From Ilumatobacteraceae bacterium (GTDB lineage Bacteria; Actinomycetota; Acidimicrobiia; Acidimicrobiales; Ilumatobacteraceae): a DNA stretch of 64,000 nucleotides. Under the pieces are notes generated by a model, which worked only from the letters and a program-made list of their open reading frames with translations, made no database searches and had not been told where the DNA came from. Both the position numbers and the translations under genes were made by a program. Each line of letters starts with the position of its first letter. The stretch's first letter is position 1. This document shows positions 1-64,000 of this stretch, piece after piece. The stretch covers positions 17,578 through 81,577 of the forward strand of contig JBFWSW010000005.1 in the NCBI GenBank assembly GCA_050248155.1. The letters are read 5' to 3'.

Positions 1-902
1 GACAACGGCTCGTCGATCAACGATCGCCCGTCGACGTGGAGCACGTCGAAGAAGAACGCATCCGTCGTGCCGAGACCGCTCATCGTGTCCTGGAACCGGT
101 GCGGCCGTCCGTCCTCCGAGAAGGCGAGCGACTCACCGTCGAGCACGATCTCGTCCGCGTCGAGGCCGCGCACGGCGGCCACCACCGTCGGCAACGACAC
201 GGTGAGCTCGTTGAGCCCGCGCGAGAAGAGGCGCACCTGGTCGCCTCGCTTGTGGGCCTGGACCCGGATGCCGTCGAGCTTCCACTCGACGCTCGCTCGT
301 CCCGTCGAGCGCAAGGCGTCGCCTGCGCTCGGCGAGGTCGTCGCGAGCATCGGCTGCACCGCCACGAGTGGGGTGAGACCGACATCGAGCGACTCGCCGC
401 CGAGGGCTCGCGCGGCCGCGGCACCGAGGTCGCCGAGCAGCATCGTTGCCCGCCGAACGTCGGCGAGAGGTGCACCTGCCGCCTTGGCCACGGCATCGGT
501 GACGACACCCTCGTTCGCGCCCTGGCGCATCTCGCCGAGCAACGTGCGGACGAAGTGATCCTGCTCGTCGGAGGACAGCCGGGACATGAGTGCGACGAGC
601 GCCTGCTCACGGTCGCGCTGCGAGCCGGCTCCGATCGTCGTCGCGACGAGGCCGATCACACGGTCGATCTCGGCGACGTCCACGGACGGCTCGGACGCCG
701 GATCGACACGCGCGTCACGCAGCGTCGCCCACCCGACGCCGATCCGGCCCTGGCGTGGCGAGCCGGTGAGCAGCCCGACGACGATCGGTGCCTCGTCCCG
801 CGACGCCATCCGCAACAGGTCGGCGAAGATGGCGACCTTCTCGCTCCGCTTGGACGTCGCCGCGACACGGGTCGCAGCGATCACGACGTCGGAGTAGCGC
901 AC
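1..902 (-). CDS. ATP-dependent DNA ligase, N-terminal ~300 codons (3' end lies beyond the window start)
   Basis: Hand translation of the minus strand from GTG 902 gives VRYSDVVIAATRVAATSKRSEKVAIFADLL ... SVEWKLDGIRVQAHK ... EIVLDGESLAF. It contains the KxDG adenylation motif. It is absent from the ORF track only because no stop codon lies inside the window. Confidence 0.8.
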   Translation of the reverse strand, partial: MRYSDVVIAATRVAATSKRSEKVAIFADLLRMASRDEAPIVVGLLTGSPRQGRIGVGWATLRDARVDPASEPSVDVAEIDRVIGLVATTIGAGSQRDREQALVALMSRLSSDEQDHFVRTLLGEMRQGANEGVVTDAVAKAAGAPLADVRRATMLLGDLGAAAARALGGESLDVGLTPLVAVQPMLATTSPSAGDALRSTGRASVEWKLDGIRVQAHKRGDQVRLFSRGLNELTVSLPTVVAAVRGLDADEIVLDGESLAFSEDGRPHRFQDTMSGLGTTDAFFFDVLHVDGRSLIDEPL

Positions 903-974
903 ACCATCATTCAAGCCGCTCGCGACCACACCGTTCGGAAGGTGGCGTCACTGATCTCCGACGCGGCGAACGGG

Positions 975-1355
975 TCAGATCAACTCGATGGTGACGTCGT
1001 GGGCGTGAGCGGCAAGTGCTTCGAGGTCCGCGCGGTCGCCGGTCAACACGGTGCCGCCTGGCTCGGCGAGCACGACGACGAGAGCGTCGAAGGCCGATCC
1101 GGCCCGTGCCCGACGTCGAAGCTCCGCCGCTCTGCGCGCGACGGCCGGAGTGACCTCACTGTGCACGATGCATGTCTTCACGAAGCGGATTGCGTTGGCA
1201 TCGCGGGCTGCGTGCCCGTGCAGTGATTCGACCAGCACCATCGTCGGCACGACCGGAGGCCACAGACCGGCGCTGTGCAGCGATCTGATGAGCGAGAGCG
1301 CCGACTTGCTCCTCGACGACAGCCGCGTGAAGCCGCCGCTGTCGAGGACGAGCAC
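975..1355 (-). CDS. PIN-domain toxin (VapC-like, type II TA)
   Basis: 126-aa ORF with PIN acidic residues in VLDSGG, VLVES, FDALVV and TGDRAD. There is a 1-nt gap to the upstream small ORF. Confidence 0.75.
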   Translation of the reverse strand: MLVLDSGGFTRLSSRSKSALSLIRSLHSAGLWPPVVPTMVLVESLHGHAARDANAIRFVKTCIVHSEVTPAVARRAAELRRRARAGSAFDALVVVLAEPGGTVLTGDRADLEALAAHAHDVTIELI

Positions 1356-1356
1356 G

Positions 1357-1605
1357 TCAGCCCGCCTGCCCGAGCCGGCGGTCGCGGATCCGGCGAGCGA
1401 TCGCGTCCGCGTGAGTCTGCTGACGACGAGTGGGCTCGCCGACCTCTGCGGCGAGGTCGTCGAGGTACTCCGATGTCGCGTCGAGCGCGTCCTGCCGTTC
1501 GAGTTCGGCGCGCAGCGCGACCTGGAGGAGCTCGGATGCGGGCAGACCTCGTCGCTTCAGCTCGTCGTGGAGGTCCTCGGGAAGGTACACCTGAAGGCGC
1601 GGCAT
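1357..1605 (-). CDS. Ribbon-helix-helix type antitoxin
   Basis: 82-aa ORF starting MPRLQVYLPEDLHDELKRRG (RHH beta-strand/helix pattern). It lies immediately upstream of the PIN gene. Confidence 0.65.
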   Translation of the reverse strand: MPRLQVYLPEDLHDELKRRGLPASELLQVALRAELERQDALDATSEYLDDLAAEVGEPTRRQQTHADAIARRIRDRRLGQAG

Positions 1606-1641
1606 ACGCCCAAGTATACGCCTATTCGAGCTGGCAGCGGA

Positions 1642-2610
1642 TCAGCGCGTGAAGTCGAAGATGTTGCCCGCTCGGAGTCGCTCGACGAACGAGTCGTCGT
1701 ACGCCTCGCCGGGGATCTCGCGGACCAGCGCGTCGAGCGCCTTCGCGTCCTCGCCGACGAGGATGCGCCACTCCCCCGCTCGGACGCCGTCGAGGATGAC
1801 CGTCGCCGCCTGCGCGGCCGTCATCGGTGCGTTGTCGCGGAACATCTCGGCCTGCATCTGCATGCCGTTGCGGATGTCCTCGTCGCTCGCGCCGGCGAGG
1901 TCGAGACCCCGGCTGCCCATCCGCTCGCGGATCTGCGCCAACTGCAGGTCGGTGAGCTCCTTCGGGTCGCGGCCCATGAACTTGAACGAGTTCAGCACGA
2001 TCGACGTGCCGATGTGGCCGGGCATGACCACCGACGCCTTCACGTGTGGCGCGTGCATGCGAAGATCGGTGATGAGCGCCTCGGTGAAGCCCTTCACCGC
2101 GAACTTCGCCGCGCAGTACGCGGTGTGGGCGATCCCCGGGCCGAGCGATGCCCAGAACCCGTTGACGCTGCTGGTGTTCACGATGTGCCCCTCGGTGCCG
2201 GCCAGCAGCATGGGCAGGAACACACGCGTACCGCTGTAGACGCCACCCCAGCACACCGCGAACGTCTTGTCCCACTCTGCTCGATCGTCGAGCACGAAGC
2301 TCCCGCCGCCGGACACCCCCGCGTTGTTGAAGAGCAGGTTGATGTGATCGGACCGATGCGCCTGGGCGACGTGCTGTTGGAACGCGACGAGCTCGTCCTC
2401 GAGGGACACGTCGGCGACGAACCCCGAGACACGTGTGCCGGCGGGAGCCTCGGCCAAGGCCAGCCCCTCCGTCTCGGCCATGTTCTCGGCCGACACGTCG
2501 CACATCGATACGTGGCAGCCCTCCGCGGCGAGCTGCCGCACGAGCTCGCGACCCATCCCGGTACCGCCGCCGGTGACCACCGCGATGCGTCCGTCGAAGC
2601 GATCCATCAT
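1642..2610 (-). CDS. Short-chain dehydrogenase/reductase (SDR) family oxidoreductase
   Basis: Contains VVTGGGTGMG (TGxxxGxG) and YCAAK (YxxxK). The start was moved to MMDRFDG at 2610; the longer ORF (to 2745) overlaps the divergent promoter region. Confidence 0.85.
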   Translation of the reverse strand: MMDRFDGRIAVVTGGGTGMGRELVRQLAAEGCHVSMCDVSAENMAETEGLALAEAPAGTRVSGFVADVSLEDELVAFQQHVAQAHRSDHINLLFNNAGVSGGGSFVLDDRAEWDKTFAVCWGGVYSGTRVFLPMLLAGTEGHIVNTSSVNGFWASLGPGIAHTAYCAAKFAVKGFTEALITDLRMHAPHVKASVVMPGHIGTSIVLNSFKFMGRDPKELTDLQLAQIRERMGSRGLDLAGASDEDIRNGMQMQAEMFRDNAPMTAAQAATVILDGVRAGEWRILVGEDAKALDALVREIPGEAYDDSFVERLRAGNIFDFTR

Positions 2611-2719
2611 GTCCCCCGTTCTGCTGTCGCGAACCGCGGCGACGCTATCGAAGGACCACCGACCCGGCAGACTCGGAGCACAACTTGATGAGGGGGTCGT
2701 CAGGTGGTTGGCTGTCTCG

Positions 2720-4036
2720 ATGACCAACCCTTCGTCGATCGTCACCGACGTGCTCGACGAGCTCGACGCGTGGCTCGCCGAGAACTGGGATCCCGACCTG
2801 ACGGTCGCGGAGTGGTGGAACCGGCTCGGTCTCAGCGGCTGGGCCGCTCCCTCGCTGCCCTCGTCGGCCTACGGCAAGGACCTGTCGCGCAACGACGCCA
2901 TCGCGGTCGCGCGGCGCATCGTCGAGCGGGGCGCGCTGGCCGCACCCGGGGGACTCGGCATGCTGCTCGCCGCGCCGACGATCGCGACTCACGGCACACC
3001 CGAGCAGATCGAGCGCTTCGTCCGACCGATCGTCACCGGCGCACACGCCTGGTGCCAGCTGTTCAGCGAGCCCGGTGCCGGGTCCGATCTCGCCGGCCTC
3101 GGCACACGTGCGACGCGCGACGGCGACGAGTGGGTGGTGAACGGCCAGAAGGTCTGGACGTCAGGTGGGCAGATCGCCGACATGGGGATGCTCATCGCGC
3201 GCACCGCGCCCGAGGTGCCCAAGCACCAGGGCATCAGCTGGTTCGCCTTCGACATGCACCAGCCGGCCGCGGTCGACGTCCGACCGCTGCGCGAGATGAC
3301 CGGACGCTCGCTCTTCAACGAGGTGTTCCTCAGCGACGCGCGAGTGGACGACGACGCGCTCGTCGGAGGGCTCCACAACGGCTGGTCGGTCGCCAACACG
3401 ACGCTCGCCTTCGAGCGGAGCGGCCTGGGCGCGGGTGCAGGCGCCGCTGCTGCGCTCGCCAACCCCGGCACGATCGCAGGCGACCTCCCCAAGCGAGCCG
3501 GCGACTTCGCGGCGAAGGCACGAACCCCCGGATCGGGCGGCAGCGGCGCTGCGATCACGGCGGGCTCGCAGCGGATGTTCACCGAGCTCGCCAAGGCCAA
3601 CGGCAAGATCGCCGACCCGACGATCCGTCAGGCGCTGATGCGCCTGCACACGTTGAGCGAGATCGGCCGCTTCACGATGCTGCGCCTGAAGGCCGAGAAG
3701 GCCGCGGGGCGCGACATCCCCGGCGCGGGGAACATCGCCAAGCTCTCGATGAGCGAGATCGTGCGACAGTCACGCGATCTCGGGCTCGCCGTCACCGGCG
3801 CGTACGGCACGTTGCACGGCTACGATCGCGCGTCGGCGACCGCGCTCGAGCATGCGACCGGCAACCCCTACCTCGGCTTCGTCACCGAGATGGCGCTGTT
3901 CGCCCAGGCACCTCCCATCTACGGCGGCACCGACCAGGTGCAGCGCAACATCCTCGGCGAGCGGGTGCTCGGTCTCCCGAAGGAGCCGAACAACGATCGA
4001 GTGGTGCCCTGGAGCGAGCTACCGAAGAACGGTTGA
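2720..4036 (+). CDS. Acyl-CoA dehydrogenase family protein
   Basis: Contains WCQLFSEPGAGSDLAGLGTRATRDGDEWVVNGQKVWTSGG and a C-terminal IYGGTDQVQRNILGERVLGLP. The start was set at ATG 2720 (MTNPSS), in frame with track ORF 2435..4036. Confidence 0.85.
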   Translation: MTNPSSIVTDVLDELDAWLAENWDPDLTVAEWWNRLGLSGWAAPSLPSSAYGKDLSRNDAIAVARRIVERGALAAPGGLGMLLAAPTIATHGTPEQIERFVRPIVTGAHAWCQLFSEPGAGSDLAGLGTRATRDGDEWVVNGQKVWTSGGQIADMGMLIARTAPEVPKHQGISWFAFDMHQPAAVDVRPLREMTGRSLFNEVFLSDARVDDDALVGGLHNGWSVANTTLAFERSGLGAGAGAAAALANPGTIAGDLPKRAGDFAAKARTPGSGGSGAAITAGSQRMFTELAKANGKIADPTIRQALMRLHTLSEIGRFTMLRLKAEKAAGRDIPGAGNIAKLSMSEIVRQSRDLGLAVTGAYGTLHGYDRASATALEHATGNPYLGFVTEMALFAQAPPIYGGTDQVQRNILGERVLGLPKEPNNDRVVPWSELPKNG

Positions 4037-7000
4037 TTCCGTCGGCGGTGCCGTCATCTCCGGGGCGACGGCCACCCCGTCACCGCCCGTGCGCTTCGCG
4101 GTGTACATCGCATGGTCGGCGGCCATCAGCAGCGCGTCCGGGTCGGCCGTCCCACCCCGCTGGTGGGCGACGCCCACGCTGGCGCCGAGGTGCACGGTCA
4201 CCTCGGCGACCGACAGCGGCACACCGATGCTCTCGACGATGCGTCGTGCGATCGAGAGCGCTCCGGCCCTGTCGGTCTCGGGGCAGAGCACGACGAACTC
4301 GTCACCGCCCGTGCGCGCGACGGTGTCGGAAGGACGCGCGAGCGATCGGAGGCGGGAGGCGACGACCTGCAGCACCTCGTCACCGACCGCATGACCCCAG
4401 GTGTCGTTCACCTCCTTGAACCCGTCGAGGTCGATCAGCAGCACCGACACGTCGTTCGTCGCTCCCCGTCGAGCGGTCGCGACCTCGAGGCGTGAGTGCA
4501 GCAGGATCCGGTTGGCCAGACCGGTGAGCGGATCGTGGAGCGCCTGCCGCTCGAGCTCGGCCTCGAGACGCTTCCGTTCGGAGATGTCGCGCACGCTCGT
4601 GCGGTACTCCATCGCTCGGCCGGTCGCCGGGTCGAGCACCTTCGACGTGGAGTTCACCACCCACACCGCACTGCCGTCGGCGCGGAGCAAGCGCATCTCC
4701 GAGCTGAACGACCCGGTCGCCTCGACCTGCACGCCCGCGGCCACGACGGCAGCTCGATCGGCCGGATGGACGAGGTCGCGCCAGTGCGAACCGATCAGCT
4801 CGTCCGGGCTCCGGCCGACGAGGAAGGTCGACGAGGGCGACACGTAGGTGATCACACCGTCGCCGTCGAAGAGCACCACCACATCGGCGGCGGTCTCGGA
4901 GAGCAGGCGGAACCGGGCCTCGCTCGAACGCAGGGCGGCGTCGAGGAGCGACCGCTCGAGCACGTGGCTGATCGTCTCGGCAACGATGCGCAAGAACGCC
5001 ACGTCGTCGTCGGTCCAGCTCCGTGCGCGACCGGCCATCGAGACGCCGACCACGCCGAACAGCTCACCGTTCGAGACCATCGGCACCGCCATCATGCCGC
5101 CCTCGACCCCCATCGAGTCGCGCTTCTCGACCACCCAGGCCTCGTCGCACCCACGCGCGTCCGATACGACGATCTGCCCGGGCTGTCGCAGGCGCTCGAT
5201 CCAGTGAGGGATGGAGTCGAAGGTGACCGCTTGGCCCCGCTCGAGGCCGGGCGGGACGCCCGCACGGATCCACCCGGCGAGGTTGACGAGTCGCTGCTGG
5301 TGCTCGTCCAACCGGTCGACGTACACGTAGTCGACCTCGAGCAGGTCGCCCACCTGTGCGCCGATCTCGGGGAGGTGTTCGATGAACTGCCCGGCATCGC
5401 GGTCGAGCGCGAGCTGGGCCACGTCGAGCAGCACACCGAGGCGCGCCTCGCTCGATCGTAGCGACGTCTCCACCTGTCGACGCGCGAGCAGCGCCGAGAC
5501 GGTGGCCGACGCGCGTTGCACGATCGCGATCTCCGGTCGGGTCCACTCGCGGACCTCGGTCGCCATCGCGACGCCGAGGTTCCCGAGGCATCGGCCTTCT
5601 GACACGAGGGGCACGTTCAGGCCGGCGCGATCGGGTACCGGGAAGGAACGCCACTCGTCGGCCCACGGTTCGTCGTGCTCCTCGATGTCGCTGACGACGA
5701 GCGGTTCGAGCGTCCGGTAGCGAGCCACGATGGCAGGCATGGTCGGCCCGTCGTCAGGGAAGACGTAGGCCCGCTCGTCGCCGCTCGCCGACCAACCTGC
5801 CACGTTGCGTACGGAGTCCCCGTCGAACAGCGCGGCAAAAGCGACGTCGGCCCGCATCGCGCGGCCGAGGTGCTCGAGGTGGACGTGCAGCCCGTTGATG
5901 ATGTCGTCCGGTTCGACCTCGAGCGCCCACTGCGACAGATCGAGGACCACACGCTCCAACTCGGCCTGGCGATCCGCGTCGGCCATCGACGCGTGGATGA
6001 GCGACATGTTGCGCATCGAGACGAGGTAGCCGCCGAGCAGCTCGTCGTACTCGCCCGACGTGTCGGCGTCGAACCAGACGTAGGAACCGTCCGCATGGCG
6101 CACTCGGAGCTCGGTCACCGGCAGCTCGCCTCCGGCCAGCGTCTGGGCGAAGCTGTCGATCGCGACGGAGTGGTCGTCGGGGTGGACGAGCTCGAGGAAG
6201 TGACGATCGACCACGTCGGTGGGCCGATGACCCAAGATGACCTGGGCCTGATCGTTCACGTACTTGATCGTGCCGGAGGCGTCGAGCACCAGCAGGACAT
6301 CGCTCAAGTTGGCCAGCATCGCCGTGAGGCGCCGTTCGCTCAAGGCGAGCGCATCGGCCGCGCGCTGGCGAACCAGCAAGTTGGCGAGGGTGTCGGCGAC
6401 CTGGGAGATCGTGTCCAGCTCGTCGTCGGTCCAGCGGTGCTCGGGGTCGACGGTGCCGACGACCAGCACACCGAGCAGCTCGCCCTCGACGCGCAGGGAC
6501 GCGAAGATGCGACCAGCGCTCTCGATCCCGGGATAGGTCTGGCGCAGCTCGACGGCCCAGTCGTCGGTCGACGACGCGTCGAAGAACGCCATGCCACCCT
6601 CGGCCAACCGCGCCACCCACCTGGGGAGCAGATCGACCGACACCTCGTCGGGCAACGCAACCGGCGGGTACCTCGGGCTCGACCAGTGCGCGATCGATCG
6701 CACCCGGCGGGTGTCCATGTCGATGCTGTTCACGTTCAGCCGATCGGCGCGGATCAGCGCGCCGAACCGGGCCAGCACCTCGTCGAGGTCGTGGAGGAAC
6801 TCGTTGCTGCTGCGATGCATCGCACCGTGCGCCACGTCGGCGGCGAACGTACCGAGCTCACGCCGTCGCTGCTCGACGCGCGTGCGCTCGTTCTCGTCGG
6901 TCACGTCCCGGCTGACAGCCGCGAAGATGCGAGTGCCCGGCCGCAGCGGATCCTCCACGACCTGGACGTCCATCACCACCTCGGTCCGGCGGCCCGAGCC

Positions 7001-9004
7001 CGGATCGACGAAGACAGCGGTGCCCGACCACTGCCCGGTCGAGCGCAGCGCAGGGAACACCTCGGCTTCCAGCCGGGCGGCCTGGTCGGCCGAGAAGAGC
7101 GTGAAGGTGTTGACCCCATGGAGCGGATCGTCGGGCGCCAGGCCGATCGCGCGACGCTGCGCTGCGTTCGCGTACACCCACTGCCCGCCGGTCTCGGCGA
7201 GGAAGACGAGGGAGGTGGTCTGTTCGATCAGGCCCTGGAACCGTGCCCGCGCCCCCTCGGCGGCCCGCCGCTGGGTGAGGTCGCGGCGCACGTGCAGCCA
7301 GTGCGTGTGTACCCCGCGCTCGTCGGAGATCGGGCTGATCGTGAGCTCGCACAGGTACGTCGAGCCGTCGGCACGGCGGCTCGCGAGCTCGCGCGTCGCC
7401 GGACCTGCCCCTACCTGCACGTGTTCGAACCAGGCGAGGTCGGCCGGATCGGCCGGATCGAGCAGCAGCATGTCGATCGACTCGCCGATCACCTGCTCGC
7501 GCCGGAACCCGGTCTCGGCCTCGAACGCGTCGTTGACGTACACGATCGGGGGTCGGCGGCCGCCGCCGACCGCGGCCGTCACCATCACCGAGTCGTGGGC
7601 GGTGTCGAACGCGCTGAGCAGCAACCGCGTGCGCGGCGACAGGATCTGCGGCAGCTCGTCCGCACGCGTCGACGTGGTACCCGAGGTGGGAGCCGCCGCG
7701 CCGCACCAGGGAAGGTCGATCAGCGGGTCGAGCAGGTCGGGATCCATGGGACGCCCGAAGTGGAAGCCCTGGGCGCTGTCGGCGCCCATGCGCACCAGCG
7801 CGTCCGCCTGGCCCACGTGTTCCACGCCCTCGGCGACGACGCGCAGCCCCAGCGCGTGAGCGAGATCGATCACGGCCTCGACGATGACCTCGTCGGCGAG
7901 CGACCCGCCGATGCCGGCGACGAACTGCTGGTCGATCTTCACCGTGGTGACCGGCAACTGGCGAAGGTACGACAACGGGGAGTAGCCCGTGCCGAAGTCA
8001 TCGAGTGCCAGCTCGACCCCGAGGTCGCGCAACGCCGACAGGACGCCCACGGCGCTCGGCAGGTCCTCGAGCAGGCTCGACTCGGTGACCTCGAAGCCGA
8101 TGCTCTGCGGCGTGATCCGCCCCGACGAGATCGCATCGTGGACTCGGTCGCGCACGTGCTCGCCCGCAGCGAGCTGCTGCGCGGCGAGGTTGACCCACAC
8201 CCTGATCGGTGCGCCGTCCCGTCGGGTCCGCCAGCGTGCCGCGAGCTCGATCGCCTCGTCGAGCACCCAGTCGCCGATCACCACCATCAGCCCCACCGAC
8301 TCCGCAGCCGGCAGGAACGCTGCAGGCACGAGCAGACCATCGGTCGGGTGCTGCCACCGCAGCAGAGCCTCGACCCCGACCACCGCGCCGGTGGACAGGT
8401 CGACCTTCGGCTGGGCCAACAGCCGGAGCTCTCGATCGACGAGCGCCCGCCGCAGTCCGTCCTCGATGCGCTGTCGGCGATCGGCTTCGGCACCGAGCGC
8501 GCCCTCGTAGCCGACGACGGTGCCAGGAGCCGTGGCCTTGGCCTTTCGGCAGGCCACGAAGGCTCGCTCGACGAGATCGACGCGGCGGTCGCCCGCTGCT
8601 CGGCACGCGAGACCGGCGCTCGCGTGCACGACGACGACCTGGTCGTCGACGGTGATCGGCTGACGGATCACGGCCAGCAGATGCTCGGCCGTCGTCCGGG
8701 TGGCGTCGGGATCCGCGCCGAGGACGCCGACGACGAACGCATCGCGGTCGACGTTCGCCACGAGCGCTTGGTCCGGCACGCCCGTGAGCACTCGGCGAGC
8801 GACCTCGGCGAGCACCAGATCGCCGACCTCGTGCCCGAACCGGGTGTTGACCTGGTGGAACCTGTCGAGATCGAGGTGGATCACCCCCGCGCGAAGTCCG
8901 GACCGCTGCGCGCGTTCGAGGCGCGCGAGCAACTGGACGCGCTCGACGCGCTCAGCAGGACACCCGCTCGCGCGCGGCGCCACGGGGTCGTCGGTGACGG
9001 ACAT
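4019..9004 (-). CDS. Multidomain c-di-GMP signalling protein: degenerate GGDEF - EAL - PAS/GAF sensor array - GGDEF
   Basis: 1661-aa ORF. The N-terminal GGDEF-like domain has DRDAF in place of GGDEF. EAL motifs are present: EALLR, DDFGTGYS, KIDQQF, AEGVE, QGFHFGRP. Several PAS and GAF-like blocks follow. The C-terminal domain reads RPSDTVARTGGDEFVV (RxxD I-site plus GGDEF). Confidence 0.9.
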   Translation of the reverse strand: MSVTDDPVAPRASGCPAERVERVQLLARLERAQRSGLRAGVIHLDLDRFHQVNTRFGHEVGDLVLAEVARRVLTGVPDQALVANVDRDAFVVGVLGADPDATRTTAEHLLAVIRQPITVDDQVVVVHASAGLACRAAGDRRVDLVERAFVACRKAKATAPGTVVGYEGALGAEADRRQRIEDGLRRALVDRELRLLAQPKVDLSTGAVVGVEALLRWQHPTDGLLVPAAFLPAAESVGLMVVIGDWVLDEAIELAARWRTRRDGAPIRVWVNLAAQQLAAGEHVRDRVHDAISSGRITPQSIGFEVTESSLLEDLPSAVGVLSALRDLGVELALDDFGTGYSPLSYLRQLPVTTVKIDQQFVAGIGGSLADEVIVEAVIDLAHALGLRVVAEGVEHVGQADALVRMGADSAQGFHFGRPMDPDLLDPLIDLPWCGAAAPTSGTTSTRADELPQILSPRTRLLLSAFDTAHDSVMVTAAVGGGRRPPIVYVNDAFEAETGFRREQVIGESIDMLLLDPADPADLAWFEHVQVGAGPATRELASRRADGSTYLCELTISPISDERGVHTHWLHVRRDLTQRRAAEGARARFQGLIEQTTSLVFLAETGGQWVYANAAQRRAIGLAPDDPLHGVNTFTLFSADQAARLEAEVFPALRSTGQWSGTAVFVDPGSGRRTEVVMDVQVVEDPLRPGTRIFAAVSRDVTDENERTRVEQRRRELGTFAADVAHGAMHRSSNEFLHDLDEVLARFGALIRADRLNVNSIDMDTRRVRSIAHWSSPRYPPVALPDEVSVDLLPRWVARLAEGGMAFFDASSTDDWAVELRQTYPGIESAGRIFASLRVEGELLGVLVVGTVDPEHRWTDDELDTISQVADTLANLLVRQRAADALALSERRLTAMLANLSDVLLVLDASGTIKYVNDQAQVILGHRPTDVVDRHFLELVHPDDHSVAIDSFAQTLAGGELPVTELRVRHADGSYVWFDADTSGEYDELLGGYLVSMRNMSLIHASMADADRQAELERVVLDLSQWALEVEPDDIINGLHVHLEHLGRAMRADVAFAALFDGDSVRNVAGWSASGDERAYVFPDDGPTMPAIVARYRTLEPLVVSDIEEHDEPWADEWRSFPVPDRAGLNVPLVSEGRCLGNLGVAMATEVREWTRPEIAIVQRASATVSALLARRQVETSLRSSEARLGVLLDVAQLALDRDAGQFIEHLPEIGAQVGDLLEVDYVYVDRLDEHQQRLVNLAGWIRAGVPPGLERGQAVTFDSIPHWIERLRQPGQIVVSDARGCDEAWVVEKRDSMGVEGGMMAVPMVSNGELFGVVGVSMAGRARSWTDDDVAFLRIVAETISHVLERSLLDAALRSSEARFRLLSETAADVVVLFDGDGVITYVSPSSTFLVGRSPDELIGSHWRDLVHPADRAAVVAAGVQVEATGSFSSEMRLLRADGSAVWVVNSTSKVLDPATGRAMEYRTSVRDISERKRLEAELERQALHDPLTGLANRILLHSRLEVATARRGATNDVSVLLIDLDGFKEVNDTWGHAVGDEVLQVVASRLRSLARPSDTVARTGGDEFVVLCPETDRAGALSIARRIVESIGVPLSVAEVTVHLGASVGVAHQRGGTADPDALLMAADHAMYTAKRTGGDGVAVAPEMTAPPTESTVLR

Positions 9005-9080
9005 GGTGAACGGTTATCGGCAGATCGGAGCGGGCGGGTGAGCGCCTGTTCCGGTTGTCACCCTGCGTCCGCTGACCGTC

Positions 9081-10295
9081 TCAGCGGCGCGTGTCCCCGT
9101 CGGTCTCGAGCAGCGCGGCCCGGCCGGGTTCGACGAGCAGTTCGGTCGTACGAGATCGATGCCATTCCCGGCTCGCCGCGACGATCACGGCGGTCAGCGG
9201 GACGGCGAGGAACGCGCCGGCGATGCCTCCCACCACGCCACCGGCGGCGAGCACCAGCAGGATGACGAGCGGATGCAGGTTGACCGCGCCGCTCATCACC
9301 ACCGGTTGCAGGAAGTCCCCGTCGAGCTGCTGCATGACGAGGAGCACCACCGCGACGATCACTGCCTGCGTGGTGCCGACGGTGACGAAGGTGGCCAGGA
9401 CCGCCGTCGCGCTGGCGACGACGGCACCGATGAGTGGGAAGAACGCGGCGAGCCAGGTGAGCAGCGCGAGCGGCACGGCCATCGGGACGCCCATGATCAA
9501 CAGCATCACGAGCACGATGACCGCCTCGACGAGACCGATGATCATCGTCCCTCGCAGGTAGCCGCGCAGCGCTCGCCACGCGGCATGCCCGAGGCGGCGC
9601 ACCTCGCTCTGCCGGCCATCGGGGAACCGGCTGATGCACCAGTCGCGGATGCGCCGGCCGTCGTGGAGCGTGAAGAAGAACACCACCAGCGTCAGCAGGA
9701 TGCCGGAGACGACGGCCACGACGGTCCGCCCGTAGCTCCGCGCCTGTGGCCCTTCGACGAAGCGTCGCGCCTGGGCATGGACACGATCGCTGATGCCCTG
9801 GACCTGATCGGCGGACAGGTTGAGAGGTGATCCCTGTGCCCATTCCCGCGCGTCGTCCAGGCCTTGGTTGATCGTCGTGTCGAGGTCGTCGAACTGGCTG
9901 CGTGCCCCGAGGACCGTTGCGGTGGCCACACCTCCCACGATGAGGAGCGGGAGGAGGAACGCGAGCCACGTCGCCAGCAGTGGCCGCACGTGATGGCGCT
10001 CACACCACGCCTTCACCGGCCACACGGCGACCACGAGCAGCAGGGCGACCAGCACAGGCAGCACCACGACCCAGACCCGGCCGACGATCTTCGAGGCGAT
10101 CCAGAGCGCGACGGCGACGAGGATGAGCCGCCAGCTGGCGGCGGCGCACGTGTCGAGTGCGCGCCAGCCGATCGAACGCCGAGGGATCGGCGACGCCGCC
10201 AGCGGGGTGCTCGCCGGCGAGGAGGCCTCGTTGTCGACCAACGGTCGCGACAGGTCGGTCACCCCGCCCGGGTTCCCGAACCCTCCGTCACTCAA
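9081..10295 (-). CDS. AI-2E family transporter (PerM/UPF0118-like permease)
   Basis: 404-aa polytopic membrane ORF. The C-terminal FLQPVVMSGAVNLHPLVILLVLAAGGVVGGIAGAFLAVPL is typical of the family. Confidence 0.8.
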   Translation of the reverse strand: MSDGGFGNPGGVTDLSRPLVDNEASSPASTPLAASPIPRRSIGWRALDTCAAASWRLILVAVALWIASKIVGRVWVVVLPVLVALLLVVAVWPVKAWCERHHVRPLLATWLAFLLPLLIVGGVATATVLGARSQFDDLDTTINQGLDDAREWAQGSPLNLSADQVQGISDRVHAQARRFVEGPQARSYGRTVVAVVSGILLTLVVFFFTLHDGRRIRDWCISRFPDGRQSEVRRLGHAAWRALRGYLRGTMIIGLVEAVIVLVMLLIMGVPMAVPLALLTWLAAFFPLIGAVVASATAVLATFVTVGTTQAVIVAVVLLVMQQLDGDFLQPVVMSGAVNLHPLVILLVLAAGGVVGGIAGAFLAVPLTAVIVAASREWHRSRTTELLVEPGRAALLETDGDTRR

Positions 10296-10338
10296 ACGAG
10301 TGTGATGAGGACGCGGTCAGCGCGATGCGCCCGGAGTG

Positions 10339-10731
10339 TCAGGCGGGAGGGCGCCGGGCGCCTCTCCGGCCGACCGCGCCGCGCAGCCCGACGCAACCGA
10401 CACAGCCCACGCAATCGACGCAGTCGATGCAGCCGACGCAGGCGACGCATCGGCGGCATCGGATGCAGCCGAGCGTCGCCACGCACATCGTGATGCCGAC
10501 GCCGAAGGCCGTGAGCACGCTGGCCACCACGCCCACGCTGCCGGACGTCGCCGCGCTGCCCGCGACCGCGACGCTGCCCGACGTAGCTGCGCAGCCCGCG
10601 ACGGCGACGCTGCCGGCTGTCGCCACGCTCCCCGCGATCGCCACGCTGCCGGCGGTGGCGACGCTGCCCGCGACCGCCAGGCTGCCGGCCGTCGTCAACC
10701 CGCCGGCGCGTCTCGGTGGTCGACCTCGCAT
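10339..10731 (-). CDS. Hypothetical repeat-built small membrane/Cys-rich protein (130 aa)
   Basis: This is the internal ATG of track ORF 10339..12003. The ORF fits the gap between neighbouring same-strand genes. Its layout is a basic N-terminus, AGSVAx hexapeptide repeats, a hydrophobic segment, then 9 Cys at every third residue. The antisense frame shares the same wobble positions, so codon bias is uninformative. Confidence 0.4.
   Translation of the reverse strand: MRGRPPRRAGGLTTAGSLAVAGSVATAGSVAIAGSVATAGSVAVAGCAATSGSVAVAGSAATSGSVGVVASVLTAFGVGITMCVATLGCIRCRRCVACVGCIDCVDCVGCVGCVGLRGAVGRRGARRPPA
10393..10467. repeat. Tandem 9-nt repeat, about 9 copies
   Basis: Plus strand reads cgacgcaac cgacacagc ccacgcaat cgacgcagt cgatgcagc cgacgcagg cgacgcatc ggcggcatc ggatgcagc. 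On the minus strand this gives TGC-NNN-NNN units. Confidence 0.85.
10534..10689. repeat. Tandem 18-nt repeat, about 8-9 copies
   Basis: Plus-strand units resemble gccacgctgccggcggtg / gcgacgctgcccgcgacc, repeated head to tail. Confidence 0.85.
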
Positions 10732-10748
10732 CGCGCCAGCATGGCACG

Positions 10749-12101
10749 TCAGTCCGCAGTCGCAGACGTCTCGACCGGCGGAGGCGAGAACGTCGCCCCA
10801 CCGGTTCGTCCGTCGAAGCTTCCGATCAGGAGCACGCCGTCGCCGATCCACACCGGCGTCGCCCCCGGCGCACCGCCGCAGCAGCTGTCGACCCACCGGT
10901 CGGTCGCGACGTCGTAGACCGCTGCCGCGCCCTTGGCGAACATGACGACCTGCGTCCCCGTCCACACCGGCACGAAGCCGGGATGGGCGAAGCCCGACGT
11001 GATCGACCGCCAGCTGTCGGTCGCCGGGTCGTACGCGGCCCCGTCCGACAAGGCCATCGCCCCGTCGAAGGTGTCGGCCGCCCCACCCGTCGACCCGGCG
11101 TCGACGATCATCTCGGTCCCGGTCCACACCGCCCACACCCGGCGCGCCGACAACGGCGAGTCGGCGAGCACTCGCCATGTCGCCGTGACCGGGTCGTAGG
11201 CCGCGCCGTCGTCGATCTCGACACCGCCGGCCGTGCCACCCCAGATCAACCACTCCGTCCCCGTCCACACCGAGGCTGCGTGCGTCCGAGGCACGATCGG
11301 GGCTGCTCCGAGCGACTTCCACGAATCGGAGGACGGGTCGTAGGCCATCGGCCCAGGGGCCGCTGCGGACCAGACGAGCAGCTCGCCACCCGTCCACGCC
11401 CACGGCGAGCTGCTGTCGATCGCCCCGAACGGCGGCGCCGTCGCGCGCCACGAGTCCGACGCGGGATCGAACGCGTGACCCGCCGATGCGGGGGCCGAGG
11501 CCGGACCCGACATCGAGCCGGCGGTCCCGCCGATCACCAGCATCTCGCCCCCGGTCCACAGGACCAGCGGATCGACCGTCGTCACCGGCGGGTCGGCCAG
11601 CCGGCGCCACGAGCGAGCGGCCGGGTCGTAGGACACCGCGTCGGGCCGGAGAGTGCCGTCCTCGTCGGTCCCACCCACGACGAGGGCTTCCGATCCCGTC
11701 CAGACGACCGACGGGACCACGCGCACGCCATCCGGATCGGCGGGGATGGGCGTCCATTCGCCGGGGAGGCCAGACGAGTCCACGGCGGTCGAGTCGGGTG
11801 CGGGCGCCGACGGAACGACTGGCTCGTTCACCTGGCTCGCCGACGGGAACGGCGGCGCAGCGCTCGTCGGAACCCCATCGCTCGCCGGCACCACCGACGG
11901 ATCGGACCGGAGCGCCCACAGCGCCCCGCCCCCCACAGCGACGAGCACGACGCAACCGATCCCCGCCATGGCTCGATTCCTGGCACGGTGGCGTCGCTCC
12001 CATCGCACCGCCCGACTCTGCACCTCGTCGATGGAGGTCACCGACGCGTGGTCGATCGATGCCAGGTGATCGCGGAGGTGTCGTTCGATCCGATCGCTCA
12101 T
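10749..12101 (-). CDS. Single-pass membrane protein with extracytoplasmic Kelch-like 7-bladed beta-propeller; putative anti-sigma factor
   Basis: The start ATG 12101 overlaps the sigma-factor stop (ATGA). The protein has a short N-terminal segment, a TM helix (GIGCVVLVAVGGGALWAL), and seven W(T/I)G..(L/M)(V/I).GG repeats. Confidence 0.7.
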   Translation of the reverse strand: MSDRIERHLRDHLASIDHASVTSIDEVQSRAVRWERRHRARNRAMAGIGCVVLVAVGGGALWALRSDPSVVPASDGVPTSAAPPFPSASQVNEPVVPSAPAPDSTAVDSSGLPGEWTPIPADPDGVRVVPSVVWTGSEALVVGGTDEDGTLRPDAVSYDPAARSWRRLADPPVTTVDPLVLWTGGEMLVIGGTAGSMSGPASAPASAGHAFDPASDSWRATAPPFGAIDSSSPWAWTGGELLVWSAAAPGPMAYDPSSDSWKSLGAAPIVPRTHAASVWTGTEWLIWGGTAGGVEIDDGAAYDPVTATWRVLADSPLSARRVWAVWTGTEMIVDAGSTGGAADTFDGAMALSDGAAYDPATDSWRSITSGFAHPGFVPVWTGTQVVMFAKGAAAVYDVATDRWVDSCCGGAPGATPVWIGDGVLLIGSFDGRTGGATFSPPPVETSATAD

Positions 12102-12640
12102 GCCTGGTCCAGAGCCTCGATGTCGGCGCGAAGTTGCTCGAGCGCGCGCGACAGCTGCGACTTGACGGTGCCCACGCCGATGCCGAGGATCTGTGCGATG
12201 GCCGCCTCGGGCAGGTCGTCGTAGAAGCGCAGCACCACCACCGCTCGGCGCCGAGGCGGAAGCCGCAGCACCGCGCGCAGGGTGCGATCGCGTTCGGCGG
12301 TCACGGTGTCGAACGGCGCCGGCTGCTGCATCCAGTCGAGGGTGGCGTGATCGCGCCGATGCGCGAGCGCCAGGCGCCGCCATCGCCGCGACGCGAGGTT
12401 CACGACGACGCGCCGCACGTACGCGGGGGCGTCGTCGACCGTGCCGCTGCGCCACTTCGGCAACGTCCGGGCGATGGCCTCGGCGACCAGGTCGTCGGCA
12501 CCGTCGGCGGTGCCGACCAGCAGCCTCGCGACCCGCTGGATCCGTGGCAGGGCATCAGCGAGCGCCGCGATGAACAGGGCATCGATCGGCGAGACGTCCA
12601 CCCCGTCGCGCGGGCGCGACGAGAGGGCCCCGTGATCCAT
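12098..12640 (-). CDS. ECF-type RNA polymerase sigma factor
   Basis: The last 180 codons of track ORF 12098..14515 begin MDHGALSS. The region 4 HTH reads VVVLRFYDDLPEAAIAQILGIGVGTVKSQLSRALEQL. The upstream part of that ORF is antisense to the S8 protease gene. Confidence 0.85.
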   Translation of the reverse strand: MDHGALSSRPRDGVDVSPIDALFIAALADALPRIQRVARLLVGTADGADDLVAEAIARTLPKWRSGTVDDAPAYVRRVVVNLASRRWRRLALAHRRDHATLDWMQQPAPFDTVTAERDRTLRAVLRLPPRRRAVVVLRFYDDLPEAAIAQILGIGVGTVKSQLSRALEQLRADIEALDQA

Positions 12641-12691
12641 GCCAGATCTGAGCACACACGGGCGGCGAAGGTTGCTCCGAGCCCGAGCGTC

Positions 12692-12717
12692 CCTCATCAC
12701 CACATCGGGTGATGAGG
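12692..12717. promoter_or_regulatory. Perfect 10-bp inverted repeat CCTCATCACC-N6-GGTGATGAGG in the sigma/S8-protease divergent region
   Basis: Read directly from the sequence. It lies between the divergent starts at 12640 and 12800. Confidence 0.5.
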
Positions 12718-12799
12718 TGACCACGTGCAGGGGGCTACGGTGAGCGCCAACACACACAGACCGGGTGGGGACGAACAGCGGGCCGAACTGGAGGAGTTC

Positions 12800-14503
12800 A
12801 TGAGAGCCAGCAAGTCCATCGCCCTCCTGGGCGTGCTCTCGTTGCTGCCCGTGCTGGCAGCGACGAACACGCCAGTGAGTGCTGAGGAAGAACGCGAGGC
12901 GACCTTCGTCGTGCTCGCCGCCGACGCCGCAACGACCGACGCGGCGGTGGCCTCGGTCGAGGCGGCCGGCGGCCAGGTGACGGCGGTCAACCGCGACATC
13001 GGCCTGCTGTCGGTGACAGCCCCGGCAACCGAGTTCGCCGGCGCCATGGCCGGCGACCCGGCCATCACCGGCGTCGCCCGAGACGTGTCGATCGGTTCGG
13101 CGCCGGTCGACACCGTCACGCGAACGAAGGCGGTCGAGCAGGAGGGCCGCCTCGCCGGCCCATCCGCGCCCAACACGCAGGCATACCCGAAGCCGCGCGG
13201 CCACGGCCACGCGGTGACGCCCGAGCCGCTCGCGCCGTTGCAGTGGGACATGGCGATGATCGGGGCGACAGCCGACGGGTCGTACCGCAAGCAACCGGGT
13301 CGCCGCGACGTGCTGGTCGGGGTGATCGACACGGGCATCGACGCGTCGCATCCCGACATCGCACCCAACTTCAACTCGTGGTTGAGCCGCAACTTCACGA
13401 CCGACATCGAGCTCATCGACGGGCCGTGCGCGGAGGAACCCGATCAGTCGTGCGAAGACCCGGCCGACGTCGACGAGGGCGGTCACGGCACGCACGTCGC
13501 GTCGACGATCGCCGCGCCGATCAACGGCCTCGGCATCGCGGGCGTCGCACCGAACGTCACGCTCGTCAACCTGCGCGCCGGCCAGGACTCGGGCTACTTC
13601 TTCCTGCAGCCGACGGTGGACGCGCTGACCTTCGCGGCGAACCACGGCATCGACGTCGTGAACATGAGCTTCTACATCGATCCCTGGCTGTTCAACTGCA
13701 CGGCGAACCCCGCCGACACACCCGAGCAGCAGGCCGAGCAGCAGCTCATCATCACTGCGACGCAGCGAGCACTCGATTACGCGCGCCGCCGCGGCGTCAC
13801 CCTCGTCGCTGCACTCGGCAACGACCACACCGACCTCGGCAACCCGACCGTCGACGAGACCAGCCCCGACTACCCGCCGGACACCGCGTACCCGCGTGTG
13901 GTGGACAACACCTGTCTCGACATGCCGACCGAGGGTCGGGGCGTCATCAGCGTGTCGTCGGTCGGTCCGAGCGGGGCCAAGAGCGACTTCTCGAACCACG
14001 GGCTCGAGCAGAACGACGTCGCGGCCCCCGGTGGCTGGTTCCGCGACTTCTTCGGCACGCCGCAGTTCCGGACGAACGAGAACCTCGTCCTCGGCGCGAT
14101 GCCGAAGGATCTCGCCATCGCCTCCGGGCTCGTCGACCCGACCACAGGCCAGTCGCTCGACGGCTCGATCGTCGCGCAGTGCTCGGGCGCGACGATCGAC
14201 ACGTGCGCGTACTACGAGTACCTGCAGGGCACGTCGATGGCATCGCCGCACGCGGCGGGTGTCGCCGCGCTCATCGTCAGCACGTACGGCCACCGCACCT
14301 GGTGGGGCGGGCGCGCGATGAACCCGCGCGTCGTCGAGAAGATCCTCCTGAGGACCGCGACCGACACGCCTTGCCCGGCGCCCGTGATCACCTACGTGAA
14401 CGAGGGTCGCGACGCCACGTGGGACGCGCCGTGCGTGGGAACCCCGGAGCGGAACTCCATCTACGGCGAGGGCATCGTGAACGCGCTCGCAGCCGTGAGC
14501 TGA
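12800..14503 (+). CDS. Secreted S8 family (subtilisin-like) serine peptidase
   Basis: The signal peptide reads MRASKSIALLGVLSLLPVLAATNTPVSA. The catalytic triad is in VIDTGIDASHPD, GGHGTHVAST and GTSMASPHAAG. Confidence 0.9.
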   Translation: MRASKSIALLGVLSLLPVLAATNTPVSAEEEREATFVVLAADAATTDAAVASVEAAGGQVTAVNRDIGLLSVTAPATEFAGAMAGDPAITGVARDVSIGSAPVDTVTRTKAVEQEGRLAGPSAPNTQAYPKPRGHGHAVTPEPLAPLQWDMAMIGATADGSYRKQPGRRDVLVGVIDTGIDASHPDIAPNFNSWLSRNFTTDIELIDGPCAEEPDQSCEDPADVDEGGHGTHVASTIAAPINGLGIAGVAPNVTLVNLRAGQDSGYFFLQPTVDALTFAANHGIDVVNMSFYIDPWLFNCTANPADTPEQQAEQQLIITATQRALDYARRRGVTLVAALGNDHTDLGNPTVDETSPDYPPDTAYPRVVDNTCLDMPTEGRGVISVSSVGPSGAKSDFSNHGLEQNDVAAPGGWFRDFFGTPQFRTNENLVLGAMPKDLAIASGLVDPTTGQSLDGSIVAQCSGATIDTCAYYEYLQGTSMASPHAAGVAALIVSTYGHRTWWGGRAMNPRVVEKILLRTATDTPCPAPVITYVNEGRDATWDAPCVGTPERNSIYGEGIVNALAAVS

Positions 14504-14534
14504 CAGCACCGGCACCGGAGCGCCGGCGACAGGT

Positions 14535-15293
14535 TCACGCCTTCGTGAACTTGTCGTTGGCGCTCCGCCAGTGCGCCAGTGACGCTTCGCCGCGCACCAT
14601 CCACGAATGGCCGTCGTCGAGCACCGACTTGCGCCCCTCCGTCACCATGACGACGTCGGGATGGCAGTACCGGGCGAAGAGCGCGGCGCGCTCGCGTTGC
14701 GTCGTGTTGTCGCCCGAGCCGTGCAGGAGCATCCCGCTGAACGCAACCGCTTCACCGGCACGCATCGGGAGCGGAACCAGATCGGTCGCCTGGGCCTCGC
14801 GGAAGGCGGGGTTGTGCGCCGACGGCCGGTGCTCGACCAGGCCGGTGACGTGCGAACCGGGAGCCACCTGGAGGCAACCGTTGGTCAGGTCGGTGTCGTG
14901 CAGTGCGACCCAGACGGTGACGTCCACGGGCGGATCGAGCTCGCCGTACCCGTTGTCCTGGTGGAGCGGGATCTCGCTCGCCTGCGCGCTCTCGCTCGGG
15001 AGCTTGGTGACGAACTGGTTGTGCGTCAGCACGAGGTCGGGACCGAGCAGCCGCTCGACGGCGTCGAGGTGCGAGCCCTCGCAGCAGAACCGGCGGACCT
15101 CGCGGCTGACGTGGGCGAGCTGATCCATCACGATCAGGCCGGCCGACGACCCGTAGGCCTCGTCAGGCCTGAGCCGGCGCTCGTCGGCGATGAGCGCCTC
15201 GCACACTGCCGAGTCGAGAACGGGTCCGAGCAGGACGTACCCGTCTCGTGAATAGGCGGCCAGTTGGTTCTCGTCGAGATGCACGATCATCAA
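14535..15293 (-). CDS. Phytanoyl-CoA dioxygenase (PhyH) family Fe(II)/2OG oxygenase
   Basis: 252 aa, with an HQDNGY (HxD) motif and a distal His in LLHGSGDN. Confidence 0.75.
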   Translation of the reverse strand: MMIVHLDENQLAAYSRDGYVLLGPVLDSAVCEALIADERRLRPDEAYGSSAGLIVMDQLAHVSREVRRFCCEGSHLDAVERLLGPDLVLTHNQFVTKLPSESAQASEIPLHQDNGYGELDPPVDVTVWVALHDTDLTNGCLQVAPGSHVTGLVEHRPSAHNPAFREAQATDLVPLPMRAGEAVAFSGMLLHGSGDNTTQRERAALFARYCHPDVVMVTEGRKSVLDDGHSWMVRGEASLAHWRSANDKFTKA

Positions 15294-15355
15294 CGTATTC
15301 GCTCCGACCGCTTCGGGGGGAGCCGATCCCGACGAGAACCAACTCGACGTGATGT

Positions 15356-16081
15356 TCAGACGGTGACGGCCGCCAGCTGCTCGGCGTAGGCGGCGGCCAG
15401 CTTGCGCAGCTGCCCGGCACCGTCACCGTGGAACGACGATCCGTGCATCAGGGCAAGGGTCGTCGGCTCGAGGGCCGCCAGGCGCTCGAGCGTGGGGACG
15501 AGGTCCGGGCCCATCGAGGTCGCGTGGAAGATCGATTCGGCGACCAGCGCCGGCTCGATGATGTCGTCCTCGGTGAGGGCCGGCAGGTCGCCGTCCGCGG
15601 TGAACAGGTCGCCGGCGAGCAGCGTGCCGGTCGTCTCCTCGAACCACAGGCCGCTCTCCCAGTTGTGTGGTACGTGCGGGGTGGCGATGAAGCGCATGCG
15701 CTTTGCTCCGATGTCGAGCGGTTCGTCACCCGCGACGTGCGGTGGCCGGTCGGCGAGGTCGTTGAGCGACACCATGCAGGCGAGCGGCCCGTGCACGACC
15801 TGTGCTCGGGGGGCGGCGGCGAGGAACTCGTTCATCGAGCCGCACTCGTCCGCCTCGACGTGGCTGAACGAGACCCAGCGGAGCTCGTCGAGCGGGATGA
15901 GCGTCGCAACGGCCTCCGACACGAGCGGGAAGAGCGCTCGCATCCCGGTGTGGAACAGCATCGGCTCGGCGTCGCGGATGAGGAACTGGTTGAAGGCGAA
16001 GCCGGACGGGCCGACCTCCGGGATGAAGGTGGACAGACGGAAGATGTCGGGTGCGATCTCGTCGACGGTGGTGCTGAACAT
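15356..16081 (-). CDS. MBL-fold diiron (ODP/flavodiiron N-domain-like) protein
   Basis: 241 aa. It has the SHVEADECG (HxExD) metal motif and the later HVPHN and MHGSSF histidines. Confidence 0.6.
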   Translation of the reverse strand: MFSTTVDEIAPDIFRLSTFIPEVGPSGFAFNQFLIRDAEPMLFHTGMRALFPLVSEAVATLIPLDELRWVSFSHVEADECGSMNEFLAAAPRAQVVHGPLACMVSLNDLADRPPHVAGDEPLDIGAKRMRFIATPHVPHNWESGLWFEETTGTLLAGDLFTADGDLPALTEDDIIEPALVAESIFHATSMGPDLVPTLERLAALEPTTLALMHGSSFHGDGAGQLRKLAAAYAEQLAAVTV

Positions 16082-16206
16082 GGCGAATGGTCTCCTCGTG
16101 CTGTAGTGGTGATCGGTGTGTGAGTTGCGACGGCTCGTGCCGGCGCCGTCAGACTGTGCAGCGCGAGGGCGGGGCGACGCATCGGGGAAGTCCCCCTTCC
16201 CACCCC

Positions 16207-17787
16207 CTATTCCCGGGCCCGGGCAGTCGCGGCCAACGCCGCTGCCTCGGTGCGGGTGCGCACCCCCAGCTTGGCGAGCAGCCGGCCGACGTGGTGCTCG
16301 GCGGTCTTCGCCGAGATGTACAGGCGGCGGCCGATCTCGGCGTTGGTGAGCCCTTGGCGGATGAGGTCGAGGACCTCCGCCTCGCGGGCCGTGAGATCGG
16401 CGACAGCAGCGGCGATCTCCGACCGCGCCCGCGCTCTGCCGCCGAGCGGCCGCAGCAGGTGCAGCGCGCGATCGACCAACGGCGTGGCCCCAAGTCGTTC
16501 GAAGACCGCGAGCGCGCCTCGAGCCTCGGCTGCGGCGCTCGCCGTGTCGCCGGCCGATGCGAAGACCCGGGCCAGCTCGAGCCGAGCGATCCCAGCGTGC
16601 AGCGGGCGAGCCGACGAGTCGAACCCATGCGCAGCAGCCGTGAACGCTTCGACGGCTGCAGGCGTATCGCCTCGTGCGGCCGCGACCCGGCCGCGCGCAC
16701 AGTCGGCGTCGGCGTGCAGTGCCGACGCCTCGGACGACTCGGTCAGCGTGGCGAGGCGGTCGGCCGCGCGTTCCGCGGCGTCCACGTCGCCGCGGAGCAG
16801 CTCGGCCTGGACCATCACGTCGAGCAGGGGCGCCCCGCGGAACCGGTCGGCCACCATCTCGCGCAGGCCCAGCTCTGCGACGGCGACGGCGTCACCGGGT
16901 TCGTCACGCAGCAGGTGGAGCCGTGCGAGTGGCGCCCGCATCGTGACCGCGTCGCGATGCGGCGAGATCAACGCTTCGGCGTCCTCCAGCTGACCACGCT
17001 GCAGGTGGAGGTCGGCGAGGCGGGACATCGCCTCGACCCGGTGCGGACCCGACGTGCTCATGCCGGCCAGCAACGTGGTGAGCGCGTGCTCGGCCTCGTC
17101 CCATCGGCCCGCCGCCGTCATGATGCCCGACTGCACCATCCGGCAGTGCTCGGCGAGCACCGTCGGGCCTCCGTCCCGGTGGAGCAAGCCGCCGACGAGA
17201 CGGCTCCACTCGTCGGCCCGGCGGACGTCGCCCGCACGGTCGCACGACGACAGGAGCGAGCAGAGGCTCTTGCCTGCGGTCTCCACACGGCGACACTCGC
17301 CTGCCGTGAGGGTCGCGAGCGACTCGTCGAGCATGGCGAACCCTTCGCGCAACCGTCCCTGGCACACCATCGCGAGCCCGCCGTCGGCGAGCGCGCGCAC
17401 CTCGAGATCGACGTCGCCGAATCGACGCGCGATCGTGAGCGCGCGCTCCGCACTCGATGCGAGTTCGGGGAGGTCGGGGCGATCGCACGCCATGATCGCG
17501 AGCTCGAGGTAGCCCCATTCGACGACGTCGCCGAGTGGGTCGAGCAGGCGGCGGGCGCGAGCGAGCCAGCCGTTCGCCGCAGACGGGTTGCCCAGGCCGA
17601 CATGCATCTCGGCGAGCTCCATCGCCACCCGCGCCGCCCTCGCAGCCCGTCCGCCGTCGCGGTGCGCGCGGAACGCGGCTTCGAGCTGGGTGCGCGCTCC
17701 GGCGTAATCGGCCGAGAAGTACGCGAGGCCGGCGGCGAGCTCGAGCCGGTCGGCATCGTCGTCGAACGTGGGCCCGGCGTCGGTCAC
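16207..17787 (-). CDS. LuxR family transcriptional regulator with large helical-repeat (TPR-like) N-terminal region
   Basis: The C-terminal LTAREAEVLDLIRQGLTNAEIGRRLYISAKTAEHHVGRLLAKLGV is a LuxR/GerE HTH. Confidence 0.8.
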   Translation of the reverse strand: MTDAGPTFDDDADRLELAAGLAYFSADYAGARTQLEAAFRAHRDGGRAARAARVAMELAEMHVGLGNPSAANGWLARARRLLDPLGDVVEWGYLELAIMACDRPDLPELASSAERALTIARRFGDVDLEVRALADGGLAMVCQGRLREGFAMLDESLATLTAGECRRVETAGKSLCSLLSSCDRAGDVRRADEWSRLVGGLLHRDGGPTVLAEHCRMVQSGIMTAAGRWDEAEHALTTLLAGMSTSGPHRVEAMSRLADLHLQRGQLEDAEALISPHRDAVTMRAPLARLHLLRDEPGDAVAVAELGLREMVADRFRGAPLLDVMVQAELLRGDVDAAERAADRLATLTESSEASALHADADCARGRVAAARGDTPAAVEAFTAAAHGFDSSARPLHAGIARLELARVFASAGDTASAAAEARGALAVFERLGATPLVDRALHLLRPLGGRARARSEIAAAVADLTAREAEVLDLIRQGLTNAEIGRRLYISAKTAEHHVGRLLAKLGVRTRTEAAALAATARARE

Positions 17788-17830
17788 GCGGCCGATCGTA
17801 GAGCCGCCACGCGACGTGGGCGACGCCCCG

Positions 17831-18328
17831 TCAGCCGATCGCGAGCGTGCGGTGCTCGGCGGGGAACGCCGGGGCGTGCGATCGAGCGATGATCGCCCGC
17901 CGACCCAGCTCGACGAGCGCCTCCCGGCCGAGCTCGCGCCGCATCCGTTCGAACACGGTCTGCTCCTCGGACTGGAAGTGCCCCTGCAGCTCGAGCAGCA
18001 ACGCGCTCCCCCGCTTCAAGAACGCGAACCCGTCGGGCGCGAGCCCGCGCATCTCGTCCAGCAGCTCGTTGAGCTCCTCGTGCTCGGCCACCCGATGGGC
18101 GAGGATGCCGTCGGCGTCGGCGACCGCTGCGTGGAACGCCGGGTAGAGCACCTCGTGCTCGACGGTCTCGTGCGCCGACAGCTCGTCGACGATGCGCAGG
18201 AAGATCCGACGGATCGCCGCCGCGTCGGTTGCCTCGTCGAGCTCGGCGACCAGGCCGTCGATCACCCGGTGATCGCGCTCGAGGAGCTCGATGATGTCGA
18301 TCGGTTCCATGGTCGCGACCTCCTGCAC
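17831..18328 (-). CDS. Hemerythrin HHE cation-binding domain protein
   Basis: Contains ELLERDHR, HETVEHEVLYP and HRVAEHEEL motifs. An alternative start is MEPIDI at 18310. Confidence 0.75.
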   Translation of the reverse strand: MQEVATMEPIDIIELLERDHRVIDGLVAELDEATDAAAIRRIFLRIVDELSAHETVEHEVLYPAFHAAVADADGILAHRVAEHEELNELLDEMRGLAPDGFAFLKRGSALLLELQGHFQSEEQTVFERMRRELGREALVELGRRAIIARSHAPAFPAEHRTLAIG

Positions 18329-18464
18329 CCTCCGGCGGCGGCACCGTGCCGTCGTCGACTCGATGGTCGCGTCTCCCCCGTGGACGGCAACAGTGCCAAA
18401 GGTCCATAGCGGCGGGAATCGCTGCTACGTACATTCGCATCACGGCACATCCCGGAGGAGCGAC

Positions 18465-19322
18465 ATGCAGCCCACGAGCGCGATCCACCACGACGTGCTC
18501 GACCGCGTCGAGCTCGCGCCGAACGTCCACCGATTGACCGTCCGCGCGCCACGGGTGGCGGCGGCCCGCCGCCCGGGCCAGTTCGTCATCGTGCACCTCG
18601 ACGCCGGGGCAGAGCGCATTCCCCTGACCATCGTCGAGAGCGATCCGGTCGAAGGTTCGATCGTGCTCGTCGTACAGGCCGTCGGGAAGAGCACGTCCGA
18701 TCTCGCAGCGCTGCAAGTCGGTGATCGGATCGCCGACGTCGTCGGACCGTTGGGACGTCCGAGCGACCTGATCACGTCGGGTCACGCGGTGTGCGTCGCT
18801 GGTGGCGTCGGCGCAGCGGTGATCTTCCCGATCGCGCAGAGCCTGGCGGACCGAGGGGTGGCTGTCACCACCGTGCTCGGGGCGCGCACCGCGACGTCGG
18901 TGCTGTACGCCGACCGCTTCGCCGCGTGTTCCGACGTCGTCCTCTGCACCGATGACGGCAGCGCCGGGCGTCATGGCGTCGTCACCGACGCCCTCGGCGA
19001 GCTGCTCGTCACCGCGCGGGCTCAGCGAGATATCGACATCGTCTACGCGGCCGGCCCGGTTCCGATGATGCGTGCCGTCGCCCGTGTGACGGAGCCGTTC
19101 GGGGTACGGACGATCGTGTCCTTGAACCCGATCATGGTCGACGGCACCGGGATGTGCGGAGGCTGTCGCGTCACGGTCGGCGGGACGATGAGGTTCGCAT
19201 GTGTCGACGGTCCGGAGTTCGACGCCCACGGAGTGGACTTCGACGAGCTGGCCGATCGTCTCGTGACGTACCGCGAGGCCGAGCACGAGGCTGTCGCGCA
19301 TGCCTGCGGCAGGGTCGGCTGA
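18465..19322 (+). CDS. NfnA/SudB/PyrK-like FAD/NAD-binding iron-sulfur subunit
   Basis: ATG 18465 is preceded by GGAGGAG. The product has the PyrK-like fold pattern RRPGQFVIVHL ... RIPLTI and a C-terminal 2Fe-2S motif DGTGMCGGCRV. Confidence 0.8.
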   Translation: MQPTSAIHHDVLDRVELAPNVHRLTVRAPRVAAARRPGQFVIVHLDAGAERIPLTIVESDPVEGSIVLVVQAVGKSTSDLAALQVGDRIADVVGPLGRPSDLITSGHAVCVAGGVGAAVIFPIAQSLADRGVAVTTVLGARTATSVLYADRFAACSDVVLCTDDGSAGRHGVVTDALGELLVTARAQRDIDIVYAAGPVPMMRAVARVTEPFGVRTIVSLNPIMVDGTGMCGGCRVTVGGTMRFACVDGPEFDAHGVDFDELADRLVTYREAEHEAVAHACGRVG

Positions 19323-20785
19323 TGACTCCGACAGCCGGAGTGCGCATGACCCAGCGCGAGCGTCTCGCGATCGAGCGTCAAGCGATGCCGGCGCGCGACG
19401 CCGGCGATCGGTCGTCGAGCTTCGACGAGGTGAACCTCGGCTTCACCGAACAGCTGGCGCTCGCCGAGGCACGGCGATGCCTCGCGTGCAAGCACCCGAC
19501 GTGTGTCGACGGCTGCCCCGTGGCAGTCGACATCCCGACCTTCGTGCGTCAGATCGAGGAAGGCGACCTGCAAGCCGCTGCGCGCACGCTGTTCCGCGAC
19601 AACGCCCTGCCTGCGGTCACGGGACGGGTGTGCCCGCAGGAGCAGCAGTGCGAGGCCGACTGCGTCCGCGGCCGCAAGGGCGCTCCTGTGGCGATCGGCC
19701 ACCTCGAGCGGTTCGTCGCCGACTGGGCCCGCAGCCACGCCGAGAGCGGACACCTGCAGGACGAGCCGGCCGTCGCGTCGCCTTCCGGCAAACGGGTCGC
19801 GATCATCGGTGCCGGGCCGGGCGGTCTGACCGCGGCGGGAGAGCTCGCCCGCAGGGGCCATGACGTCACGGTGTACGAAGCGCTGCACGTCGCAGGTGGC
19901 GTGCTGTCATACGGCATCCCCGAATTCCGTCTGCCGAACGACATCGTCCAACACGAGGTCCGTCGGCTCGAGTCGATGGGCGTCAGCTTCGAGTGCAACG
20001 TCCTCGTCGGGAGCACCTACACCCTCGACGAGCTGCGCAGCGCCTTCGACGCGGTGTTCGTGTCGGTCGGTGCGGGGCTGCCGACGTTCCTCGGGATCCC
20101 CGGCGAGAACCTGAAGGGCGTGTACTCGGCCAACGAGTACCTCACCCGCGTCAACCTGATGCAAGCGCACACGTTTCCCCGCGCCGACACCCCTGTGCTG
20201 CACGGTGAGCGAGTGGTGGTGATCGGCGGCGGCAACGTCGCGCTCGATGCGGTGCGGACGGCGCGGCGCCTGGGCGCGCGCAGCGCGACCATCGCGTACC
20301 GCCGCAGCCGGGACGACATGCCGGCCCGCGACGAGGAGATCGACCACGCCGAGCAGGAAGGCGTCGACTTCGAGCTCCAGGTCAACCCGATCGCGATCGA
20401 GGGCGATGCCGATCGCTGGGTGACGGGGCTGCGATGCGTCGACACCGTGCTGGGCGAGCCGGACTCGTCGGGCCGGCGGGCACCGGTGCCGATCGAGGGG
20501 TCCGAACGGGTCATCCCCTGCGACACGGTGGTGGTCGCGGTCGGTACCCGCGCCAATCCCGTGCTCACCGCCTCCTCGCCCGATCTCGCGCTCACCGATC
20601 GCGGGTACCTGCGAGCCGATGCGAACGGCATGACCAACCTCCCCGGCGTGTTCGCCGGCGGCGACATCGTCCGTGGCTCGGCCACGGTCATCCTGGCGAT
20701 GGGCGACGGCAAGCGAGTCGCAGCGGCCATCGACGGCTACCTCCACGGCACCGCGGTGGAGGTACGCGGCCGAGACGGCTGCTGA
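19322..20785 (+). CDS. NfnB/GltD-like NADPH-dependent oxidoreductase (glutamate synthase small-chain family)
   Basis: The start overlaps the upstream stop (TGATG). It has Fe-S Cys clusters (CLACKHPTCVDGCPV; RVCPQEQQCEADC) and dinucleotide folds (IIGAGPGGL, VVVIGGGNVALD). Confidence 0.85.
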   Translation: MTPTAGVRMTQRERLAIERQAMPARDAGDRSSSFDEVNLGFTEQLALAEARRCLACKHPTCVDGCPVAVDIPTFVRQIEEGDLQAAARTLFRDNALPAVTGRVCPQEQQCEADCVRGRKGAPVAIGHLERFVADWARSHAESGHLQDEPAVASPSGKRVAIIGAGPGGLTAAGELARRGHDVTVYEALHVAGGVLSYGIPEFRLPNDIVQHEVRRLESMGVSFECNVLVGSTYTLDELRSAFDAVFVSVGAGLPTFLGIPGENLKGVYSANEYLTRVNLMQAHTFPRADTPVLHGERVVVIGGGNVALDAVRTARRLGARSATIAYRRSRDDMPARDEEIDHAEQEGVDFELQVNPIAIEGDADRWVTGLRCVDTVLGEPDSSGRRAPVPIEGSERVIPCDTVVVAVGTRANPVLTASSPDLALTDRGYLRADANGMTNLPGVFAGGDIVRGSATVILAMGDGKRVAAAIDGYLHGTAVEVRGRDGC

Positions 20786-20825
20786 CGGATGGTGCCTCGC
20801 ACCGGCGCGTGCAACGATCTCGGCC

Positions 20826-21425
20826 ATGCGTCTCGGCATCGCGCACCACTTCGGTTGGGCGGTCGCCGTCACGGCGTCGGACGATCACCGGGTCGTCGAC
20901 CGTCGCCGGATCGAGCTGATCGGACCGGACCTGCCACCGGCTCCGGTCCATCACGTGGGCGGCCCACACGAGCTCCACCGGTCGGGTCCGCCGCTCGACG
21001 ACGACGCGCTCGCGACGCTCGTGGCGCAGGTGCGCGCATCGGTGCAGCAGGCCACCGCGCTCGCGCTCGACGAGATCGCCGCGGCGGTCGCTCACCCCAT
21101 CCGGTCGCTGTCGCTGCGGGCCTGGCCCGACGACTTTCCCACCGACATCGCCGTCGTGCGCACGGCGCCGTACGAGAGCCGGGCCGACTCGGTGATGTAC
21201 CTGCAGGCACTGGCCGACGCCGCCCGCGAACGTGGCTGGATGGTGCACACCTACGACGCCGGTCGCGTCGAGGGCGAGGCCACGCACATCCTGGGTCCAC
21301 GTGCCGCCGACGTGTTGACCGGACCGCGCGCGACGCTCGGACCGCCCTGGACCAAGGACCACCGCATCGCCCTGGCGGCGACGGTGGTCGCCGGACATCG
21401 CGCGCCTGGGGTGCCGGAGACCTGA
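20826..21425 (+). CDS. Hypothetical protein (199 aa) embedded in the nfn-ygeW operon
   Basis: Internal ATG of track ORF 20673..21425. No motif was recognised. The product has protein-like composition and same-strand tight spacing. Confidence 0.5.
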   Translation: MRLGIAHHFGWAVAVTASDDHRVVDRRRIELIGPDLPPAPVHHVGGPHELHRSGPPLDDDALATLVAQVRASVQQATALALDEIAAAVAHPIRSLSLRAWPDDFPTDIAVVRTAPYESRADSVMYLQALADAARERGWMVHTYDAGRVEGEATHILGPRAADVLTGPRATLGPPWTKDHRIALAATVVAGHRAPGVPET

Positions 21426-21447
21426 CGGGTCGCGCCGCGCGAGATCA

Positions 21448-22647
21448 GTGCAGGCTCAGGGCCGTACGCCTCTAGTCGCGACGAGCGACCCGAGGCACGC
21501 TCGTGGAGTGGACGATCTCGATCCGGCGCGGCTGCAACGGCTTTCCGGGCGCAGCCTGCTCACGACCCACGACTGGTCGACGGACGATCTGGACACCCTG
21601 CTCACGATCGCTCGCCGGCTCGAGCAGCTCGATCGGGCTGCGGCCTGTCCCGAACTGCTGCGCGGTGAGCTCGCCTACGCGATGTTCTTCGACAACTCGA
21701 CACGCACGAAGTCGGCCTGGGCCGGAGCAGCGGCGCGTCTCGGCATGCACCCGCTGATCGTCGACGGCTCGTCGACGCAAGTCGCACACGGCGAGACGGC
21801 CGAGGAGACCGGGGCGATGCTCGGCATGAACGCACACGCGCTCGGTGTCCGCCACGACCTCATCCTCGGCGAAGGCAACATCTTCATGCGCGACGTGCAA
21901 CGCGGCATCGACACGTACCTGACAGCCACCGGCGATCAGCGACACGTGCCGGTCGTGAACCTGCAGTGCGACGTCGATCATCCGACGCAATCGCTGGCCG
22001 ACCTGCTGTGGTTGCGGCAGCACTTCGGCGGTTCGATCGAAGGCCGGCGGATCACGATGTCGTGGGGCTACTCGCCGAGCTACGCGAAGCCGTTGTCGGT
22101 GCCGCAAGGGATCGTGTCGCTCCTGACTCGCTTCGGTGCCCACGTCACCCTCGCTCATCCACCCGGCTACGAGCTGCTGGCCGAACCGATGGCGTGGGCG
22201 GCCGAGGGCGCAGCGGCCTCGGGCGGCTCGTTCCGCGTCACGGACGACATGGACGACGCGTTCGTCGGAGCAGAGGCCGTCTATCCGAAGAGCTGGGGCC
22301 CGCAGGGCCTGATGCTCGAGCGAGTGGCGGCCAACCGAGCCGGCGACAGCGCCGCCATGCACGACATCGAGGTGCGGGCACTGGCCCAGAACGCCGAGCA
22401 CCGCTCGTGGATCTGCGACGAGCGGCGGATGGCGATGACCGCGGATGCGCTGTACCTGCACTGCCTGCCGGCCGACATCGGCGCAGAGGTGACGCCGGCC
22501 GTGATGGACCGGTTCCGCGTGGCCGTCGGCCGCGAGGCGAACAAGAAGGTGTACGTGATCATGGCGCTGCTCGCGGCTGCGAAGGTGCACGACCTCGCCG
22601 GTGCACTCGCCGGACCGCAGATGGCCGACACGAACGGAGGTACGTGA
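21448..22647 (+). CDS. ygeW: YgeW-type knotted carbamoyltransferase
   Basis: Contains FFDNSTRTK and VVNLQCDVDHPTQSLADLLWLRQHFG ... YSPSYAKPLSVPQGI ... LYLHCLPADI. These colinear blocks match the E. coli YgeW sequence as I recall it. The exact start is uncertain. Confidence 0.85.
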   Translation: MQAQGRTPLVATSDPRHARGVDDLDPARLQRLSGRSLLTTHDWSTDDLDTLLTIARRLEQLDRAAACPELLRGELAYAMFFDNSTRTKSAWAGAAARLGMHPLIVDGSSTQVAHGETAEETGAMLGMNAHALGVRHDLILGEGNIFMRDVQRGIDTYLTATGDQRHVPVVNLQCDVDHPTQSLADLLWLRQHFGGSIEGRRITMSWGYSPSYAKPLSVPQGIVSLLTRFGAHVTLAHPPGYELLAEPMAWAAEGAAASGGSFRVTDDMDDAFVGAEAVYPKSWGPQGLMLERVAANRAGDSAAMHDIEVRALAQNAEHRSWICDERRMAMTADALYLHCLPADIGAEVTPAVMDRFRVAVGREANKKVYVIMALLAAAKVHDLAGALAGPQMADTNGGT

Positions 22648-24242
22648 TGACGGAGACGAAGGAGCTCGACGCGACCGCGGGAGAGACCGAGCTCGACCTC
22701 GATCGGCGAGTCGTCGAGCTGGCCGAGCGCTACCTGCCACTGGCGGTCGGCATCCTTCGCGAGGCGATCCGCATCCCGGCCGACGACGTCGACCGACCGA
22801 TCGACGAGGGCGGAGATCCCCGAGCCGGGCTGTCGAACCACGAGGGTCGCCGGCTCAGGTTCCTGCGCGACACCATCGTCGACATCGAGGCCGTGCGTCA
22901 CGCGGACGACGTGTGGTTCGACGACTTCGGCAACCTCGTGTGGGTCGTGCGCGACCCGTTCGACGGTGTGCCGCCAGAACATCAGCGCGTCATCTACTTC
23001 GACGGGCACTGCGACACCGTGCAAGCCTTGCGCGCGCAGTGGCACGACAAGTTCGGCGACGCCCTCGATCCCTACGACGGGCTGCTGGACCGGTCACTGC
23101 TCGACCTCGACGTACTGCGCGGCGAGCTCGGCCACATCCCACCGGTCGACGAGTGGGATCACCTCGTGTTCGGACGAGGCGCGGCGGACCAACTCGCTGG
23201 TGTGGTGGCCCAGATCATCGCGACCAAGATCATGCTCGAGCTCATCGACGCCGGCGCGCTGCGCGGATGCATCGTGCGCGCGTACGCGACCGCCGCCGAG
23301 GAGGACAACGACGGCGGTGGCCCGCGTCACGTGATGGCCGACGAGCTGCCGGGTGCCGGCGCCGAGCTCGTCCCCGACGTCGTGGTTCTGACCGAGGGCA
23401 CCGGCGACGCCGTCAAGGGTGCCCTCGGCATCTACCGCGGCCAGCGCGGACGCATGCAGATCGAGGTCACCGTCGTCGGCCGGTCGTGCCACGGTTCGAT
23501 GCCGTTCGAGGGACTCAACCCGCTCGAGCACGGTGCGGCGATCATCGCCGAGGCGGCACGGCGCCACGTCGAGGGCAATGACTTCGCCGATCACGCGGTC
23601 CTCGGTCGCGGCACACGGACTGCGTCGTGGGCAGTGCTCGACACGCCCAGCGACTGCGCAGTGCCAGACCGCTTCGTCTTCCGGTTCGACCGCCGCCTCA
23701 CGATCGGCGAGACTCCCGAGCAGGCGCTTGCCGACATCGAGTCGCTCGACGCGGTGGCCGCAGCACGAGCCGCCGGCCTGTCCGTCTCGGTCGCCGCACC
23801 TCGGTACACGCAACCGACCTGGCGCGGCCATCCCGTCGACAACGCGCAGATCTACCCGACGTGGATCACCCCCGAGGACCACCCGGCCATCCGAGCAGCG
23901 GTCGACGCGTATCGCCGCGTCGTGACACCACAGGTGACCGAACCGACCGGCGGTGCGAGCGGTGGTGCTCTCCGGAGGGAGCCGCGGGTCGACACGTGGA
24001 TCTTCTCGACCGACGGCGTCGGGTTCCCCATCGCGATCGACGACGAGACCATCGAGATCGGCCCCGAGAAGCACTGGGTGACCTCCGGCGCCCTGCGGCA
24101 CCCCGCGATGTTCGGCATCGGCGCCGGCATCGAGCAGAACACGCACCGCATCGGTGAGTGCGTCGACGCGCGCGAGCTGCAGCACGCCATCGCCGTGCTC
24201 GCCCGCTTCCCGCGCTCGTTCGTGACGGCCGCCGGAGGCTGA
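22647..24242 (+). CDS. ygeY: YgeY-family M20 peptidase/hydrolase
   Basis: ATG 22647 overlaps the ygeW stop (GTGATGA). Blocks IYRGQRGRMQIEVTVVGRSCHGS, CAVPDRFVFRFDRRLTIGET, YPTW and FSTDG match the YgeY family. Confidence 0.8.
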   Translation: MTETKELDATAGETELDLDRRVVELAERYLPLAVGILREAIRIPADDVDRPIDEGGDPRAGLSNHEGRRLRFLRDTIVDIEAVRHADDVWFDDFGNLVWVVRDPFDGVPPEHQRVIYFDGHCDTVQALRAQWHDKFGDALDPYDGLLDRSLLDLDVLRGELGHIPPVDEWDHLVFGRGAADQLAGVVAQIIATKIMLELIDAGALRGCIVRAYATAAEEDNDGGGPRHVMADELPGAGAELVPDVVVLTEGTGDAVKGALGIYRGQRGRMQIEVTVVGRSCHGSMPFEGLNPLEHGAAIIAEAARRHVEGNDFADHAVLGRGTRTASWAVLDTPSDCAVPDRFVFRFDRRLTIGETPEQALADIESLDAVAAARAAGLSVSVAAPRYTQPTWRGHPVDNAQIYPTWITPEDHPAIRAAVDAYRRVVTPQVTEPTGGASGGALRREPRVDTWIFSTDGVGFPIAIDDETIEIGPEKHWVTSGALRHPAMFGIGAGIEQNTHRIGECVDARELQHAIAVLARFPRSFVTAAGG

Positions 24243-24245
24243 TCC

Positions 24246-25154
24246 GTGCGCCTGGTCGTCGCGCTCGGGGGCAACGCACTGCTCCGCAGAGGTCAGCGGC
24301 CCGACGCCGAGCCCCAACGCCGGAACGTGGCCTGTGCCGTGGCGGCCTTGGCACCGCTCGCCGCCGAGCACGAGCTGGTCGTCACGCACGGCAACGGGCC
24401 CCAGGTCGGCGTGCTGGCGATGGAGTCGGAGACCGACCCGGCGCTCAGCCGCCCGTTCCCGCTCGACCATCTTGGCGCCGAGACGCAAGGGCTCATCGGC
24501 TACTGGCTGACCCAGGGCCTGGGCAACGCGTTGCCCGAGCGTCAGGTCGCCGCGGTGCTCACACGATGCGTCGTCGATGCGAACGATCCGGCGTTCGGCC
24601 GGCCCACCAAGTTCGTCGGTCCGACCTATGACGAGACGACGGCGTACCGCCTCGCCACCGAGCGCGCCTGGGTGGTCGCCCCGGACGGCGGATCGTGGCG
24701 TCGCGTCGTGGCGTCTCCCGAACCGGTGCGTGTGGTCGAGGTGGAGGTCCTGCGACGCCTCGTGGACGCGGGCGTGCTCGTGATCTGCGGAGGAGGTGGT
24801 GGCGTGCCGGTCGTCGAGACCGCGAGCGGCACGCTCGACGGGGTCGAGGCGGTGATCGACAAGGACCTCACCGCGGCCCTGCTCGCCGAAGCCATGGACG
24901 CCGACGCCTTGGTGCTGCTCACCGACGTGGAGGGTGTCGAGCGCGACTTCGGCCGCCCGGGCTCGGAGCTGATCCGCACCGCCCGGCCCGAGGATCTCCG
25001 CAGCCTGCAGTTTGCCGCCGGTTCGATGGGCCCGAAGGTCGACGCGGCGTGCCGGTTCGTGGAGCGGACGGGCAAGGTGGCGGCGATCGGATCGCTGACC
25101 GACGCCGAAGCCGTGGTGGCCGGCAGGTCGGGCACCCGCATCGCCGAGCGGTGA
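24246..25154 (+). CDS. arcC: Carbamate kinase
   Basis: Contains MRLVVALGGNALL ... VVTHGNGPQVG and C-terminal AAGSMGPKV. It starts 3 nt after the ygeY stop. Confidence 0.9.
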   Translation: MRLVVALGGNALLRRGQRPDAEPQRRNVACAVAALAPLAAEHELVVTHGNGPQVGVLAMESETDPALSRPFPLDHLGAETQGLIGYWLTQGLGNALPERQVAAVLTRCVVDANDPAFGRPTKFVGPTYDETTAYRLATERAWVVAPDGGSWRRVVASPEPVRVVEVEVLRRLVDAGVLVICGGGGGVPVVETASGTLDGVEAVIDKDLTAALLAEAMDADALVLLTDVEGVERDFGRPGSELIRTARPEDLRSLQFAAGSMGPKVDAACRFVERTGKVAAIGSLTDAEAVVAGRSGTRIAER

Positions 25155-25220
25155 TGGGGGTTGGTGAGGCCGAGCGGTGATGCGGAATAGCGCGTCGCTC
25201 TGGGGCGTTCGACGCTCATC

Positions 25221-25646
25221 GTGACACTGACCGCTGATCTTCCCGACGATCGCCGCGCCCACGTCGACGGTCGCCTGCGGACCAACTTGATGGCGTGGCT
25301 CACGACCGTCAGGCCGTCCGGTCGCCCCGACACCGTCCCCGTCTGGTTCCTGCTCCGCGACGACGACACGATCATCGTCTTCAGCCAGCCCGGCAAGGCC
25401 AAGCTGCGCAACATCGAGACCAACCCGCATGTCGCGCTCGGCCTCGACGTCACCGACATCGGACGCGACATCATCCGCGTCGAGGGCACCGCGGCGCACG
25501 TGCCCAGCCATCCCCGCGCCGACGAGATCCCCGAGTACGTGTCGAAGTACACCGAGCGCATCGGAGCGATCTTCGGCACCGCCGAGCGATTCGGCCAGTT
25601 GTTCTCGGAGGCGATCGTCATCACGCCGGACCGCCTGCACGCGTGA
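25221..25646 (+). CDS. PPOX-class (F420/FMN-dependent) pyridoxamine 5'-phosphate oxidase family protein
   Basis: 141 aa. The block WLTTVRPSGRPDTVPVWFL ... NPHVALGLD is typical of the split-barrel family. Confidence 0.7.
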   Translation: MTLTADLPDDRRAHVDGRLRTNLMAWLTTVRPSGRPDTVPVWFLLRDDDTIIVFSQPGKAKLRNIETNPHVALGLDVTDIGRDIIRVEGTAAHVPSHPRADEIPEYVSKYTERIGAIFGTAERFGQLFSEAIVITPDRLHA

Positions 25647-25710
25647 CGAAGCCACCTGGCACCCGGTTCGGCTGACTCCTCGATCAGCTCGGCTGGCTGA
25701 CTCGGCAGCC

Positions 25711-26922
25711 ATGCCGACTGATGCCGCGGCCAGTCGCATCACCCGCAACGGTGTTTGTACGGTCGCTTCCGTGCCCGATCTCACCCCCGCACTCGACGCG
25801 TTCCTGTCCCGCTCCGACGTGACCACCCCCTACGTCGTCGTCGACCTCGACGTCGTGCAGCAGCGCTACGAGCAGCTGGCTGCCGCCGTCCCTGCAGCGA
25901 CGATCTTCTACGCGGTGAAGGCCAACCCGGCGCTCCCGATTCTGGAGCGGCTCGTGTCGGCCGGTTCGTCGTTCGACGTGGCGAGCCCCGCCGAGATCGA
26001 TCGTTGCCTCGAAGCCGGAGCGTCCCCGGGGCAGATCTCGTACGGCAACACGATCAAGAAGCGCCGCGATGTCGCCTATGCGGCCTCGTGCGGCGTGCAG
26101 CGCTTCACGGTCGATGCCGAGCCCGAGCTCGACAAGCTGATCGACGTCGCGCCGGGGTCCGAGGTGTGCATCCGGTTGCGGCACGACTGCGGTGGGGCCG
26201 ACTGGCCACTGTCGCGCAAGTTCGGCTGCGAACCCGCCGACGTCGTTCGGCTGATGCGCCTCGCTCACGAGGCCGGCATGCGGCTCGGCGTCTCGTTCCA
26301 CGTCGGATCGCAGCAACGCGACCTGTCGGCCTGGGACAGCGCGCTCGAGGTGGTGGCGATGATCGCCGCCCGTGCCGCGGCACACGGTGCACATCTCACC
26401 TTCCTCAACCTGGGCGGCGGGTTCCCGGGCGGCTATGCCGAGCCGACACCGGCGATCGCCGCGTACGGCACGGCGGTGCGGGACGCGCTGGCGCGATGGT
26501 TCCCCGACGGCGCGCCCGAGCTGATGATCGAGCCGGGGCGCTACCTCGTCGCCGATGCAGGGGTGCTGCGCACCGAGGTCGTGCTCGTCTCGCGCCGTTC
26601 GCCCGACGACGACGACCGCTGGGTGTATCTCGACTGCGGCAAGTTCCACGGGCTCGCCGAGACGATGGACGAGGCGATCCGCTACCGAATCCGCACGTCG
26701 CACGACGGCACGCCGACGGGTCCTGCGGCGATCGCCGGCCCGACGTGCGACTCGGCCGACGTGCTGTACGAGAAGAACCCGTACCAGCTGCCGCTCGCGC
26801 TCGCCGAGGGCGACCAGGTCGACTTCCTCGCCGCAGGCGCCTACACGACGACCTACAGCAGCGTCGGGTTCAACGGGTTCGCGCCGCTCGCCGAGCACTG
26901 CGTCTCGGCCTCGATGTCGTGA
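25711..26922 (+). CDS. Type III PLP-dependent decarboxylase (ornithine/lysine/DAP decarboxylase family)
   Basis: Contains FYAVKANP (PLP lysine), GGGFPG and GPTCDSADV. The start was set at ATG 25711 inside track ORF 25429..26922. Confidence 0.85.
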   Translation: MPTDAAASRITRNGVCTVASVPDLTPALDAFLSRSDVTTPYVVVDLDVVQQRYEQLAAAVPAATIFYAVKANPALPILERLVSAGSSFDVASPAEIDRCLEAGASPGQISYGNTIKKRRDVAYAASCGVQRFTVDAEPELDKLIDVAPGSEVCIRLRHDCGGADWPLSRKFGCEPADVVRLMRLAHEAGMRLGVSFHVGSQQRDLSAWDSALEVVAMIAARAAAHGAHLTFLNLGGGFPGGYAEPTPAIAAYGTAVRDALARWFPDGAPELMIEPGRYLVADAGVLRTEVVLVSRRSPDDDDRWVYLDCGKFHGLAETMDEAIRYRIRTSHDGTPTGPAAIAGPTCDSADVLYEKNPYQLPLALAEGDQVDFLAAGAYTTTYSSVGFNGFAPLAEHCVSASMS

Positions 26923-26989
26923 TCGGCGGCGCGGCGCCGCGTTCGCAGCTGGCTGGCCCGACCCCGGCGTCCTGCGGCAGGATGGTGGC

Positions 26990-27886
26990 GTGATCGCACG
27001 CGTGCCTCGAACCACCGAGCAACCCGTGGTCGTGGTCGGCGAGTTCGACGGGTTCCACATCGGCCATCGCCAGCTGGTCCACCAGGCGGGGGTTCTGGCC
27101 CAGCGTCTCCGGCGACCTCTCGTCGCGACGATCCTCGTGGCCGAACTGCCCGACGGCATGTTGACGACCGTGGAAGAGCGGTGCTGGGCGCTGCTCGCGT
27201 CGGGCGCCTCCCAAGTGCAGGCGATGTCGGTCACGACGACCGGTGAGGCCGACGCAGGCTCATCCGTCGCCGACGAGCTGATCGCGCGCCTCGATCCGGC
27301 ATGCGTCGTGATGGCGTGCCTCCCGTTCGACGCTCCGTCAGCCCGGCATCCCTCGCTCCGTGCCGGGTTCGCCCGGCACGCGGTCGAGATGGTCGAGATG
27401 CCGAGGTGGAACGATCCCGACGGCCAGTACGTCACGAGCGCGCGCATTCGCGATGCGCTGCGTCGCGGCGACATCGTCGCCGCGAACGACTGGATGGGCC
27501 GCACGTTCACCCTCACCGGGACCGTCGTGCACGGCAGTGCGCTCGGACGAACGATCGGGTTCGCCACTGCCAACCTCGATCTGCCTCCGCACCGAGTGGT
27601 CCCGATGAACGGGGTGTACGCCGGGATCGTCGGTCTGCCCAACGGGGCACGGCACCGGGCCGCGATCAACATCGGTGTGCGACCGACGGTCGAGACGGAC
27701 GGGGCCGTACTGGTCGAAGCGCATCTGCTCGACTTCGACGACGACCTCTATGGCGCCACCATCGACGTGAGCTTCACCCGCTGGTTGCGCCACGAGCAGC
27801 GCTTCGATTCCCTCGACGCGCTGGTGGCGCAGCTCGCCCTCGACGTCGACCGGACCCGCCTGCTGCTGCGCGGTTCGATCGAGTAA
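26990..27886 (+). CDS. ribF: Bifunctional riboflavin kinase / FMN adenylyltransferase
   Basis: Starts at GTG 26990. Contains VVGEFDGFHIGHRQL, GRTIGFATANL and EAHLLDFDDDLYG. Confidence 0.85.
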   Translation: MIARVPRTTEQPVVVVGEFDGFHIGHRQLVHQAGVLAQRLRRPLVATILVAELPDGMLTTVEERCWALLASGASQVQAMSVTTTGEADAGSSVADELIARLDPACVVMACLPFDAPSARHPSLRAGFARHAVEMVEMPRWNDPDGQYVTSARIRDALRRGDIVAANDWMGRTFTLTGTVVHGSALGRTIGFATANLDLPPHRVVPMNGVYAGIVGLPNGARHRAAINIGVRPTVETDGAVLVEAHLLDFDDDLYGATIDVSFTRWLRHEQRFDSLDALVAQLALDVDRTRLLLRGSIE

Positions 27887-27919
27887 TCGCGCTCCGCCAC
27901 GATCACGGTGGCCGTCGCG

Positions 27920-29263
27920 TCAGCCGAGCGGCGCGAGCGTGTCGTCCAGGAACCCGACGACGCGTCGCTCCCACTCGTCGGGATACCGTCGCGAGGCGTC
28001 GGTGTGGGACGCGTCCGGGGCGATCCACACGTCGACCCGATCTGGTGCCGACGCGCGGAACACGTCGGTTGCCGCGATCTCCGATTCTGACCTCCCGGCG
28101 GCGATCAAAAGGGCGCGCTGTCCGTCGAACGCAGCCAATGAGTCACGCAGCGGCGTGGGTGGGTCGGCTGCGGTCATGAGCGCTGCTGCGTTCCTGGAGA
28201 CCCAATCGACGTAGCGGACGACGAGCCCACCGACGCCTCGGGCGGGATCGCCCTCGTCGCGGGCGCCTCGAGCCGTCGCACCCTCGCTGACGACGGCGCG
28301 CAGGCGTCGGTCGACGCCGGCCGCGGCGATCGCCTGCTCGCCACCGACCGACATCCCGATCGCAGCGATTCGGCCATCGACGACGTCGGCGCGGGCGGCC
28401 AGGTAGTCGAGCCCGGCCGCCACGTCGATCTCGCCCCACCAACCCCACAACATCGCGTCACCGTCACTGTCGCCCTGGCCGCGGGCGTTCAGCAGGAGCA
28501 CCCCGTACCCATGCCGGGCGAGCACGGCCGCGATGTCGACCTCGTGTTCGCCGATGCCCGAGATCCCGCCGAGCACGATGATCGCCGCACCGTTCGTCGA
28601 CGGGATGTACCGACCTTCGAGCCGAACGTGATCGGCGGTGAGCATGCTGACATCGCTGGAGCGCAGTCCTCGATCAGCCGGGGTCACGGTGACGGGATCG
28701 AACGGTGGGGCGTTGGTGACGAACACGGCGAGGGTGACCGGGGCGAACACCAGGACCAGGATCGCCAGCCCGATCGGGACCGCCGACAACTTCCACCACC
28801 GGTGAGCGGCTCTGATCAGGCCCCAGGAACTGACCGACGCGAGCACGACGCCGCCCACCAAGGTGAGCGAACCGGCGATGGCCTCCGCCGACCAGGGTTT
28901 CTCGACGAGGTGGCTGACACCGATGCCGAGACCAGCGATCATCCCGGCCAGACCGAACGAGAGGGTCGGGACCATCTTCCCCCGGATTCCGAGACGCCGT
29001 CGGGCGACGAGGCAGCCGGCGCCGGCGACGAGCACGACCACGGCGCGCACGACCGGCCACGGCGCCGGGCCGTCGACGCCCACGAGCACGGCGAACAGGA
29101 GGCTCGTCGACGCCACCACGACGTCCGTCGCCGTCGTTGGCAGCTGCGTCAGTTCGGGATGATGACGTCCACGTGTCGACGGGTCGCTCGGAGCGGGCTC
29201 GTCGACGACGTGTGGCATGTCCCCATCATCGTCTGCCCAGGGATGCCGGACATCAGGGTGCAA
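27920..29263 (-). CDS. Membrane-anchored alpha/beta hydrolase
   Basis: Several N-terminal TM helices are followed by a hydrolase fold with the nucleophile elbow GMSVGG. Confidence 0.7.
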   Translation of the reverse strand: MHPDVRHPWADDDGDMPHVVDEPAPSDPSTRGRHHPELTQLPTTATDVVVASTSLLFAVLVGVDGPAPWPVVRAVVVLVAGAGCLVARRRLGIRGKMVPTLSFGLAGMIAGLGIGVSHLVEKPWSAEAIAGSLTLVGGVVLASVSSWGLIRAAHRWWKLSAVPIGLAILVLVFAPVTLAVFVTNAPPFDPVTVTPADRGLRSSDVSMLTADHVRLEGRYIPSTNGAAIIVLGGISGIGEHEVDIAAVLARHGYGVLLLNARGQGDSDGDAMLWGWWGEIDVAAGLDYLAARADVVDGRIAAIGMSVGGEQAIAAAGVDRRLRAVVSEGATARGARDEGDPARGVGGLVVRYVDWVSRNAAALMTAADPPTPLRDSLAAFDGQRALLIAAGRSESEIAATDVFRASAPDRVDVWIAPDASHTDASRRYPDEWERRVVGFLDDTLAPLG

Positions 29264-29309
29264 CCCTGATGTCCGATGCGCGTGTCGGCGTCGTCGCCGG
29301 CGGCGCGAC

Positions 29310-32300
29310 TCAGCTGCAGCCGCTGGTGCTGCCGCAGCTCGGGCAGGCGTGGCACGAGCCGGCGCGGATCATCTGCACGCCGCACTGCATGCACATCGGC
29401 GCGTCGGACTGGCGCGGGCGGGTCGCCCCACTCGGGTTGGTGACGTCGTTGTTCGGAGCGTCGGGCGCGACACCGAGGTCGAGCTGGGTCTGCAGCTCGG
29501 ACACGGACGGCACCGACTTCGGATCGGGCGCCAGCTCGGATCCGTTCGAGGTCTCGACCACGCTCTCCTCGACGCCGGGCAGCGTGGGCTGCAGGCGCTC
29601 GTTCACCGAGAAGATGCCGAGCTCGGCGCGCTCGTCGTAGGTCATGTACTCGAGCGCCAGGCGCCGGAACAGGTAGTCCATGATCGACGAGGCGAAGCGG
29701 ATGTCGGGATCGTCGGTCATGCCGGCCGGTTCGAAGCGCATGTTGGTGAACGCCTCGACGAACGCTCGCAGCGGCACGCCGTACTGGAGGCCGTAGCTGA
29801 TGCTCTTGGCGAAGGCGTCCATGATGCCGCTGAGCGTCGAGCCCTGCTTCGACACGGTGAGGAAGATCTCGCCCGGTCGCCCGTCGGCGTACTCGCCGAT
29901 GTTGGCGAAGCCCTTGCAGTCGGCCACCCGGAACTCGAAGGTGCGCGCCCGCCGGGTGCGCGGCAGCTTCTGACGCACCGGCTGGTGGACGATCTTCTCG
30001 ACGATCTTCTCGATCACCTGCGTCGCGGCCTGCTCGGGCGCGTCGGCCGCGCCGTCCTTCTTGGCCGTGCTGAGCGGCTGGGCGACCTTGCAGTTGTCGC
30101 GGTAGATCGCCACGGCCTTCAGGCCGAGCTCCCAGCTCAGCTGGTGCAGTGCCTCGACGTCTTCGACCGAGGCCTCTTCGGGCATGTTGACCGTCTTGGA
30201 GATCGCACCCGACAGGAACGGCTGCGTCGCGCCCATCATGCGCACGTGGCCCTCGTAGTGGATGGTGTTGTCGCCCATCGAGCAGGCGAACACCGCGATG
30301 TGCTCGGGCGCGAGGTGCGGCGCGCCGAGGATGGACTTCTCGGCGTCGATGTAGGCGACGATCTCGTCGACCTGCTGGGGCGTGTAGCCCAATCGGCGCA
30401 GCGCCCTCGGGATGGTCTGGTTGACGATGACCATCGTGCCTCCGCCCACCAGCTTCTTCATCTTGCACAGCCCGAGGTCGGGCTCGATGCCGGTGGTGTC
30501 ACAGTCCATCATCAGGCCGATGGTGTTGTGGCTGACGAAGCCGTTGGCGACATAGGTGACGTTGGCCGGAACGGACAGGTCGTAGGTGAGCTCCTCGTCC
30601 CCCAGCTCGGCGGTGGCCACTTCGTCGACGAAGAACCCCATCAGGTGGGCGAGCTCTGCATCGGCCGAGGCGGCGAGCAACTGCTCGGCGAGCCGGCGCG
30701 TGATCGTGCCTGAGCGGCGGTGCTCCATGAGGGCGACCGTGCGGTCGCGACCAGCGAGCGGCGCCACCCGATCGATGAGCTCGCGGCTGACCGGGATGTG
30801 ATCGTGCCGAGCCGACTGCGCGATGTCGCGCACGTCGACCTTGGCCCACTTGCGTTGCGAGATGAAGCCGATGTCGTCGAGCCACGCCTGGTTGCACGCA
30901 CGGTTCAACAGCCGGACGACGTGGAGCTGAGACCCGCGACCGCTCGTGCCCTGCGACCGGGTCGTGACGAAGCCGAGCGCGAGCAGCAGCGTCTGGACCT
31001 CGGCCGCGAACCCCTTCAACGTGGTGGTCCACGACGGGTAGCCGCTGACCACCGTACCGTCCGCCTCGAACAGGCCGCGAACGAAGGCTCGGTACACACC
31101 GGCGTCGTTGGTGTGCAGCACGGCGTCGGGGATGTGCGGCACGTACCCCTTGCCACTGTGACCCTCACGCGGCAGTCGCTTGGCGAAGCCCGACGCGGCC
31201 CACCACTCGGCCAACCGAACGGAGTGGAAGGCGACCTCGATGTAGCCGCCCTTGGCCGCCACCGCTGCGGTCAGACCGAACAGCTCCTTGCCGAGCCACT
31301 CGAGGTGGGCGACGACGTCGAGATCGTTCGCGTCGACGCAGAACCGCAGCCCGCGAGCGTGCAGCGAACCGTCGCCCATGAAGTAGCCGATCAGCTCGGC
31401 GAGGTCGGCGTCCATGGTGCGCGGCACGCTGACGTGGTGCTCGCCTGCCCACGCCATCTGCTCGGCGAGTGGCGGGAGCACGACCTCGTTCGGTGAGCCG
31501 ACGAGGCCGCCGAGCCGCATCGGCACCCGATCGCCGGCGCGGAGGTCGGCGAAGCGGCGCCACACCCACTGGCCCGACTCGTCGATGACCTTGATGCGGT
31601 GCTTCGTGGTGCCCTGGATCTGGTACCCACGAGCCGTCGTGACATCGACGACCTGCTCGAGACCGTTGACGTAGAACTTGGTGGCATCCCGCTCGCCCTC
31701 GTCGGTCTGGACCTTGAACGAGACGTCCTGCCACTGCGCACCGTCGGGATCGCCGAGCGTCGCCAGCCGGACCAATCCCTTCGACGTCATGACGAGCGAG
31801 CCACCGACGAGGCAGCCCGTGGGAGCCAACACCGAAGCCTGGCTGTTGCGCACGCCGTACTCCTCGCCGTCGCGCACCGCGGCTTCCCACGCCTCCTGCC
31901 CTGCCCGAACCAGGGCCTCGGGAACGGCGTCGGCGCCCTCGATCGCATATGACGCGTCGCGGTGCATGCGCAGCACGTTGAGCATGTGCACCTCGTTGTC
32001 GGCGAAGCCGGCGAAGGGACCCATGCGGCTGGCGGTGCGCGCGCTGGTGGCGTACGCATGCCCGGTCATGAGCGACGTGAGCGCTGCTGCCCATGCACGC
32101 CCCTCGACCGAGTCGTAGGGCAGACCGAGCGCCATGAGCAGCGCGCCGAGGTTCGCGTAGCCGATGCCGAGCTGACGGAACTTGCGGCTGGTCGCGGCGA
32201 TCGGCTCGGTCGGGTAGTCGGCCCGGCCGACGAGGATCTCCTGCGCGGTGAAGATCGTCTCGACGGTGTGCATGTAGGCCTCGATGTCGAAGCTGTCCTC

Positions 32301-34646
32301 GCCGACCGAGTCGAGGTCGAGGAACTTCAACAGGTTGATCGACGCGAGGTTGCACGCCGAGTTGTCGAGGTGCATGTACTCGCTGCAGTTGCGCACCACG
32401 ACGCCGTTCGCGACGTAGCTGTGGTTGCGCGGCTCGCTGAGGTTGTAGGTGAGCTCGACGCCGTCGTCGGTACGTGAGACCAGCCGGGTGGTGCTCTGGT
32501 GCTTGGCGTAGAACCGATGCTCGGCGAGGAGGTTTGCCAGCTTGTCGCGCTTGGAGCCGACGGTGAAGCCGACGACATCGGCGAACCGCCGGATCGAGCC
32601 GGCGGAGATGCGCAGGTCGAACATCGGGCCGGCGCTGTACGTCTGCTCGTCGCCCGCCACCGTCGTGTACGGGAACACGCCGCCGACCGAGGACGTGCGG
32701 GTGGCGTAGATCGAGCTGGAGATGCCGAGCGTGGTGAGCAGTCGCTGTGCGCCCTGCAGGAGCCGCTTGGAGGCCGAGCCGAGACCGACGTATCGGCTCT
32801 TGACACCGTCGTACACACAGCCGTCGGCGTCGAACAACCCGCGCAGGAACGCTGCGACGACCTCGCTCGGCGCCTCGTTGATCGCCCACGGGACGACCTT
32901 CTCGGCAGCCCGCGAGTCGCTGACCCCGAGCGCACAGAGCTGGGCAGCGAAGGCCCGACGCCCGGATCGCAGCTGCACCGTGCCGTTGGCTTGCACCGAC
33001 GGCTTGGGCACCGAGCCGCCGATGTCGGTCAGCAGGAGGCGATGCGCCGGCATCACGTCGTCGCGGTCGTCGGCGTTGCCGTACACGGTCGTCACCATGT
33101 CGCCGCTGATCGCTCCGTCACCGACGAGCCAGCCGAGATAGTGCCCCAGCTCCTCGGTCCACTTCTCCGGCAAGGCCAATGATGTCGCGAGGCGGCGGTC
33201 GCCGGCGACGAGCGACGCTGCATCGGAGGCCACCGGGAGCGCCCACGACGCGTGGACGGCCGGCGTCGCGTGGTTCAAGATGCGGACGTCGTCGTCCGGC
33301 GTCAGGTTCTCGGCCTCGACGTACCCACGATTCGCGGTGAAGATGCGGTGGCCGGCGGTGCAGCGCAGCTCCATCCCGTTGGAGAACTCCAACCGGACGA
33401 TCTCGTTCACGCCGGTGACCATGATCGCCTCGGGGCTGGTGACCTCGACTCGGTCGGCTGGCGCGTCGGGGCTCGTGACGTCGTGGGTGTACACGCCGAA
33501 GGACTCGCCCTGGCGCGCCCGATCGAGCAGGTCGACGAACGACACGAGGCCCTTGTCGGTGTGGACGAGGGTGTCACCGGTGAAGCATGGGTTGGATCCG
33601 TTGATGCGACCGGTCGTGTGCGCGGTGTGCCACTTGTTGATGGTGGTGTCGAACTGGAGGCCCGGGTCGGCGCACTCCCACGAAGCCTGGGCGATCTGGC
33701 GCCACAGATCGCGAGCGCGCACGGTGCGGATGACCGAGCCGTCGAGCACGGCTCGGTAGTGCCAGTCGGCGTCGTCGACCACCGCTTGCATGAACTCGTC
33801 GGTGACGCGGACCGAGTTGTTCGCGTTCTGGTACTGGATGCTGAAGCTGTCGGCGCCGTCGAGGTCCATGTCGAACCCGGCGTCGCGCAGCACGCGAGCC
33901 TTGCGCTCCTCTTTCACCTTGCACCAGATGAACTCTTCGATGTCGGGGTGGTCGGCGTTGAGGATGACCATCTTGGCGGCGCGACGCGTCTTGCCGCCGC
34001 TCTTGATCGTGCCGGCCGACGCGTCGGCGCCGCGCATGAAGCTGACCGGCCCGCTGGCCGTGCCACCGCCGTTCAACAGCTCGTAGCTGGAGCGGATCTT
34101 CGACAGGTTGATGCCCGAGCCCGACCCGCCCTTGAAGATGACGCCCTCTTCCCGGTACCAGTTGAGGATGCCGTCCATCGTGTCGTCGACGGAGAGGATG
34201 AAGCACGCGCTCGCCTGCTGCGGCACGCCCTTCACGCCGATGTTGAACCACACCGGGCTGTTGAACGCGGCGCGCTGGGTGATGAGGATGTACTTGAGCT
34301 CGTCGCTGAAGGTTTCGGCCTCGGCCTCGTCGACGAAGTAGCCGCCCTCGCGACCCCACTCGGTGATCGTGTCGACCACGCGATCGACGACCTGGCGCAA
34401 CGACGACTCGCGCTCGGGTGTGCCCTGCGTGCCGCGGAAGTACTTCTGCGCCACGATGTTGGTGGCGTTCAGCGACCAGCCGACCGGGAACTCGACCCCG
34501 AGCTGCTCGAAGGCGACCGAACCGTCCTTCCAGTTCGTGATCCTGGCGTCGCGCCGCTCCCATGCCACCTGGTCGTACGGGTGTTGGCCCGGCGTCGTGA
34601 AGTGCCGCTCGAGGCCGATGGAGAGACGTTCGGGCGCCAGGGACAT
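29310..34646 (-). CDS. nrdJ: Class II (adenosylcobalamin-dependent) ribonucleotide reductase, interrupted by two inteins
   Basis: ATG 34646 (MSLAPERLS) is preceded by AGGAG. Extein blocks are FILSVDDTMDGI, GGSGSGINLS, GSNP|CSEYMHLDNSACNLASINL and LAPTG|TIGLMMDCDTTGIEPD. A C-terminal Cys-rich tail is present. The exteins sum to 948 aa. Confidence 0.95.
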   Translation of the reverse strand: MSLAPERLSIGLERHFTTPGQHPYDQVAWERRDARITNWKDGSVAFEQLGVEFPVGWSLNATNIVAQKYFRGTQGTPERESSLRQVVDRVVDTITEWGREGGYFVDEAEAETFSDELKYILITQRAAFNSPVWFNIGVKGVPQQASACFILSVDDTMDGILNWYREEGVIFKGGSGSGINLSKIRSSYELLNGGGTASGPVSFMRGADASAGTIKSGGKTRRAAKMVILNADHPDIEEFIWCKVKEERKARVLRDAGFDMDLDGADSFSIQYQNANNSVRVTDEFMQAVVDDADWHYRAVLDGSVIRTVRARDLWRQIAQASWECADPGLQFDTTINKWHTAHTTGRINGSNPCFTGDTLVHTDKGLVSFVDLLDRARQGESFGVYTHDVTSPDAPADRVEVTSPEAIMVTGVNEIVRLEFSNGMELRCTAGHRIFTANRGYVEAENLTPDDDVRILNHATPAVHASWALPVASDAASLVAGDRRLATSLALPEKWTEELGHYLGWLVGDGAISGDMVTTVYGNADDRDDVMPAHRLLLTDIGGSVPKPSVQANGTVQLRSGRRAFAAQLCALGVSDSRAAEKVVPWAINEAPSEVVAAFLRGLFDADGCVYDGVKSRYVGLGSASKRLLQGAQRLLTTLGISSSIYATRTSSVGGVFPYTTVAGDEQTYSAGPMFDLRISAGSIRRFADVVGFTVGSKRDKLANLLAEHRFYAKHQSTTRLVSRTDDGVELTYNLSEPRNHSYVANGVVVRNCSEYMHLDNSACNLASINLLKFLDLDSVGEDSFDIEAYMHTVETIFTAQEILVGRADYPTEPIAATSRKFRQLGIGYANLGALLMALGLPYDSVEGRAWAAALTSLMTGHAYATSARTASRMGPFAGFADNEVHMLNVLRMHRDASYAIEGADAVPEALVRAGQEAWEAAVRDGEEYGVRNSQASVLAPTGCLVGGSLVMTSKGLVRLATLGDPDGAQWQDVSFKVQTDEGERDATKFYVNGLEQVVDVTTARGYQIQGTTKHRIKVIDESGQWVWRRFADLRAGDRVPMRLGGLVGSPNEVVLPPLAEQMAWAGEHHVSVPRTMDADLAELIGYFMGDGSLHARGLRFCVDANDLDVVAHLEWLGKELFGLTAAVAAKGGYIEVAFHSVRLAEWWAASGFAKRLPREGHSGKGYVPHIPDAVLHTNDAGVYRAFVRGLFEADGTVVSGYPSWTTTLKGFAAEVQTLLLALGFVTTRSQGTSGRGSQLHVVRLLNRACNQAWLDDIGFISQRKWAKVDVRDIAQSARHDHIPVSRELIDRVAPLAGRDRTVALMEHRRSGTITRRLAEQLLAASADAELAHLMGFFVDEVATAELGDEELTYDLSVPANVTYVANGFVSHNTIGLMMDCDTTGIEPDLGLCKMKKLVGGGTMVIVNQTIPRALRRLGYTPQQVDEIVAYIDAEKSILGAPHLAPEHIAVFACSMGDNTIHYEGHVRMMGATQPFLSGAISKTVNMPEEASVEDVEALHQLSWELGLKAVAIYRDNCKVAQPLSTAKKDGAADAPEQAATQVIEKIVEKIVHQPVRQKLPRTRRARTFEFRVADCKGFANIGEYADGRPGEIFLTVSKQGSTLSGIMDAFAKSISYGLQYGVPLRAFVEAFTNMRFEPAGMTDDPDIRFASSIMDYLFRRLALEYMTYDERAELGIFSVNERLQPTLPGVEESVVETSNGSELAPDPKSVPSVSELQTQLDLGVAPDAPNNDVTNPSGATRPRQSDAPMCMQCGVQMIRAGSCHACPSCGSTSGCS
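30525..31814 (-). mobile_element. NrdJ intein 2 (430 aa, LAGLIDADG endonuclease domain)
   Basis: Starts CLVGGSLV after LAPTG and has block B TTKH. The LAGLIDADG motifs are LIGYFMGDGSL and VRGLFEADGTV. It ends FVSHN and is followed by +1 Thr (TIGLMMDC). Confidence 0.9.
32388..33587 (-). mobile_element. NrdJ intein 1 (400 aa, LAGLIDADG endonuclease domain)
   Basis: Starts CFTGDTLV after GSNP and has block B TAGH. The LAGLIDADG motifs are LGWLVGDGAI and LRGLFDADGCV. It ends VVVRN and is followed by +1 Cys of the NPCSE motif. Confidence 0.9.
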
Positions 34647-34725
34647 GAGGACTCCTAGAGTGGTTCGGCGAGTGATGCGGGCGGCTTGCGAGGTGTGCGG
34701 CCAGGCTCTCGACCGCGGAATCAGA

Positions 34726-34784
34726 ACCACAAGATGTGGTGGCAGGCCGACCCCCGAACCGGCGAGCACCACAACATGTGAGGT
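34726..34784. promoter_or_regulatory. Two CCACAA-N2/3-TGTG palindromes in the nrdJ leader
   Basis: ACCACAAGATGTGGT lies at 34726-34740 and ACCACAACATGTGAGGT at 34768-34784. These are candidate operators (NrdR?). Confidence 0.45.
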
Positions 34785-34798
34785 GTTGAGGGCTATGA

Positions 34799-34828
34799 AA
34801 ATTACAGCAATGTAATTACACCTGTCAA
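34799..34828 (-). promoter_or_regulatory. Putative nrdJ promoter: TTGACA - 18 nt - TAATTT
   Basis: The minus strand reads TTGACAggtgtaattacattgctgTAATTT. This is the only AT-rich patch in the region, about 150 nt upstream of the ATG. Confidence 0.55.
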
Positions 34829-34853
34829 CGATCGGCGCGGGCTTTTTGTTCCT

Positions 34854-34878
34854 GGGCGCTCCGTGCTTCGGAGCGCCC
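34854..34878. other. Perfect 10-bp stem / 5-nt loop hairpin GGGCGCTCCG-tgctt-CGGAGCGCCC
   Basis: Read directly. It lies just upstream of the nrdJ -35 element and has no U-tract on either strand. Confidence 0.6.
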
Positions 34879-35125
34879 GACAGCGGGCGAGCGGCTGCCC
34901 GGTCGCAGGTAGGAGGACCTTGCCCCACAACGTGTCCGATCCTTGGCCCGATCACCCGATCGACGTTGACCATCCGCGCCGTGCACCGCTGCCCGCTGCA
35001 GCCGCCGACAGTAGGACCACCGTCCTGTGGGGAGAAAGAGGGACAAGGCTGTGAATTTCGCTGTGGAGGACCGCCACAACCTGTGGGCGACGCGCGGCGC
35101 ACCGGCGATGACATGATCGTCGGTC

Positions 35126-35785
35126 ATGCGCCGGCTGCATCCCCACCCAGTGGAGCGAATCGGGGTCCTCGAGGCCTACGACGTCGATCGGCCGCGCCCG
35201 ACGAGCCGTCCCTGGCTCGAGCTGTGCATGGTCGCGAGCGTCGACGGGTCGACCGTCATCGACCACCGATCGGGTGCACTGTCGAGCGACGCCGATCGAG
35301 AGGTGCTCTCCACCCTGCGCTCGCTCGCCGATGTCATCATCGTCGGCGCCGGCACCGTCCGCGCCGAAGGATACGGACCTCCACGCAAGGCCGGTCAACG
35401 CATCGGCGTCGTGTCCCGGCGCGGCGACGTCGACCTCACGACCCCACTGTTCACGAGCGGTGCAGGGTTTCTGATCGTCCCTCGTTCGGCACCCCCGCTG
35501 GCAGTCGACACCGTGCGTGCAGGCGAGCACGACGTCGACCTCGTCGAAGCCCTCGCCCAACTCGACGCCGACTTCGTGCACGCCGAGGGAGGCCCGTCGC
35601 TCAACGCGGCGCTCGCCGAGGCCGACGTGATCGACGAGCTCAACCTCACGATCAGCCCGCTGCTCGCAGGAGGGACCGGGCCGCGCGTCACGGCGGGGGC
35701 CGCCCAGTTCGTCCGCTCGCTCGAGCTCGCCCACGTGCTCGAGGACGCGAGCTTCTTGTTCACGCGCTACGTGCGTCGTCGCTAG
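35126..35785 (+). CDS. RibD C-terminal domain / dihydrofolate-reductase-like pyrimidine reductase family protein
   Basis: 219 aa, containing CMVASVDGS ... ADVIIVGAGTVRAEGYG ... LTISPLLAGG. Confidence 0.7.
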   Translation: MRRLHPHPVERIGVLEAYDVDRPRPTSRPWLELCMVASVDGSTVIDHRSGALSSDADREVLSTLRSLADVIIVGAGTVRAEGYGPPRKAGQRIGVVSRRGDVDLTTPLFTSGAGFLIVPRSAPPLAVDTVRAGEHDVDLVEALAQLDADFVHAEGGPSLNAALAEADVIDELNLTISPLLAGGTGPRVTAGAAQFVRSLELAHVLEDASFLFTRYVRRR

Positions 35786-36339
35786 CGAGCCTCGACGTCG
35801 GTGCTCTCTCCAGTCGCGCCCTCGCGACGGCGGTGGCGTACCACATCGGGCCGATCGGCCGACCACGACAACGTGTCCCAGGCGTCGTCACGAACCTGCT
35901 GCCACGCAGCCTCGGCGACCAGCAGCTCGAACATCGGCGACCCGGCGAGCGGTTCCGGATCGAGGTCGTGCGCCGCGCAGAACGCGCGCAGCGTCCGGTC
36001 GGCCGACTCGGGATCGAGCTGATCGAGGCGACCCACCAGCTTGCCCTCCCCCGCCAGATCGTTCCGGTCGGCGATCGGCGCCAGCAACGAGACTCGCGGG
36101 TCGCGCAGCACGTCGGCGTGCTTGCGCGATCCGGGCATCATGCCCATGTACAGCCGACCCTCCACGAACGACACCTCGATCGGGCTGACCCGGGGCCACC
36201 CGTCGAGCCGGGTCGTGCCGAGGATCCCCAACCCGGCAGCGGTCAGCCGCTCGGAGATGGGTCCGGCGACGGCGGGAGCAGCGGCGAGGAACTGATCAAA
36301 GGTCAACATGCCACCATCGTGCCGATCGGTCACTGACAC
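35782..36339 (-). CDS. Pyridoxamine 5'-phosphate oxidase family protein
   Basis: 185 aa, containing GILGTTRLDGWPRVSPIEVSFVEGRLYMGMMPGSRK. The start is possibly MLTFDQF at 36309. Confidence 0.65.
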   Translation of the reverse strand: MSVTDRHDGGMLTFDQFLAAAPAVAGPISERLTAAGLGILGTTRLDGWPRVSPIEVSFVEGRLYMGMMPGSRKHADVLRDPRVSLLAPIADRNDLAGEGKLVGRLDQLDPESADRTLRAFCAAHDLDPEPLAGSPMFELLVAEAAWQQVRDDAWDTLSWSADRPDVVRHRRREGATGESTDVEAR

Positions 36340-36343
36340 CTTC

Positions 36344-36365
36344 TGTCAGCCACCTCGGATACCGT
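36344..36365 (+). promoter_or_regulatory. RecA-NDp-like promoter motif TGTCA-N11-TACCGT ahead of the WYL regulator (predicts a leaderless mRNA)
   Basis: TGTCAgccacctcggaTACCGT ends 7 nt before GTG 36373. Confidence 0.45.
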
Positions 36366-36372
36366 TCCGGAG

Positions 36373-37386
36373 GTGCGTGCCGGTCGCCTCGTCCAGCTCG
36401 TGTTGCTGCTCCAACGCAGCGGGCACGTCACGGCGGCGTGGCTCGCTCACGAGCTCGAGGTGTCGGTGCGCACCGTGTACCGCGACATCGAGGCGCTGAG
36501 CGGCATCGGAATCCCGGTGCTCACGTCGAGCGGACCCGGTGGCGGGGTCAGCTTGCTCGACGGCTACCAGACGCGACTCACGGGGCTGACCGGCGCCGAA
36601 GCCGGCGCGCTGGGACTCGCGGGAGTGCCCGAGGTGGCCGCGCAACTCGGCATGCGGTCACTCCTCATGGCCGCGCAGGCAAAGGTGGATGCCGCGCTGC
36701 CCCCGGAGCTCCGGCAGCGGTCGATGCGGCTGCGCGAGCGGTTCCTCGTCGACGCCCCGGGCTGGTTCGAGCAAGCCGACCCGCCGACCTTCCTCGAGCC
36801 GATCAGCGCTGCGGTGTGGGACGGCCGGCAGCTCGAGATCCGCTACGAGCGATCGGGCACGGTCGTGCGGCGCCGCGTCGATCCGCTCGGCCTGGTCCTG
36901 AAAGGTGCGCGTTGGTACGTGGTCGCGGTCGGCCGGCGTCCGGCGGGGCTGCGGCTCTACCGCGTCGACCGCGTCCGGGGCGTGCGCACGCTCGCCGACG
37001 CAGTCGTCCGGCCCGATGGCTTCGACCTCGCGATCGCCTGGGGTGAGCTCGGTCGCGACTTCGACCGGCACCTCCGACGTGTCGCCGTGCGCATCGCGAT
37101 GCCGGCCGACGAGCTCTGGCGGCTCCGCCACGCGTTGACCGGGCCCGCCGCAGAGGAGGCCGCGTCCACGGCGAGCGACCATCCCGATGGGCGGCGGGTC
37201 ATGACCGTTCACTCCGAGTCGGTGGAGGTGGCCCACGACGAGCTCGTGCGTCTGGGTCGGCACGTGGAGGTGCTCGAACCACCCGAGCTTCGTGCGATGC
37301 TCGCCGAGACTGCGACGGTGATGGCTGAACGCCACCGAGGCCAGGTGACCGCCGCGGTCAGGCGGGCGCCGACTGCAGCTTCTTGA
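36373..37386 (+). CDS. HTH-WYL-WCX transcriptional regulator (PafB/PafC-like, YafY family)
   Basis: The N-terminal wHTH reads VTAAWLAHELEVSVRTVYRDIEAL. The WYL domain reads LEIRYERSGTVVRRRVDPLGLVLKGARWYVVAV ... LRLYRVDRV. A C-terminal extension follows. Confidence 0.85.
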   Translation: MRAGRLVQLVLLLQRSGHVTAAWLAHELEVSVRTVYRDIEALSGIGIPVLTSSGPGGGVSLLDGYQTRLTGLTGAEAGALGLAGVPEVAAQLGMRSLLMAAQAKVDAALPPELRQRSMRLRERFLVDAPGWFEQADPPTFLEPISAAVWDGRQLEIRYERSGTVVRRRVDPLGLVLKGARWYVVAVGRRPAGLRLYRVDRVRGVRTLADAVVRPDGFDLAIAWGELGRDFDRHLRRVAVRIAMPADELWRLRHALTGPAAEEAASTASDHPDGRRVMTVHSESVEVAHDELVRLGRHVEVLEPPELRAMLAETATVMAERHRGQVTAAVRRAPTAAS

Positions 37387-37822
37387 GCAGCACCAGTTCG
37401 CGCTGGAAATCGGCCGCCGCGTCGAACCCCTTGTAGACAGAGGCGAACCGGAGGTACACGACCTCGTCGAGCGAGCGCAGCCGTTCGAGCACCGCGAGGC
37501 CGATCATCTGACTGCTGACCTCGCCGGTGACGAGGCGCATCTCGTCCTCGACCTGCTCGGCCACCTGCTCGATCTGCTCGGCCGAGATCGGACGGCCCTT
37601 GCCGGCTGCGGCGACACCGGCCACGATCTTCGAGCGGTCGAAGGGCTCGCGGCCACCGTTCGACTTCGAGATGACGAGCGGAGTGGTCTCGAGTCGCTCG
37701 TAGGTCGTGAAGCGATGGCCGCACTGCGTGCACGAGCGGCGACGCCGGATGGCCGCGCCCTCCTCGGACTCGCGCGAATCGATCACCTTGGTGTCGTCGG
37801 CGCGGCAACGGGGACATCGCAT
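37358..37822 (-). CDS. nrdR: Transcriptional repressor NrdR (Zn-ribbon + ATP-cone)
   Basis: Starts MRCPRCRADDTKVIDSR ... CTQCGHRFTTYE, followed by an ATP-cone. Confidence 0.95.
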   Translation of the reverse strand: MRCPRCRADDTKVIDSRESEEGAAIRRRRSCTQCGHRFTTYERLETTPLVISKSNGGREPFDRSKIVAGVAAAGKGRPISAEQIEQVAEQVEDEMRLVTGEVSSQMIGLAVLERLRSLDEVVYLRFASVYKGFDAAADFQRELVLLKKLQSAPA

Positions 37823-37869
37823 GGGCCGTCAATGTAGCTCGCCCGACTGGGCGATGACCGGGCGGTTCG

Positions 37870-38247
37870 TCAGGGCAGCGAGAGCCGCTGGCCGACGTCG
37901 ATCCGGGTACCACCGTTCAGCGTGACGAGCGCATCGACGACCTCGGCCGTGTCAGCGTCGGGGTATTGGTGCTCGGCGATCGACCAGAGCGTGTCACCCG
38001 ATTGGACGACATAGGTCACGGATCGGCCGATCGTGGGGACGGAGGCAGGGTCGTCCCCCCGATCGGCCAGACCGTGTTGGGTCACCGACACGAGCGACAC
38101 CACGAACGTCACGACGAACGCCAGCGCGCCGACGCGCCGGCGGACGTAGGTGGCCCGTGAGCGCCGATGGCCGGCGAGCCCTGCCGGGAGGCGAACCTGG
38201 AAGTGGTCGTGCTGGCGACCCGACGTGGGGGCAAAGGTGATGGCCAT
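37870..38247 (-). CDS. LysM-domain membrane protein (ChiZ/Rv2719c-like position)
   Basis: Internal ATG 38247 (MAITFAPT) is preceded by GGAAGGA. The product has a TM helix ALAFVVTFVVSLVSV and a C-terminal LysM YVVQSGDTLWSIAE ... GQRLSLP. It is divergent from lexA. Confidence 0.75.
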   Translation of the reverse strand: MAITFAPTSGRQHDHFQVRLPAGLAGHRRSRATYVRRRVGALAFVVTFVVSLVSVTQHGLADRGDDPASVPTIGRSVTYVVQSGDTLWSIAEHQYPDADTAEVVDALVTLNGGTRIDVGQRLSLP

Positions 38248-38297
38248 GTCGTTCCGGGTCCTTCCTCGATCGGCGGGCCCGTTCGGCCGGGGAGGAC

Positions 38298-38311
38298 CGA
38301 ACGGATGTTCG
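38298..38311. promoter_or_regulatory. LexA (Cheo/SOS) box CGAACGGATGTTCG
   Basis: Perfect GAAC-N4-GTTC with flanking C/G. Confidence 0.8.
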
Positions 38312-38313
38312 CC

Positions 38314-38342
38314 AGTATGCCGAACGCATGTTCGTCCGTCAA
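38314..38342 (-). promoter_or_regulatory. Putative LysM-gene promoter TTGACG - 17 nt - CATACT with a Cheo box in the spacer
   Basis: The minus strand reads TTGACGgacgaacatgcgttcggCATACT. Confidence 0.55.
38321..38334. promoter_or_regulatory. LexA (Cheo/SOS) box CGAACGCATGTTCG
   Basis: Perfect GAAC-N4-GTTC. Confidence 0.8.
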
Positions 38343-38351
38343 GCCCACGAT

Positions 38352-38365
38352 CGAACGCGCGTTGC
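38352..38365. promoter_or_regulatory. Degenerate Cheo-like box CGAACGCGCGTTGC
   Basis: The left half-site is perfect; the right half is GTTG. Confidence 0.4.
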
Positions 38366-38366
38366 A

Positions 38367-38380
38367 CGAACGAATGTTTG
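38367..38380. promoter_or_regulatory. Near-consensus Cheo box CGAACGAATGTTTG
   Basis: One mismatch in the right half-site. It overlaps the lexA -35 element. Confidence 0.6.
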
Positions 38381-38406
38381 ACCTGGCGAGCGAACACGCG
38401 TACGCT
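38378..38406 (+). promoter_or_regulatory. Putative lexA promoter TTGACC - 17 nt - TACGCT (leaderless arrangement)
   Basis: The -10 element ends 7 nt before ATG 38414, and no SD-like sequence lies in between. Confidence 0.55.
38391..38404. promoter_or_regulatory. Degenerate Cheo-like box CGAACACGCGTACG
   Basis: The left half-site is perfect; the right half is GTAC. It overlaps the lexA -10 element. Confidence 0.4.
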
Positions 38407-38413
38407 GACCCAC

Positions 38414-39064
38414 ATGGCTGAATCGACGTCCCGCAGCTCGTCCGCACTCACCACCCGGCAGCGAGGCATCCTCGACGTCATCGAGACCTCGATGCGCGAG
38501 CGCGGGTACCCGCCGAGCGTCCGCGAGATCGGCGAGTCGGTCGGGCTCACCTCGCCCTCCACCGTGCACAGCCACCTCGCATCGCTCGAGCGGATGGGCT
38601 ACCTGCGGCGCGACCCCACCAAGCCCCGCGCGCTCGAGGTGCGCTTCGACCCATCGTCGGGGGCGGCGATCGAGCGGCGACACGTGCGCCACGTCCCCCT
38701 CGTCGGCGACGTCGCCGCCGGCACCGACGTGCTCGCCCAGGAGAACGTCGAGGAGCTCTATCCCCTGCCCGAGGACTTCACCGGCACGGGCGAGCTCTTC
38801 ATGCTCCGGGTGCGTGGCGACTCGATGATCGGCGCAGGCATCATGGATGGCGACTTCGTCGTGTGCCGCGCCCAGCCCACGGCCGACAACGGACAGATCG
38901 TGGTCGCGGGCATCCCCGGCGACGAGGCGACCGTGAAGACCTACCAGCGCAGCGGCGCGACCGTCACCCTGGTCCCGGCGAACGATCGTCTCGACCCGAT
39001 GGTGTTCGGCGCCGACGACGTCACGATCTACGGCCGCGTCGTCACCGTCATGCGTCGCCTCTGA
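38414..39064 (+). CDS. lexA: LexA repressor
   Basis: Contains LTTRQRGILDVIETSMRERGYPPSVREIGESVGL (wHTH) and the S24 peptidase motifs GDSMIGAGIMDGD and ATVKTY. Confidence 0.95.
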   Translation: MAESTSRSSSALTTRQRGILDVIETSMRERGYPPSVREIGESVGLTSPSTVHSHLASLERMGYLRRDPTKPRALEVRFDPSSGAAIERRHVRHVPLVGDVAAGTDVLAQENVEELYPLPEDFTGTGELFMLRVRGDSMIGAGIMDGDFVVCRAQPTADNGQIVVAGIPGDEATVKTYQRSGATVTLVPANDRLDPMVFGADDVTIYGRVVTVMRRL

Positions 39065-39080
39065 CGGCGGAACGACGCGA

Positions 39081-39956
39081 TCAGCTGGTGGGCGGCGCCG
39101 GCCAGCTCGGAGGTCCGGGTGGCGGCGACGGGGGCTGCCCCGTCGGTGGCCGCGGAGGAGCGGGCTGCGCCGGCGGCCACGCGACCGTGGGAGGCGGCGG
39201 GGCCACCGGAGCCTGCGGTGCGGGCGCGTACGCCGTCGGAGGGACGCCGTATGGCGACGTGGGCGCAAGTGGCGCTGCCGGCGGCCGGCGGCGGCGCAGC
39301 CCGAGGATCAGCATCAGGCCACCGATCACGATGCCTGCCGCCAGGGCACCGATGCCCGAGGTGCGCAGGCTGTCGGCGTCCTTCTTGGGGTTCTTGCCGA
39401 TCGCGATCGCGAAGTCCGACTCGCTCGACGTGACCGTCACCTCGTAGTCGCCGGCGCGGTCGATCTCGACCGACGCGATCGATTGCCCGACGAAGCCACC
39501 CGCGTCGTAGTCCTTGCCGGTGTCGTCGGTGAGGTCGATCTCGTCGCCGTCCTCGGTGCGCAAGCTGACATCGACTGCGGGCAGCACGTCTCCCTCGAAC
39601 CGGTAGTCGGTGTCGGTGTTCGGGCAGTTGCCGCGCACGTCGCCGATCGAACCCTCGGTCTCGACGTAGACGGTGAACGTGCCGGTCTCGTCGAACTCGA
39701 GCGCGGTGGTGCAGCCGATCGGCGCTCGCGCCAGGTTCTCGACCGCTTCGTCGTAGTTGGTGCCGCTGGCCAGGATCATGACGATGCCGGCAGCCACGCC
39801 TGCGGCGAGCACGAGGGCTCCCGCGGCGATCAGCCCCGTCCGACGTCCGCCGGGGGCACTGGGCGCGAACGGAGCCGCCGGCTGTTGCACCATCGGGGGT
39901 GCGGTGCCGTAGTACGGATTCGGGTCACCTGACGGCGGGAACTGCTGAGATGTCAT
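39081..39956 (-). CDS. Proline-rich two-TM membrane protein, unknown function
   Basis: 291 aa with Pro-rich N- and C-termini, two TM helices and an acidic extracytoplasmic domain. Confidence 0.55.
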   Translation of the reverse strand: MTSQQFPPSGDPNPYYGTAPPMVQQPAAPFAPSAPGGRRTGLIAAGALVLAAGVAAGIVMILASGTNYDEAVENLARAPIGCTTALEFDETGTFTVYVETEGSIGDVRGNCPNTDTDYRFEGDVLPAVDVSLRTEDGDEIDLTDDTGKDYDAGGFVGQSIASVEIDRAGDYEVTVTSSESDFAIAIGKNPKKDADSLRTSGIGALAAGIVIGGLMLILGLRRRRPPAAPLAPTSPYGVPPTAYAPAPQAPVAPPPPTVAWPPAQPAPPRPPTGQPPSPPPGPPSWPAPPTS

Positions 39957-41084
39957 TCACTGCACCCCCAGTCGCTGGGCGACCTGTTCGATTCGATCAT
40001 CTGGTTGTACCACGGCGACCCGGACGTTGTTGGCACCACCCGCACCGTAGAAGTCACCTGGGCTGACGAGCGCACCGCCTTCGCGGGCCAGACGCTCGGC
40101 GAACTCCCACCCGTCACCCGCGTCGAACCACAGGTAGAAGCCACCGGCAGGAAGCGGGATGTCGAGCCCCGACCACGCTCCGAGGATGCCGGCCACACGC
40201 TCGAGCCGACGGTGATACCGGTCGCGCTGCACCTGCACGTGCGCGTCGTCGGCGAGCGCTGCCTCGCCCGCCGCCTGCGCGGGACCGGGCACCATCATCC
40301 CTGCGTGCTTGCGCACCTCCTTCAGGTACGTCACGAGCTCGACGTCGCCCGCGTAGAACCCGACGCGCACTCCGGCGAGGTTCGATCGCTTCGACAGCGA
40401 GTGCACGGCGACGACGCCATCGGTGCCTTGCTCGAGCACCGTCCGCCCGCGGCCGTCCCACGTGAACTCGACGTAGCACTCGTCGCTGAAGACCGGCACG
40501 TCGTGCGCACGTCCCCAAGCAGCCGCCGCGTCGAGGTCGCTCAGTGCGCCCGTGGGATTGGACGGGCTGTTCACCCACAGCATCAGCGCGCGCGCTGCGT
40601 CGGCGGGCTCGATCGCATCGAGGTCGATGCCTCCGTCGGGGGCCGCCGGCACCGCGACCGGGCGGCATCCGCCGAGGATCGCGCCCATCTCGTAGGTGGG
40701 ATACGACACCGCGGGATAGAGCACGGTGTCGCGGCCAGGGCTGCGCAGCTTGAGGTACTGCGGGGTCGACGACACGAACTCCTTCGTCCCGATGCACGTC
40801 GCGATCTGGTCGAGCGACACGTCGACGTCGAAGCGAGACGAGATCCACGTGCGAATGGCGCCTCGCAGCCGAGGGGTGCCGATGCTCGGTGGATAGCCGC
40901 GCTCGCTGTCGGACGACGCGAGCGCGGCGACCACTGCCGGAGGAGGCGGGTCGCAGGGCGTACCCACGGACAGATCGACGAGGCCTCCGTCGTGCTCGGT
41001 GCACAGCTTGGCGAGCCGATCGAGGCGGTCGTAGGGGTACGGCGGGGGGACGAAGCCCTCGACGGGCGAGTCAACGTGCGACAT
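39957..41084 (-). CDS. Class I/II PLP aminotransferase, succinyldiaminopimelate transaminase (DapC)-like
   Basis: 375 aa, containing PPPYPYDRLDRL and the SLSKRSNLAGVRVGF (PLP lysine) motif. Confidence 0.7.
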   Translation of the reverse strand: MSHVDSPVEGFVPPPYPYDRLDRLAKLCTEHDGGLVDLSVGTPCDPPPPAVVAALASSDSERGYPPSIGTPRLRGAIRTWISSRFDVDVSLDQIATCIGTKEFVSSTPQYLKLRSPGRDTVLYPAVSYPTYEMGAILGGCRPVAVPAAPDGGIDLDAIEPADAARALMLWVNSPSNPTGALSDLDAAAAWGRAHDVPVFSDECYVEFTWDGRGRTVLEQGTDGVVAVHSLSKRSNLAGVRVGFYAGDVELVTYLKEVRKHAGMMVPGPAQAAGEAALADDAHVQVQRDRYHRRLERVAGILGAWSGLDIPLPAGGFYLWFDAGDGWEFAERLAREGGALVSPGDFYGAGGANNVRVAVVQPDDRIEQVAQRLGVQ

Positions 41085-41131
41085 GCGCGACCCATTGTGT
41101 CATCGTCGCCGGCGTTCGCATCTGCCGATGG

Positions 41132-42442
41132 TCAGTCGTGCGCGTCGACGAGGAACTCGGCGAGCCGTCCGGCGGACGCGTCGCCGAGGCGGGCACGGAT
41201 GCGCACGCCGCCCTCCTCGTTCGAGGTGGACACCACCTCACCCTCACGGTGCACCGACGCCAGCACGTCGCCCCGGTCGTAGGGCACGAGCAGCTCGACG
41301 GGAGCCGTGATCGCCCGCAGGCGATCGCCGAGCGTCGCGAGGAAGACGTCGATCCCCTCCCCCGTCGCTGCGCTGATCGCCACCGACCCCTCGTGTTCGG
41401 ACATCAGCTGCTTCGCCACGTCGCCGGCCACGTCGCACTTGTTGAACACGATCAGCTCGGGGATCCGGTCGGCACCGATCTCGGCCAACACCCCGCGGAC
41501 CGCGGTGATCTGACCCTCTGGGTCGGGGGCGGAGCTGTCGACGACGTGCACGAGGAAGTCGGCCTCCGTCGCCACCTCGAGTGTGCCCTTGAACGCCTCG
41601 ATCAGCCCATGGGGCAGCCGGCGCACGAAACCGACTGTGTCGGTGAGCAGCACGGGCTCGCCGCCCGGGAGCGAGAGGCGACGCGTGGTGGGATCGAGCG
41701 TGGCGAAGAGCCGGTCCTCGACGAGGACGCCCGCATGGGTGAGCCGGTTGAGCAACGTGCTCTTGCCGGCGTTGGTGTACCCGACGATCGTGACTGCTGC
41801 CAGCCCGCTGCGCGCCCGGCTCTTGCGTTGCAGGTGACGCGTCTCTCGCAGGTGCTGCAGATCCTGCTCGAGCCGGGTGATGCGGCGCATCAGCGTGCGG
41901 CGGTCGGTCTCGAGCTTGGTCTCGCCCTTGCCACGGGTGCGGGTGCCGATGCCACCGCTCTGCTGGGACAGGTTGCCCTTCGTGCCGCGGCGCAACCGCG
42001 GCAGGCGGTAGCGCAGCAGGGCGAGCTCGACCTGGGCGCGCCCCTCGAGGGTGTGCGCGTTCTGGCCGAAGATGTCGAGGATGACCGCGGTGCGATCGAT
42101 CGCTGTGCGACCGAGCAGCTTCTCGAGGTTGAACTGCTGGGCCGGGCTGAGCTCGTTGTCGAACACCACCGTGTCGGCGTCGACATCGAGGCACAGCTGG
42201 CGCAGCTCCTCCACCTTGCCCTTGCCGATGAACCACGCCGGGTCGGGCGCGTCTCGGCGTTGCACGATGCGGGCGACCTCGTCGGCCCCTGCGGTGTCGA
42301 CGAGCAGCGCGAGCTCGTCGAGCCCGGCGTCGGTGTCGTCGTCGGAGTGGCCCGGGAACGTGACGCCGACGAGCACGATGCGTTCACGCTTCGTTCGCTC
42401 GATGAGCGTCTGGCCGAGTGCTTCGTTGTACGGGTTGCTCAT
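41132..42442 (-). CDS. hflX: GTPase HflX
   Basis: Contains the HflX N-domain and G-domain (GYTNAGKSTLLN, DTVGF, NKCD). Confidence 0.9.
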   Translation of the reverse strand: MSNPYNEALGQTLIERTKRERIVLVGVTFPGHSDDDTDAGLDELALLVDTAGADEVARIVQRRDAPDPAWFIGKGKVEELRQLCLDVDADTVVFDNELSPAQQFNLEKLLGRTAIDRTAVILDIFGQNAHTLEGRAQVELALLRYRLPRLRRGTKGNLSQQSGGIGTRTRGKGETKLETDRRTLMRRITRLEQDLQHLRETRHLQRKSRARSGLAAVTIVGYTNAGKSTLLNRLTHAGVLVEDRLFATLDPTTRRLSLPGGEPVLLTDTVGFVRRLPHGLIEAFKGTLEVATEADFLVHVVDSSAPDPEGQITAVRGVLAEIGADRIPELIVFNKCDVAGDVAKQLMSEHEGSVAISAATGEGIDVFLATLGDRLRAITAPVELLVPYDRGDVLASVHREGEVVSTSNEEGGVRIRARLGDASAGRLAEFLVDAHD

Positions 42443-43263
42443 GCGACTGCCTGGGCGAGCTCGACGGTGATGGTGCCCACGAACACGCTCGGACCGATCA
42501 GGGTGACGTGACCGCTCGTGGGATGGTCGAGACGAACCCTTGCACGTCCTCCGTCCATGTGCACGGTGATTTCAGCGGTGCGGGCCGGCACGAGGCCCCA
42601 TGCGACGGCGGCGACGGCGCTGGCGCAGGCGCCGGTGCCGCACGCCTCGGTGATGCCTGCACCGCGCTCGTGGACACGCATGCGGATGGACGTGGGGTCG
42701 GCGCACGGTTCGACGATCTCGAGGTTGACGTCGGGCACCTGCCTGCCGAGCGTCAGCAGGTCGACGACCTCGACGTCGTCGACCGCGACGACGGCGTGCG
42801 GGTTGCCGACGCTGAGGTGCAGCACCGGACGTGCGTCGTCGCAGCCGATCGCGTCCCAGCCCGCGGGCTTGTCGATCGGCAGCACCTCGCCCATGTCGAC
42901 GCTCGCTTCGATGGTGTCGGGCCGGTTGGTCGCGAACAGCTCGACGGCACGCGGACCGGAATCGGTGAGGATGTCGAGCGTGCCCGCGACGCCGGTCCGC
43001 GCGGCGACCGCTTGCGCGAAGCAGCGAATGCCGTTGCCGCTCATCGCCGCCCGGCTGCCGTCGGCGTTGTAGAGCACCATCTGCGCGACGAACCCGTCCG
43101 CCGGATGGGCCACGAGCAGGCCATCGGCACCGATGCCCCTCCGGCGATCGCAGAGGTCGATGGCGAGCGCCTCGAAGCCGGGGGCATCGGACGGCACGTC
43201 GTCGGCGAACGCGACGAGGAAGTCGTTGCCGAGTCCGTGGTGCTTGGTGAGCTCGAGCTTCAT
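42439..43263 (-). CDS. dapF: Diaminopimelate epimerase
   Basis: Contains MKLELTKHHGLGNDF, MSGNG and ACGTGA. ATGA overlaps occur with both miaA (43260-43263) and hflX (42439-42442). Confidence 0.9.
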   Translation of the reverse strand: MKLELTKHHGLGNDFLVAFADDVPSDAPGFEALAIDLCDRRRGIGADGLLVAHPADGFVAQMVLYNADGSRAAMSGNGIRCFAQAVAARTGVAGTLDILTDSGPRAVELFATNRPDTIEASVDMGEVLPIDKPAGWDAIGCDDARPVLHLSVGNPHAVVAVDDVEVVDLLTLGRQVPDVNLEIVEPCADPTSIRMRVHERGAGITEACGTGACASAVAAVAWGLVPARTAEITVHMDGGRARVRLDHPTSGHVTLIGPSVFVGTITVELAQAVA

Positions 43264-44183
43264 CGTGCCAGCAGTTCCTCGATGACCGGGACGGCTTCGG
43301 CCACGGGGTCGTCCTCGATCGAGACCCACTGTACGCGTGGGTCGCGGCGGAACCACCGGAGTTGTCGCACCGCGAACTGCCGGGTGCGCACGACGATCTG
43401 CTCGGTCGCCTGGTCGAGCGACGTCGAACCTTCGAGATGTTCCACGATCTCCTTGTACCCGAGCGCCTGCATCGCAGTCCGCGACAGCCGGTGCGCGGAG
43501 ATGAGTCGGGCGACCTCGTCGACCAGACCTGACGCGATCATGCGGTGCACCCGCTCCTCGATCCGCTTGGCGAGGACATCACGCGGCCACAGCAGGCCGA
43601 CCTGCAGGAACGCCACGAGCGGATACGAGTCGATGCCGGGCCCGAACGAGCTGAACCGCCGTCCACTGCCGAGGCACACCTCGAGCGCACGAACCGTGCG
43701 CCGAGCGTTGCCGGGCTCGATCTTGGCCGCTGCCGCCGGATCGATCGCGGCCAACTCGGCGTGCAGGAGCTCGGGCGGTTCGGCACCGAGGCGCGCTTCT
43801 AGGCGGGCCCGCACGTCGGGCCAGGTGCCGGGGATCTCCATCGGGTCGGTCACCGACCGCAGGTACAGCCCGGTCCCGCCGACGATCAGCGGTGTGGCTC
43901 CCCGTTCTTCGATGTCGGTGATCGCCGATCTGGCGATGCCGGCGAACTCGGCGACGGTGAAGTCGTGGTCGGGTTCGACCAGGTCGAGGCAGTGATGCGG
44001 CACCGCGGCGCGATCGGCCGCAGTGGGCTTGGCGGTGCCGATGTCCATGCCGCGATAGACCTGCATCGCGTCGACGGCGACGATCTCGAAACGGCGCCCG
44101 CCCGAGGCGCGGACGGCCACTGCCATGGCGACGTCGCTCTTCCCGCTGGCCGTCGGCCCGAGGACGACGAGCGAAGCCATCAC
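43260..44183 (-). CDS. miaA: tRNA dimethylallyltransferase
   Basis: Contains the P-loop GPTASGKS and HHCLD. Confidence 0.9.
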   Translation of the reverse strand: MMASLVVLGPTASGKSDVAMAVAVRASGGRRFEIVAVDAMQVYRGMDIGTAKPTAADRAAVPHHCLDLVEPDHDFTVAEFAGIARSAITDIEERGATPLIVGGTGLYLRSVTDPMEIPGTWPDVRARLEARLGAEPPELLHAELAAIDPAAAAKIEPGNARRTVRALEVCLGSGRRFSSFGPGIDSYPLVAFLQVGLLWPRDVLAKRIEERVHRMIASGLVDEVARLISAHRLSRTAMQALGYKEIVEHLEGSTSLDQATEQIVVRTRQFAVRQLRWFRRDPRVQWVSIEDDPVAEAVPVIEELLAR

Positions 44184-44193
44184 AGCTGGCAGG

Positions 44194-45612
44194 TCAACCG
44201 GCCAGCACCTCGATGCGACGCTTGTGCGTGGGCTCGCCGATCACATCGCGCAGCTCGCCGGTGAGGTGGTGCGGTGCCGCCGAGGTGACCTCGACCGTCG
44301 CGAACGAGCCGGTGCGCACAGGCCGGGGCGCGGCGAAGTGCACGAGCTTGTTCTGCCGGGTGCGGCCGGTGATGACCGAAGGATCCTTGCGGCTCGGGCC
44401 TTCGACGAGCACTTCCTCGACACGGCCGACCCGGTCGCGGTGCTTCGCGAGCGCGCTGCGCTCGACCACCACGCGCAGGCGCTCGAATCGCTCGGCGACC
44501 ACGGCGGGCTCGACGAAGCGATCGGTCATCGTCGCCGCCTCGGTGCCGTCGCGCGGCGAGAAGACGAACGTGTAGGCGTAGTCGTACTCGGCGGCCGCGG
44601 CGACCTCGAGCGTGCGCTCGAAGTCGGCGTCGGTCTCGCCGGGGAAGCCGACGATGATGTCGGTCGACACGGCGAGATCGGCGACCGTCGCGCGCGCGAG
44701 CGAGAGGCGCTCGAGGTATCGGGCTGCGGTGTACCCACGATGCATGAGCGACAGGACGCGGTCGGAGCCGCTCTGCAACGGGTAGTGCAGGTGCTCGCAC
44801 ACGGCCGGAGTCGCCGCCATCGCGGCGAAGGTCTCGGGCCGCATGTCCTTCGGATGCGGGCTGGTGAAGCGCACGCGCCGGATCCCGTCGATCTGACCGA
44901 CGGCTGCCAGCAGGTCGGCGAACAGCGGGCGCAGCCGCGCGTCGGTGTCGCCGTCGCGTCGCGATGCGACCTGCAGGTCGCGGCCGTAGCTGTTGACGTT
45001 CTGCCCGAGCAGAGTGACCTCGGTGACTCCTTGCGCGGCCAGCAGCCGCACCTCGTCGATGATGTCGCCGAACGGACGGCTGATCTCGGCGCCGCGCACG
45101 CTGGGTACGATGCAGAACGCGCAGGAGTTGTCGCAGCCGATCTGGATCGTGACCCACGCGTTGTAGGACGTCTCGCGCCGGACCGGCAGCGCCGACGGGA
45201 AGAGCGCGTGCTCGTCGACGACGGCCTCGTCGAAGATCTCGGTGATCGCACCGTGGATCGTCGCGTGGTGCAGCAGCTCGGCCGCGCGGTGCACGTTGTG
45301 CGTGCCGAGCACGACGTCGGTCCATGGTGCACGCTGGCGCACCACGTCGCGGTCCTTCTGGGCGAGGCAGCCCGACACGACGATCTGGCGGCCCTCCTTC
45401 TTGTCCTTCCAGGACTTCAGGTGACCGAGGTTGCCGTACAGCTTGTTGTCGGCGTTCTCACGGATGCAGCAGGTGTTGAGCACGACGACGTCGGCGTCGG
45501 CCTCGTCGTCGACCGGGACGAAGCCGTCGGCGTCGAGCAACCCGGCGATGCGCTCGGAGTCGTGTTCGTTCATCTGGCACCCGTAGGTGCGCACCACATA
45601 GCTGCGGGCCAC
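44194..45612 (-). CDS. miaB: tRNA-i6A37 methylthiotransferase
   Basis: Contains [11 protein letters not shown] and the radical-SAM CDNSCAFC motif, plus a TRAM C-terminus. Confidence 0.9.
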
Positions 45613-45643
45613 GGCCGACCAGGCTACCGGTGCCGCTGCGGGC

Positions 45644-46069
45644 TCAGCCCGAGCCCGGTGCCGCCCACTCCGGGCTCATCGGGTTGTACGCGACCTCCCA
45701 CAGGTGGCCGTCGGGGTCGGCCACGTAGCCCAAGTAGCCGCCCCAGTCGGTGGACCGGGGCGGCTTCAAGGACGTGGCTCCCGCGGACAGGAAGGCGTCG
45801 TACATGCGGTCGACGCCGGCGGTCGATTCGGCGTTGATCGCGATCGAGACGCCGCGGAACTCGTCGGACGTGCGCGGTGTGACCTCGGCATCGGCAGCGA
45901 GGTCGTCGACGCCCCAGAGCGCGATGGCAACGTTGCCGAGCTGGAAGAAGGCCACCTCGCCCTCGACGCCACCCGACTGCTCCCATCCGATCGCCTGGTA
46001 GAACGCGATCGAACGAGCGAGGTCGCGCACGCCGAGGGTGACGAGGCTGAGGTGTGCCGGCACGCCCAT
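45644..46069 (-). CDS. VOC (glyoxalase/bleomycin-resistance) family protein
   Basis: 141 aa, containing [19 protein letters not shown] ... [13 protein letters not shown]. It starts 4 nt after the recA stop. Confidence 0.8.
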
Positions 46070-46073
46070 GCCG

Positions 46074-48206
<2,133 letters not shown>

Positions 48207-48276
48207 CTGCTGCTCCGTTCCTGCCTGATGTTGAGGGTGAGGACCGAGTCGCACGGCCCCGATTGCTGTGAGCGGC

Positions 48277-48298
48277 ACCATACGGAGCGGGTGTGACA
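48277..48298 (-). promoter_or_regulatory. RecA-NDp-like motif TGTCA-N11-TATGGT, proximal recA promoter candidate
   Basis: The minus strand reads TGTCAcacccgctccgTATGGT. The -10 element ends 70 nt upstream of the recA ATG. Confidence 0.45.
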
Positions 48299-48388
48299 GG
48301 GTTTCGCTGACCCTGCTGGCCCTGACCGCCGATCGAGTTGATCGGCAGTGCTTCGAATGATCCACGATGACGTCGTTCGAACGACAGC

Positions 48389-48417
48389 AGTGTAGTTACG
48401 AACAACTGTTCGATCAA
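48389..48417 (-). promoter_or_regulatory. Distal recA promoter candidate TTGATC - 17 nt - TACACT with a Cheo box in the spacer
   Basis: The minus strand reads TTGATCgaacagttgttcgtaacTACACT. Confidence 0.6.
48399..48412. promoter_or_regulatory. LexA (Cheo/SOS) box CGAACAACTGTTCG
   Basis: Perfect GAAC-N4-GTTC, about 190 nt upstream of recA. Confidence 0.8.
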
Positions 48418-48566
48418 GCATCGGTGCTCGTTGCGACGAAGAGCGCCGGATGCGGACCAGACGAGCGCCGAACTTGCGGGCTCTCGACCAGGGCGGGACG
48501 ATTCGCCCGAAAGTGATCCGAACGACCCATACGGCCGACGGCGTGGTCCGCCTAGGGTCGGATTCG

Positions 48567-50723
48567 GTGAAAGTCGGCGGCAGCGGAGCTCGTCGGCGCC
48601 GTCCACTGCTGCTGAGCCTTGCGACCGTCGGTCTCGTCGCGGGCGCAGCCGCGCTCGTGCCCGATGCTCGGCCGCAGATCGCGACGGCGACCGGTGTCGA
48701 TCTGTCTCGCATCGTCAACCCCGTGCCCGCGTCGTGGACGCCCGGCATGGTCGACGGGCGAGTCTTCGCCGTCGCGCAGGTCGGTGACCAGATGGTGGTC
48801 GGGGGCTCGTTCAGCGCGGTGGAGCGAAACGGCCAGCAGGTCTCACGAAGCGGCATCGTCGCCTTCGACGCCACGACCGGAGTGATCAACACCGGCTTCC
48901 ACCCACAGCTGAACGGTGACGTCGAGGCGCTGCTGCCCGGCCCGGTCGACGGGACGGTGTACGTCGGCGGGTCGTTCACCACCGTCGACGGAGCGGCGCG
49001 CCCTCGGCTCGTCCTGCTCCGGGTCGCCGACGGCAGCCGGGTCACCACCTTCGACGGCGCGACGATCCCGACCGGCACGGTGAAGGACATCGAGCGTGTC
49101 GGTGGGCGGCTGTTCGTCGCGGGCACCTTCACCCAGGTCTCCGGCATCTCGCACCGAGGACTCGTCGCCCTCGATGCGACGACCGGCGACGTCGATCCGT
49201 ACGTCGGGCTCTCGTTCACCGGACACCACAACTACGACGGCACCGGCGCGATCGGGGGTGTCGGACCAGCCGAGCTGGCGATCTCGCCGGACGGTTCGAC
49301 GATGGTCGCGATCGGCAACTTCACCGACGTGTCCGGCGCGTCGCGAGACCAGGTCGCCATGATCGACCTCGGGGCGAGCGCCTCGACCGTTCGGGCGAAC
49401 TGGAACACCAACCGGTACACCCCGCCGTGCGATGCCGAGCTGTACGACAGCTACATCCGCGACGTCGACTTCTCCCCCGACGGCAGCTACTTCGCGATCG
49501 TCGCGGTCGGTGACCGGTCGGAGGGAACCCTCTGCGACACGCTGACGCGCTGGGAGACCACGGCGACCGGTGCCGACGTCCAACCGACCTGGATCCTCGA
49601 CTCGGGCGGCGACACCCTCTCGGCGGTCGCCGTCACCACCGGTGCGATCTACGTCGGCGGCCATCAGCGATGGCTGAACAACCCCGACGGTGCCGACTTC
49701 GCCGGGCCTGGCGCCGTGCCACGACCCGGACTCGGCGCGGTCGACCCGGTCGCCGGACTGCCCCTCGAGTGGAACCCCGGCCGCAACCCTCGCGGCATCG
49801 GTGTCTCGGCGCTCCACGTCACGCCGGAGGGGCTGTGGGTCGGCTCCGACACCGACTGGATCGGCGATCGCCAGTACGAGCGACCGAAGCTCGCGTTCTT
49901 CCCGATCGAAGGTGGCGAGGTTGCGCCGACCGGCCAGTCGCCCGAGCTACCGGGCAGCGTCTACGTCGCGACCGATCAGCTCCGCCGCAGCGGGTCGAAC
50001 GGCACCGTCTTCACCACACCGTCGACCGTCACCACGAGCGGCGGCATGTCGTGGTCGACGGTGACCGCTGCCGTGCAGATCGACGACGTCCTCTACTACA
50101 CCCGGTCGGACCGGATGCTGTACCGCCGCACCTTCGACGGCACCACCTTCGGCCCACAACAGTCGATCGATCCGTACAACGACCCGATCTGGTCGAACGT
50201 CAACACCGGATCGGGCAACCTCTATCGCGGCGCACGACCCGACTGGTACGACGAGCTGCCGTCCCTCACCGGGATGGCCTACCGCAACGGCAGGCTCTAC
50301 TACACCCTCGCCGGCAGCTCACGCCTCTACTACCGGCGCTTCTCGCCGGAGAGCGGCATCGTCAGCGCGGAGCGATTCGAGGCGCCGGGCGTGACCCTCA
50401 GCGGCACGACGGGCATGTTCCTCGACGGCGATCTGCTCTACACCGTGGCCGCGTCCACCGGTGCGTTGTCGGTGAGATCGTGGAACGGCGGGCTTCCCGG
50501 CGCGGCGAGCTCGGCGGTCAGCGGTCCGGCGATCGACGGCATCGACTGGCGAGGGCGTGCGCTCTTCGTGGGACCGGCCGGGCCCGACGTACCGCCCGAC
50601 GACCCCAACGGCCCGACGCTGCCGACCACGCCGGTGACTCCGCCCGCGACCCCAGCGCGCCAGATCGAGGCAGCGGCACGCTCCGACGACCTCGCGCCTG
50701 CCGTGCGGCTCGGCGCACCCTGA
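48567..50723 (+). CDS. Secreted repeat protein, beta-propeller type
   Basis: GTG 48567 gives VKVGGSGARRRRPLLLSLATVGLVAGAAAL (signal-like). Repeated units resemble GGSFt.V.G..R..lv.LD..TG. The C-terminus is Pro/Thr-rich. The start is uncertain (the track ORF begins at 48450). Confidence 0.65.
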   Translation: MKVGGSGARRRRPLLLSLATVGLVAGAAALVPDARPQIATATGVDLSRIVNPVPASWTPGMVDGRVFAVAQVGDQMVVGGSFSAVERNGQQVSRSGIVAFDATTGVINTGFHPQLNGDVEALLPGPVDGTVYVGGSFTTVDGAARPRLVLLRVADGSRVTTFDGATIPTGTVKDIERVGGRLFVAGTFTQVSGISHRGLVALDATTGDVDPYVGLSFTGHHNYDGTGAIGGVGPAELAISPDGSTMVAIGNFTDVSGASRDQVAMIDLGASASTVRANWNTNRYTPPCDAELYDSYIRDVDFSPDGSYFAIVAVGDRSEGTLCDTLTRWETTATGADVQPTWILDSGGDTLSAVAVTTGAIYVGGHQRWLNNPDGADFAGPGAVPRPGLGAVDPVAGLPLEWNPGRNPRGIGVSALHVTPEGLWVGSDTDWIGDRQYERPKLAFFPIEGGEVAPTGQSPELPGSVYVATDQLRRSGSNGTVFTTPSTVTTSGGMSWSTVTAAVQIDDVLYYTRSDRMLYRRTFDGTTFGPQQSIDPYNDPIWSNVNTGSGNLYRGARPDWYDELPSLTGMAYRNGRLYYTLAGSSRLYYRRFSPESGIVSAERFEAPGVTLSGTTGMFLDGDLLYTVAASTGALSVRSWNGGLPGAASSAVSGPAIDGIDWRGRALFVGPAGPDVPPDDPNGPTLPTTPVTPPATPARQIEAAARSDDLAPAVRLGAP

Positions 50724-50743
50724 CGGTCCGGACCGGAGGGACC

Positions 50744-51151
50744 TCAACCGCGATGTGCGGCCGCGTCGGCCAGCTCGGCCGCCTCGGGTGGGTGCACCCG
50801 GAGATCGAAGGCGAACCACAGGGTGTACGTGAACGGGTAGATCACCACGGGCACGACGGCTGCGACCGCCGCGAGCGCCAGCACGAACGGCAGCACCGGG
50901 ATGTCGGGCGCAGTCATGACGAAGCCGACGACCATCGCGATGGTGAGCGCCCCGAAGGTGACGATGGTGTTCATCGTGAGCGCGCCCAGCTCGAAGCCCT
51001 CCTCTCGTCGCCACCGCAACCCGCACGTGCGGCACCGGTCGTAGCGCCGGAACCATCCGCGGATGAACGTGCGGCGGCTGGCGCACCACGGGCATCGCAG
51101 CGTGATCGCGCGCCATGCCATGCGCGGGAAGGTGTGTCGAGGGACATCCAC
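50744..51151 (-). CDS. DUF983-like small membrane protein with Zn-ribbon
   Basis: Contains CPWC ... CRTCG followed by two TM helices. Confidence 0.7.
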   Translation of the reverse strand: MDVPRHTFPRMAWRAITLRCPWCASRRTFIRGWFRRYDRCRTCGLRWRREEGFELGALTMNTIVTFGALTIAMVVGFVMTAPDIPVLPFVLALAAVAAVVPVVIYPFTYTLWFAFDLRVHPPEAAELADAAAHRG

Positions 51152-51188
51152 CCCGACACCCTAGGCGTGGACGTCTGAATCCCGCCCT

Positions 51189-52034
51189 GTGCGCGCCATC
51201 GGCCACAATGGCCATGTGCAGCGCTCGTTCGCAGGTCTGTTGTTCGCGCTCGCGTTCGCGTGCGCATCACTCGCGGTGAGCGGCTTCCTGTTGCAGCGCA
51301 CGCTGTTCTCGCCCAGCAGCAGCACCGACAACGCCGAAGCGGTGCTCGGCGACCAGCAGATCCGGGACACGCTCGTCAACACGATCGCCACGGCGACGGC
51401 ATTGCAGATGTACCCCGACGACGCCGTGGCCCGAGCCAACGTCGCCGTCGTCGTCGGCCAGGTCGCCGACGCGAAGCCGGGCGCTCCCCTGTTCGCCGAC
51501 ATCATCCGCGACGCGCACGCGCGGCTCATCGGCGAGCGCCGAACGGCCGTGCAGATCTCGCCGCAGCAACTGGTCGAGATCACGCGCGACCAGAGAGCAT
51601 CGGTGCTCCCCGCGGTCATCCTCCCGGTCCCTGAGGTTGGTGCGCTGGAGAGAACCGACACTGTCCTCGGCTGGCTGGTGCCGATCAGCGCGATCGCCGC
51701 GCTGGCGCTGTTCGTGCTCTGCCTCCTGGCCCGTCCCGAGAAGGCGGCGCTCATCCGCACCCTCGGCATCGGGCTCGTCGTGCTCGCGGTGTTGACCTTC
51801 ACCTTCGCCTGGATCGTGCCCCGGTTCGTGCCGCCCGCGCTCACCGGCAGCGTGTGGGGCCGCCTTCCGAGCCGCCTCGCGGATGGCGCCCTGCCGTTGA
51901 CGGTCGGAGCGACGCTGCTCCTCCTGTCAGCCGGCCTGGCGATGTTCGTCGGTTCGGCGCGCATGGGTCGCACGCGCCGGTGGAGCCAGCCCGTGAGCAC
52001 CTACCGCTACCGCGAAGAGCGTCGCTGGAGCTGA
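51189..52034 (+). CDS. Hypothetical polytopic membrane protein
   Basis: 281 aa with an N-terminal TM helix and three C-terminal TM helices. No motif was recognised. Confidence 0.5.
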   Translation: MRAIGHNGHVQRSFAGLLFALAFACASLAVSGFLLQRTLFSPSSSTDNAEAVLGDQQIRDTLVNTIATATALQMYPDDAVARANVAVVVGQVADAKPGAPLFADIIRDAHARLIGERRTAVQISPQQLVEITRDQRASVLPAVILPVPEVGALERTDTVLGWLVPISAIAALALFVLCLLARPEKAALIRTLGIGLVVLAVLTFTFAWIVPRFVPPALTGSVWGRLPSRLADGALPLTVGATLLLLSAGLAMFVGSARMGRTRRWSQPVSTYRYREERRWS

Positions 52035-52051
52035 CCGCCGTCGGCCTCGAT

Positions 52052-52375
52052 TCAGTGACGAGTCGAGTTGAGGAGCGATCGCACCGAGCCCGCATCGTCG
52101 ACCGCAGCCACGGCCCCGTCGGGCATCAGCAGCACCAGTCCACGACGGATGCTCGTCGCAGCCGATGCCAGCGCCGAGATCCCGTCCTCGTCGACCATCG
52201 GGACGTGGGCGAGATCGACCACGAGACGGCGGATGCCGAGTCTCCGCGCGTCGTCGACGGAGCGTTGCAGCGCGGGAGCTTCGGCGCAATCGAGCGGTCC
52301 GTCGATGGAGATGAACGCCTCGTCGTCGAGCACGATCATGGGTGTCCGCCCTTCTCGGTCGGCGACTCCGCGCAC
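52052..52375 (-). CDS. STAS-domain protein (anti-sigma-factor antagonist-like)
   Basis: Contains IDGPLDCAEAPALQRSVDDARRLGIRRLVVDLAHVPMVDEDGISAL. The start is possibly at MIVLDDE. Confidence 0.65.
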   Translation of the reverse strand: MRGVADREGRTPMIVLDDEAFISIDGPLDCAEAPALQRSVDDARRLGIRRLVVDLAHVPMVDEDGISALASAATSIRRGLVLLMPDGAVAAVDDAGSVRSLLNSTRH

Positions 52376-52439
52376 CGATCCGTCCGGGGAACCTTACTTG
52401 CCCTCGCCGGGACGGCCGGTCAACACCGACCGCCGGGCA

Positions 52440-53813
52440 CTACCGCACCAACTCGTCGACGAACTCCTGGAAGACCTCGGCGTACCGCAGGGCGTCGGCC
52501 TCGCTGTGCATCACCGAGACGAGCCACTGCTCGTCGAGACCGGGCGGCAGCAGCACGCCACGGTTGATCCCGTGCATCCACTGTGCGAAGGCGAGGTCGA
52601 AGTCGGTGGCCTTGTAGTCGCGATAGTTCTTGATGGGGTCGGGCGACCAGGTGACGCAACCCTTGGCCCCGAACTGCACCGTGTGTGCAGGCAGGCGCGC
52701 GGCATCGATCGTGCCTTGGCACAGCGCGACGAGCCGGGTGTTGAGATCGATGACGTCACGAGTGGCATCGGGTGTGCACACCTCGGCGAGGACCGCCTTG
52801 GCGGCAGCCATGCACAGCGGGTTGCCGTTGTAGGTGCCGAGATGGAGCACCTTGCCCAGCGTGATCTGGTCCATGCACTCGGCCGTGCCGCCGAAGGCGC
52901 CGAGCGGAAGACCGCCGCCGATGCTCTTGGCGAGGGTGACGAGATCGGGTTGCACCCCGAACACCCCGGTGGCCCCACCCCAACCGGCCGTGATGCCGGT
53001 CTTGACCTCGTCGAAGATGAGCATCGTGCCGTACCTGCGCGTGAGCTCGCGGACGCCCTTCAGGTAACCGGACTGCGGCATGCAGATGCCGATGTTCTCC
53101 ATCACCGGCTCGACGATGAACGCGGCGACGTCGCCGCCGGACAACACACGCTCGAGCGCGGCCAGGTTGTTGTACGGCACGATCTTGGTGTCGGCGAGCA
53201 CAGCTCGCGTGATGCCGGCGGTCGCCGGGATCGCGCGGGGCTCGTCGGCCGGGCCGGCCTCCGAGACGGGAGGCTTCATCGAGATCATCACCTCGTCGTG
53301 GTGACCGTGGTAGCCGCCCTCGACCTTGACGATCTTCTCTCGACCGGTCACACCGCGAGCGACGCGGATGGCGTCCATCGTCGCTTCGGTGCCCGAGTTC
53401 GTGAAGCGCCACATGGGCAGGCCGTAGCGCTGCCCGAGCAGTTCGGCGACCTCGGCGTTGAGCTCGCACGGGGTGACGAACAGAGTGCCGTTGTCCAGCT
53501 GGCGCTCGACGGCGTCGCGCACCAGCGGATGGCAGTGACCAGCGAACAACGCGCCGAACCCCATGTCGTAGTCGGTGTAGTGGTTGCCGTCGACGTCTTC
53601 CATCCACGACCCCTGCGCCCGGTCGACGACGATCGGGTGGGGGTCGTAGGCCTGGAAGCTGGACGGCACGCCGAGGGGGAGCACCTTGCGAGCCCGGTCG
53701 GTCGCGCGCTGCGAGCCGCGGGTGCGGTCGACGTAGACCTGCAGCTCACGAGCGGTGATCGCCTTGGCGCGTGTCACGAGCTCTTCGTGGCGGATGGATT
53801 CCGTTGCACTCAT
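52440..53813 (-). CDS. Class III PLP aminotransferase (GSA aminomutase-like)
   Basis: 457 aa, containing FTNSGTEATMDAIRVARGVTGR, IFDEVKTG and LAKSIGGGLPLGAFGG. Confidence 0.85.
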   Translation of the reverse strand: MSATESIRHEELVTRAKAITARELQVYVDRTRGSQRATDRARKVLPLGVPSSFQAYDPHPIVVDRAQGSWMEDVDGNHYTDYDMGFGALFAGHCHPLVRDAVERQLDNGTLFVTPCELNAEVAELLGQRYGLPMWRFTNSGTEATMDAIRVARGVTGREKIVKVEGGYHGHHDEVMISMKPPVSEAGPADEPRAIPATAGITRAVLADTKIVPYNNLAALERVLSGGDVAAFIVEPVMENIGICMPQSGYLKGVRELTRRYGTMLIFDEVKTGITAGWGGATGVFGVQPDLVTLAKSIGGGLPLGAFGGTAECMDQITLGKVLHLGTYNGNPLCMAAAKAVLAEVCTPDATRDVIDLNTRLVALCQGTIDAARLPAHTVQFGAKGCVTWSPDPIKNYRDYKATDFDLAFAQWMHGINRGVLLPPGLDEQWLVSVMHSEADALRYAEVFQEFVDELVR

Positions 53814-53947
53814 GGGATCGCCTTTACGGATCGCGTTTGCACAAGCCTAGTCAACGACGGATTTCGTGGTGAACGGCCTGCGGCACAACGCATCGTAATC
53901 GCCATTGGAACTCCTGGGGTGGTCTGGCACAATGTGCACCCCTTCAT

Positions 53948-54021
<74 letters not shown>

Positions 54022-54085
54022 CTGGGCCCCCGGGCCTTGCGTTGTCGAGCGACAGTGGCACTCCATACACTGCCGCTCCGCAACT

Positions 54086-54157
54086 GCGCCTCTAGCTCAA
54101 TGGCAGAGCAACGGACTCTTAATCCGCAGGTTCTGGGTTCGAGTCCCAGGGGGCGCA
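54086..54157 (+). tRNA. tRNA-Lys (CTT)
   Basis: A cloverleaf was folded by hand. It has acceptor stem GCGCCTC/GGGGCGC, anticodon loop CTCTTAA and T-loop TTCGAGT. Confidence 0.9.
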
Positions 54158-54458
54158 CACGTTGGTACTGGTCAGGGGTGCTTTTTCGTCGCACCGAACC
54201 CGCCGGGCCGAGTAGTCGTGGTGCCATAGACCCTCCGATAGATCGGAGAACATCTCCACGACGTCCTCCGATGTGGCGGCGACGAGCTCAATCCCAGCGG
54301 CCGCGCGCCCGAGAGCCCACCTCGCGTTGCGCGGGATGGTCGACAACACGCCCGATGGCGCGGTGATCGCCTCAAGATGCGTTCGGTGATGCGCGCTCGA
54401 TGCGAGGACATGCCGGTGCTCCTCGCGAGTTCGGCGGACCGGCGTTCTGCGCTGTCGT

Positions 54459-54866
54459 TCAGCTGAGTTCGAGGCGTTCCACTGGTTGGCCGGTGAGTTC
54501 GGCGATGAGTTCGAAGTCCTTGTCGAGGTGGAGCACGGTGAGGTCCGCGAGTTCGGCGGTGGCCGCGATCAGGAGATCGGGAATCGACGGCGCTCTGTGC
54601 TGACCGCGTTCGGCGAGGGTCGACTGCACCTCGAGTGCTCGGTCTTCGATCCGGGGTGTGAGGTACTCGACGGGCATCGACGAGATCGGCGGCTCGGCCA
54701 GCAGCATGCGATGGTCGGCGGCTGCGCGGGCGGAGTAACCGACCTCCAAACGGGTCACCGTGGAGATCCGGACGAGGCCGCGTTCGATCCGACTCACCCA
54801 CTCGACCGCGTTGGTGGCCGCCGTCAGACGTACGAGTGCGGACTTGTCGACGAGCCAGGTCGTCAC
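54459..54866 (-). CDS. vapC: PIN-domain toxin VapC
   Basis: 135 aa, containing [19 protein letters not shown] and [10 protein letters not shown] ... VLHLDKDF. It overlaps the antitoxin gene by 4 nt. Confidence 0.85.
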
Positions 54867-55084
54867 GACCAGGCACCGGACATCACGTCCGGGTCGTCGA
54901 GATCACCGGCGAGGCTGGCCAAGCGGTCGAGATGGTCGACTGTGACGGGGCCCGAACCGCCGACCCGCTCGCGCTCGAGCGTCCGGCGGAGGTACTCGGT
55001 TCGCGACAGACCGACCCGCTTGGCACGGGCATCGATCGCTGCAACGACCTCGTCGGGGATGTCTCGAATGAGGATGTCGGTCAC
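54863..55084 (-). CDS. vapB: VapB-type RHH antitoxin
   Basis: 73 aa, starting at GTG and preceded by AAGGAGGTGA. Contains [33 protein letters not shown]. Confidence 0.75.
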
Positions 55085-55099
55085 GACGTCACCTCCTTC

Positions 55100-55138
55100 T
55101 GATATCTCATGATATCAAGCGAGCGCTCGACCTGGCAA
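55100..55138 (-). promoter_or_regulatory. Putative vapBC promoter (TTGCCA - 18 nt - TATCAT) overlapping a TGATATC direct repeat (10-bp period)
   Basis: The plus strand reads TGATATCtcaTGATATCa at 55100-55117. The -35 element is the complement of tggcaa at 55133-55138. Confidence 0.45.
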
Positions 55139-55288
55139 CCGCACGTCGCCCTCGAACGCACCGAACGCTCACCTCCGCCCGGACAGAACACCCGTCTCGC
55201 CGGTGACAACAACGCCGAGAACCGGCAGATCTGCACCCTCGCGCGTCATCGCGCGTCGTGACATTCCCGACGTCCTGCCGAACCTCTG

Positions 55289-56053
55289 TCAGAACGCTGG
55301 GAACGCGGCTTCGGCGAGGTTGCTCACGACGACCGGCAGCACCGCGGCGAGGGCCTCGACAGCATCCTGCTCGGCGATCGGCCCGTCGCCGCGCAGGATG
55401 GTTGCCACGAACAATCCCTCACCCTGCCACGTCGCCACGCACTCGTCGTCCGACAAGCACCCCAGATGTGTCTCGCCCCCGGGAATGTCGTCGGACGGTG
55501 CGAGGTCTTCCTCGTCGGCGCCCAGTTCCTCGTCGAGGTACGCGGCGAGGCTCGGTGTGCCGGGCGCGACGTCGATGCGGACCTCGTTGATCGTGCCGGA
55601 CGAGTACGGGTCGGGCGTGAGGTAGCAGTAGGTGATGTCGGCATCACCCCCGCTGAAGACCTGGCCGTCGTCTTCGATCCCTTCTGCGTAGCCTGCCGCC
55701 AGCTCGAGGTCGGCCGGGAGTGCGGCGAAGACCGCCTCGACCGGGCCGAGCGGGCACGGCCCGAGGTCGTCGCCGAGATCGATCGCCTGCTGGGCCTTGG
55801 CAGCGGCCGCCTCGAGCGGGAGGTCGAATGATGCCGAGGTGGTCTCCGGTGCCGAGGTGGTCTCCGGTGCCGCAGTGGTGTCCGGCGCTGCGGTGGTCTC
55901 CGGCGCTGCGGTGGTGTCCGGCGCTGCGGTGGTCACCGGTGCGGCAGTCGTGCTCGCTTCGCCCACCGGATCTGCTCCGTTGTCGCCGCATGCCACGAGA
56001 ACACACGACAGTGCGACGAGCCACGGGCGGAAGCGGAGCGTGTCAGAGCGCAT
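55289..56053 (-). CDS. Lipoprotein with TTAAP(E/D) repeats
   Basis: ATG 56053 gives MRSDTLRFRPWLVALSCVLVAC|G (lipobox). About eight Thr/Ala/Pro pentapeptide units follow. Confidence 0.6.
   Translation of the reverse strand: MRSDTLRFRPWLVALSCVLVACGDNGADPVGEASTTAAPVTTAAPDTTAAPETTAAPDTTAAPETTSAPETTSASFDLPLEAAAAKAQQAIDLGDDLGPCPLGPVEAVFAALPADLELAAGYAEGIEDDGQVFSGGDADITYCYLTPDPYSSGTINEVRIDVAPGTPSLAAYLDEELGADEEDLAPSDDIPGGETHLGCLSDDECVATWQGEGLFVATILRGDGPIAEQDAVEALAAVLPVVVSNLAEAAFPAF
55832..55951. repeat. Imperfect 15-nt tandem repeat (about 8 copies) encoding TTAAP(E/D)
   Basis: Units such as ggtggtctccggtgc / cgcagtggtgtccgg are visible in the sequence. Confidence 0.8.
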
Positions 56054-56131
56054 GACGTCGACCGTAGCGAAGCTGGCGGGTGGTCGACCAAGGACCCAGG
56101 CATCCGCGGTCACTGCGCTGGTTCGTCGCGG

Positions 56132-57445
56132 TCACTCCTCGTCACGATCGATCACGGGCTCGCATCCCAGCCGAACCGCTCGCGCCCGCAGTGCTCGCCG
56201 CTCGGCAGGGTTCTGGCTGAGCTCGATGGCGGTGCGGAAGGCGACGGCGGCCTCGGCGAGGTTGCCCGACCGGGCGAGGAGCTCGGCTCGGGTCGCGTGC
56301 AGCGGCTGGTAGCGGTCGAGCCGCGGGTCGTCGTCGAGCGTCGCGAGCATCGCCAGCCCGACGTGCGGGCCGTCGGCGAACGAGAGAGCCGCTGCCCGGT
56401 TCAGCGTCACGACCGGGGACGGTGAGAGCCGTTCGAGCTCGCCGTAGAGCGCGGCGATCTGGGGCCAGTCGGTGGCCTCCCACGTCGGCGCCTCGGCGTG
56501 GAGAGCCGCCACGGCAGCCTGCACCTGGAAGGGCCCCGGGGATGCCAGACCGAGGGCGTGGTCGAGCACCGCCGTGCCCTCGACGATCGCGTCGCGATCC
56601 CAACGAGATCGGTCCTGCTTGTCCAGGCCGACCGGTACACCGTCGACGTCGGTGCGCGCCGGCCGGCGAGCATCGGTGAGCAGCAGGAAGGCGAGCAGAC
56701 CGTGCGCCTCCGCCTGCCCGGGGACGAGCTCCACGACGAGCCGGGCGAGCCGGATTGCCTCCTCGCACAGATCGGCTCGCACGAGCGAGTCACCGCTCGT
56801 CGCGACGTGACCCTCGGTGTAGACGAGGTGGACCACGTGGAGCACACCGTTCAGCCGCTCGGGCAGTTCGTCGTCGGGCGGCACCCGGTACGGGATGCCG
56901 GCGGCCTTGATCTTGCGCTTGGCGCGAACGAGCCGCTGGTACATCGTCGTCTCGGTGGTCAGAAAGGCGCGGGCCACCTCGCGCACCTCGAGGCCGCCGA
57001 CAGCTCGGAGCGTGAGCGCCACCCGCGCGTCGAGCGCGAGCGCCGGGTGGCAGCACGTGAACAGCAAACGCAGCCGGTCGTCGGTGACGCCACTGCGATC
57101 GTGACCATGGTCGTCGGCAGGCACCGACTCGTTCTCGTCGCGCACGAGGGCTTCCAGATGGTCGAGAGCAGCTTGATGGGCGGTGCGGGTGCGGTCGCGC
57201 CGAAGGGCGTCGATCGCTCGGCGCCGGGCGACGGTCGTCAGCCAGCCGCCCGGCCGGGACGGCACGCCACGTGCGGGCCACTCGACCGTCGCCGCGGCGA
57301 ACGCCTCGGCGACGGCTTCTTCCGCGAGCCCGATGTCACCGCCCACCTGGCCGGCGAGCGTCGCGAGCAGTGCTGTCCACTCCTCGCGATATGCGCGCTC
57401 GATGGCCAAGTGGGCGGCGGCCCGTTCGGACGCATCAGGTGCCAA
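56132..57445 (-). CDS. Sigma-70 family (ECF-like) sigma factor with long C-terminal helical extension
   Basis: Contains ERAYREEWTALLATLAGQVG ... GWLTTVARRRAIDALRR, a region 4 element and a C-terminal extension of about 230 aa. It is paired with a YCII gene, as commonly seen. Confidence 0.8.
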   Translation of the reverse strand: MAPDASERAAAHLAIERAYREEWTALLATLAGQVGGDIGLAEEAVAEAFAAATVEWPARGVPSRPGGWLTTVARRRAIDALRRDRTRTAHQAALDHLEALVRDENESVPADDHGHDRSGVTDDRLRLLFTCCHPALALDARVALTLRAVGGLEVREVARAFLTTETTMYQRLVRAKRKIKAAGIPYRVPPDDELPERLNGVLHVVHLVYTEGHVATSGDSLVRADLCEEAIRLARLVVELVPGQAEAHGLLAFLLLTDARRPARTDVDGVPVGLDKQDRSRWDRDAIVEGTAVLDHALGLASPGPFQVQAAVAALHAEAPTWEATDWPQIAALYGELERLSPSPVVTLNRAAALSFADGPHVGLAMLATLDDDPRLDRYQPLHATRAELLARSGNLAEAAVAFRTAIELSQNPAERRALRARAVRLGCEPVIDRDEE

Positions 57446-57449
57446 CGGC

Positions 57450-57806
57450 TCAGCCCTGGCTGTGCGGCGACAGCGGCCTCACCTCGACGGACCCGTAGGT
57501 CACGTTCGGCATCCGGTTCGCCCATGCGAGGGCCGTGTCGAGGTCGGCGACATCGATCACGATGAAGCTGAAGAACAGCTCCTTCGTCTCGGCGAAGGGC
57601 CCGTCGGTGACGAGGACCTCACCGTCGCGATTGCGGACGGTCGTGGCGGTGGCCTCGGTGTCGAGGCCCAGGGCGCTGACCAGGGCGCCCGATGCGCCGA
57701 GCTCACCCATCAGCTGGCCCCACGTGGCCATCTCGGCGTCGAACTCGGGTGTTCCCTCGGCAGGGCCGGCGTCGGCAGCTTGGCGGAGCAAGAGCATGTA
57801 CTTCAT
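57450..57806 (-). CDS. YCII-related domain protein
   Basis: ATG 57806 is preceded by GAGGAGG. Contains MKYMLLL ... TDGPFAETKE. Confidence 0.85.
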   Translation of the reverse strand: MKYMLLLRQAADAGPAEGTPEFDAEMATWGQLMGELGASGALVSALGLDTEATATTVRNRDGEVLVTDGPFAETKELFFSFIVIDVADLDTALAWANRMPNVTYGSVEVRPLSPHSQG

Positions 57807-57978
57807 CTGAGCCTCCTCAGGCGTCGTGTCGGGTGTACGACGTTCGCCGTACACCGTGACGTCGTGCGGCCCCGCCCGATTCGACAACCACGACGAAGAT
57901 TCTTGCCGAGAAATCTGATGGGCAGCTGGAGGCCAGCGCGGGTCGGGCGGCGGCGCCCCTGCCCACGCGGCGCGTCCA

Positions 57979-58860
57979 TCAGGAGCGGGCAGCTTCGACG
58001 ATCACCCGCACCACGGCGTCGGGCTTCGACATCATCACGACGTGCGAGGCCCGCAGCTCGACGGTGCGCACCGCTCCGGCACGCTCGGCCATGAACCGGT
58101 GCAGCTCCGGCGGGATGGTGTTGTCATCCGTGCCGATGACGAACCACGACGGGATCGTCGCCCACGCCGGCGGGCCCGACGGACCTTCCAGCGCGGCGAG
58201 TTCGAGCGGCCGCTGCATCACCGCCATCGCCGCGGTCGTCCGGCGATCGAGGTCGGCCGCGAAGGCCTCACGGAACACGTCGGCGTTGATGTACGCCTCG
58301 AGTCCCGACTCGTTCGGATCGGTCGTCGGGTACGGGCGGATCGTGAGGTTCTCCGGGACGAGCATGCTGCCGGAGTACTTGTAGGCCAGATCGTTCACGG
58401 TCTCGCCCTCGGCCGGCGCGAACGCGTTGATGTAGACGAGCGCCTTCACGTCCGGATCGCCGGTCGCTGCATTGGTGATCACCATGCCGCCGTAGGAGTG
58501 GGCGACGAGGACGATCGGCCCCTCGATGGTGTCGAGCACGCTGCGGATGTACGCGGCATCACCGGCGACACCTCGAAGCGGGTTGGACGGAGCGATCGTC
58601 GTGTAGCCACGTGCCTGCAGGCGCCGGATGACGGCGTCGAAGCCGGACGCGTCGGCGAAGGAACCGTGTACGAGCACGATCGTCGGGCGGTCACGGTGAT
58701 GCCGCGCGAGAGGAGTGGACGCGGGAGACGATCTGGCAGCGCCACCGGCAGACGTGATCGAGGCGGGACCGACGCTGACGAGTCCGAGCACGCCGATCAG
58801 GACGGCTGCGAGGACGAGGCGTACGGAACGGGAACGGCGGGTGGTGGGGGTTGGATGCAT
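57979..58860 (-). CDS. Secreted alpha/beta hydrolase
   Basis: ATG 58860 has a signal-like N-terminus. Contains TIVLVHGSFAD and the nucleophile elbow VAHSYGG. Confidence 0.8.
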   Translation of the reverse strand: MHPTPTTRRSRSVRLVLAAVLIGVLGLVSVGPASITSAGGAARSSPASTPLARHHRDRPTIVLVHGSFADASGFDAVIRRLQARGYTTIAPSNPLRGVAGDAAYIRSVLDTIEGPIVLVAHSYGGMVITNAATGDPDVKALVYINAFAPAEGETVNDLAYKYSGSMLVPENLTIRPYPTTDPNESGLEAYINADVFREAFAADLDRRTTAAMAVMQRPLELAALEGPSGPPAWATIPSWFVIGTDDNTIPPELHRFMAERAGAVRTVELRASHVVMMSKPDAVVRVIVEAARS

Positions 58861-58949
58861 GGGGGGCTCCTTGGCTGAACCTCGGGCACCGGCGACCGTG
58901 CCGCCGGCCGGGTGCAGTGGAGACCGGCGAGCGATGCGATGTGTGACGG

Positions 58950-59279
58950 CTACCCGGCCGAGGGGCCGCAGCCGTGCAACCGATCGGCGACGCCGGCGAG
59001 GTCGAACACGCGCGTGCACACGTCGGACTCGGCGACCACCGTGAGGCTCGAACCGCACGTCGTCGCCCGCTCATGCGCAGCCAGCAACGCGCGCAGACCC
59101 GACGAACCGAAGAACTCGACGTCGGACATGTCGACCTCGACCCGGGCTCCTGGCTGCTCGACGAGCGGCAACAGGGCTGCCTCCAGCTCGGCGGATTCGA
59201 CGATGTCGAACTCGCCGTGGAGCAGCACGCACACCACGCCGCGCTCGATCTTGACCTGGTACCACCCCGGCTCGTCCAT
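58950..59279 (-). CDS. STAS-domain anti-sigma-factor antagonist-like protein
   Basis: Contains VLLHGEFDIVESAELEAAL ... VDMSDVEFFGSSGLRALL. Confidence 0.75.
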   Translation of the reverse strand: MDEPGWYQVKIERGVVCVLLHGEFDIVESAELEAALLPLVEQPGARVEVDMSDVEFFGSSGLRALLAAHERATTCGSSLTVVAESDVCTRVFDLAGVADRLHGCGPSAG

Positions 59280-59385
59280 GTGGGACGAAAGCTACCGAGC
59301 CGCCGGATACGCCCGCTCGACGTTCACCCGAAGGGATGAGCGGGTGGCGGAGCACCTGGGCCGACTAGCCTCGACCGGAAACCGA

Positions 59386-59410
59386 GGTGTGCCGGGAAGT
59401 CTGGTCGGCG
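59386..59410 (+). repeat. 25-nt exact repeat, copy A (GGTGTGCCGGGAAGTCTGGTCGGCG)
   Basis: Identical to 60775-60799. It ends 17 nt upstream of the nhaA GTG. Confidence 0.95.
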
Positions 59411-59427
59411 TGGACGAAGGAGTTTTC

Positions 59428-60714
59428 GTGGACCGCCGCCAACGACGCCCTCTGGTGCGCCTGCTCTCACCTCTGCGCGACTTCCTCGCGACCGAGGCAT
59501 CGGGCGCGATCCTGCTCGCTGGCGCTGCCGTCGCCGCCCTCGTCTGGGCGAACTCCCCGTGGTCCGGCTCGTACACCGATCTCTGGGAGAGCCACGCCGC
59601 GATCACCATCGCCGGCCACACGCTCGAGCTCAGCCTGCAGCACTGGATCAACGACGGGCTGATGACCATCTTCTTCCTCGTCGTCGGACTCGAGATCAAG
59701 CGCGAGCTCACCGACGGCCACCTCGCCTCGCGCCGGGCTGCCCTGCTACCAGGCGTCGCCGCGCTCGGCGGCATGGTGGTGCCCGCGTTGATCTACCTCG
59801 CGATCGCCGGCGGCACCGCCCCACGAGGTTGGGCCGTTCCGGTGGCAACTGACATCGCGCTCGCGGTCGGCATCCTCGCGGTCGCCGGCTCGCGCATCCC
59901 CTCGTCGCTGCGCGCCTTCCTGCTCGGGCTCGCGATCGTCGACGACATCGGCGCAATCGTCATCATCGCCGCCGTGTACTCCACCGGTCTCGCGTGGGGA
60001 TGGCTCGCTGCAGGCGTCGCCGGCATCCTCGCGACGTTGGCCGTGAGGACGATGGGCGTCCACTGGACCTGGGTGTACGCGGTGATCGGCGGCTTCGTGT
60101 GGTTCGCGCTGCACGAGGCGGGCGTCCACCCCACCATCGCCGGGGTCGCGATGGGCCTGCTCGCCCCGACGACCCCGCGGCTGCGCCCCGACCTGATCGA
60201 CGTCGACGAGCTCATCGATCTGTCCGACGCCGATGCGGCGAGGTCCACCAGCGCGCTCGCGAAGGGCTCGGTGTCGGTCGTCGAGTGGTTGCAGCACGTG
60301 TTGCACCCGTGGACGAGCTACGCCATCGTGCCGCTGTTCGCGCTTGCCAACAGCGGCATCGAGATCTCGAGTGATGGCCTGCGGGACGCGTTCGGTTCGC
60401 CGCTCACCTGGGGCATCATCGGCGGCCTCGTCATCGGCAAGCCCCTCGGTGTGGTGCTCGCGACTCGCGGCGCCGTCGCACTCCGGCTCGCCGACGATCC
60501 CGATGGGGCACAGCCGCGGCAGGTGCTGGGCATCGGCGCCGCAGCGGGGATCGGGTTCACGGTCGCGCTGTTCATCACCGAGCTCGCGTTCGACGACCCC
60601 GCCGATCGGGCCGACGCCAAGCTCGCGATCCTGGTCGCCTCGGTGCTCGCCGCAGCTCTGTCGAGCGTCGTGCTGACGACGAGTGGTCGCCGCCGCGCGG
60701 ACGCGCCGTCTTGA
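59428..60714 (+). CDS. nhaA: Na+/H+ antiporter NhaA
   Basis: GTG 59428 is preceded by GAAGGAG. Contains HWINDGLMTIFFLVVGLEIKRE and DIGAIVIIA. In-frame GTGs at 59389 and 59410 are alternative starts. Confidence 0.9.
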   Translation: MDRRQRRPLVRLLSPLRDFLATEASGAILLAGAAVAALVWANSPWSGSYTDLWESHAAITIAGHTLELSLQHWINDGLMTIFFLVVGLEIKRELTDGHLASRRAALLPGVAALGGMVVPALIYLAIAGGTAPRGWAVPVATDIALAVGILAVAGSRIPSSLRAFLLGLAIVDDIGAIVIIAAVYSTGLAWGWLAAGVAGILATLAVRTMGVHWTWVYAVIGGFVWFALHEAGVHPTIAGVAMGLLAPTTPRLRPDLIDVDELIDLSDADAARSTSALAKGSVSVVEWLQHVLHPWTSYAIVPLFALANSGIEISSDGLRDAFGSPLTWGIIGGLVIGKPLGVVLATRGAVALRLADDPDGAQPRQVLGIGAAAGIGFTVALFITELAFDDPADRADAKLAILVASVLAAALSSVVLTTSGRRRADAPS

Positions 60715-60774
60715 CATCGGCCGTTCACACGATCGCGCCGGTGCCCGAAATCTGACCTCTCTACCTTGGCGCCC

Positions 60775-60799
60775 GGTGTGCCGGGAAGTCTGGTCGGCG
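60775..60799 (+). repeat. 25-nt exact repeat, copy B
   Basis: Identical to 59386-59410. It begins 60 nt after the nhaA stop. Confidence 0.95.
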
Positions 60800-61100
60800 A
60801 ATGAGTGGATCGCGCTCGTACGTCGGCCTCACCCCTCACCGGAGAGGGTCTGAACCGCCGCACGTCGAGCGCTCTGAACGGGAGCGAGACGGTGAGGGCG
60901 AAGTCGACGAAACGAACACGGATCGAAGGGCGCTCCGTCGTCCTCCGGTCCGGCATCGTGACGCCTTCCTCCGATGCCGCGCGCCTGCCTCACGCTCGCC
61001 GACCTGATGCCTGTGGCTTTCACCGGCGAGCGTGCAACGAATCGGGACATCGACCCAGTTGCCTCCCAACTCGGCTCGGTGAGAGGGCGGCCGGCGACCA

Positions 61101-61167
61101 CGTCGTCCGCACGAGGAGGGCGGTCCGGCCCGGGCCAAGCGGGCCGGACCGCCCTCCCCCGACGACG
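61101..61167. other. Very stable extended hairpin (7-bp outer helix + perfect 17-bp helix, 9-nt loop) in the amt upstream region
   Basis: GGAGGGCGGTCCGGCCC (61115-61131) pairs with GGGCCGGACCGCCCTCC (61141-61157). The flanking CGTCGTC pairs with GACGACG. Confidence 0.7.
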
Positions 61168-61224
61168 CGACTCGGCCGCGGCGCGGCACGCACCAATCCA
61201 CTTACCCAACCACATGGAGGACAC

Positions 61225-62968
<1,744 letters not shown>

Positions 62969-62979
62969 CGTGATCACGA

Positions 62980-63014
62980 ACGTCGGCGACGGTGCACGTC
63001 ACCGTCGCCGACGT
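62980..63014. terminator. Perfect 15-bp stem / 5-nt loop hairpin between convergent glnK and the CPA1 gene (probable bidirectional terminator)
   Basis: ACGTCGGCGACGGTG-cacgt-CACCGTCGCCGACGT. It has no U-tract, as is common in high-GC actinobacteria. Confidence 0.55.
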
Positions 63015-63015
63015 C

Positions 63016-64000
63016 TCACGTCGAAGGAGAGGCCGACGACGGATCCTTCGGCTCGAAGGTCTTCGCGATCAGCACGTCGGTCGAGGAGTGGGCGATGATC
63101 GACGCCCCGACGACGATCGCGGCCAGATGGAAGATCTTCTCGGAGTCTGCGAGGCCGGCCTCGAGGACCATCAACGCGTACAGCACCGACGCGAAGCCCT
63201 TCGGACCGAACCAGTACGCGGTGAGGCGTTCCGCCCGCGAGAGGTCGAGCCCGACGAAGGCGCAGACGAGCGCGACCGGGCGGGCGAGCAACAGTGCCAG
63301 CGCGACGAAGGCGCCGTCGGCCAGGGAGAAGTCGACGAAGAACGAAGGTGACAGCACCGCAGCGAACGTCACGACCGCGAGCAGCTTGACGAGCTCGGCG
63401 AGCGTGTCGTCGAAGTCGGAGTCGACATCGGATTCCCTGCCGACGCTCATCACCGCCCCGGCGGCGAACGCGGCGAGGAACTCGTTGCCTCCGGTCAGTC
63501 CCGCAGCACCGAACACGACGACTCCGACCGCGAAGGTCTCCAGCCGTCCGTACTTCGGGGACGCATCGAACATCGTGAAGCGGATGGCGAAGCGGTAGAT
63601 CGCCCCGATGGCCGCCCCGAGCGCGACCCCGCCCAACGTCTCGGCGACGAGCGTTCCGATGTGCAAGGGTTCGTCCGAGAGCACCTCGATGAGCACGACG
63701 ACGACCGGCAGCGCCAAGCCGTCGTTCAACCCGCTCTCGATGTTCAACAGGCTCCGCACCCTCATCGGGATGTGGTGCCGGCCGATGATTGCTTGGGCGA
63801 ACACCGGATCGGTCGGGCCCAGCACCACGCCCAGCAACAGCGCGGGGACGAAGTCCAAGTCGCTGAGCAGCCAGGCGCACGCCGCGATCACGAGCGACGT
63901 GAGCGGAAGGCCGACAGCCAGCGCGCGGGTCGGCAGTCGCCACGACGGCCGCGCATCGTGGATCCGGAGGTGCATTCCGTCGGTGAACAGCACGAGGAAC
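63016..64000 (-). CDS. Cation:proton antiporter (CPA1/NhaP-like), C-terminal part; N-terminus beyond the window end
   Basis: Contains GPTDPV and SGLNDGLALPVV with multiple TM helices. The frame is open to the window edge. Confidence 0.75.
   Translation of the reverse strand, partial: FLVLFTDGMHLRIHDARPSWRLPTRALAVGLPLTSLVIAACAWLLSDLDFVPALLLGVVLGPTDPVFAQAIIGRHHIPMRVRSLLNIESGLNDGLALPVVVVLIEVLSDEPLHIGTLVAETLGGVALGAAIGAIYRFAIRFTMFDASPKYGRLETFAVGVVVFGAAGLTGGNEFLAAFAAGAVMSVGRESDVDSDFDDTLAELVKLLAVVTFAAVLSPSFFVDFSLADGAFVALALLLARPVALVCAFVGLDLSRAERLTAYWFGPKGFASVLYALMVLEAGLADSEKIFHLAAIVVGASIIAHSSTDVLIAKTFEPKDPSSASPST

Follow-up and report, generated by a model that had tools for sequence, protein, structure and literature searches.

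The described systems closest to the protein discussed here are β-helix proteins built from short repeats. The Tenebrio molitor antifreeze protein (TmAFP; PDB entries 1EZG and 1L1I) is a secreted, disulfide-bonded insect protein that folds into a β-helix with 12-residue coils and an internal cysteine ladder. It is small and consists almost entirely of a 12-residue repeat (TCTxSxxCxxAx), in which the cysteine or small residue at every sixth position lines a very narrow solenoid, and it also has a Thr ladder. The left-handed β-helix hexapeptide-repeat proteins (PF00132), such as LpxA, γ-carbonic anhydrase, and GlmU, are composed of tandem hexads with a fixed aliphatic position and with small or turn-forming neighbors. 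A protein with comparable repeats is encoded in the window, which is the whole stretch of 64,000 nucleotides analyzed here. Its tandem hexads have the same fixed aliphatic position and small or turn-forming neighbors, and its family has, like TmAFP, a period of 12 residues (the super-period VAVAGS-VATAGS), with Ser or Cys at every sixth residue and Thr at every 12th residue.

The complete coding sequence of this cysteine-ladder hexad-repeat protein (10339..10731, minus strand) has 130 codons and a TGA, with the ATG at 10731 and the stop at 10339-10341, and the translation into 130 aa is identical to that described in the earlier note. The nine cysteines with a strict three-residue spacing reported there are found at residues 89, 92, 95, 98, 101, 104, 107, 110, and 113; Cys83 is in the same mod-3 register as these ladder cysteines, and Cys47 is located inside a repeat. 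The spacers are also as described, with 17 nt separating the ORF from the stop of the Kelch gene (10749-10751) and 43 nt separating it from the AI-2E gene, which starts with TTG at 10295, and the wobble-sharing shadow frame on the plus strand is present (10157-10945). The 130-aa gene is also called in the source assembly GCA_050182155.1. The GC content of the region is 72% and the ORF's own frame is open back to 12003, so that the length of the ORF is no evidence for a gene. The layout is nevertheless more than a chance product, because it recurs in 25-45 called proteins and in no fewer than 202 genomic loci.

Relatives are found in at least 202 species genomes, with hosts in Pseudonocardia, Actinomycetospora, nontuberculous Mycobacterium, Acidimicrobiia/Ilumatobacteraceae, and others. 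The family consists of so-far undescribed, small proteins of about 100-160 aa that are widespread in Actinomycetota and are labeled "hypothetical protein" in the databases. The earlier note did not recognize any characterized family with such a layout, and this is in agreement with the searches, which found no Pfam, NCBIfam, PADLOC, or PDB family: no real match was obtained in the Pfam, NCBIfam, and PADLOC scans, and PDB searches with the family profile, with the C-terminal half, and with a phage ladder protein returned noise only. The PDB collagen entry 8ZXL was matched and was rejected as compositional bias, and two entries of the exhaustive search (P0040 and P0060, being long eukaryote-like or giant repeat proteins) were set aside as unrelated low-complexity matches. 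The tblastn search of plasmids and phages gave no match, a weak result, as the low-complexity filter may have masked the query. Nothing relevant was found in Rfam for the ORF region, and text searches of the literature gave nothing pertinent on the peptide motifs of the family or on cysteine-ladder/CxxC-repeat proteins. In a collection of 15 billion proteins, all that is visible of the family is a few ORFs that are "hypothetical" or over-extended. The poor handling by gene finders is explained by the low-complexity repeat in GC-rich DNA with its open shadow frames.

Judged from its conservation at the sequence level, the ORF 10339-10731 (minus strand) is a real, conserved protein-coding gene. 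The Cys frame is open in 82/82 loci, whereas every other frame is open in at most 69 of the 82. The pairwise differences at codon positions 1, 2, and 3 are 0.25, 0.20, and 0.47, respectively, and the pN/pS ratio is lowest in the sense frame (0.40), compared with 0.56 for the wobble-sharing antisense frame and more than 1.3 for the remaining frames. The number of hexads varies between loci without breaking the frame, and the C-terminal end GLRGAVGxRGVRA is conserved and has a stop just after it, the stop codon being at most 10 codons past the GLRGAVGxRG motif in most loci. The minus-strand coding call of the earlier note is thereby borne out, as the frame, the stop, and the Cys periodicity are kept in related loci under purifying selection. 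In the checks that it had proposed, the repeat-number differences between related loci proved to be in-frame with the ORF retained, and the plus-strand frames proved less conserved than the minus frame.

It is almost certainly not the case that the ORF is a nonfunctional tract of tandem-repeat DNA, open by chance in a GC-rich genome, or that the true gene is on the plus strand. Such a tract would account for the two protein periodicities, both of which are tandem repeats at the DNA level (in the TRF output, an array of 18/36 nt covers 10533-10694 and one of 9 nt covers 10369-10449), for the long ORFs that are open in several frames at the locus, and for the sequence scan around the ORF, in which no Shine-Dalgarno, promoter, or terminator consensus was found. 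It would not account for the sense frame having the lowest pN/pS and being open, alone among the frames, in all 82 loci, nor for the preservation, across Actinomycetota classes, of the stop position and of the nonrepetitive motifs CxRCxRC and GLRGAVGxRGVRA. Against a plus-strand gene, the wobble-sharing antisense frame is interrupted in 14/82 loci, and the 193-aa plus-strand ORF (10336-10917) has no relative among 5.8 billion proteins. This protein search covered the latter ORF, whereas the wobble-sharing frame (10157-10945) was assessed by its stop codons and its pN/pS. The arrays are old and do not stem from recent slippage, since the similarity of the repeat units within a gene (0.81) is little higher than that between genomes (0.76).

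The chain begins with the N-terminal leader MRGRPPRRAGG (aa 1-11; 10699..10731, minus strand), assigned from the translation and from the closest relative, L052, which has MRGRP in common with it and in which only three codons separate the upstream stop from this Met. No signal peptide is evident in the leader, which is variable across the family and often acidic in other members. The leader is followed by ten (V/A)-A-(V|T)-A-G-S hexads (aa 12-71; 10519..10698, minus strand), as defined by TRF, hexad parsing, and the family profile; V and T alternate at position 3, which generates the 12-residue super-period, and the number of these N-terminal hexads ranges from 6 to 17 across loci, in frame every time. 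The two transition hexads, VLTAFG and VGITMC (aa 72-83; 10483..10518, minus strand), are hydrophobic and keep the hexad and the V/T phase; they correspond to the hydrophobic segment of the earlier note. In the family, hexad -7 is V-L-T-L-L-G, with the T present in 68/96 sequences, and hexad -6 ends in C in 86/96. The Cys ladder (VATLGC IRCRRC VACVGC IDCVDC VGCVGC; aa 84-113; 10393..10482, minus strand), visible in the 9-nt TRF array and in the family profile, has its cysteines at hexad positions 3 and 6. Uninterrupted ladders have nine Cys in 54 loci, 11 in 18, and 12 in 9, and all Cys of the last 75 aa are in one register in 80/82 loci; each of the last seven ladder positions is a Cys in 95-96 of the 96 sequences, and the total number of in-register Cys is 10, 11, 12, or 13 across the family. 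The basic tail (VGLRGA VGRRGA RRPPA; aa 114-130; 10342..10392, minus strand) continues the period, with a Gly at every third residue, and is directly followed by the stop codon, and GLRGAVGxRG(V)RA plus stop is conserved family-wide.

The earlier note had read the protein as repeats, a membrane anchor, and the ladder. This layout is not retained, because the register is continuous in 96/96 sequences: as read from the sequence, the chain is a single unbroken array of about 19-20 hexads, running from the first AGS unit to the C-terminus, with the consensus (V/I)-(A/G)-(V|T→C)-(A→V/I)-(G/D)-(S→C). Val or Ile occupies position 1, and small or turn-forming residues (A/G, later G/D/N) occupy positions 2 and 5. 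In the N-terminal two thirds, position 3 is V|T and position 6 is Ser, and in the last five hexads both are Cys. Residue L, I, or V is at position 1 in 73% of all hexads of the family and in 17/20 of the window protein. The register between the first AGS repeat and the last Cys is 0 mod 3 in all 96 sequences; in 77 of them the GS repeats are offset from the last ladder Cys by 0 mod 6, and in 19 by 3 mod 6. The alternation of V and T at position 3 also stays in phase through the hydrophobic hexads into the ladder.

The existence of a separate membrane anchor is likewise at odds with the comparison of the family members, as the hydrophobic hexads are in phase with the repeats and one subfamily has no distinct hydrophobic stretch. 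Hydropathy cannot single out this segment, since the ladder itself scores as high: the 19-residue Kyte-Doolittle maximum is 2.15 at aa 66-84 (family median 2.1), and elsewhere the ladder and the repeats reach 1.4-2.0. It is conceivable, though somewhat unlikely, that the protein is a bitopic membrane protein, in which aa 66-88 would form a transmembrane helix, with the AGS repeats outside the cell and the Arg-rich CxxC ladder binding metal or Fe-S on the cytoplasmic side. The hydropathy maximum is in the right place for this arrangement, the positive-inside rule fits (the medians for the ladder plus tail are 5 basic and 2 acidic residues, whereas the leaders are more often acidic), and the second AlphaFold run draws a short helix at aa 67-73. 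However, the pLDDT of this helix is only 47-56, the segment stays in step with the repeats in both hexad register and Thr phase, and the maximum is inside the ladder in many members. In P0008, P0010, P0055, and others, AG(V/I)xGS hexads pass into the ladder without a distinct hydrophobic block, and there is no signal peptide for the export of an N-terminal domain of 70-100 residues. The chain is almost uncharged for about 85 residues, a property that would suit a membrane-embedded or an aggregating protein as well as a solenoid rod.

The genes flanking the window's ORF are not conserved with the family. The upstream neighbor encodes a 450-aa Kelch-repeat protein (10749..12101, minus strand, in the source gene call), with an ECF-type sigma-70 gene (12098-12640) upstream of it, and the downstream neighbor is the AI-2E family transporter (9081..10295, minus strand); both the AI-2E and the Kelch neighbors are absent beside all 84 other loci. 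The fit to the gap and the same-strand context, which had been taken as evidence for the gene, are thus specific to this genome. The orientation of the flanking genes is random across the family loci. In the clustering of flanking ORFs, the most widely shared neighbor family occurs in at most 9 of about 80 loci, and in the Pfam census of the flanks no family is found in more than 7 of 78 flanking genes. The only synteny observed is local, such as that of an AMP-binding enzyme encoded at 7-9 Actinomycetospora/Pseudonocardia loci. An upstream DNA motif common to the loci was also sought and discarded, as all k-mers found came from the coding repeats.

As no neighboring gene is conserved, a role in a RiPP pathway or a metal operon is without support. 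The earlier note had considered a peptide substrate for modification, and no maturase-type family is present among the most frequent Pfam families of the 156 flanking genes. It is highly improbable that the protein is a RiPP precursor, in which an enzyme from another part of the genome would cross-link the Ser/Thr-rich repeats and the Cys-rich end or modify the Cys. The small size and the high content of Ser/Thr and Cys would fit a precursor, a lantibiotic (E = 0.65) is the sole sequence in the PDB matched by the family profile, and some RiPP precursors are encoded away from their maturase. Against this, the flanking genes show no enrichment of radical-SAM, LanB/C/M, YcaO, or peptidase/transporter families, the 25 most frequent Pfam families of the 78 upstream and 78 downstream neighbors include no LanB/C/M, radical-SAM/SPASM, or YcaO family, and no recurrent neighbor was found. 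The conservation pattern is also the reverse of that expected, with a variable leader (the least conserved part) and a nearly invariant C-terminal "core", and precursors do not typically combine a length of 100-160 aa with strict structural periodicity.

The last third of the chain, being the Cys ladder, probably folds as a β-helix-like rod, as judged from the structure predictions. In two AlphaFold runs, aa 84-126 have a pLDDT of 76-85 with a β-bridge at every third residue, and the ladder is modeled as a solenoid (pLDDT of about 80). The AGS repeats have a pLDDT of about 40, which did not rise when an alignment of 32 sequences was used. When the first model is compared with the PDB by Foldseek, the top match is TmAFP (E = 0.9, TM 0.13-0.17); for the second model, the top 50 matches are all left-handed β-helix proteins (E ≥ 0.03, query-normalized TM ≤ 0.21), and several hexapeptide-repeat proteins of this fold are also among the matches in BFVD. 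All these Foldseek matches are nonsignificant, with E ≥ 0.03 and TM ≤ 0.24 (query-normalized) or ≤ 0.35 (target-normalized). A metagenomic ORF with a precomputed Pfam Hexapep match (P0164) runs directly into AGS hexads and a ladder. Pfam Hexapep (PF00132) has no match at E ≤ 1 for the window protein and matches 0/46 family members, and the PROSITE PS00101-type motif [LIV]-[GAED]-x2-[STAV]-x is present in only 10-18% of the hexads in the best registers.

The Gly at every third residue over the last 5-6 triplets allows these triplets to be read in another way, as a collagen-like (G-C-V)n-G-L-R-G-A-V-G-x-R-G segment forming a short PPII-type trimer with interchain cystine or metal knots, the AGS part being a flexible or silk-like arm. 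This is very unlikely. Weak, sub-threshold-type Pfam Collagen (PF01391) matches are obtained in 32/46 members (best E = 4e-7), PHROG collagen-like tail-fiber families match the AGVxGS subfamily, and a springtail PPII antifreeze protein is among the Foldseek matches. The Pfam matches are explained by the tail with its Gly at every third residue, and the Collagen score of the window protein is 12.3 bits, compared with a gathering score of 27.2. Moreover, the conserved Asp hexad (V/I-D-C-V-D-C) interrupts the run of Gly, Pro is absent from the tail except in the final PPA, and AlphaFold shows β-bridges and not PPII helices.

Our best guess, which is a tentative one, is that the protein is a self-assembling β-solenoid rod clamped by the Cys ladder via metal binding or disulfides. 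The array would fold or assemble into a narrow rod, with coils either of 12 residues as in TmAFP, matching the 12-residue sequence period, or of 18 residues as in the left-handed β-helix, which is how AlphaFold draws the ladder. The 9-12 in-register cysteines may stack as a ladder that clamps the C-terminal turns. Given the absence of a signal peptide and the Arg-rich C-terminal end, we favor a cytoplasmic or membrane-proximal location with reduced thiols, and with reduced thiols the ladder would coordinate a row of metal ions rather than form disulfides. Such a row may consist of Zn, Cu(I), or Fe/S, bound within or between subunits. The protein would then act alone, as a structural, metal-binding, or redox element, and not as part of an operon-encoded system. 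The metal, Fe-S, or redox chemistry proposed for the ladder in the earlier note is plausible as a putative activity. The solenoid rod is less easily reconciled with the Cys totals of 10-13, which suit neither all-disulfide pairing nor simple four-Cys sites.

A bolder version of the solenoid rod has only a small chance of being correct. It would be a new metalloprotein fiber, in which a trimeric or stacked β-solenoid with 9-12 Cys per chain along its axis would hold a linear metal or Fe-S chain, the AGS rod would be a silk-like self-assembly module of variable length, and the (C-x-G/D/N)n proteins of phages would follow this structural principle in a polar form. If true, the fiber would be a "thiolate wire" for metal storage, redox buffering, or electron conduction. 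The solenoid rod itself, if correctly read, would be a minimal natural Cys-ladder β-helix, of interest to structural biologists, metalloprotein chemists, and protein designers. The gene has no family assignment and is conserved in actinobacterial species that number in the hundreds, with cultured Pseudonocardia, Actinomycetospora, and Mycobacterium among them. Its function is directly testable, because the family is clearly defined by sequence and has many cultivable hosts.

A perfectly phased hexad array that switches from Ser/Val/Thr to Cys at every third residue is unusual among bacterial proteins. With metallothioneins and CXXC zinc fingers the family shares dense, invariant cysteines and the CxxC spacing, and its ladders of 9 and 11 Cys are reminiscent of the metallothionein clusters M3Cys9 and M4Cys11. 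Metallothioneins are, however, hydrophilic and aperiodic and have C-C and C-x-C motifs, whereas here almost every Cys is followed by Val or Ile and the ladder keeps the phase of a long structural repeat. No Pfam or NCBIfam match and no significant similarity to either group was found, the best CXXC-finger match in the PDB being a weak one, to KMT2B (E = 7.9). The hexapeptide ends in G-S and has small residues at alternate positions (A-x-A-x-S), a pattern that suits tightly stacked β-sheets and resembles the crystalline (GAGAGS)n repeat of silk fibroin; the family differs in that Val/Thr replace Gly on the other face, and it is a tiny bacterial protein with a Cys-ladder end and without homology to fibroin.

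The phage phrog_15341 proteins (L086-L092) likewise repeat a Cys, a variable residue, and Gly/Asp/Asn, 10-50 times, and the PHROG profile phrog_15341 matches the window ladder with E = 5e-6. They come from low-GC phages, have a polar middle residue (S/R/K/T) and not Val/Ile, lack both the AGS hexads and the GLRGAVG tail, and have other N- and C-terminal domains. The similarity may be convergent low complexity. These phage proteins sit in phage replication modules. The hexapeptide-repeat proteins share the tandem hexads; the family has no acyltransferase or carbonic-anhydrase catalytic part, and its repeats are far more regular and are extended by the Cys ladder. TmAFP is matched by sequence (E = 2e-4) by a (C-x-[GDN])n ladder protein of phage origin that the family query retrieved. 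Compared with TmAFP, the window protein has neither the TxT ice-binding face nor a signal peptide, and in the family the cysteines occur at every third residue instead of every sixth and are confined to the last third of the chain.

The product of the cysteine-ladder ORF, read on the minus strand from the ATG at 10731 to the TGA at 10339-10341, is exactly the 130-residue protein described in the earlier note, with cysteines at residues 89, 92 ... 113; Cys83 shares the mod-3 register of this ladder and Cys47 lies inside a repeat. The periodicity of the protein is underlain by two tandem DNA arrays, one of 18/36-nt units (10533-10694) and one of 9-nt units (10369-10449). The length of the ORF is uninformative, because the window has a GC content of about 72% and the frame is open back to 12003; its GC3 is 0.88, and the plus-strand ORF 10157-10945 shares its wobble positions, as had been cautioned. 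When the loci of the family are compared, the cysteine frame is open in all 82, and the other five frames are open in 14-69 of them. Pairwise differences at codon positions 1, 2 and 3 are 0.25, 0.20 and 0.47, respectively. The sense frame has the lowest pN/pS (0.40), followed by the wobble-sharing antisense frame (0.56) and the remaining frames (1.3-1.9). In most loci the stop codon lies no more than about 10 codons past a conserved, non-repetitive GLRGAVGxRG(V)RA motif, and the repeat number varies from 6 to 17 between loci without the frame ever being broken. Accordingly, none of the observations that the earlier note had named as speaking against a gene (orthologous loci lacking the ORF, a broken minus frame or better conservation of the plus frame) is made. 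For the plus-strand ORF 10336-10917, no relative is found in a search of 5.8 billion proteins. The comparative data indicate that the cysteine-ladder ORF is a real coding sequence under selection. The rival explanation, a non-functional repeat tract, would account for the tandem arrays as such; the likeness of the repeat units is only slightly greater within a gene (0.81) than between genomes (0.76), which argues that the array is old and maintained and not a product of recent slippage.

The most conserved feature of the family is the cysteine ladder, which is an uninterrupted run of 9 cysteines in 54 loci, 11 in 18 and 12 in 9; within the last 75 residues, all cysteines are in a single mod-3 register in 80 of 82 loci. 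When the hexads of 96 sequences are anchored on the last ladder cysteine, the distance to it from the serine of the xxxxGS repeats is 0 mod 3 in all 96: it is 0 mod 6 for 77 of them and 3 mod 6 for the other 19, which make up the Mycobacterium-type and AGVxGS subfamilies. The hexad position profile is continuous from the N-terminal repeats through the ladder: position 1 is V/I in both (17 of the 20 hexads of the window protein), position 2 is A/G in the repeats and G/A/D in the ladder, position 3 changes from strictly alternating V and T to C, position 4 from A to V/I, position 5 from G to G/D/N and position 6 from S to C. The tail continues the period with a glycine at each third residue, which explains weak matches to Pfam Collagen; a collagen-like trimer is a rival reading, to which this glycine spacing belongs.

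The segment that had been taken for a separate membrane anchor consists of the hexads VLTAFG, VGITMC and VATLGC, which retain both the hexad register and the threonine phase; counted back from the last ladder cysteine, hexad -7 has its threonine in 68 of the 96 sequences and hexad -5 in 51. In one subfamily, AG(V/I)xGS hexads run straight into the ladder without a distinct hydrophobic block. Hydropathy cannot single out an anchor, because the ladder reaches about 2.0, close to the 19-residue Kyte-Doolittle maximum of about 2.1, and the repeats average 1.4. These properties lend no support to a separate anchor. In the body of about 85 residues, acidic and basic residues each have a median count of one. 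A bitopic membrane protein is still a viable model.

AlphaFold2 gives concordant models in two runs, one from an alignment of 13 sequences and one from 32: the AGS region is of low confidence (pLDDT about 40), and in residues 84-126 (pLDDT 76-85) isolated beta-bridges recur every three residues. Neither model has a significant Foldseek match, and the nearest shapes are uniformly beta-solenoids. For model 1, the top match is the cysteine-ladder beta-helix TmAFP, and those below it are mostly right-handed beta-helices (including SV2A luminal-domain entries) and a springtail PPII antifreeze protein, none of them significant. For model 2, the top 50 PDB matches are all left-handed beta-helix proteins at nonsignificant E values of 0.03-0.5, including gamma-carbonic anhydrase, GlmU, ADP-glucose pyrophosphorylase, LpxD and DapD, and several hexapeptide-repeat proteins are among its BFVD matches, one of them ranked second. 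The 12-residue super-period of the sequence would fit a TmAFP-like 12-residue coil, and the AlphaFold drawing fits a predicted 18-residue left-handed helix.

The periodicity and the medium-confidence model are best explained by a small protein that would form a narrow beta-solenoid rod, possibly oligomeric. The N-terminal two thirds would be a silk-like array of Ala/Ser versus Val/Thr with variable length, and stacked invariant cysteines would clamp the last two to three turns, ahead of the basic tail. The lack of a signal peptide and the Arg-rich C-terminal end favor reduced thiols coordinating metal over disulfides, as pure inference. Since the cysteine totals of 10, 11, 12 or 13 match neither simple pairing nor simple four-cysteine sites, such coordination would need bridging thiolates or intersubunit sites.

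In the window, the ORF lies 17 nt past the stop of the Kelch-repeat gene and 43 nt ahead of the TTG start of the AI-2E transporter gene. The genes called on this strand encode an ECF sigma factor (12098-12640, ECF-type sigma-70), the Kelch protein, the cysteine-ladder protein, the AI-2E transporter and a large PAS/GAF/GGDEF/EAL signaling protein of 1661 residues (4019-9004); the minus-strand run of 9081-12640 and 4019-9004 looks operon-like, but the arrangement is not conserved in other genomes. The Kelch beta-propeller gene overlaps the sigma factor gene by 4 nt, and its product is possibly an anti-sigma-like partner. Divergent from these two genes is a gene for a subtilisin-like S8 peptidase with a signal-peptide-like N terminus (12725-14503, plus strand). 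The fit of the ORF to its gap, on which the earlier note relied, is a feature of the window genome and not of the family, as the window neighbors stand beside no other member. Among about 80 loci, no flanking protein cluster is common to more than nine, and no Pfam family of flanking genes occurs in more than 7 of 78; shared neighbors reflect local synteny between closely related species. Flanking genes are randomly oriented, with the 3' end often 1-16 nt from a convergent gene. Neither an upstream DNA motif common to the loci nor a consensus promoter or terminator is found. An IS110-type transposase or resolvase gene is directly upstream of a family member in two metagenomic loci (L002, 2664-3338; L004, 4860-5432), and the 78-locus census has no general association of this kind. 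Plasmid and phage records give no match, a weak negative because the query may be masked for low complexity. The flanking genes are not enriched in any maturase, transporter, regulator or metal-homeostasis family; a RiPP precursor, in which the cysteine-rich peptide would be a substrate for modification, is disfavored, and the family protein evidently needs no dedicated partner encoded beside it.

Among 5.8 billion proteins, a word-indexed search gives 25 relatives that share the layout; each is either without a name or labeled "hypothetical", and the N termini of most are over-extended. A profile search gives 45, and when 1.84 billion cluster representatives are searched exhaustively with a profile, 53 matches have E <= 1e-10. 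The strong matches inspected are true members, and two long lower-ranked matches were rejected as unrelated repeat proteins. By a pattern scan of one genome per species, at least 202 species encode a relative. The best 80 of these loci come from Pseudonocardia, Actinomycetospora, nontuberculous Mycobacterium, Acidimicrobiia/Ilumatobacteraceae, Solirubrobacteraceae, Kineosporiaceae and one Polyangiaceae MAG. In Actinomycetospora the inheritance looks vertical, as many named species carry the gene. The Polyangiaceae locus (L084, DATLIL010000277.1), the sole non-actinobacterial record title among these 80, may reflect horizontal transfer or mis-binning. The closest relative, from an Ilumatobacteraceae MAG (L052), shares the MRGRP start with the window protein, and just three codons separate its upstream stop from the Met of this motif. 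The Mycobacterium-type subfamily has a 12-cysteine ladder and a CVNCSGLRNVKGARN tail; the MAG MFD05377.bin.1.164 has two paralogous copies of it on two contigs (L076 and L078). The 130-residue ORF is a called gene in NCBI assembly GCA_050182155.1 (contig JBFXCN010000002.1), though its sequence is absent from a collection of 15 billion proteins. The best 80 loci include more than 40 from RefSeq (NZ_) genomes, yet the protein searches gave just two to three NCBI-sourced proteins; annotation pipelines seem to miss or mis-call the family routinely.

Searches of Pfam, NCBIfam, PADLOC and the PDB give no match to a described family, and no description of it is found among the papers of the library searched. 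The earlier view of a real gene of a novel family is in agreement with these data, which do not support its membrane anchor and gap-fit argument; the metal or redox chemistry that it suggested for the ladder is plausible. This is a clean and widespread family, odd in structure and with essentially no annotation, and a testable definition of it is now at hand. Pfam Hexapep matches none of 46 members and the PROSITE-type hexapeptide motif is present in just 10-18% of hexads, so membership of the hexapeptide-transferase family is rejected, even if the fold is alike. A metagenomic protein of 216 residues (P0164, a single ORF on an 816-nt contig) has a precomputed Hexapep (PF00132) match that continues uninterrupted into AVAGS hexads, a cysteine ladder and a GLRFAVGLRDVHV tail; either the fusion is natural or the gene has been called too long. 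Viral contigs of low GC content (31-41%) encode proteins of the phrog_15341 family, made of 10-50 tandem C-x-[G/D/N] triplets such as CSDCRGCIGCIDCRGC..., at L086 (5902-6702, between primase, helicase and partition genes), L087, L088, L090 (two adjacent copies, 5526-5882 and 5914-6297) and L091. These proteins match no Pfam family, and one resembles TmAFP (1EZG) by sequence (E = 2e-4). The closest analogues of the family are the TmAFP-type cysteine-ladder beta-helices, the left-handed beta-helix hexapeptide proteins and the phage family phrog_15341. The (C-x-G/D/N)n ladders of the last match that of the window protein at E of about 5e-6, but the phage proteins are polar and of low GC content. 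Metallothioneins, CXXC fingers and silk are looser analogues, and membership tests place the family in none of these groups. Compared with these systems, what would be new here is a repeat protein with a beta-solenoid fold whose phased cysteine ladder is of unprecedented density.

Follow-up and report, generated by a model that had tools for sequence, protein, structure and literature searches.

A class II ribonucleotide reductase gene of an uncultured actinobacterium, very probably interrupted by two unrelated inteins with predicted LAGLIDADG endonucleases

Introduction

Can a reading frame of 1778 codons that carries two large inserts, one of them directly in front of the putative radical cysteine, encode a working ribonucleotide reductase (RNR)? 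This question is raised by an nrdJ locus in a metagenome-assembled genome of an uncultured Ilumatobacteraceae-like actinobacterium, of which we analysed a stretch of 64,000 nucleotides (the window). Among bacterial proteins, RNR ranks second in the number of inteins, of which 211 have been counted (PMC4760082). An earlier reading of the window, made from its letters and here called the sequence-only reading, had interpreted both inserts as inteins. Our data suggest that the locus is, with high probability, a functional nrdJ gene interrupted by two unrelated class 1 inteins, each bearing a LAGLIDADG endonuclease, and sequence comparisons and structural models predict self-splicing and homing.

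Results

Anatomy of the precursor gene

The gene starts with an ATG at position 34646 and ends with the stop codon at 29310 of the minus strand, which corresponds to a protein of 1778 amino acids. In a mechanical list of open reading frames, the nrdJ frame runs on to 35114. Comparison with the homologues indicates that the ATG at 34646, and not 35114, is the true start, because it is preceded by an AGGAG ribosome-binding site and because the N-terminus MSLAPERLSIG is common to these proteins. The sequence-only reading had divided the frame into 948 residues of extein and two inteins (32388-33587, 400 aa; 30525-31814, 430 aa), and our coordinates agree exactly with this division (Table 1). The splice junctions (marked by arrows) are GSNP↓C…N↓CSEY for intein 1 and APTG↓C…HN↓TIG for intein 2, and a mature extein of 948 aa is left when both inteins are removed. 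The locus is best annotated as a single functional nrdJ with a mature enzyme of 948 aa, and not as 'LAGLIDADG family homing endonuclease'. NCBI uses the latter name for P0003, a partial protein of 748 aa that belongs to the same cluster at 90% identity.

Table 1. Features of the nrdJ locus and its upstream region (window positions)
Feature	Position	Strand	Description
nrdJ precursor CDS	29310..34646	-	1778 codons + stop; extein and two inteins; NCBIfam PRK06556, Pfam
N-extein	33588..34646	-	aa 1-353, last residues RINGSNP
Intein 1	32388..33587	-	aa 354-753, 400 aa, CFTGDT...VVVRN; between GSNP and CSEYMHLDNSACNLASINL
Intein 1 endonuclease core (approximate)	32514..33170	-	intein residues ~140-358; YLGWLVGDG (D157), FLRGLFDADG (D255); Pfam LAGLIDADG_3 E 1.7e-19
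Middle extein	31815..32387	-	aa 754-944, CSEYMHLDNSACNL ... SVLAPTG
Intein 2	30525..31814	-	aa 945-1374, 430 aa, CLVGGS...FVSHN; after LAPTG, +1 residue Thr
Intein 2 endonuclease core and extra helical region (approximate)	30639..31418	-	intein residues ~133-392; LIGYFMGDG (D148), FVRGLFEADG (E250, D252); LAGLIDADG_3 E 2.6e-15
C-extein	29310..30524	-	aa 1375-1778 + stop codon; Pfam TSCPD
C-terminal Cys-rich zinc-finger/redox tail	29316..29393	-	CxxC-x9-CxxCxxC-x5-C
AGGAG ribosome-binding site	34652..34656	-	5 nt before ATG; invariant in five homologous loci
Putative NrdR box 1	34768..34780	-	CACATGTTGTGGT; TTGTGG core invariant in five loci; predicted function
Putative NrdR box 2	34726..34738	-	CACATCTTGTGGT; 42 bp downstream of box 1; predicted function
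Possible promoter	34801..34828	-	TTGACA, 16-nt spacer, TGTAAT with TGC before; read by eye, putative
nrdR	37358..37822	-	2.7 kb upstream of nrdJ, same strand; Pfam Zn_ribbon_NrdR E 9e-21, ATP-cone E 3.5e-16

Host enzyme and active-site cysteine

Pfam searches with the precursor returned Ribonuc_red_lgC (E 4.6e-126), Ribonuc_red_2_N and TSCPD together with two LAGLIDADG_3 and two Intein_splicing matches. The NCBIfam NrdJ equivalog PRK06556 was matched with 1373.8 bits (cut-off 859) in three stretches that break exactly at both inserts, and TIGR02504 scored 526 (cut-off 400). We assign the host protein to the adenosylcobalamin-dependent class II RNRs of the NrdJd type. Its extein is colinear with the intein-free NrdJ structure 7b9q across both junctions, including GSNPCSEYM (E 1e-180). 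The sequence-only reading had identified the +1 nucleophile of intein 1 as the active-site cysteine of the NPC(S/G)E motif, and the alignments bear this out: the +1 Cys aligns with C322 of Thermotoga maritima NrdJ and the next Cys (ACNL) with residue 333. Once intein 1 is removed, the N-P-C-x-E motif of the radical loop is re-formed together with the partner redox Cys in NPCSEYMHLDNSAC, in which the first Cys corresponds to T. maritima 322 and the second one to 333. Following the established literature, we take C322 to be the thiyl-radical cysteine and residue 333 to be its redox partner.

The C-terminal tail contains six Cys with a spacing of 3, 10, 3, 3 and 6. This spacing is identical to that of the zinc-finger cysteines (Cys920/923/933/936/939/945) of the Stackebrandtia nassauensis NrdJd (PMC5704485). 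Among the called genes, which cover window positions 1-63813, no second RNR was found, and the corresponding claim of the sequence-only reading was correct. For the extein of intein-bearing lineages we obtained dN/dS values of 0.09-0.16. These values suggest that the host gene is functional and that the inteins must therefore splice.

Upstream region

When we compared the 5' regions of five homologous loci, the most conserved elements were two putative NrdR boxes. They are copies of the repeat CACAT(C/G)TTGTGGT, which occurs twice in the window, 42 bp apart, compared with 0.01 copies expected by chance. In putative box 2, ACATCTTGTGGT is the same in all five loci, although their 5' regions have otherwise diverged. 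The nrdR gene, which encodes a repressor of RNR genes, is located upstream of nrdJ (Table 1). The possible promoter read by eye is partly conserved in two of the homologous loci (L003 and L004); a consensus scan called no promoter, this TTGACA/TGTAAT candidate included. A scan for terminators gave matches at chance level, and when the entire window was searched with Rfam, two tRNAs were the only matches, with no cobalamin riboswitch or other element near nrdJ.

Splicing residues and predicted structures

Intein 1 carries C1, T77-x-x-H80, LVGDG (D157), FDADG (D255) and N400; the corresponding motifs of intein 2 are C1, T69-x-x-H72, MGDG (D148), FEADG (D252, plus E250), H429 and N430. In the family of intein 1 (92 sequences), C1, T77 and H80 are present in 92 members each, N400 in 91, and D157 and D255 in 89 each. 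Conservation is similar in the family of intein 2, where C1, T69, H72, D412, H429 and N430 were each found in 102/102 sequences and D148 and D252 in 90 each. At each of these catalytic positions, the inteins of the window agree with the consensus of their families.

Towards their C-terminal ends the two inteins differ. Intein 1 ends with VVRN↓C and carries Arg399 in place of the penultimate His; at this position its family has R (71), A (14), S (6) or M (1), and never His. The block-F Asp is replaced by Asn382, and Asn is found there in 92/92 family members. Intein 2 ends with VSHN↓T and has both the penultimate H429 and the block-F D412, with Val419 at the position of the block-F His. Thus, the motif assignment of the sequence-only reading holds for block A Cys1, block B TxxH, the two LAGLIDADG motifs with their acidic residues and the terminal Asn, which are intact in both inteins, but the term 'canonical' is too strong for intein 1 with its family-wide deviations, the terminal Arg-Asn and the block-F Asn. 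Many class 1 inteins possess a penultimate His and a block-F Asp, but neither is required (PMC4031507), and inteins without these residues can splice according to Chen, Benner and Perler (2000), as cited in PMC4031507. Since intein 1 lacks these two commonly assisting residues, and intein 2 the block-F His, splicing may be slow or conditional.

The AF2 models of both inteins (pLDDT 93.2 for intein 1 and 92.5 for intein 2) display the full intein-plus-endonuclease fold, with the LAGLIDADG helices of intein 1 at residues 145-157 and 241-255. In Foldseek, the best match of both models was the TliVMA intein (E 4e-22 for intein 1, 4e-24 for intein 2; TM up to 0.75, the value of the intein-2 model). 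Other matches included PI-PfuI, PI-TkoII, PI-SceI, I-DmoI and I-Tsp061I. For the Hint fold, NrdJ-1 and the Mxe GyrA mini-intein were also matched, and for the pseudo-dimeric alpha-beta-beta-alpha-beta-beta-alpha endonuclease fold I-DmoI was matched with a target TM of 0.64-0.75. On the sequence level, TIGR01445 (intein N-terminal region) matches both inteins and TIGR01443 (C-terminal region) matches intein 2. Judged by motifs and models, both inserts are class 1 inteins (Hint fold) with a monomeric two-motif LAGLIDADG endonuclease, and both splicing and cleavage are predicted.

We also considered that one intein is a duplicate of the other. Their mutual identity is only 24%, and this idea was dropped.

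Distribution among relatives

To locate insertion sites we used pairwise MAFFT alignments, since chained BLAST HSPs gave too much noise. Across 119 full-length NrdJ relatives, the inserts fall on five discrete sites, and the same pair of sites as in the window is occupied in about 55 of them. One of the relatives is a protein of 3035 aa with five inteins; others hold one, three or four. Among the matches listed for intein 1, the SNP↓CF junction was present in 53/120 and the N↓CSEY junction in 34/120. The corresponding numbers for intein 2, again among the matches listed, were 47/120 (APTG↓CL) and 73/120 (HN↓TI). In species-representative genomes, a relative of intein 1 was located exactly between extein residues 353 and 354 in all 80 cases examined. 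The importance that the sequence-only reading had given to the locus presupposed that the arrangement is rare. This assumption did not hold, since Actinomycetota NrdJ very often carries the two inteins at these two sites. By comparison of homologues, the two-intein arrangement is a known phenomenon, present in many Actinomycetota NrdJ and in hundreds of related genomes. A search of the open-access literature for names (InBase RIR1 letters) already given to either insertion site found none, so that no letters are assigned here.

Among close relatives, either intein can be missing. Intein 1 is absent from P0253 and L004 and likewise from P0256; intein 2 is absent from P0259 and L005. In P0253, L004, P0259 and L005 the absence is exact to the codon and in frame. 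The five relatives with an extein identity of at least 90% display three different intein contents. The closest pair consists of L002, which has both inteins, and L005, which has intein 1 only and shows a precise gap at the other site; their exteins are 99.4-100% identical. Between these two alleles, divergence amounts to 3-14% over precursor residues ~650 to ~1650 and to 0-2% at the gene ends. This pattern was not sharp enough to call a co-conversion tract around the intein-2 site.

Discussion

Proposed mechanism

We propose that nrdJ is translated as a 1778-aa precursor, from which each intein would remove itself by the standard class 1 pathway. Cys1 would undergo an N-S acyl shift, and the +1 residue (the radical Cys for intein 1, Thr for intein 2) would attack the thioester. 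Cyclisation of the terminal Asn would then release the intein, and a final acyl shift would yield a normal peptide bond. The expected product is the 948-aa NrdJ, a presumably essential enzyme, with its NPCSE radical loop and its APTGTIG loop re-formed. Until both inteins are gone, the catalytic barrel should be unable to assemble. The predicted targets of the endonucleases are nrdJ alleles that lack the inteins; these would be cleaved at the two insertion sites, so that the inteins are copied in (homing). Such homing would account for the patchy occurrence of inteins among close relatives.

Is homing still part of the life cycle?

An alternative, which we regard as unlikely but which deserves serious weighing, is that both inteins splice while homing has been lost. 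The inteins would then be fixed vertical passengers that keep their endonuclease domain for folding and splicing only. Consistent with this, intein identity follows extein identity (Spearman 0.71 and 0.77), which suggests that inheritance has been mostly vertical and that endonuclease activity need not be current. The GC3 of the inteins (91%) is similar to that of the exteins (94%) and gives no sign of a recent foreign origin. When both inteins were compared by tblastn with 50,697 phage records, no close relative and thus no transfer vector was identified among these records. The best phage inteins were 21-25% identical. By annotation, their host genes were terminase, DNA polymerase or RecA, and never RNR; others came from records that bear no annotation. 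Moreover, the LAGLIDADG acidic residues are kept by 88-97% of the members of both families, so that about 3-12% have lost one of them and decay does occur.

However, the copies in the window keep both acidic residues in both inteins, and the dN/dS values of the endonuclease domains (intein 1, 0.19-0.24; intein 2, 0.15-0.24) indicate purifying selection. As weighed against loss of homing, endonuclease values of 0.16-0.24 are only about 1.5-2 times as high as that of the extein. The same comparison gave a twofold higher dS for the inteins. This selection could reflect a structural role in precursor folding and not DNA cleavage, but a 154-aa mini-intein (P0358) occupies the same site, which implies that the endonuclease domain is not needed for splicing there. 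Loss of homing is also difficult to reconcile with the precise presence or absence of intein 2 in the nearly identical exteins of L002 and L005, and with the spread of intein-1 identity from 55% to 75% at extein identities of 83-86%, which suggests some replacement or exchange of intein 1. We favour inteins with predicted splicing and homing; near-identical alleles that differ by the precise presence or absence of an intein fit a homing cycle. The alleles of L002 and L005 are natural substrates for homing assays.

Does intein 1 control maturation of the enzyme?

Splicing of intein 1 might act as a post-translational switch, in which a disulfide trap formed under oxidative stress delays RNR maturation and dNTP supply. 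In accordance with such a switch, Cys1, Cys76 (91/92 family members, beside the block-B Thr) and Cys+1 are conserved, disulfides of catalytic Cys make other inteins redox-sensitive (PMC4031507), and one of the two inteins of Mycobacterium smegmatis DnaB is reversibly inhibited by H2O2 (PMC6195587). The lack of a penultimate His and of the block-F Asp is compatible with slow, tunable splicing. The proposal is drawn purely by analogy, however; Cys+1 is conserved for the need of the enzyme and not of the intein, and many close relatives (P0253, P0256) lack intein 1, so that any regulatory role would be dispensable. We consider this scenario quite improbable, and a role of the intein-1 family as redox- or condition-gated maturation switch for the possibly sole RNR of these Acidimicrobiia is doubtful at best. 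If it were true, the switch would couple dNTP supply to the cellular state.

There is practically no probability left for ordinary lineage-specific NrdJ domains or for a pseudogene replaced by another RNR, to which the unusual length of the frame alone might point and which the alignments already refute: as the sequence-only reading had held, the inserts are inteins and not domains, since the extein is colinear with 7b9q, close relatives and solved NrdJ structures lack either insert precisely and in frame, and both inserts display the signatures and the folds of inteins and of LAGLIDADG proteins; the 5.3-kb frame is intact, the extein dN/dS is ~0.1 and the ribosome-binding site and upstream boxes are conserved.

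The locus with its two predicted inteins is a clean, fully intact addition to the large family of active-site actinobacterial NrdJ inteins and leaves the current understanding unchanged. For intein biochemists, the intein-1 family is of interest because the penultimate His and the block-F Asp are missing throughout and because its splice nucleophile is the putative thiyl-radical cysteine. In addition, the NrdJ clade with its five sites and up to five inteins (3035 aa) may represent an unusually saturated natural system for interactions between neighbouring inteins.

Comparison with known systems

The closest known counterparts are Actinomycetota proteins that NCBI names 'intein-containing adenosylcobalamin-dependent ribonucleoside-diphosphate reductase'. 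Host protein, intein families and the two insertion sites, which follow residues 353 and 544 of the extein, are the same as in the window. Examples are the MAG proteins P0244 and P0245 and the locus L043 of Micromonospora lutea NBRC 106530. The overall length, about 1750-1810 aa, is shared with the window protein as well. Identities to the inteins of the window amount to 77-78% in the nearest relatives and to 51-73% in 80 species representatives. The differences concern only sequence divergence and host lineage, and some relatives have one, three, four or five inteins.

Pyrococcus NrdJ is also a class II RNR with several LAGLIDADG inteins (PI-PfuI, PDB 1dq3, and a second Pyrococcus RNR intein). 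PI-PfuI matches the models of the window inteins with E-values of 3.5e-16 and 4e-18. The 1684-position NCBIfam model PRK08332 describes an intein-bearing NrdJ. Its colinear match begins within intein 1 and continues into the extein, with protein residues 495-946 aligned to model positions 1000-1420 and intein residue 400 at model position 1241. This continuity across the C-terminal junction of intein 1 indicates that the model, too, contains an intein at NP↓C. The same-site Pyrococcus intein is probably PI-PfuII (382 aa). In contrast to the window, the Pyrococcus host is archaeal, identities in structural alignments are only ~14-15%, and PRK08332 has no intein at APTG↓T.

The metagenomic split intein NrdJ-1 (PDB 8ubs) also resides in a class II RNR. 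It resembles the N-terminal splicing region of intein 1 (phmmer E 1e-6; Foldseek rmsd 1.7 A over 107 columns, 25% identity), but unlike intein 1 it is a naturally split mini-intein without endonuclease. Presumably, its insertion point lies one residue downstream (NPC↓SE). NrdJ-1 uses Ser as +1 residue (PMC11168065) and thus cannot sit directly before the radical Cys.

The VMA inteins of Thermococcus litoralis and Pyrococcus horikoshii (PDB 7qss, 7qsu, 7qst) and PI-SceI were the best overall structural matches, in which a two-motif LAGLIDADG endonuclease is nested in a Hint domain (TM 0.63-0.75; sequence matches with E ~2e-6; 12-19% identity). Unlike in the window, their host is the archaeal or yeast V-type ATPase subunit A. 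M. smegmatis DnaB, like the window NrdJ, is a replication-linked actinobacterial protein with two inteins (PMC6195587). Its host protein is different, however, and DnaBi1 belongs to class 3 and is demonstrably under redox control; for the NrdJ inteins such control is hypothetical. Finally, the Aquifex aeolicus NrdB intein is an RNR intein that parts catalytic residues and whose excision has to precede formation of the active site, although in a different host protein; this R2 intein splits the metal ligands and yet splices efficiently (PMC8772380).

Structure of the nrdJ gene and its inteins

The nrdJ reading frame starts at an ATG with an AGGAG motif 5 nt upstream, and both this motif and the N-terminus (MSLAPERLSIG) are kept in the homologous loci. 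Because of this conservation, an extension of the frame to position 35114 was rejected as start of the gene. The ORF, the coordinates and lengths of both inteins and the 948-aa extein had all been proposed by the sequence-only reading and were reproduced exactly (see table).

Coordinates of nrdJ, its inteins and other features of the window
Feature	Position (nt)	Strand	Length	Remarks
nrdJ precursor	29310-34646	minus	1778 codons	ORF; start ATG 34646, stop 29310
intein 1	32388-33587	minus	400 aa	residues 354-753; flanks GSNP / CSEYMHLDNSACNLASINL
intein 2	30525-31814	minus	430 aa	residues 945-1374; N-side flank LAPTG
nrdR	37358-37822	minus		same strand as nrdJ, 2.7 kb upstream
lexA	38414-39064	plus		adjoins nrdR, a few kb upstream of nrdJ
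recA	46074-48206	minus	710 aa	carries the third intein of the window
recA intein	46512-47597	minus	362 aa	LAGLIDADG_2-type endonuclease

In the precursor, Pfam identified the class II RNR N-terminal domain, the RNR barrel (E 4.6e-126) and TSCPD together with two LAGLIDADG_3 and two intein splicing domains, and the generic intein N- and C-terminal NCBIfam models also matched. The NrdJ equivalog PRK06556 (NCBIfam) scored 1373.8 bits (cut-off 859) in three stretches, which break at both inserts. When the inserts were removed, the extein was colinear with 7b9q, a structure of NrdJ without inteins (E 1e-180), and the alignment ran unbroken through GSNPCSEYM and through the intein-2 junction. The cysteine following intein 1 aligned with residue 322 of Thermotoga maritima NrdJ, the thiyl-radical cysteine of class II RNRs, and the next cysteine (ACNL) with residue 333, one of their redox-active pair. 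The radical cysteine therefore occupies the +1 nucleophile position of intein 1, which bears out the earlier assignment of an active-site cysteine to this position.

With a mutual identity of only 24%, inteins 1 and 2 are independent elements. We aligned relatives taken from full-length NrdJ homologues, 92 for intein 1 and 102 for intein 2, and found that the inteins of the window match the family consensus at all catalytic positions. For intein 1, these are Cys1, Thr77, His80, Asp157, Asp255, His389 and Asn400, with Asp157 and Asp255 at the ends of its two LAGLIDADG helices; for intein 2, they are Cys1, Thr69, His72, Asp148, Asp252, Asp412, His429 and Asn430. Thus, the block A Cys1, block B TxxH, acidic LAGLIDADG residues and terminal Asn recognized in the initial inspection are confirmed at family level. 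The penultimate residue of the 92 intein-1 sequences is Arg (71), Ala (14), Ser (6) or Met (1) and never His, and their block-F Asp position is always Asn; the block-F His position of intein 2 is Val. Penultimate His and block-F residues assist the reaction but are not obligatory, and inteins splicing without a penultimate His have been described (PMC4031507).

Selection and inheritance

Regional dN/dS ratios were calculated (Nei-Gojobori) on the DNA of four close relatives. The extein gave values of 0.09-0.16, and the host gene is strongly constrained in intein-carrying lineages; such constraint can be understood only if the inteins are spliced out. For the endonuclease domains we obtained 0.16-0.24, and therefore these domains are constrained, too. 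When the nrdJ of the window was compared with its homologous loci L002-L005, dS of both inteins (about 0.85-1.1) was approximately double the extein value in the same gene pairs (about 0.45-0.65), which could reflect separate intein histories or an artefact of the method.

Intein content is patchy even in the closest relatives: of the five whose extein identity is 90% or higher, two carry both inteins, two only intein 2 and one only intein 1. Two loci of the same study, L002 (ENA ERZ28573519) and L005 (ERZ28573513), have a protein-level extein identity of 99.4-100%, and the 430-aa intein 2 present in L002 is missing from L005 with codon precision. Recent homing or precise loss would lead to such a difference; nucleotide divergence between the two loci is modestly raised around the intein-2 site. 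These alleles are natural substrates for testing homing. Overall, intein and extein identities are correlated (Spearman 0.71 and 0.77 for the two inteins), but intein-1 identity scatters from 55% to 75% at extein identities of 83-86%. Correlation and scatter together suggest mainly vertical inheritance, with an occasional gain, loss or replacement. The composition of the inteins is host-like (GC3 91% vs. 94% for the exteins), and no close relatives of either intein were found in GenBank phages.

Proposed maturation and homing

Translation would yield a 1778-aa precursor unable to form the ten-stranded barrel active site, with the radical loop split by intein 1 and the APTG(T/S) loop by intein 2. 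Each excision would involve an acyl shift by Cys1, transesterification by Cys+1 (intein 1) or Thr+1 (intein 2), cyclisation of the terminal Asn and a final acyl shift, giving the native 948-aa NrdJ. The freed LAGLIDADG endonucleases should cut intein-free alleles and thereby drive homing. This textbook sequence of splicing and homing is the best-supported reading of our data, which document the anatomy, residues, fold, selection and polymorphism of the inteins; splicing, DNA cleavage and essentiality of the enzyme are inferred. The analogy with DnaB and other inteins (PMC6195587, PMC4031507) makes a regulatory variant conceivable, though improbable, in which Cys1, Cys76 and Cys+1 would act as a redox trap of intein 1; close relatives manage without this intein.

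Gene calls and Pfam over positions 1-63813 revealed no other RNR subunit, in agreement with what had first been noted for the window. The interval from nrdR to nrdJ holds a gene for a WYL-domain regulator as well as one PNPOx-like and one RibD_C gene. The nrdJ leader (34726-34780) contains two 13-nt repeats, CACAT(C/G)TTGTGGT, which are 42 bp apart (0.01 expected by chance) and which are the most conserved elements in the otherwise diverged upstream regions of five loci; we interpret these repeats as putative NrdR boxes. At about 35074-35085, some 40 bp in front of the divergent RibD_C-domain gene, there is a third copy that fits the repeat more loosely, CACAGGTTGTGG. Rfam found no riboswitch. 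The recA intein is inserted at ...IGVMFG↓CFSYD...GVMVHN↓SPETTPGG (arrows, junctions).

Distribution of NrdJ inteins

Intein-bearing NrdJ of this type is very common. Protein searches returned 172 relatives of intein 1 and 263 of intein 2, and nearly all of the best 120 of each have either an RNR barrel domain or a name that refers to RNR. In every junction-spanning sequence among these, the junctions read SNP↓CF... / ...(R/A/S)N↓CSEY for intein 1 and APTG↓CL... / ...HN↓TI(G/S/A) for intein 2. A whole-precursor search gave 119 long NrdJ homologues, and pairwise alignment to the extein placed their inserts at five positions only (after extein residues 147, 215, 353, 544 and 654); site 147 directly precedes another conserved cysteine (ASA↓CFILS). 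The pair found in the window, 353 and 544, is the commonest (about 55 of the 119), and the remainder include proteins with one, three or four inteins. Four sites each are filled in P0347, P0351 and P0352 (2612-2631 aa) and all five in P0267, a 3035-aa protein of an Acidimicrobiales MAG. Scanning one genome per GTDB species revealed a relative at 569 or more loci. All 80 loci kept have the intein-1 relative precisely at the junction of extein residues 353/354, and about one fifth additionally contain intein 2. Their hosts are mostly Acidimicrobiia, but also cultured Micromonospora, Nitriliruptoraceae, Nanopelagicales and Limnocylindrales.

Two homologues, P0350 and P0358, carry variant inteins at the NP↓C site: one ends with Gln instead of Asn, and the other, a mini-intein of 154 aa, lacks an endonuclease and ends canonically with His-Asn. 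Four stand-alone proteins of 422-434 aa from Yinghuangia/Streptodolium, named 'LAGLIDADG family homing endonuclease', resemble intein 1 (P0081, P0091, P0095) or intein 2 (P0238) with 38-41% identity over the full length. The splice junctions are degenerate in the three sequences read (P0081, P0091, P0095), and all four proteins could be derivatives of inteins that became free-standing or were domesticated.

Comparison with known systems

AlphaFold models built from homologue alignments reached a mean pLDDT of 93.2 (intein 1) and 92.5 (intein 2) with a pTM of 0.92, and the top structural matches of both were complete, endonuclease-bearing inteins. TliVMA was matched with E 4e-22 (intein 1) and 4e-24 (intein 2) at TM ≤0.75, and PhoVMA, PI-TkoII, PI-SceI and PI-PfuI, the last of these from the RNR gene of Pyrococcus furiosus, were also among the best matches. 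The PDB entry of PI-PfuI describes an archaeal intein-encoded homing endonuclease. The endonuclease cores matched I-DmoI, and the splicing domains matched the NrdJ-1 and Mxe GyrA mini-inteins. At the C-terminus of NrdJ, six cysteines are spaced 3-10-3-3-6, as in the zinc-finger and redox tail characterized in Stackebrandtia NrdJd (PMC5704485).

The NCBIfam model PRK08332, which describes intein-bearing NrdJ in 1684 positions, matched colinearly from within intein 1 over its C-terminal junction into the extein, and therefore a curated model that includes an intein at this NP↓C site already exists. The product name 'intein-containing adenosylcobalamin-dependent ribonucleoside-diphosphate reductase' is current at NCBI, and bacterial RNRs, with 211 inteins, ranked second only to DnaB in the survey of Novikova et al. 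(PMC4760082). Taken together, the sequence-only reading was correct in observation and interpretation, and the feature is ordinary for its lineage: the two-intein nrdJ is a further example of a well-populated and already named kind.

Follow-up and report, generated by a model that had tools for sequence, protein, structure and literature searches.

The 64-kb window (the whole stretch of DNA analyzed) carries on its forward strand, at 36373-37386, a gene for a winged helix-turn-helix (wHTH)-WYL-WCX transcription factor of 337 amino acids, recognized from the list of open reading frames and their translations. Its GTG start codon is also the one chosen when genes were called independently on the source contig, and the N-termini of 30 homologues align at the same MRA(S/G)RL position. 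The last 29 nt of the gene are shared with the convergent nrdR. Pfam resolves the product into a winged HTH domain at residues 8-56 (36394-36540; HTH_11, E = 2.3e-12), a WYL (Sm-like) ligand-sensing domain at residues 140-205 (36790-36987; WYL, E = 2.8e-18) and a C-terminal WCX dimerization domain at residues 236-317 (37078-37323; WCX, E = 1.5e-11). These matches bear out the 337-aa layout of wHTH, WYL and C-terminal extension from which a sequence-only reading of this DNA had likened the protein to PafB and PafC. PafBC is a heterodimer that acts as master activator of the LexA-independent response to DNA damage in mycobacteria and other Actinobacteria (PDB 6SJ9, 7P5X, 9FND). The layout is common to the whole superfamily, and so does not discriminate for membership of PafBC. 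Homologues are labeled "YafY family" in their sources, and no NCBIfam family model matches the regulator.

In the AF2 monomer model of the protein (pLDDT 81.8), the helices of the HTH span residues 21-28 and 32-44, and V30, R33, T34, Y36, R37 and D38 of the recognition helix are invariant across the family. The WYL domain contains a family-invariant R194-x-x-R197-x-x-R200 motif. In HMM alignments, R197 and R200 fall opposite R201 and R204 of M. smegmatis PafC, as well as opposite the equivalent arginines in DriD and in the PafB/PafC proteins from A. aurescens; the complete triplet aligns with R198/R201/R204 of PafC and with the R-x-W-R-x-D-R motif of DriD. These WYL arginines are essential in PafBC, which needs them for binding single-stranded DNA (ssDNA) (PMC11804915).

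Upstream of the regulator, across a gap of 63 nt, a divergent gene on the reverse strand (35782-36309) encodes a pyridoxamine-5′-phosphate-oxidase-like (PPOX-family, split-barrel flavin/F420) protein (Pfam PNPOx_N, E = 9e-9), with a length of 175 aa that is the same in the independent gene call. NCBIfam models for F420-dependent PPOX-class proteins match it only below their cut-offs. Also on the minus strand are nrdJ with its inteins, nrdR and a LysM gene, and on the plus strand are a RibD_C gene and lexA. Gene calls and Pfam matches agree with the neighborhood first described, in which the regulator lies between the PPOX-family gene and nrdR, with nrdJ and lexA near: pafA, pup and prcAB/proteasome genes are absent both from the Pfam-scanned ORFs and from the gene calls up to 10 kb away from the regulator. 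A six-frame profile search of the 64-kb window reveals no second WYL gene.

In the gap between the two divergent genes, positions 36333-36349 form a perfect inverted repeat (6+5+6), CTGACAccttcTGTCAG. This predicted palindromic operator, CTGACA-ccttc-TGTCAG, emerges from a motif scan, an inverted-repeat finder and conservation in the family; it is the sole match in the 64-kb window, with 0 mismatches, and its arms, when extended to 36328-36338 and 36344-36354, show 82% complementarity. The TGTCA noticed earlier (36344-36348) is its right arm. Eleven nucleotides further on is TACCGT (36360-36365, plus strand), the putative -10 hexamer of the regulator's own promoter, which is followed after 7 nt by the GTG at 36373; the TGTCA and TAnnnT elements therefore do stand at the spacing of the RecA-NDp motif, as had been claimed. 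With so short a distance between -10 and start codon, the regulator mRNA would be leaderless. On the opposite strand, the putative -10 hexamer of the PPOX-family gene is a weak CACGAT (36316-36321), located 12 nt past the left arm and 6 nt ahead of the ATG. Both hexamers are assigned from the sequence and from a spacing that is kept in relatives.

The promoter of the regulator displays the geometry of the PafBC-dependent type, with a GTC-containing element, an interval of 11 nt, a TAnnnT -10 and no recognizable -35, and no sigma-70 -35/-10 pair was found around the operator site. In high-GC actinobacteria the -35 element is often poorly conserved, and thus the missing -35 is weak evidence for activation. 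The operator lies inside the core promoter, which is also a classic position for a repressor and counts against activation.

Comparison with 80 homologous loci, surveyed in Acidimicrobiia, Nocardia, Streptomyces, Chloroflexota and Bradyrhizobium, indicates which of these features are maintained; the family is present in Rhodococcus as well. Counted as TGACA-N5-TGTCA with at most one mismatch, the palindrome occurs no more than 130 nt upstream of 67 of the 80 homologues, versus 10 occurrences in 981 kb elsewhere in the same loci, and the family consensus reads tccCTGACAtCttcTGTCAGgga. On the side of the divergent "cargo" gene, an nAnnnT hexamer is found 11-12 nt from the arm in 64/67 loci (TAnnnT in 41), other offsets scoring 5 or fewer, and a start codon follows the -10 by 6-7 nt in 51/67. 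On the regulator side, 40/67 loci have the corresponding hexamer at a distance of 10-12 nt from the right arm, and 33/67 have a start codon 6-7 nt past it. A leaderless transcript and autoregulation of the regulator, suggested in the sequence-only reading, are made likely by this geometry shared among relatives.

The divergent position is occupied by a gene in 71/79 loci, and the product of that gene varies among PPOX, DUF3224, NIPSNAP and GST proteins and two unnamed small families without a Pfam match. A PPOX homologue is divergently adjacent in 15/80 loci, including those of Acidimicrobiia, Nocardia, Rhodococcus and Embleya, and the PPOX-family gene of the window is the likely regulated target of the WYL protein. 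No DinB-type divergent neighbor was seen among the representatives scanned. By tblastn, nrdR, lexA and the LysM gene lie within 6 kb of the homologue in 0/80 loci, and a conserved linkage to any of them is rejected. The conserved partner is the small divergent gene, not the nrdR-lexA cluster to which the regulator had been tied, and its position here between nrdJ and nrdR/lexA is, judging from these loci, incidental. Two further candidates for inclusion in the module were discarded: the RibD_C gene, which is seen only in copies of the same contig, and an AlkZ-like gene, which is limited to L091 and, at a distance, L028.

A scan for the RecA-NDp-type pattern had been proposed for the genome and was carried out across the 64-kb window. 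TGTCR-N11-TANNNT has three matches there (before the regulator, before recA and at 61342), against 0.33 expected, and 0/100 shuffles reach three. The match at 61342 (minus strand) is antisense inside a coding region and was dismissed as probably due to chance. The match at recA, TGTCAcacccgctccgTATGGT (48277-48298, minus strand), confirms that the TGTCA-N11-TAnnnT arrangement recurs there, 71 nt upstream of the ATG at 48206. Both the motif scan and its conservation in Acidimicrobiia mark it as a P1-type recA element that is probably not part of the WYL system. It is a single half-site with no left arm and with LexA boxes upstream. The form TGTCACACCCC is kept across 7 Acidimicrobiia, and in 6 Acidimicrobiia other than this one the region before recA reads (T/C)GT(C/G)ACACCCC-N6-TAyGGT. 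The C that follows TGTCA in this element is found in 0/134 operator half-sites of the family, and the shared control of recA envisaged earlier finds no support here. The LysM/lexA intergenic region contains only LexA boxes and no RecA-NDp motif, and TGTCGGTG, at 38083, lies inside coding sequence and has no -10.

Sequence and fold place the regulator no closer to PafB/PafC than to DriD. A single-sequence search gives 5.6e-5 for PafC, 9.4e-4 for DriD and 1.1e-3 for PafB, and a profile search gives 1.3e-14, 1.7e-11 and 9.4e-11, respectively; Foldseek, using the AF2 model, ranks DriD best (9e-14), followed by PafC (7e-13) and PafB (1e-11). The features shared with PafBC are the domain layout, the ssDNA-binding arginines and promoters that lack a -35 and have a GTC-containing element followed, at a distance of exactly 11 nt, by a TAnnnT -10. 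The PafBC target motif is non-palindromic, tGTCgg-N10-tA-N3-T, with a single -26 element. In the palindromic operator described here, by contrast, only the right arm together with its -10 mimics that asymmetric motif. PafBC is encoded by two paralogous genes (or a fusion) downstream of pafA and controls a regulon of ~150 genes, whereas the regulator is a single gene, is not beside pafA, and has a neighboring gene as its conserved, predicted target. Sequence, structure, the number of genes and their context all led to the rejection of orthology with PafB or PafC. Many family operators in Streptomyces read TGTCAGTG, which is identical to the PafBC core. PafBC is the sole heterodimeric WYL factor reported (PMC11804915), and its PafB subunit reads the GTC triplet at -26 (PMC8635444). 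Equating R33/R37 of the regulator with R46/R50 of PafB is a guess, because the HTH alignment with PafB failed; a PDB search with the HTH consensus alone did not retrieve PafB.

Closer parallels are offered by homodimeric WYL activators. SiwR (MSMEG_1359) of M. smegmatis, a single-gene factor with the same wHTH-WYL-WCX layout, activates an adjacent dinB-like operon; it binds ssDNA and a 19-bp palindrome between the -35 and -10 of the divergent operon, and needs the -26 region (PMC10693628). Like SiwR, the regulator is divergently arranged beside small genes of the stress or detoxification type. It has a palindromic operator that ends shortly before a -10 and covers the -26 region on which SiwR depends, conserves the WYL arginine pair that binds ssDNA in SiwR, and belongs to a family found in genera credited with PafBC, with which SiwR coexists. 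The cargo differs, being DinB_2, DUF664 and glyoxalase-like proteins for SiwR and PPOX, DUF3224, NIPSNAP and GST-type proteins here, as does the operator, an imperfect 19-bp palindrome with a conserved GGA for SiwR and CTGACA-N5-TGTCAG here. In addition, a single operator is predicted to serve two symmetric, leaderless promoters in the present system. The neighborhood speaks against orthology with SiwR specifically, for which a divergent DinB_2, DUF664 or glyoxalase-like gene would be expected: no neighbor of the DinB type turned up in the representatives scanned.

DriD of Caulobacter crescentus (PDB 8TP8), a homodimeric activator that is itself activated by ssDNA (PMC10853764, PMC13004042), is the best Foldseek match of the regulator and matches it over the full length in the profile search. 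Its operator, CGAC-N7-GTCG, has the same GAC-N7-GTC core as the palindrome described above (PMC10853764). Both proteins have a palindromic operator and a site in their own promoter, and their WYL R-x-x-R-x-x-R motifs align. They differ in that identity is only ~20%, the half-site flanks read ATACGAC for DriD and cCTGACA here, and DriD governs a multi-gene DNA-damage regulon including recA and didA, activating by way of a three-helix bundle that contacts the alpha-CTD and beta subunits. The regulator thus appears to combine the sequence features expected of a homodimeric WYL activator of the SiwR/DriD kind: a single gene, a palindromic operator, placement of that operator upstream of a -10 without a -35, and the WYL arginines. 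BrxR and CapW (PDB 7QFZ, 7T8K, 7TB5) are likewise HTH-WYL-WCX homodimers whose own promoter regions contain inverted-repeat operators, but are more distant (Foldseek ~1e-8, 13-18% identity) and act as repressors of phage-defense systems. There are no defense genes near the regulator, whose neighbors are metabolic or housekeeping genes, and PADLOC returns only generic WYL matches.

Based on these comparisons, the regulator is best viewed, with a probability of roughly 70%, as a SiwR/DriD-like homodimeric local regulator of itself and of the adjacent small flavoenzyme gene, employing a PafBC-like "-26 element" geometry. By analogy with SiwR and DriD it is presumed to be a homodimer, the two HTH domains of which would bind the palindrome at 36333-36349, one arm per -10, with each arm 11-12 nt upstream of its -10 and each -10 6-7 nt from a start codon. 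Given this spacing, one bound dimer would cover about -39 to -25 of both promoters, which are leaderless, stand back to back and have no -35 elements. It would therein occupy both the "-26 element" of PafBC and the position expected for sigma region 4. The WYL domains may bind an effector, and the parallels with PafBC, SiwR and DriD suggest that what they sense is probably ssDNA, most likely arising from genotoxic or oxidative stress. The effector-bound dimer would then aid RNA polymerase in starting transcription of the cargo gene and, in this locus, of the regulator gene as well. Regulator and operator could in this way constitute a portable two-gene module with interchangeable small cargo genes. 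Because the motif is one half of a conserved palindrome that most likely serves the control of self and neighbor, the system would be an ordinary local stress switch rather than a one-subunit master regulator of DNA repair.

The same local regulator and operator could conceivably work in the opposite direction, although this seems unlikely: a dimer seated between the -10 elements would occlude both promoters until released by ligand. In the WYL repressors BrxR and CapW, which are structural relatives, occlusion is relieved by ligand binding to the WYL domain. Coverage of about -39 to -25 of both promoters would suit such a role. So would the operators that abut the regulator start codon in 13/69 loci or, in L091, lie just 4 nt from the -10, arrangements that would suggest autorepression in those loci. 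The fixed 11-12 nt between arm and -10 in 64/67 loci, in contrast, fits activation that depends on the face of the helix and would not be needed for occlusion, and the same spacing typifies PafBC-activated promoters (PMC8635444). Repression would also call for a basal level of transcription that no -35 element is present to drive, and the nearest relatives (DriD, PafB/C) and the nearest functional precedent (SiwR) all activate.

The proposal that the gene represents a stand-alone, single-subunit PafBC circuit, with a homodimer serving as LexA-independent master activator at TGTCA-N11-TAnnnT promoters including its own and that of recA, fares considerably worse and is now very improbable. It draws on the enrichment of a pattern common to both promoters, on the conserved ssDNA-binding arginines, on the proximity of the gene to nrdR, lexA and recA on the contig, and on DriD, a precedent for the control of recA by a homodimeric WYL factor (PMC10853764). 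Against it are the lack of nrdR/lexA linkage in any of the 80 loci and the ~840 kb that separate the regulator homologue from recA in a related genome. At recA, the element lacks a left arm and has the C that is foreign to the family's half-sites, the window contains only one operator, and the motif before the regulator is half of a palindrome kept in 67/80 loci. Nocardia, Rhodococcus and Streptomyces, in which the family occurs, are credited with canonical pafBC, and the protein is as close to DriD as to PafB or PafC. Furthermore, the pupylation locus is present in Acidimicrobiales (PMC3511204), and pafBC is normally linked to that locus, downstream of pafA (PMC8223512). That the motif is a functionless chance match is effectively refuted; the pattern is short and degenerate, and one of its three matches in the window is intragenic, but conservation across phyla in 67/80 loci, at a constant distance from the -10 and the start codon, speaks against such an origin.

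A more tentative extension of the local-switch reading, doubtful at present, is that one symmetric dimer serves both leaderless promoters by a mechanism resembling sigma adaptation, and that the family reflects an ancestral symmetric state of PafBC. Whichever HTH lies proximal to a given promoter would be its "-26 reader", in the manner of PafB, while the distal one, at -35, would dock sigma region 4, in the manner of PafC. If this were true, gene duplication and the loss of one arm would have led from the family to the heterodimer PafBC and its half-site motif TGTCRgtg-N8-TAnnnT. The module would be a clean system for testing sigma adaptation in homodimeric WYL factors.

A GTC half-site and an 11-nt spacing to the -10 are common to at least PafBC, SiwR, DriD and the present family, and a match to the RecA-NDp/PafBC motif before a WYL gene does not by itself identify a master regulator of the DNA-damage response. 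A literature search for this operator in combination with WYL yielded nothing specific, and the loci appear to define a large, uncharacterized, cross-phylum family of portable regulator and cargo modules, with the operator tccCTGACA-N5-TGTCAGgga and a predicted bidirectional leaderless promoter. Separately, the RecA-NDp-type promoter of recA extends into Acidimicrobiia, where it takes the form of the class-specific element TGTCACACCCC.

The WYL gene (36373-37386, plus strand) opens with a GTG codon and encodes, as determined from its open reading frame and translation, a protein of 337 aa in which Pfam places HTH_11 at residues 8-56, WYL at residues 140-205 and WCX at residues 236-317, the wHTH-WYL-C-terminal extension layout that had been read from the sequence alone. 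The same start is chosen by an independent gene call on the contig, and 30 homologues align from the same point of the N-terminus, MRA(S/G)RL. Pfam and gene calls identify nrdJ with inteins, RibD_C, PPOX, nrdR, LysM and lexA around the gene, which lies, as had been reported, between PPOX and nrdR, near nrdJ and lexA, with no pafA adjoining it in the gene calls at the locus. A profile search of the window returns this one regulator gene and no second WYL partner. The PPOX-family gene (35782-36309, minus strand, 175 aa, ATG at 36309) is divergent from it across a gap of 63 nt.

Before the WYL gene, TACCGT (36360-36365) stands 11 nt past TGTCA (36344-36348) and 7 nt ahead of the GTG, bearing out the RecA-NDp spacing previously noted there. 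The pattern TGTCR-N11-TANNNT has three matches in the 64 kb (69.5% G+C), against 0.33 expected, and 0/100 shuffles reach three; the feature is real and non-random. In addition to the match at 36344-36365 (plus strand), one lies at 48277-48298 (minus strand), 71 nt upstream of the recA ATG (48206), where it had also been seen from the sequence, and another at 61342, antisense within a coding region. The TGTCA before the WYL gene belongs, as right arm, to a perfect inverted repeat, CTGACA-ccttc-TGTCAG (36333-36349). This repeat resides in the 63-nt gap, is unique in the window even with two mismatches allowed, and extends to arms that are 82% complementary across 11 nt. The minus strand shows CACGAT (36321-36316) 12 nt past the left arm, and the PPOX ATG comes 6 nt after that hexamer. 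Because this arrangement mirrors the regulator side, the region is a symmetric promoter pair, set back to back about a single palindrome, from which both mRNAs would be leaderless. No sigma-70-type -35/-10 pair is detectable around the palindrome.

The closest proteins, 50-64% identical and named "YafY family" or "WYL domain-containing" in their sources, are those of Acidimicrobiia (Ilumatobacteraceae, Desertimonas, Acidimicrobiales). Scanning a single genome for each species yielded 80 loci at 44-56% identity, spanning Acidimicrobiia (including Microthrixaceae), Nocardia, Rhodococcus, Streptomyces, Kitasatospora, Nonomuraea, Actinoplanes, Chloroflexota and one Bradyrhizobium. A divergent neighbor, here termed the cargo gene, is present in 71/79 loci; it is a PPOX homologue in 15/80, including all three Acidimicrobiia and many Nocardia. 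The other main cargo families are DUF3224, NIPSNAP and two small ones without a Pfam match (~150-170 aa, one with a conserved FDFL.GTW motif), and the Bradyrhizobium cargo is a GST. Across the 80 loci (positions ~5400-6000 in each), the small divergent genes beside the same regulator and operator are interchangeable. Neither nrdR, lexA nor the LysM gene occurs within 6 kb in any of the 80. The conserved unit in these comparisons is a two-gene module only, and the position of the regulator beside nrdR and lexA is incidental. RibD_C and AlkZ-like genes were considered as members and rejected, as they are not conserved neighbors. In a related 3.8-Mb Acidimicrobiia genome (L091, 2271-3966, minus strand), an AlkZ-like gene follows the PPOX cargo in the same orientation; this family (PF06224) comprises interstrand-crosslink DNA glycosylases, and the arrangement may indicate that the module is tied to genotoxin defence there.

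An operator matching TGACA-N5-TGTCA with no more than one mismatch precedes the regulator, at a distance of up to 130 nt, in 67/80 loci (consensus tccCTGACAtCttcTGTCAGgga); the remaining 981 kb of these loci contain just 10 such matches. On the cargo side, nAnnnT lies 11-12 nt from the arm in 64/67 loci (TAnnnT in 41), with a start codon a further 6-7 nt on in 51/67, and all other arm-to-hexamer offsets score 5 or less. On the regulator side, the hexamer lies 10-12 nt from the arm in 40/67 (TAnnnT in 18), with the start codon 6-7 nt beyond it in 33/67; 13 loci instead have the operator directly against the regulator start codon, and L091 has 4 nt between operator and regulator -10 while retaining the cargo-side geometry. 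Because spacing is fixed on the cargo side and variable on the other, the relation of operator to cargo promoter is the invariant one, the regulator-side geometry being frequent but optional. Many operators in Streptomyces, Kitasatospora and Streptosporangiaceae loci (L008-L030 and others) read CCACTGACA-N5-TGTCAGTGG, with an arm, TGTCAGTG, that exactly matches the PafBC/RecA-NDp core as published, TGTCRgtg.

The motif resemblance to PafBC promoters speaks to mechanism and not to identity, because a GTC half-site at this distance from the -10 is common to several characterised wHTH-WYL-WCX factors. PafBC promoters have no -35 and carry the motif tGTCgg-N10-tA-N3-T, whose GTC triplet (-23 to -28) is read by the PafB HTH through R46 and R50, sigma domain 4 being contacted by the PafC HTH (PMC8635444). 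The DriD operator, ATACGAC-N7-GTCGTAT (PMC10853764), has a GAC-N7-GTC core in common with CTGACA-N5-TGTCAG, and SiwR binds a 19-bp palindrome between the -35 and -10 of a divergent operon, where the -26 region is required (PMC10693628). Single-sequence search retrieved fused A. aurescens PafBC (6e-10), PafC (5.6e-5), DriD (9.4e-4) and PafB (1.1e-3); the family profile retrieved PafC (1.3e-14), DriD (1.7e-11, full length) and PafB (9.4e-11); and the AF2 model (pLDDT 81.8) matched DriD (9e-14), PafC (7e-13), PafB (1e-11) and then BrxR/CapW (~1e-8). No NCBIfam model matches the regulator. The regulator is thus a separate branch of the wHTH-WYL-WCX superfamily; PafB or PafC orthology was rejected on these scores and on gene organization. 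PafBC, the only heterodimeric WYL factor reported (PMC11804915), is encoded beside pafA (PMC8223512), whereas here there is one gene with no pafA adjoining. The regulator is best classified as a new, uncharacterised, probably homodimeric local WYL regulator of the known SiwR/DriD-like class, with a well-defined palindromic operator and a predicted bidirectional leaderless promoter.

The sequence-only reading had raised the possibility of a stand-alone, single-subunit PafBC circuit. A global role of this kind is unlikely, given the palindromic operator in most loci, the lack of conserved linkage to nrdR or lexA and the failure of orthology. The element before recA is also distinct: (T/C)GT(C/G)ACACCCC-N6-TAyGGT is conserved in the window and six other Acidimicrobiia (L085-L090), downstream of two LexA boxes (window 48206-48420, minus strand, for example TCGAACAGTTGTTCG at ~48399-48414; upstream of position 1501 in the others), and lacks the left arm in all seven. 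It carries C after TGTCA. In family operators that position is occupied by G 58 times, by A 7 times, by T 2 times and never by C; the picture is the same at the mirror position, making C absent from all 134 half-sites. One genome holds the regulator homologue, with PPOX cargo, ~840 kb from recA. For these reasons a different factor most likely serves recA, presumably canonical PafBC; Acidimicrobiales carry the pupylation locus (PMC3511204). The element itself appears to be a form of the RecA-NDp/PafBC promoter specific to the class; L087 has the central base flipped (TGTGACA), TGTnACA being a small palindrome in its own right.

The likely ligand of the local regulator is suggested by its WYL domain, in which R194-x-x-R197-x-x-R200 is invariant in the family. 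In HMM alignments, R197/R200 lie opposite R201/R204 of M. smegmatis PafC and opposite the matching arginines in A. aurescens PafB/PafC and in DriD; the SiwR counterpart is R204/R207 (PMC10693628). Because mutating these arginines in PafBC abolishes ssDNA binding and activation (PMC11804915), ssDNA is the most likely ligand. Taking the GTG at 36373 as +1, the right arm spans -29 to -25 and the left arm -39 to -35, with the mirror image for the PPOX promoter. Bound to the palindrome, a dimer would place one HTH at the PafB position and the other at the PafC/sigma region 4 position. The proposed mode of action is that the dimer, when it has its ligand, activates the cargo promoter and, in the window locus, the regulator's own promoter likewise. 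The invariant R33 and R37 have the same spacing as PafB R46 and R50, and we would guess that they are equivalent. The main rival is repression by occlusion. More speculatively, a symmetric dimer may achieve sigma-adaptation-like activation on both sides, an arrangement that may represent the ancestral state of PafBC.

Several further features surround these genes. RibD_C, PPOX and WYL form a three-gene block (35126-37386) between nrdJ and nrdR; because actinobacteria often have nrdR and nrdJ side by side or in one transcript, it looks like an insertion splitting the pair. The RibD_C gene was seen only in copies of this same contig. The WYL gene (plus strand) and nrdR (minus strand) converge with a 29-nt overlap of their 3' ends (37358-37386). 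The divergent LysM-lexA intergenic region (38248-38413) contains no RecA-NDp-type site and has several LexA-box-like GAAC-N4-GTTC sites, matching the mycobacterial Rv2719c-lexA arrangement. The class II ribonucleotide reductase gene nrdJ (29310-35114, minus strand) has two intein/LAGLIDADG insertions, and recA (46074-48206, minus strand) carries a LAGLIDADG-type intein, at ~710 aa vs ~350 aa in relatives. Divergent from recA is a gene for a 757-aa protein (48450-50723, plus strand) with a weak DUF5122 beta-propeller match.
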